A model generated the notes under the pieces. The model was not told where the DNA came from, ran no database searches, and saw only the letters and a program-made list of their open reading frames with translations. 14,522 bases of DNA from contig JBDKRC010000101.1 in NCBI GenBank assembly GCA_039683575.1, forward strand, positions 1 through 14,522, written 5' to 3'. Origin of the DNA: Armatimonadia bacterium (GTDB lineage Bacteria > Armatimonadota > Zipacnadia > Zipacnadales > UBA11051). The position numbers and the translations under genes were made by a program. Of this stretch, positions 1-14,522 are shown piece after piece (the first letter of the stretch is position 1; each line of letters begins with the position of its first letter).

Positions 1-381
1 GGCGACATCGGCCAGATCGAGCGCATCGACACCGCCAGCAAGAGCCTCGTGGTGCAGTTTGACCTGGGCCCGGTCGTGTACCAGTTCTCCGAACTCGACG
101 AACTGGAACTCGCCTACGCCCTGACGGTCCACAAGTCCCAGGGCAGCGAGTATCCGGCGGTGGTCATGGTCATGCACAGCACGCACTACATCATGCTCAA
201 GCGCAATCTCTTCTACACGGCCCTGACCCGTGCCGAAAAGCTTGCGATAATCATCGGCGACCGCAAGGGCGTATGGAAGGCCGTCCGCACCGCCGACGAG
301 AATGAACGCTACACGCGCCTTGCAGAGCGCCTCCAGGGGCACTTGCCCCACGAGCCAATCCAGGAGCACCTGCCGCTGTAG
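1..381 (+). CDS. recD2: C-terminal part of ATP-dependent RecD-like (RecD2) SF1B DNA helicase, 5'-truncated by window edge
   Basis: Frame open from base 1 (GDIGQIERID...). Helicase motifs LAYALTVHKSQGSEY and RNLFYTALTRA, plus an R-x-T-x-L tail (ERYTRLAERL) typical of RecD2. Stop TAG at 379-381. Confidence 0.93.
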   Translation, partial: GDIGQIERIDTASKSLVVQFDLGPVVYQFSELDELELAYALTVHKSQGSEYPAVVMVMHSTHYIMLKRNLFYTALTRAEKLAIIIGDRKGVWKAVRTADENERYTRLAERLQGHLPHEPIQEHLPL

Positions 382-434
382 GCTTGCTGTTTCTCGCCGG
401 AAGCCGGCGCGACCTAAATGGGGGATGCGAATCT

Positions 435-1550
435 ATGAGAATTGTCATGCGCACAAAGGGAAACGGTGAGTGGCGGCCGATGAATTCGGTCGCCTTCGCG
501 ATGGAGACTGAGCTTCAGGAGCTGCTGGCAGAGTCGCCTTCACTGCTTCCATTGGCGGAGGAGGCCCCGGGGAGCGCGCCGCCGGTGGTCGCAGTGAGGG
601 AGTTCGGACTGCCGGGTTCGGGGCAGAGCGACATCATTGCCTTCAGCGCCGAAGGCGACATCACGATCATTGAGTGCAAACTGGCAACAAACGCTGAGGC
701 CAAGCGTAAAGTGATCGGGCAGGTGCTGGAGTACGCGGCGTTCCTCTGGCAGATGAGCTATGAGGATGTTGACCGTCAGGTCAGTCAGCGATTGGGCCAG
801 AGTCTCGCGGAAGCTGTGGCCAAGGCCGCTCCCGGCCCGGCTTGGGATGAGGAGACCTTCCGCCAAAACGTAAACAGCGCACTCTTGGAGGGCGCTTTCA
901 ATCTCGTGATTGCAGTTGACGGCATCAACGAGGAACTCGCCCGTATCATCGAGTACGTAAACTCGCGCGGCAGAGCAGGCTTTGCTCTGAGCGCGCTGGA
1001 GATGCGCCTATTCAGCACCGATCAGGTGGAGATACTGGTTCCACACCTTTACGGCGTCGATGTCCAGCAGGCGGAAGAAGTCTCGCGGGGACACAAGCGA
1101 TGGACTGAAGATGAGTTTCTGGAGGCACTCCGGCAAGGACTCGCTGAAAACACGGTTAAGACTATCGAGAGCCTGCTCGAATGGTCTCATCAGAATGCCG
1201 ATCGCGTCGTCCACGGCAACGGGAAGCAAACGGGTTCGGCCACCTTCCACTACCTCAGCAACGGAACTACAGTCTCTGTCTTCAGCCTCTTGACCGACGG
1301 CAAGCTGTGGATCAACTTCGGCTACCTATCTCAGGCCGTCCCGGATCACGTTGAACAATTTCGTCAGGCGCTCACGACGATAGACACCCTGAAGGACTTG
1401 CCGAAGGACCTCACCAAATTCCCTCTCCGCGACATCGCAACAATCTTCCCGCCAAACTCTGATGCGCTCCAACAGTTCAAAGATGCCGTCCTCCAACTAG
1501 GCCGTGCCGTCCATGCTGATGCCGCCGCTCCGGCGGTTTCCGAAACCTGA
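435..1550 (+). CDS. PD-(D/E)XK nuclease, NucS/DUF91-like N-terminal domain plus uncharacterised C-terminal domain
   Basis: Motifs ExELQ, REF, SDIIAF, IIECK and IGQVLEYAA match restriction-like NucS-type nucleases. ATG at 435 follows a G-rich run at about 420-424 and is preferred over the TTG at 384. Confidence 0.75.
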   Translation: MRIVMRTKGNGEWRPMNSVAFAMETELQELLAESPSLLPLAEEAPGSAPPVVAVREFGLPGSGQSDIIAFSAEGDITIIECKLATNAEAKRKVIGQVLEYAAFLWQMSYEDVDRQVSQRLGQSLAEAVAKAAPGPAWDEETFRQNVNSALLEGAFNLVIAVDGINEELARIIEYVNSRGRAGFALSALEMRLFSTDQVEILVPHLYGVDVQQAEEVSRGHKRWTEDEFLEALRQGLAENTVKTIESLLEWSHQNADRVVHGNGKQTGSATFHYLSNGTTVSVFSLLTDGKLWINFGYLSQAVPDHVEQFRQALTTIDTLKDLPKDLTKFPLRDIATIFPPNSDALQQFKDAVLQLGRAVHADAAAPAVSET

Positions 1551-1577
1551 ACCCTGATCCCTGAAACCTGGTACCTG
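1543..1577 (+). repeat. Five imperfect tandem heptamers (NNNCCTG)
   Basis: AAACCTG AACCCTG ATCCCTG AAACCTG GTACCTG read directly. Overlaps the nuclease stop codon and ends 4 nt before the next ATG. Confidence 0.8.
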
Positions 1578-1581
1578 CCTT

Positions 1582-2607
1582 ATGTGTGTCCTAGCTGCCT
1601 ATCTCGGCCCCGAACCTGCCGCTCCTATCCTCCTCGGCATGCTCGCCCGCATCGAGGGCCTCGGCGGAGGCTACTATACCGGCGTCGCAACCGTCTCTGA
1701 CGGGACGCTGCGCTATGAGAAGATCGTTGGCGACGTCGCCGCCCTGCGCACGCAGACGGGGGCCGAGAGCCTCCCCGGCAATATCGGCATCGCCCACAGC
1801 CGCACGCCCAGCGGCGGCGGCCGCGAGTGGGGCCATCCCTTCATCGGCAACGCGGGCAACTTCGCCTACGTCGCCAATGGCGCGATGGGGAAGTTTGACG
1901 GCGAGACTGACTTCACGGCCGCCGGCAACGAACTACTCGCGCATGACTATGAGTTCCGCTCCGCGGTGCCGGAGGCCGTTGGCAAGTACCCCATGCTGAG
2001 CGACAACAACTCGGTACACTTCAGCGAGATCATGTGCCTGCTGATCGAGGACGCGCTACAAAGACAGGGCGACTTGGTCGAGGCGGCTCATCTCGTGTTC
2101 GACGAGTGGCCCTCCGAGATCGTGGCGCTGTGCTTGCAGGCGGAGAGCGACGATCACTTTGTGGCCGCCCGCGTCAACCAGCCGCTCGTAATCGGGCGCA
2201 GCCATGAGGCGGTCTACGCCGCCACCACCAGCCTCGCCTTCCCCGCCGGGACGATCTGGCAGATGCCCATGCCGCCCAACACCGCGGCCGCCATCTCGCA
2301 TGAGAACGTGGACCTCTATCCCTTCAAGCCGACGGCCAAACCCGTCGCCGACTTCCCCGCGACGACCGATGTCATGAACACCCTCCTGCCCGCGCTATGG
2401 GAGGGCCCACAGAGTATCGGCGGGCTGTGCAAGCTGACCGAGACACTCTGGCCCGAGGGTTTTCTGGCGCAGTCGGCGATGCTGGTGTATCAATTCGTGG
2501 CGGGGCTGGTGAGCGCTGGGCAGGCCGAACTCGTGACCGAGACCGTGCCGGGGATGTTCGACCAGGGCACGGCGCCGCGGACGAAGGTGCTGTGGATTCA
2601 GCAGTAG
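1582..2607 (+). CDS. Standalone class II (Ntn) glutamine amidotransferase-like protein
   Basis: N-terminal M-C (Cys nucleophile position), GIAHSRTPS (compare GlmS GIGHTRWAT), HPF, ANG, and ARVNQPLVIG (compare AR..SPL.IG). No SIS or PRT domain follows. Confidence 0.8.
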   Translation: MCVLAAYLGPEPAAPILLGMLARIEGLGGGYYTGVATVSDGTLRYEKIVGDVAALRTQTGAESLPGNIGIAHSRTPSGGGREWGHPFIGNAGNFAYVANGAMGKFDGETDFTAAGNELLAHDYEFRSAVPEAVGKYPMLSDNNSVHFSEIMCLLIEDALQRQGDLVEAAHLVFDEWPSEIVALCLQAESDDHFVAARVNQPLVIGRSHEAVYAATTSLAFPAGTIWQMPMPPNTAAAISHENVDLYPFKPTAKPVADFPATTDVMNTLLPALWEGPQSIGGLCKLTETLWPEGFLAQSAMLVYQFVAGLVSAGQAELVTETVPGMFDQGTAPRTKVLWIQQ

Positions 2608-2631
2608 ACAACCTTGCGGCAGGTGAAGATC

Positions 2632-4071
2632 ATGCAGCGTCTCGCTCTTTTGATCGTGTCCAGCCTGATCGTCGGAGGCCTCGCCATGGCACAGGAAGCG
2701 CCCTTCATCGCCCCGCCGCTCCCCCAGAACCTTGACCAGATCGGCAAGAACATCCAGCGCACCATGACGCTGCTGGCCTCCAGTACGCCCGAGAAGCGTA
2801 ACAAGGTGCGGATACTGTTCTACGGGCAGTCCGTCACCGCCGGCCCGTGGACCTATGCCCTCGCCGAAGACATAAAGAAAGCCTACCCCAACGCCGACCT
2901 CCTGATTGAGAACCGCGCCATCGGCGGCTATGAGGCCCCCTCCCTCATCCAGACGGCCGACTATGACCTCTACCCCTTCTATCCGGACTTGCTCATCTTT
3001 CACGTCTGGGGCGGAGTGAAGACTGGCGAGCAGGAAGAGATCATCCGCCGCGTCCGCCAGCGCACCACCGCCGAGATCCTGATCTGGACCACGCACTTCC
3101 GCTGGCCCAAGGACGCGGCGCGCGACGCTTCGTGGGACGACCCCGCCGTGCAGGCCATCACCGCCTCCGACGAAGAGCGCGTGGCGCTGTACCGCTCCAT
3201 TGCACCCAAGTACGGCATCGAGATCGCCGAGGTTCGCGAGGCGCTGCGGCAGTATCTCAAGGACAACAACCTCTATCCCAAGGACACCCTCGCCGACAGC
3301 GTCCACCCCAACAAGCTCGGCAACTTCCTGCTGCAGTCCCTCGTGCGGCCCTACCTGCGCTATGACCCCAAGTTCTCGCAGGACCCGTGGAAGGACCTCG
3401 TCAAGGAGATTCCCGCCACCGACCCGCGCGTTGAGCGCAAGGCCGACGGGAGCCTCAAGCTCACCTTCGAGGGCAACCGCATCGACCTCATCGCCGCCCA
3501 TGCCGAGGGCCCTCGCGGGACCGCACGGGTGCTCATCGATGGCAAGGCTCCGTCGCAGTTCCCCGAACTCTACTACCACTGCCGCCCCACCGCCGCCCCG
3601 CACGTGTGGTGGCCGGCGGTCAACAAGATCGGCTTTGAGAAGACCCCGCTGCTGGAGAAGTGGACGCTCAAGATCACCGAATGCGACCCCGAGAAGAACA
3701 TCCTCAAGTACACGGTCAGCGGCTCGATCACCGGCCCTGACGGCGAGGGTGACCAGACCCAGCGCTTCGTGTCCAACTCCGGCCGCGTGGTCATCGAACC
3801 GGGCAAGTTCGGGGTCTGCGGCGCGCTCAAATACAAGAAGCTGCCGCTCCCCGACGACTACCTCGTCACCTGGGAGACCAAGCCGCTATTCGTGGACACC
3901 TACCAGGCTCCCGAGACGCCCGACAAGTCCCGCGAATACCCGACCACACTGGCGCAGGGCCTCAGCAACGGGACGCACACCGTCGAGATCATACCCAACG
4001 GCGACGGCCCGGTGCCGGTAGCCGCCTTCCGCGCCTACCGCCCGCCGCTGGCGGTGGACGCACCGAAATAG
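2632..4071 (+). CDS. Secreted SGNH/GDSL-family hydrolase with C-terminal beta-rich region
   Basis: Signal peptide MQRLALLIVSSLIVGGLAMA-Q. Block I FYGQSVT, block II NRAIGG, block V DSVHPN. ATG at 2632 follows AGGTGA at 2621-2626. Confidence 0.8.
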   Translation: MQRLALLIVSSLIVGGLAMAQEAPFIAPPLPQNLDQIGKNIQRTMTLLASSTPEKRNKVRILFYGQSVTAGPWTYALAEDIKKAYPNADLLIENRAIGGYEAPSLIQTADYDLYPFYPDLLIFHVWGGVKTGEQEEIIRRVRQRTTAEILIWTTHFRWPKDAARDASWDDPAVQAITASDEERVALYRSIAPKYGIEIAEVREALRQYLKDNNLYPKDTLADSVHPNKLGNFLLQSLVRPYLRYDPKFSQDPWKDLVKEIPATDPRVERKADGSLKLTFEGNRIDLIAAHAEGPRGTARVLIDGKAPSQFPELYYHCRPTAAPHVWWPAVNKIGFEKTPLLEKWTLKITECDPEKNILKYTVSGSITGPDGEGDQTQRFVSNSGRVVIEPGKFGVCGALKYKKLPLPDDYLVTWETKPLFVDTYQAPETPDKSREYPTTLAQGLSNGTHTVEIIPNGDGPVPVAAFRAYRPPLAVDAPK

Positions 4072-4083
4072 CCTGTAAATCGC

Positions 4084-4105
4084 GTAGCGCGGGCGTCTCG
4101 CCCGC
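4084..4105 (+). repeat. REP-like palindrome, family 1 (GTAG-N-GCGGGCG-TCT-CGCCCGC)
   Basis: GTAG tetranucleotide followed by a 7-bp stem. Near-identical copies at 7282-7303 and 14256-14277. Confidence 0.85.
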
Positions 4106-4120
4106 ATCTGGAGACGAACC

Positions 4121-5014
4121 ATGCCCGACAAGCCCCTGATCCGCAAGCTCGGCACCCTGGAATGCGACCTCGTCGAGGCCACTCCCGTGGTCTTCCACGA
4201 CAAGCTCTACCGCTTTGAGTACGTCCGCCAGCAGTACCGCCCCAACCAGACCGGCGACTCCTACTTCCGCTTTGTTGACGTCGCGGCTGGCACGCCCACC
4301 GCTGCCTTCGCGCCTGGCTACCACCTCGGCAGCGCCTATGCCGAGGGTGACACCATCTGGGCCTTTGGCGTGAACATCTGGGACGGCGAGGAAATCCGCG
4401 TCTTTTGGTCCCATGACCTCGAGACGTGGGACTCCCAGACCGCCTTGCACCTCCCCGGCTGGGGTCTCTTCAACACCAGCGTCTGCAAGGGGCCCGATGG
4501 CTACGTCATGGCCTTCGAGGTGGGTAAGGCGCCCTTCGACATCGGCAGGCCCTTCACCAACTACTTCGCCACCTCCCTGGACCTCAGACAGTGGCAGGTC
4601 CTCCCGCCGGAGGAGTATGTCTTCGCCAAAGACCGCTACACTGCGTGCCCGACGATTCGCTACCTCAGCGACGGCCAGTACTACATGCTCTACCTCGAGA
4701 CCCTCCCGGGGCCCGAGTACGTGATGTACATGGCTCGCACGCCGGACCTGAAGACCTGGGAACTGAGCCCCAAGAACCCGGTGCTGGCGCACTCCGCCGG
4801 TGACAAGCTCATCGCCAACCGCAACCTGTGCTGCGCCGACCTCAAGCACATCGAAGCCGCCCAGAACCGCAACAACTCGGACATGGACCTATGCGAGTTC
4901 GAGGGCCGCACCATCATCTACTACGCGTGGGGGAACCAGGTAGGGACGGAGTTTCTCGCCGAAGCCGTCTATGACGGGCCGCTGGACGAGTTCATGAGGG
5001 GGTTCTTCGACTAA
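4121..5014 (+). CDS. Cytoplasmic glycosidase-like protein, probable five-bladed beta-propeller (GH43/GH32/GH130-like fold)
   Basis: Repeated S/T-x-DL-x-x-W blade motifs (SHDLETW, SLDLRQW, TPDLKTW) and NPVL. Aromatic-rich strands, no signal peptide, strong GC3 bias. Confidence 0.6.
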   Translation: MPDKPLIRKLGTLECDLVEATPVVFHDKLYRFEYVRQQYRPNQTGDSYFRFVDVAAGTPTAAFAPGYHLGSAYAEGDTIWAFGVNIWDGEEIRVFWSHDLETWDSQTALHLPGWGLFNTSVCKGPDGYVMAFEVGKAPFDIGRPFTNYFATSLDLRQWQVLPPEEYVFAKDRYTACPTIRYLSDGQYYMLYLETLPGPEYVMYMARTPDLKTWELSPKNPVLAHSAGDKLIANRNLCCADLKHIEAAQNRNNSDMDLCEFEGRTIIYYAWGNQVGTEFLAEAVYDGPLDEFMRGFFD

Positions 5015-5025
5015 GGAAGGCTACG

Positions 5026-7188
5026 ATGAAGCTATGGCTACTGGCACTCTCTGTCGTCGCAGTCTCGGCCGCCTGCGCCGCTCCCGTCGCCTTCTGGGCC
5101 TCAAGCCCGGTCGGCCCGGATGAAACCGTACTCCTGATGGGCGGCAACTGGGGCGACGCCCCCGTGGTTGAGTTAGCGCCGCTCTCGGGCCCTCTGGCTG
5201 TCCCGGCGGTGTTCACCCAGCCCCCGACCCTCGGGCAGTGGAAGCAGTTCAAACCCCTACAGATCACGCCTAACGCCCTGAAGTTCATCTGGCCCATCGA
5301 GCACGCTGCCCCTGGCGTCTACGCCTGCCGCGTCCGCTCCGGCGCCCAAGTCTCTCCCCAGATCCTCCTGAACGCCCCTGACCCATGGTGGCTGCAGGGT
5401 GACGAGGGCGGGGCAGCCACTCCCAGCGGATGGGTGCGGGTGTTCGGCCGGTGTGTGAGCATGTCCGCAAAGGCGGTCCTCGCACTGCGCGATGCCGCCG
5501 GCAAGCTCACCCCACTGGCCGACCTGAAGGGCGATCAATGGAACCTGCGTGCGCGGCTACCAGCCAGTCTCCCTGCCGGAGAATATGAAGTCCTCCTGAG
5601 CAGCGGCTGGGGCACCGCCACCGCCGGCAAGCTCACCGTCATCCCGCCGGTCAAGTGGAAGACCGACGTCTTCAACCTCGCCGACTTCGGCACCGACCCC
5701 ACCACGGCCATGCAGGCCGCTCTCGCCAAAGCCGCGGAAGATGGTGGCGGGGTGGTCTACATCCCCCGTGGCCGCTACCAGATCAAGGAATCTCTGACCA
5801 TCCCGCCCGGCACGACCCTGCGCGGCGAAGGAATGGCACTCGTTTCCCTGTACTGGCCTGATTTCGAGACCCCCCCTGACGCGCTGATTGTCGCCAACGA
5901 CTGCGCGATCGAGAATCTCACCCTTTATTGCCAGAATCACCGCGTGGTGATTCGTAACGATCCGGAATCCGAGCGCCTCCGCGTGAACAAGGTCCGCATT
6001 CGCGCCAACGCCTTCTTCATGTTCGGGGAACCCGGCGCGCCCTTCCGCGGCAAAAACCCGCCCCCGAAGATGATGGACGGCCATGTCTTCCGCCTTTCCG
6101 GCCGAAACTACCAGATAACGGACTGCGACCTCTGGGGCTCCGGCGCGGTCTTCAGCATCGACCCCCACCGCTTCACCGGCACCAAGGGCCCCTGGCACGG
6201 CGTGATCAGCGGCAACACCGTCGCCTACGGCTCGACCTCGCATGTCTTCGAGAACCTCGATGGCCTCGTCTACGAGCATAACGACGTGCGCGGACGCGGC
6301 ACCAGCGCGGGCGGCAATGGCATCAACACCTTCTGGAACAACTTCTCCCGCAACCTCTACTACGCCAACAACGTGATCCACGACATGTATGGTCTCGACC
6401 GCGAGATGATGACCCTCGACGCCGGGGGCGGGGCGTATTTCGGCAAAATCGCCGCTGTTGACGGCAACAAGCTCACCCTCGCCGCCGATCCTACCTACAA
6501 GGACTACGCGCCCACTCCGCACACCGACTGGAGCGGGGCGGCGTTCATGATCCTCGACGGCACCGGCGCCGGGCAATACCGCCTTGTCACCAGGAACGAA
6601 GGCCGTCAGTGGGAGGTAGACAAGCCGTTCGACCTCCCGCCTGACGCGAATTCGCTCATCTCCATCGCTCCCCATCGTGGGCGGCACCTCTTCGTTAACA
6701 ATCGCTTCGAAGACGGCGGCGCGTTCCAACTTTACGGTGCGGCGCTTGACACCATCGTTGCCGGAAACAAGGGCGCCCGCATGGACGGTTTCTTCGCCTG
6801 GGGGCTCAATCCCCATGACTGGGGCTGGCAACCGTGCTTCAACTGCCAGTTCCTCGACAATGAGATCACAGAGGGCAATGGCTACAGCTACCGCAGCGCC
6901 TTCCTGGGGGCAGTGACCGGCAACAACAACGAGCTCTACCCCGGTCCCCTCGCCCGCGCCATAATCCTTCGCCGCAACGTGCTGCAAAGCAACGCCCGCC
7001 TCCGCTTCGGCGGCACGATCAGCGATGCCCTCGCCGAGAACTGTGTCGTGAAGAACAACGAGATCGGCGTAGACATCCGCGCCGCGGCCAACGGGGTGCT
7101 TTTCCGCAACAACAAGTTCGAGAATGTCACGACGCCGTATTCAGGTGATGGTGTCGAGAAGGCCATGATCATTCCGGCGCCGAAGTAG
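5026..7188 (+). CDS. Secreted right-handed beta-helix protein (pectate lyase 3 / GH28-like superfamily) with N-terminal Ig-like regions
   Basis: SD AAGGAAGG and a signal peptide. TAMQAALAKAAEDGGGVVYIPRGRYQI...TLRGEG is the typical beta-helix N-terminal motif, followed by Asn-rich PbH1-like coils. Confidence 0.8.
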   Translation: MKLWLLALSVVAVSAACAAPVAFWASSPVGPDETVLLMGGNWGDAPVVELAPLSGPLAVPAVFTQPPTLGQWKQFKPLQITPNALKFIWPIEHAAPGVYACRVRSGAQVSPQILLNAPDPWWLQGDEGGAATPSGWVRVFGRCVSMSAKAVLALRDAAGKLTPLADLKGDQWNLRARLPASLPAGEYEVLLSSGWGTATAGKLTVIPPVKWKTDVFNLADFGTDPTTAMQAALAKAAEDGGGVVYIPRGRYQIKESLTIPPGTTLRGEGMALVSLYWPDFETPPDALIVANDCAIENLTLYCQNHRVVIRNDPESERLRVNKVRIRANAFFMFGEPGAPFRGKNPPPKMMDGHVFRLSGRNYQITDCDLWGSGAVFSIDPHRFTGTKGPWHGVISGNTVAYGSTSHVFENLDGLVYEHNDVRGRGTSAGGNGINTFWNNFSRNLYYANNVIHDMYGLDREMMTLDAGGGAYFGKIAAVDGNKLTLAADPTYKDYAPTPHTDWSGAAFMILDGTGAGQYRLVTRNEGRQWEVDKPFDLPPDANSLISIAPHRGRHLFVNNRFEDGGAFQLYGAALDTIVAGNKGARMDGFFAWGLNPHDWGWQPCFNCQFLDNEITEGNGYSYRSAFLGAVTGNNNELYPGPLARAIILRRNVLQSNARLRFGGTISDALAENCVVKNNEIGVDIRAAANGVLFRNNKFENVTTPYSGDGVEKAMIIPAPK

Positions 7189-7216
7189 CGCCCGTTGCGC
7201 GTGGGGACGAAATTCC

Positions 7217-7303
7217 GTGGCGGACATCTCGCCCACTCATATCTTCGCAGGACGGGCATCTCGCCCGTCTCCCAACCTCGCGTAGTGCGGGCGTCCCGCC
7301 CGC
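7217..7303 (+). repeat. Cluster of REP-like palindromes (family 1 and degenerate variants)
   Basis: GTAGTGCGGGCGTCCCGCCCGC (7282-7303), GCAGGACGGGCATCTCGCCCGTC (7247-7269) and degenerate GTGGCGGACATCTCGCCCAC (7217-7236). Confidence 0.8.
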
Positions 7304-7322
7304 TCTCGCCCAGGAGCTTCAG

Positions 7323-8192
7323 ATGAGACCCGAAACCGGAGACAAGACCATCAACGTAACCGTAGACGACGTCGCCGCCGGAGTGCGCTCCGTGGGCATC
7401 GGCCCCGGCGACCTCGTGATGTTCCATAGCTCGCTTTCCAGCCTCGGCCACGTCGTTGGCGGCCCCAACACGGTCATCGACGGCTTCCTGAAGGCCGTCG
7501 CCCCCGATGGCACCGTCGCTGTGCCGACGCTATGGTGGAATGGCACCCAGGACCTCAAGGACTGGGACTATGACAACTCCCCGTCGTATCCGGGCATCAT
7601 CACCGAGACCTTCCGCCAGCGGCCGGACAGCATCCGCAGCAACAATCCCACCCACTCCGTCTCGGCCATAGGCCCCCGCGCCGCCGAACTCACCGCCGAT
7701 CACGGCAAGTGGGGCCTGCGCCCCTGCATGTACGGCGATGGTGCCTTCGCCGAGGCGAGCCCGTGGGAGCGGTTCTACCTCTGGGATGCGCACTACTGCT
7801 TCCTCGGTGTTGACTTCACGGTCAACACCATGGGCCACTACTGCCAGTGCCGCCTGATCGAGTGGGCCCTCGAGCAGGCCCCGCCGGAAAAGCACGACGA
7901 CCTGCTCTCGCGCATCTCACGCTGGCAGAGCATCGTGGACTACTACGAAGCCAGCCGCGAGAATCCCCCGCGCACGCTCCAGTTCGTGTGGCCGAGCTTC
8001 AGCTTCAAAGACATGGGCGAGCACCTCGCCAGCCTGGGTCTCGTCCGTTTCGGCAAGATCGGCTCGGCCACGATCCGCGCCATCTCCGCGCACAAGATGG
8101 TGGACACCATCATGGCCACCATCATCGCCGAACCGGACAAGTGGCTGGTGGAGCACTTCCGCCCCTGGTGGCACGAAGCCGTCGGCAACTAA
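7323..8192 (+). CDS. AAC(3)/YokD-family (Antibiotic_NAT) N-acetyltransferase-like protein
   Basis: GDLVMFHSSLSSLGHVVGG, GTVAVPT, GIITETFR, RS..PTHSVSAIG, SPW, LGV...NT..H and GKIGSAT. SD AGGAG upstream. Confidence 0.88.
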   Translation: MRPETGDKTINVTVDDVAAGVRSVGIGPGDLVMFHSSLSSLGHVVGGPNTVIDGFLKAVAPDGTVAVPTLWWNGTQDLKDWDYDNSPSYPGIITETFRQRPDSIRSNNPTHSVSAIGPRAAELTADHGKWGLRPCMYGDGAFAEASPWERFYLWDAHYCFLGVDFTVNTMGHYCQCRLIEWALEQAPPEKHDDLLSRISRWQSIVDYYEASRENPPRTLQFVWPSFSFKDMGEHLASLGLVRFGKIGSATIRAISAHKMVDTIMATIIAEPDKWLVEHFRPWWHEAVGN

Positions 8193-8239
8193 GGCCACGC
8201 GGTAGGCCCCGACCTCAACGCGTGGAACCTATGAATGTA

Positions 8240-8316
8240 CGCGTGGCAGGCACACTCCGTGTGCCGGAACCTGTGATCGCAACTGGATCCGGCACACGGA
8301 GTGTGCCTGCCACGCG
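8240..8316. repeat. REPIN-like inverted doublet, family 2: perfect 29-bp inverted repeat with 19-nt spacer
   Basis: CGCGTGGCAGGCACACTCCGTGTGCCGGA (8240-8268) and its exact reverse complement (8288-8316). Each arm has GTGG followed by an internal hairpin GGCACAC-TCC-GTGTGCC. Confidence 0.9.
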
Positions 8317-8361
8317 ACCAGATGCCTCTGTACCGACTCCCCAGGAAGAGAGCGACCATCC

Positions 8362-9270
8362 ATGTCCAGGCGCCTCTGGCTCGACACCCACATCCACGTC
8401 AGCGCCACCAACTCCGACGGTAGCCACCGCGACAACCTCGTCAAAGACCTTCTCGCGATGCTCGACGGCGATGGCGATGATCTTCGCCTTGTGATCAGCC
8501 CCGACGGTGCAGAGATGGCGCGGGTGAAGACCGACCCCGACGGGCAGCTCGACGGCGCGCGCTTCATCAAAAGCGTAGTTGATGGCGCCCCCGGCCGCGT
8601 CCTCGGCGCTTGCATGGTCAACCCCAACTACTTCGACGAGGCCAACCGCACCATGGACCTGTGCTTCGGGGAGTGGGGTTTCGTCCTGCTGGGGGAGATG
8701 CTGCAGTACATGATGGACTATAAGATGAACAGCGATCCGGTGGAGAAGCTCGTCCGCCGCGCCGCCAATGAGTTTGGCGTTCCCGTGCAGGTCCACATCT
8801 CCACCTCCCTGCCCTTCAGGGACAACGCCGGTTGGGGGATGGAGCACCTTGAGGACCTGCTGGGTCTTGCCCAGCGCGTTCCCGAGGCCAACTACATTCT
8901 CGCCCACTTCGTCGGCATGCCCGACGACCCGCCGGTGGTGGACCAGTACCTCGACCGCCTCGATCAGGAGTTCAGCACCTGGCCTGACAACTTCTACGCC
9001 GAAATTCGCGACTTCAACTCCCCCGGCGTGCGCAGCCTCCTCGCTCGCGTGCCTCACAACCGCATCATCGCCGGGACCGACTGGGTCACCCGCGTCGGGC
9101 CGCCTTTCCTGCCCTACGGCTGCATCTTCGGCGTGAAGACCGAGGACGAGAACCCGTATCCCCCTCGTGTCGCAACGATGGTCAAGTTCCTGCGCGAAGC
9201 GGGCGCCAGTGAGGAGACGATCGACCTCATCGGCAGCCGCAATGCTCTCGAACTGCTACCTCTGGGATAG
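8362..9270 (+). CDS. Amidohydrolase-superfamily metal-dependent TIM-barrel enzyme (Amidohydro_2-like)
   Basis: Metal-ligand motifs DTHIH, GE, VQVH, ILAH and GTDW in the canonical order, and a C-terminal NA.ELL. SD-like AGGAAG upstream. Confidence 0.87.
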   Translation: MSRRLWLDTHIHVSATNSDGSHRDNLVKDLLAMLDGDGDDLRLVISPDGAEMARVKTDPDGQLDGARFIKSVVDGAPGRVLGACMVNPNYFDEANRTMDLCFGEWGFVLLGEMLQYMMDYKMNSDPVEKLVRRAANEFGVPVQVHISTSLPFRDNAGWGMEHLEDLLGLAQRVPEANYILAHFVGMPDDPPVVDQYLDRLDQEFSTWPDNFYAEIRDFNSPGVRSLLARVPHNRIIAGTDWVTRVGPPFLPYGCIFGVKTEDENPYPPRVATMVKFLREAGASEETIDLIGSRNALELLPLG

Positions 9271-9503
9271 TCTCCCAAGTCTGTAACAGTATCGGATTAT
9301 CTTGACTGGAACCTGGCAATCTCCATGGGTGTTGTACTACTTGTGGCGGTTGGTTGGCTGGATTGTGGTCGTGTAGTATTTACGACCGCAGACGCAATTT
9401 CGCCGCATTTTGGCCTGGGCGAGGACGGTATTGTCACATTATCACCCGCTTCTGTGCGGGTGACACAATCCAATCACGCTAAAGCAACGATTTTGTAGCT
9501 AAG

Positions 9504-9533
9504 TTGACATCCCTGTCATGGCTGTGCTACCAT
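9504..9533 (+). promoter_or_regulatory. sigma70-type promoter with extended -10
   Basis: TTGACA (9504-9509), 18-bp spacer, TG-C-TACCAT (-10 at 9528-9533), with AT-richer DNA upstream. Predicted TSS near 9540. Confidence 0.75.
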
Positions 9534-9705
9534 CGCCTTGTTGTCTGCCGATAGTAGAGCAGTAGAAAGCGTACCCCGTCGTGGGAGCCCCCCTGTGCCT
9601 CCCACCAGTCGCCCAATTACCAGCCCTGTCTGAGCACGCACATCACCCCGCACGATTTCACGTCGCGCCGCACGACACCAAGCGGCAGATTCCTGGAGGT
9701 CTCAG

Positions 9706-10494
9706 ATGAGTCGTCGAAAATGGTCCCGGGACAAGATCATTGAGAACATTAAGCAACTGCAGGCGGACGGTCATTCGCTCAGCACCCGCAGCATGGCCGA
9801 GCTTGGCTATAGCGGAATGGTGACCACGTCTTACAAGCCGGAGTATTTCGGCAGTTGGCGCAACGCGATCGTGGCCGCGGGCTACGATCCGAAGGACGTC
9901 TGCCGCCGCAAGCGCAAGTGGACCCGGGAGCGCATTCTCGGCCACATCCAGGAACTCCACAAGGCCGGGGAGGACCTCTCGCACAGCGCCGCCAAGCGGG
10001 ACCACCAGTATCTGGTCGTTGTCGCCATCAACAACCGCTTCTTCGGCAGTTGGCGCGAGGCCGTCGAGGCCGCCGGGATCAACTATGAGGAAGTCAGCAA
10101 GCACGAGTACTGGAGCAAGGACCGGATCAGCGACCGCATTCGCGAGCTACACGACGCCGGCGAGTCGCTCAGTCACGAGGATGCCAAGCGCTATCACGGC
10201 GCCCTGGTCTCCGCCGCCAGCAGCCCCCGGTACTTTGGCAGTTGGGGCGCCGCAGTCCGTGCGGCAGGCCTGAACTATGACAGCATTCGCAAGATCAACC
10301 GCTGGACCCGCGACAAGATCATCAACACCATCAACGAACTGCACCAGCAGGGCGAATCGGTAAGCAACAGCAACATGCGCCGCCTTGGCTATCGCGGCAT
10401 GATGGAAGCCGCCACCCGCGACGAAAACTTCGGCTCATGGGCCGAGGCCGTGCAGGCTGCCGGCCTTGATTACGAAGACGTGCGTAAAGCGTAG
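9706..10494 (+). CDS. Protein composed only of four ~64-aa FGSW repeats (homing-endonuclease-associated-repeat-like); putative nucleic-acid-binding protein
   Basis: Repeats W(S/T)...I..L...G...S...FGSW..A...AAG begin at aa 6, 72, 136 and 200. SD GGAGGT upstream. No nuclease motif is visible. Confidence 0.8.
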   Translation: MSRRKWSRDKIIENIKQLQADGHSLSTRSMAELGYSGMVTTSYKPEYFGSWRNAIVAAGYDPKDVCRRKRKWTRERILGHIQELHKAGEDLSHSAAKRDHQYLVVVAINNRFFGSWREAVEAAGINYEEVSKHEYWSKDRISDRIRELHDAGESLSHEDAKRYHGALVSAASSPRYFGSWGAAVRAAGLNYDSIRKINRWTRDKIINTINELHQQGESVSNSNMRRLGYRGMMEAATRDENFGSWAEAVQAAGLDYEDVRKA

Positions 10495-10504
10495 CTAACC
10501 ATGC

Positions 10505-10538
10505 AAAAAGGGGCAGCGCTTCCGGCTGCCCCTTTTTT
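10505..10538 (+). terminator. Rho-independent terminator, potentially bidirectional
   Basis: AAAAAGGGGCAGC-GCTTCCG-GCTGCCCCTTTTTT starting 10 nt after the stop codon. Confidence 0.92.
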
Positions 10539-10587
10539 GTGGCTGCCTCGGGCAGGGATGTTGCTCAGAAAGTCGAAGTAGTACCAC

Positions 10588-11070
10588 ATGGTCAGGATGC
10601 AGGTTACCAAGGTCGGATTGGACCCCAGGCGCGTGCCGTTCGTGCTGCTGAGCGACGAAGGAGGCCGGCGTATGCTGCCGATCTGGATCGGCGCCTTCGA
10701 GGCCAACGCCATCGCCACCGAACTGCAGGGCAAGACCTTCCCGCGCCCTCTCACCCACGATCTCCTGTGTTCAGTCGTGACTCGCCTGGGTTTTGAGATT
10801 GCCGAAGTCAGCGTCACCAGGATCGAGGACAGCACCTACTATGCCCTCCTCCACCTGCGCTGTGGTGCCCATACCGTCGAAATCGACTGCCGGCCCAGTG
10901 ACGCGATCGCTATCTCTCTCCGCTGCGGCGCACCTATTTTCGTCGCCGAAGAGGTATTGGAGCTTCACGAGGCCAATGAAGAGGTAGAGCGCTTCAGGGA
11001 CCTCCTGCAGGGGATCGAGCCAGAGCTGGGGGAGAGCGATCTGGACCTCCCGCCCGAACCTGACGCTTGA
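10588..11070 (+). CDS. Bifunctional nuclease family protein (DUF151/BFN)
   Basis: LPIWIGAFEANAI, RPLTHDL, IDCRPSDAIAI and PIFVAEEV are family hallmarks. Acidic tail. The start may be the ATG at 10588 or 10597. Confidence 0.93.
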   Translation: MVRMQVTKVGLDPRRVPFVLLSDEGGRRMLPIWIGAFEANAIATELQGKTFPRPLTHDLLCSVVTRLGFEIAEVSVTRIEDSTYYALLHLRCGAHTVEIDCRPSDAIAISLRCGAPIFVAEEVLELHEANEEVERFRDLLQGIEPELGESDLDLPPEPDA

Positions 11071-11096
11071 AACCTACCGCGCGGAAAACGTATACT
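11067..11096 (+). promoter_or_regulatory. sigma70-type promoter for the UPF0182 gene
   Basis: TTGAAA (11067-11072, overlapping the DUF151 stop codon), 18-bp spacer, TATACT (11091-11096). Confidence 0.6.
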
Positions 11097-11110
11097 ATGA
11101 AGTCGGCCTC

Positions 11111-11138
11111 AGCCCTGGCCCGCTGCCAGGGCTTATTT
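11111..11138 (+). terminator. Terminator- or attenuator-like hairpin
   Basis: AGCCCTGGC-CCGCT-GCCAGGGCT perfect 9-bp stem followed by a weak TATTT tract. Confidence 0.45.
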
Positions 11139-11202
11139 GCCTGCATCCATTAAAGCCCCGGCGGGCAGCAGGGACGACGGCAGCCAAACTGGAGGAGATT
11201 AA

Positions 11203-14157
11203 GTGACGAGATCGAGTCGACTGCTCATCTACGGAATGGGGATCATCTTTGCCCTCATTCTGCTACAAAAAGCCTTCATCATGTACACCGACTACCTTTG
11301 GTACCAGTCACTGGGCCAGGTGTTGGTGTTCACGAAGATCCTCGGCACCCGTTGCGTGCTCGGCCTGCTTGTGGGCGGGGTCTTCTTTGCCTGGCTTTAC
11401 AGCAACCTCCGGTACGCTCGCAAGCCCCTGCCGTCGGACCTCAAGCTCATCGGCAAGCGCCTGCTGCCCGAGGAAGAGCGCGAGCAGATCGAAGCCTATG
11501 CTGACAAGGCGCTTCTGGTCTTCGCGGTTACCGGCGCGGTCATGGCCGGCATCGTCGCTTCCGGCCGCTGGCTGCAGTGGATGCAGCTCCGCAACGGCGG
11601 CTCCTTCGGCGAGACCGATGCCCTGTTCGGCAAGGACCTCGGCTTCTACGTCTTTGACCTCAGCTTCCTCAACTTCGTCTGGCAGTCCCTCTTCTTCGCG
11701 GTAGTCATCACTTTCATATCCGCGGCCATCGTGCACATCTACCAGGAGTCGGTGCGCCTCGTCGGCAACACGGTCCACGCCGTGCCGCAGGCCAAAACCC
11801 ACCTCCTCGGCCTGCTGGGCCTGGCTCTGCTCGTGAAGGCTTACGCCTACCGGCTCGCCCAGTACAACCTGCTCTACTCCAGCCGCGGCGAGGAATTCTT
11901 CGGTCCCTCCTATGCCGATGTTCATGGCCGCCTGCCCGTGCTCTACGTCCTGATCGCCGTCGCGCTCGTCGCCGGCCTGGTCATGTTCGTCAGCACCCGC
12001 TTGCGCAGCCTCAACGTCCCCATCGGCGCTCTCGCGGCGGTGCTCATCATCTCGCTGCTCGGCGGCTGGATCTACCCGGCGGCGCTGCAGCAGTTCGTGG
12101 TCAAGCCCAACCAGTTGACCATGGAGAGCAAGTACATCAGCAACAACATCAAGGCGACCCTGAAAGCCTACGGCCTGGACACGATCAGGGCCGAGCGCCA
12201 CGTTGTGCGCGAAAACCTTGATCAGCAGGCCATCCGCAACAATCGCGCCACGATCGACAACATCCGCCTGTGGGACCACCGCCCGCTCGAGACGACTTTC
12301 CAGCAGACGCAGGCCCTGCGCAGCTACTACCGCTTCACCGACGTGGACGTAGACCGCTACCTGGTCAACGGCCAGGAGCGCCAGGTCATGCTTGCCGGTC
12401 GTCTGCTCGACCGTACCGGCCTCGTACGCCCCACCTGGGTCAACCAGCACCTGCTCTACACTCACGGCTATGGCCTCTGTCTCGCTCCGGTCAATGAGAT
12501 CGTCGGCGACGGCTTGCCCAATTACTGGGTCAAAGACTTCCCGCCACAGTCAACCGCGCCGGAGTTGGCCGTCTCTCGGCCGCAGCTCTACTACTACACC
12601 AGCCGCCACCCGCGTCTGATCGAGTACATTTCGCCCCAGGAGCGCCCGCACGAGCCCGTGCAGCCCACGCAGCCCGCTGCCGGCCCCGGTGGCCCACCCG
12701 AGCCCGGAGCGCCCGGCCCTGCTGCCCAGGAGGCTGCTGCGCCCTCAAGCCCGGCCGGCCCCGGCACCTTCGGTCCGGACGTGCCGTACGTCATCGTCAA
12801 CACCAAGGAAGCCGAGTTTGACTATCCGCGAGGCGATGAGGCCACAGTGGCTGGCGCTGCCACCGAGCAGTACAACGCGACCACCAGGTACGCTGGCAAA
12901 GGCGACGTCCAGCTTTCCAGCTTCTTCCGCCGCTTCTGCTTCTTCATGCGCTTCCGGCATCCGCAGATCATGCTGACGACGTCCATCACGCCCGAGAGCC
13001 GCATTCTCTTCAACCGTGGCCTGCCCGAGCGTCTGATGACCGTTGCTCCCATCATGGGCTACGATCCGGACCCCTATCTGGTTATCAACAAGGGCCAGCT
13101 CAAGTGGATCAGCGACGCCTACACTGCGACCAACATGTACCCCTATTCGGCCCGCGTGCCGTGGTTCGGGGCCAACTACGTCCGCAACTCGGTTAAGGTT
13201 GTCACCGATGCCTATGATGGCGTCCCCGAGTTCTACGTCATGCCGACTCTGCCCGGCCAGAAGCCCGATCCGGTCATCGAATGCTGGCAGCGCGTCTTCC
13301 CGACTCTGTTCAAAGACTACGCGCAGATGGACGAGGGCCTCAAGAAGCATCTCCGGTATCCGCAGCTCATGTTCCGCATCCAGGCCGAGATCTACGCCAA
13401 GTACCACATGGAAAACCCGCAGACGTTCTTCCAGAAGGAAGACATGTGGGCCATCCCGCCGGAGGTCTACGGCAAGGGTCGGCGTGATGTGGAATCCTTC
13501 TATGTCAACATGAAGCTTCCGACCGAGAAGCAGGGCGGCGAGGAATTCCTGCTGATGCAGCCGTTCGCGCTCGCCCGCCGCGAGGACAAAAACATGGTCT
13601 CGTGGATGGCCGCCCGCTGCGACGCCCCGAACTACGGTCAGCTTATCGTCTACGAATTCCCCAAGACCGCGCTGGTCCAGGGGCCGATGCAGGTCGAGTC
13701 ACGCATCACACAGGATGCCGACATCTCCCAGCTCATCACCCTCTGGGGACAGGAAGGCTCGGACATCATCCGCGGCAACCTGCTCGTGATCCCGGTCGAC
13801 GACGCGCTCCTCTACGTGGAGCCCTTCTACCTGCAGGCGCAGAACAACCCGCTGCCGCAGCTCAAGCTCGTGGTCGTCGCCTACGACGACCGCGTGGTGA
13901 ACGCCCCGACCCTCAACGGTGCGCTGAACAAGCTCTTCGGCGAGGGCACCGCGCAAGCCACCGCGGCTGAGACTGAGGTCACGCTGTCGGCAACAGGTTC
14001 CATGCCGTCCGCCAACCTCAAGCAACTCCTCCAGCAGGCCGTCGCGCTGGATGCCGAAGCCCAGAAGGCCATGGCTCAGGGCGATCTGGCCACCTACCAG
14101 GCCAAGCAGCGCCAGCAGCAGCAACTGATACAGCGCGCGTTCCAAATGGCCAAGTAG
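11203..14157 (+). CDS. UPF0182 family integral membrane protein
   Basis: TDYLWYQSLG, DALFGKDLGFYVF, SYADVH, NIRLWD, DVDVDRY, HLLYTHGYG, NYVRNSVKVVTDAYDG, HLRYP, GNLLVIP and YVEPFYLQ. Multiple N-terminal TM segments. GTG start after SD GGAGGA. Confidence 0.95.
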   Translation: MTRSSRLLIYGMGIIFALILLQKAFIMYTDYLWYQSLGQVLVFTKILGTRCVLGLLVGGVFFAWLYSNLRYARKPLPSDLKLIGKRLLPEEEREQIEAYADKALLVFAVTGAVMAGIVASGRWLQWMQLRNGGSFGETDALFGKDLGFYVFDLSFLNFVWQSLFFAVVITFISAAIVHIYQESVRLVGNTVHAVPQAKTHLLGLLGLALLVKAYAYRLAQYNLLYSSRGEEFFGPSYADVHGRLPVLYVLIAVALVAGLVMFVSTRLRSLNVPIGALAAVLIISLLGGWIYPAALQQFVVKPNQLTMESKYISNNIKATLKAYGLDTIRAERHVVRENLDQQAIRNNRATIDNIRLWDHRPLETTFQQTQALRSYYRFTDVDVDRYLVNGQERQVMLAGRLLDRTGLVRPTWVNQHLLYTHGYGLCLAPVNEIVGDGLPNYWVKDFPPQSTAPELAVSRPQLYYYTSRHPRLIEYISPQERPHEPVQPTQPAAGPGGPPEPGAPGPAAQEAAAPSSPAGPGTFGPDVPYVIVNTKEAEFDYPRGDEATVAGAATEQYNATTRYAGKGDVQLSSFFRRFCFFMRFRHPQIMLTTSITPESRILFNRGLPERLMTVAPIMGYDPDPYLVINKGQLKWISDAYTATNMYPYSARVPWFGANYVRNSVKVVTDAYDGVPEFYVMPTLPGQKPDPVIECWQRVFPTLFKDYAQMDEGLKKHLRYPQLMFRIQAEIYAKYHMENPQTFFQKEDMWAIPPEVYGKGRRDVESFYVNMKLPTEKQGGEEFLLMQPFALARREDKNMVSWMAARCDAPNYGQLIVYEFPKTALVQGPMQVESRITQDADISQLITLWGQEGSDIIRGNLLVIPVDDALLYVEPFYLQAQNNPLPQLKLVVVAYDDRVVNAPTLNGALNKLFGEGTAQATAAETEVTLSATGSMPSANLKQLLQQAVALDAEAQKAMAQGDLATYQAKQRQQQQLIQRAFQMAK

Positions 14158-14188
14158 CAGGAGCCGCTGCCACTACTGACGAACCTAA

Positions 14189-14220
14189 AGGGGCGACACC
14201 AACTCGGTGTCGCCCCTGTT
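14189..14220 (+). terminator. Probable intrinsic terminator after UPF0182
   Basis: AGGGGCGACACC-AACTC-GGTGTCGCCCCT perfect 12-bp stem with a short TGTT tail. Confidence 0.7.
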
Positions 14221-14255
14221 GCCATCACCGCGGCCTGGGCCCAACCTCAAGCCGC

Positions 14256-14277
14256 GTAGTGCGGGCGTCTCGCCCGC
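14256..14277 (+). repeat. REP-like palindrome, family 1
   Basis: GTAGTGCGGGCGTCTCGCCCGC differs by one base from each of the 4084 and 7282 copies. Confidence 0.85.
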
Positions 14278-14323
14278 TTCTTGTCGTACGAGCGGCTTGC
14301 ATTCCCGCCGCATGGCCGCCGTC

Positions 14324-14365
14324 TGACCCCAAAGGGGTCACCGACCATAGCCAGGGGTGAAACCC
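14324..14365 (+). repeat. Third palindromic repeat type, apparently truncated
   Basis: Hairpin TGACCCC-AAA-GGGGTCA, then ATAGCCAGGGG-TGAAA-CCC, which lacks the CTGG needed to close the second stem. Confidence 0.55.
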
Positions 14366-14522
14366 ATACGCGCTAACTTAGGTCCCAATTTCACTAGTAG
14401 GGCGGGCGGCTCGCCAGTAGTGCCTCACAAAAAACCTAGACACCTTAGCTGGGCCTTTGTGGGCTGCTCCCAGAGCCGTTCGCGCAGTTTTAGCCAGACA
14501 TTTCTTAGACCGGTCACGCGGC
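14365..14522 (-). mobile_element. Possible end of an insertion sequence (IS4-like CAT terminus) running off the window
   Basis: CATACGCGCTAACTTAGG begins where the palindrome is interrupted, and GC content drops. Two minus-strand frames are open from the window edge, with stops at 14425-14427 and 14378-14380. No transposase motif is visible. Confidence 0.4.

Follow-up and report, generated by a model that had tools for sequence, protein, structure and literature searches.

A stand-alone four-repeat PF18780 protein encoded upstream of a conserved DUF151-UPF0182 gene pair in an Armatimonadia clade

Introduction

Myb/SANT R2R3 proteins are tandem helix-turn-helix repeat DNA binders composed of small helical modules with conserved core tryptophans and basic linkers. 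The code-reading arrays of TALE and PPR proteins are composed of many near-identical repeats with few hypervariable specificity positions. A further tandem module, belonging to Pfam PF18780 (HNH_repeat), consists of units of about 54-65 residues with an FGSW..A..AG-type end and takes its family name from HNH homing endonucleases that carry it. The literature searched reports no tested function for this repeat, and one paper models the fold only [PMC8078820].

Two other families are encoded at the locus described here. The sole studied bacterial protein consisting entirely of DUF151 (BFN_dom) is Cor (Rv1829) from Mycobacterium tuberculosis, a dimer with neither DNase nor RNase activity [PMC3870250]. 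For UPF0182, a preprint points to a link with FtsH-dependent quality control of membrane proteins in Actinobacteria [bioRxiv 10.1101/2025.11.14.688347].

The locus lies in a stretch of 14,522 nucleotides from an Armatimonadia bacterium [GenBank assembly GCA_039683575.1, contig JBDKRC010000101.1], referred to as the window. A preliminary description, made from the sequence alone, had proposed that one of its genes encodes a domesticated, nuclease-free DNA/RNA-binding protein composed of repeats. The product of this gene, P0001, has the repeat module in common with the HNH homing endonucleases, but HNH is absent from P0001 and from the 240 relatives listed, and the locus has no signs of mobility. 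The architecture is that of other all-repeat PF18780 proteins, with the family HMM matched four times. Unlike PF18780 proteins at large, P0001 and its orthologs have exactly four repeats, in an order designated A-B-B'-A', and are always encoded upstream of a BFN-UPF0182 gene pair. The Pfam family is known, and its stand-alone form is common. New are a close-knit group of four-repeat orthologs, the conserved position of their genes upstream of BFN-UPF0182, a promoter and leader that are conserved as well, and the cover by RNA contigs.

Results

The gene and its product

The open reading frame predicts a 262 aa protein of about 30 kDa with a pI of 9.4, including 42 K+R and 35 D+E residues. The coding sequence and its four repeats are as follows.

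9706-10494, forward strand: coding sequence of the four-repeat PF18780 protein P0001, from the ORF, the Pfam match, orthologs and dN/dS
9721-9918, forward strand: repeat 1, type A (..LGYSGM..), aa 6-71, with the RRKRK linker at its end
9919-10110, forward strand: repeat 2, type B (..AKRxHQYLV..), aa 72-135
10111-10302, forward strand: repeat 3, type B, aa 136-199, with the RKINR linker at its end
10303-10491, forward strand: repeat 4, type A, aa 200-262

In a Pfam scan, PF18780 matched P0001 over four stretches (E 7.6e-25, 87.5 bits against a cut-off of 26), which places the protein in the homing-endonuclease repeat family suggested in the preliminary description. When the profile was run over the whole genome, repeat 1 by itself scored 29.4 bits, above the cut-off, and the other three repeats scored 23-24 bits. 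The remaining three Pfam rows for P0001 fell under their cut-offs, including HTH_Tnp_1 (18.1 against 24.1 bits), and no NCBIfam model reached its cut-off. Neither collection placed HNH or any other nuclease family in P0001, and the repeats occupy residues 6-262. An all-repeat protein that carries no catalytic domain, with basic linkers RRKRK (residues 67-71) and RKINR (residues 195-199), had been described from the letters, and this description stands.

Organisation of the four repeats

P0001 contains four PF18780-type units, which start at W6, W72, W136 and W200, and four copies with a spacing of 195, 192 and 195 nt are seen at the DNA level. Repeats 2 and 3 are 51% identical and repeats 1 and 4 are 45% identical, and identities for the remaining pairs are 33-44%. 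At the nucleotide level, repeats 1 and 4 share 71% identity over 102 nt. Repeats 1 and 4 also have in common a one-residue insertion and an LGYxGM motif and, together with the pairwise identities, this gives the module order A-B-B'-A'. Unit residues W4, G46, W48, A51 and A55 are invariant in 44 aligned units.

The surface of helix 1 is variable across orthologs. Unit positions 22-42, which include helix 2, helix 3 and the next loop, have an ortholog conservation of about 0.9-1.0, yet are distinct among the four units. It had been proposed that a variable mid-repeat segment sets specificity repeat by repeat. The segment does differ between the four repeats, but it is the most conserved part of the protein among orthologs, so that any specificity would be fixed rather than variable. 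Judged from the alignments, fixed mid-segments fit a fixed, conserved ligand. P0001 therefore does not have the pattern of the TALE and PPR arrays, as it contains only four repeats that are 33-51% mutually identical and have mid-segments fixed among orthologs.

Helix 3 is hydrophobic in every repeat (MVTT, LVVVA, LVSAA and MMEAA). It is unlike a typical recognition helix in this respect, which counts against a DNA-binding reading.

Predicted fold and structural comparison

The AlphaFold2 model of the full-length protein, built from a 51-row alignment, has a pLDDT of 90.8 and a pTM of 0.41. The high pLDDT and low pTM indicate modules that are confidently predicted and have an undefined mutual arrangement. 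Each repeat is predicted to form a five-helix bundle, and a model of repeat 2 by itself also has five helices (pLDDT 92.5, pTM 0.79). A helical fold, which the preliminary description required of a DNA-binding module, is thus predicted with confidence for both the full protein and the single repeat.

Foldseek searches of the PDB found nothing at E ≤ 0.001 for either the full model or one repeat, and the best match of the repeat profile to PDB sequences had an E value of 1.4, giving no solved relative by sequence. The best VIA-align match was weak, with a Z of 4.3 (rmsd 2.6-4.1 Å over 52-57 residues). Most of the weak matches were helix-turn-helix DNA-binding domains (Z 3-4.3). Among these were many of the TetR N-domain type, as well as the sigma-54 promoter-binding domain, FapR, ArgR and KorB, with Z of 3.2-4.3 over 44-58 residues. 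LOTUS domains and a ribosomal protein were also matched. Since Z values up to 4.3 are within reach of unrelated small helical domains, these matches may mean a common helical arrangement only, and they are a lead towards nucleic-acid binding.

P0001 resembles Myb/SANT R2R3 proteins in having small helical modules in tandem, core tryptophans and basic linkers. It differs in its modules, each of which comprises five helices within about 65 residues, and in the hydrophobic helix 3. There is no sequence match or significant structural match between the two.

PF18780 relatives and the question of a nuclease

Precomputed Pfam lists were used for relatives of P0001. No HNH accession was present in the 120 listed relatives of near length, or in the 120 longer relatives (460-2000 aa) listed of 122 found. 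All 120 near-length relatives listed carry PF18780, and most carry nothing besides. Most of the longer relatives listed also have PF18780 alone, that is, more repeats, and a few include helix-turn-helix, helicase or helix-hairpin-helix accessions (such as PF12844/PF01381/PF13560, PF00270/PF00271/PF04851 and PF14520). If homologs were nearly always fused to HNH, P0001 would have to be considered a fragment; this is not so, as none of the 240 relatives listed has HNH.

When 1.84 billion cluster representatives (50% identity clusters) were searched with a profile of the single repeat, 5329 matched at E ≤ 0.001, of which 2821 were at ≤ 1e-10 and 847 at ≤ 1e-30. Among the 5329, the best 150 have 3-14 repeats in 185-1224 residues, and can be called mostly repeats on the basis of stretch counts relative to length only. 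In the ESM Atlas, 29 of the 30 nearest clusters are small PF18780-only proteins, and one Atlas cluster has 15% EcoEI_R_C. The all-repeat, stand-alone form is the usual form of the PF18780 family. As this form is common and nothing suggests a nuclease ancestor, the earlier view of P0001 as a domesticated derivative of a homing endonuclease is not supported.

The P0001 locus includes no helicase, methyltransferase or nuclease partner, and the gene is single rather than part of a paralog array.

Orthologs, selection and genomic setting

A search of a large protein collection at E ≤ 0.001 gave 1022 relatives with a length close to that of P0001. Of the 120 listed, about 60 are 255-269 aa long and 54-84% identical to P0001, and belong to Armatimonadota where a source is named. 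Length and repeat borders are identical in 13 of the 13 orthologs examined. Values of dN/dS against ten 262 aa orthologs are 0.08-0.26, with dS partly saturated, and indicate that the gene is under purifying selection. Within a given locus, P0001 is also better conserved than either of its two neighbours; in L039, for instance, its identity is 63%, compared with 39% and 35% for theirs.

The repeat protein was matched in 121 of 201 genomes of the phylum, and homologs exist in single-contig genomes. It was not found in the other 80, which include six of six genomes of a sister family, so the repeat gene is not indispensable. P0001 represents a tight four-repeat ortholog group with fixed borders and the A-B-B'-A' order, confined to one Armatimonadia clade.

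The genome that includes the window (6.23 Mb, 96% complete) contains a single PF18780 gene, this one, according to a profile scan. The G+C content of the gene is 0.62, as is, approximately, that of the window, and its GC3 of 0.81 is inside the 0.69-0.90 range of nine neighbour genes, in agreement with the host-like codon usage noted earlier. Direct or inverted repeats flanking the gene were not found, and mobile-element hallmarks are absent, as originally claimed. The survey of copy number, repeat number and synteny that had been suggested gave a single copy, four-repeat orthologs with fixed borders and gene order kept in 18 of 18 loci (see below). The gene is present once, lies in conserved synteny, is under purifying selection and has the composition of its host, all of which supports the conclusion that it is a vertically inherited host chromosomal gene and not a mobile-element gene.

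That P0001 is what remains of a homing endonuclease or mobile element after loss of the nuclease is barely credible. The Pfam name of the repeat and a match to one PHROG family of unassigned function (E 5.9e-19) would fit such an origin, but HNH is missing from all 240 relatives listed, length and borders are fixed in 13 of 13 orthologs, and the gene is single copy, under purifying selection, in conserved synteny, host-like in composition and not flanked by repeats.

A role in a defence system was considered and is not favoured. PADLOC gave no match for P0001 at E <0.001, the only row being LmuA (E 0.0014, 15.9 bits, 0 stretches), and no match for the two downstream neighbours.

Promoter, leader, terminator and RNA cover

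The signals predicted around the gene are as follows.

9504-9533, forward strand: predicted sigma-70-type promoter, with TTGACA at 9504-9509, an 18-nt spacer and a TG-extended TACCAT at 9528-9533 (10/12 positions)
9541-9705, forward strand: putative 5' leader of about 165 nt, assuming that transcription starts just past the -10 box
9695-9700, forward strand: Shine-Dalgarno sequence GGAGGT, five bases 5' of the ATG, read from the sequence
10505-10538, forward strand: intrinsic terminator consisting of A5, an 8-bp G+C stem, a 7-nt loop and T6 (dG -28.1 kcal/mol, z -3.58)

The region contains four promoter-like sites, compared with 0.4 expected from shuffles. An arrangement of TTGAC(A/T) and TGnTA..T located 150-300 nt 5' of the ATG was identified by eye in 13 of the 18 orthologous loci; one of the 18 has too little upstream DNA. 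The near-consensus promoter noted previously is thus supported phylogenetically, and the long leader is likewise conserved. The GGAGGT sequence and the strong terminator of the preliminary description were both recovered, the latter by folding analysis, as a simple terminator scan had missed the hairpin. A T-run following a hairpin 3' of the gene is found in the window and in only one of the 18 orthologous loci.

The leader includes one decamer, CTATCGGCAG, on the minus strand at 9545-9554. The predicted fold of the window leader is no better than that of shuffles (z +0.52). Seven relatives have a conserved leader hairpin and U-run about 55-65 nt past the -10 box, which are absent from the leader in the window. 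Nothing exceeded the Rfam gathering thresholds in the window and nine loci, and at E ≤ 1 the region 9200-11300 gave two weak rows only, both over the terminator.

Evidence of expression, which had been named as a test, was looked for in four wastewater metatranscriptome runs representing at most three samples from one study, and RNA contigs cover the gene in all four. The longest RNA contig of each run lies over the P0001 gene (9357-10459, 1103 nt; 9373-10375, 1003 nt; 9490-10374, 886 nt; and 9694-10279, 588 nt), with word depths of 15-51. Other RNA pieces in the window are 33-390 nt long with depths mostly of 2-13, and two at 21-27; a contig of the downstream BFN gene in run X1 has a depth of 5.3. 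As contig depth cannot rank genes, the runs were found using the window sequence, and DNA can occur in RNA libraries, the long contigs are a weak hint of good expression.

In two runs, the contig begins 130-150 nt 5' of the -35 box, at 9357 and 9373 respectively, and extends across the predicted promoter. The predicted promoter may therefore not be the sole start, and an extra upstream start, or another RNA in 9357-9503, is possible. No RNA contig listed continues past the terminator into BFN. Bins 8731-9215 have no RNA cover in any of the four runs, though gaps of this kind prove nothing about transcript ends. The claim of a dedicated transcription unit is thus borne out in that the gene has its own promoter, Shine-Dalgarno sequence and terminator, but some contigs span the promoter, and contig data are no proof of a dedicated unit.

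The downstream BFN-UPF0182 pair

Two genes follow P0001 in the window.

10588-11070, forward strand: gene for a 160 aa protein of the BFN_dom (DUF151) family whose C-terminal tail is acidic (PF02577, E 1.1e-40), adjacent in 18/18 loci
11203-14157, forward strand: gene for a 984 aa UPF0182 membrane protein (PF03699, E 3.4e-249), adjacent in 18/18 loci

The order repeat gene-BFN-UPF0182, on one strand, is present in all 18 orthologous loci, which are from Armatimonadia/'Candidatus Zipacnadia' MAGs. Four of four additional genomes from the same family, order and class also have this order, at identities as low as 42%, and with a two-repeat version of the gene it is kept in three of three genomes of another genus. 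No gene upstream of P0001 in the window reappears in any of the 18 loci, which puts the start of the synteny block precisely at the P0001 gene.

In sister lineages, BFN and UPF0182 are adjacent in six of six loci that have no repeat gene, with ThrRS or NifU and DUF58 encoded upstream. The BFN-UPF0182 pair does not depend on the repeat gene. BFN was found in 196 of the 201 genomes of the phylum, compared with 121 for the repeat protein. Outside the clade, none of 15 loci has a repeat homolog within 1.5 kb of BFN; BFN was not next to UPF0182 in the eight loci examined (0/8).

This arrangement bears on whether P0001 is a partner or targeting subunit of the DUF151/BFN protein, and perhaps of UPF0182. 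The repeat, elsewhere joined in cis to nucleases as their nucleic-acid-binding part, would then be provided here in trans. The gene order, retained in the 18 loci, the four further genomes and the two-repeat form, and the start of the synteny block exactly at the repeat gene are consistent with such a partnership. The acidic tails of the BFN proteins are also opposite in charge to the basic repeat protein. However, the pair occurs in the sister lineages next to unrelated upstream genes, BFN is more widespread in the phylum, homologs outside the clade are located away from BFN, fusions to PF02577 or PF03699 occur in none of the 240 relatives listed, and in the window a terminator separates the two genes. 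It also counts against the partnership that Cor has no DNase or RNase activity [PMC3870250] and that UPF0182 has been linked with membrane-protein quality control [bioRxiv 10.1101/2025.11.14.688347]. A predicted complex of the repeat and BFN proteins, folded without controls, scored 0.00 (mark 0.32) and counts neither way. Overall, this partnership is considered quite unlikely.

The conserved position directly upstream of the operon could also suggest a local transcription factor for BFN-UPF0182, for its own gene, or for both. A candidate operator is the decamer CTRTCGGCAG, which has one exact copy in the 14.5 kb (9545-9554, in the leader of the gene), and is found twice, 11 nt apart, in L006, L027, L034 and L035 and once in the leaders of L026 and L029. 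Against this, the decamer was chosen post hoc and is not enriched genome-wide (41 matches compared with 46 for the reversed control), and the operon persists in sister lineages that have no repeat gene. A near-consensus promoter, RNA cover and conservation above that of the regulated genes would also be unusual for a local repressor. This role is considered improbable.

Distant homologs and a possible RNA target

Distant three-repeat homologs are located directly upstream of ffh-rpsP in three of three loci of one family, f20 (L061, L063 and L064). In another family, f10, three-repeat homologs lie between hpf and a glycosyltransferase gene, directly downstream of hpf, also in three of three loci (L065, L067 and L068). 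The eight remaining loci examined in the phylum have varied neighbours. Distant homologs sit in housekeeping settings and not in mobile ones. Their location beside ffh-rpsP and hpf counts against a DNA-binding reading, as it fits RNA binding as well.

The modules might therefore bind structured RNA, such as rRNA, SRP RNA or the leader of their own transcript, with P0001 acting as an RNA chaperone, a ribosome-associated factor or an autoregulator. Besides the ffh-rpsP and hpf neighbourhoods, the conserved leader of 150-300 nt, the leader hairpin and U-run of seven relatives, and the weak structural matches to LOTUS domains and a ribosomal protein are in line with this, and high sequence conservation would suit a conserved RNA target. 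However, a housekeeping neighbourhood is not a function, and fusions of PF18780 are to DNA-related domains. In addition, the leader in the window has no hairpin and U-run and a fold z of +0.52, and no Rfam family was matched. RNA binding or a role in translation is accordingly a possible but rather unlikely explanation.

Discussion

The reading favoured here, with moderate confidence, is that P0001 is a nuclease-free modular nucleic-acid-binding protein, most probably binding DNA, that is probably abundant and acts globally. Nucleic-acid binding, the preference for DNA, the face that makes contact and the high abundance are properties that we infer. For binding to DNA or RNA, the pI of 9.4, the fusions to DNA-related families and the weak helix-turn-helix-like matches are suggestive, and DNA is favoured on account of the family fusion partners and the helix-turn-helix-like structural neighbours. 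With a strong, conserved promoter and RNA contigs over its gene, the protein is probably abundant.

Under this favoured reading, the four five-helix modules would be arranged like beads on a string with short basic linkers between them, and successive modules and linkers would be laid along the nucleic acid, preferably DNA. Each module may make contact through the part that orthologs conserve best, a face formed by helices 2 and 3 together with the loop that follows. As the A-B-B'-A' modules each keep their own sequence across orthologs, the target would be fixed and conserved and not fast-evolving. High abundance would agree better with a global DNA-binding role, as a nucleoid-associated protein or global regulator, than with a low-copy local repressor.

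A more specific and distinctly improbable proposal is that the four modules form a fixed-specificity reader of a short tandem or symmetric DNA element, for example the decamer CTRTCGGCAG, present in the leader of the gene in the window and in those of several relatives, with two copies separated by one helical turn in four loci. P0001 would then autoregulate its own highly expressed housekeeping gene, and the product would also act with the DUF151/UPF0182 envelope module. If this were true, the PF18780 repeat would gain its first defined target and its first defined role.

PF18780 is a large family of about 5,300 clusters with a name that hints at a nuclease accessory, and the literature searched holds no experimental function for it. 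The locus adds a member and its context rather than a new type of system. It clearly exemplifies a host protein that consists of the repeat by itself, is encoded by a single, transcribed gene and is strongly conserved, which argues for a cellular role of the module itself. With fixed borders, four distinct modules, a conserved promoter and homologs in single-contig genomes of the phylum, the P0001 group would be a handy entry point for the biochemistry of the family, including DNA or RNA binding and structure.

Leader regions of the repeat-protein genes

Two sequence elements recur in leaders of the repeat-protein genes. The first, a hairpin of conserved sequence followed by a U-run, was found in the leaders of seven related loci (L026, L027, L028, L029, L031, L034 and L035), where it lies about 55–65 nt past the conserved -10 box, and is absent from the window's own leader. 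An example is as follows.

L027, 5280-5320: leader hairpin followed by a U-run

No compensatory change was seen in the 8 pairs of this hairpin among the seven loci. The hairpin with its U-run resembles an attenuator or a small-RNA terminus.

The second element, the decamer CTRTCGGCAG, is present in the leaders of the window's gene and of related loci L006, L027, L034, L035, L026 and L029. The first four of these loci have two copies, 11 nt apart. The window's copy is in the opposite orientation to those of the relatives.

9545-9554, minus strand: decamer CTRTCGGCAG, the sole exact copy in 14.5 kb

Enrichment of the decamer in the genome was not found, with 41 matches vs 46 for the control.

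RNA contigs upstream of the predicted promoter

RNA contigs from 2–3 of the wastewater metatranscriptome runs start at 9357 or 9373. These positions lie in the 435-nt spacer that follows the amidohydrolase gene and precede the predicted -35 box by 130–150 nt. The segment 9357-9503 contains an 8-bp hairpin (about 9444-9465) nested in a longer imperfect palindrome. RNA from this segment could reflect transcription starting further upstream, or it could be a small or antisense RNA.

Downstream spacer, BFN proteins and other ORFs

In L027, L028, L029, L034 and L035, the spacer that separates the repeat gene from the DUF151/BFN-domain gene shares a conserved motif, about 40 nt long, that can form a hairpin; this motif is missing from the window's 93-nt spacer. 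Every DUF151/BFN protein of the clade (window 10588-11070; L025-L042) ends in a strongly acidic C-terminal tail of 15–25 residues. Two further ORFs in the window have family matches.

384-1550, plus strand: 388-aa ORF, match to PDC-S11, a candidate defence family of PADLOC (E 1.3e-15), with no Pfam family found above the cut-off
7323-8192, plus strand: 289-aa ORF, aminoglycoside 3-N-acetyltransferase family (Antibiotic_NAT, E 6.4e-41)

Annotation of orthologs and homologs with fewer repeats

Orthologs P0010, P0033, P0042 and P0050 in the protein collection are labelled 'tRNA A37 N6-isopentenyltransferase MiaA' or 'biotin operon repressor' by one source, and domain scans of the repeat protein (Pfam, NCBIfam) gave neither label any support.

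Elsewhere in the phylum, three-repeat homologs are located directly upstream of ffh-rpsP (L061, L063 and L064), and those of another family lie between hpf (ribosome hibernation factor) and a glycosyltransferase/PAP2 pair (L065, L067 and L068). A shorter form with two repeats (about 130 aa matched) occupies the same place as the window's gene, upstream of the BFN and UPF0182 membrane-protein genes, in L057, L058 and L059, from three genomes of one genus that belongs to the same order as the window's organism. The smallest form of the repeat protein may therefore be a unit of two modules, A+B.
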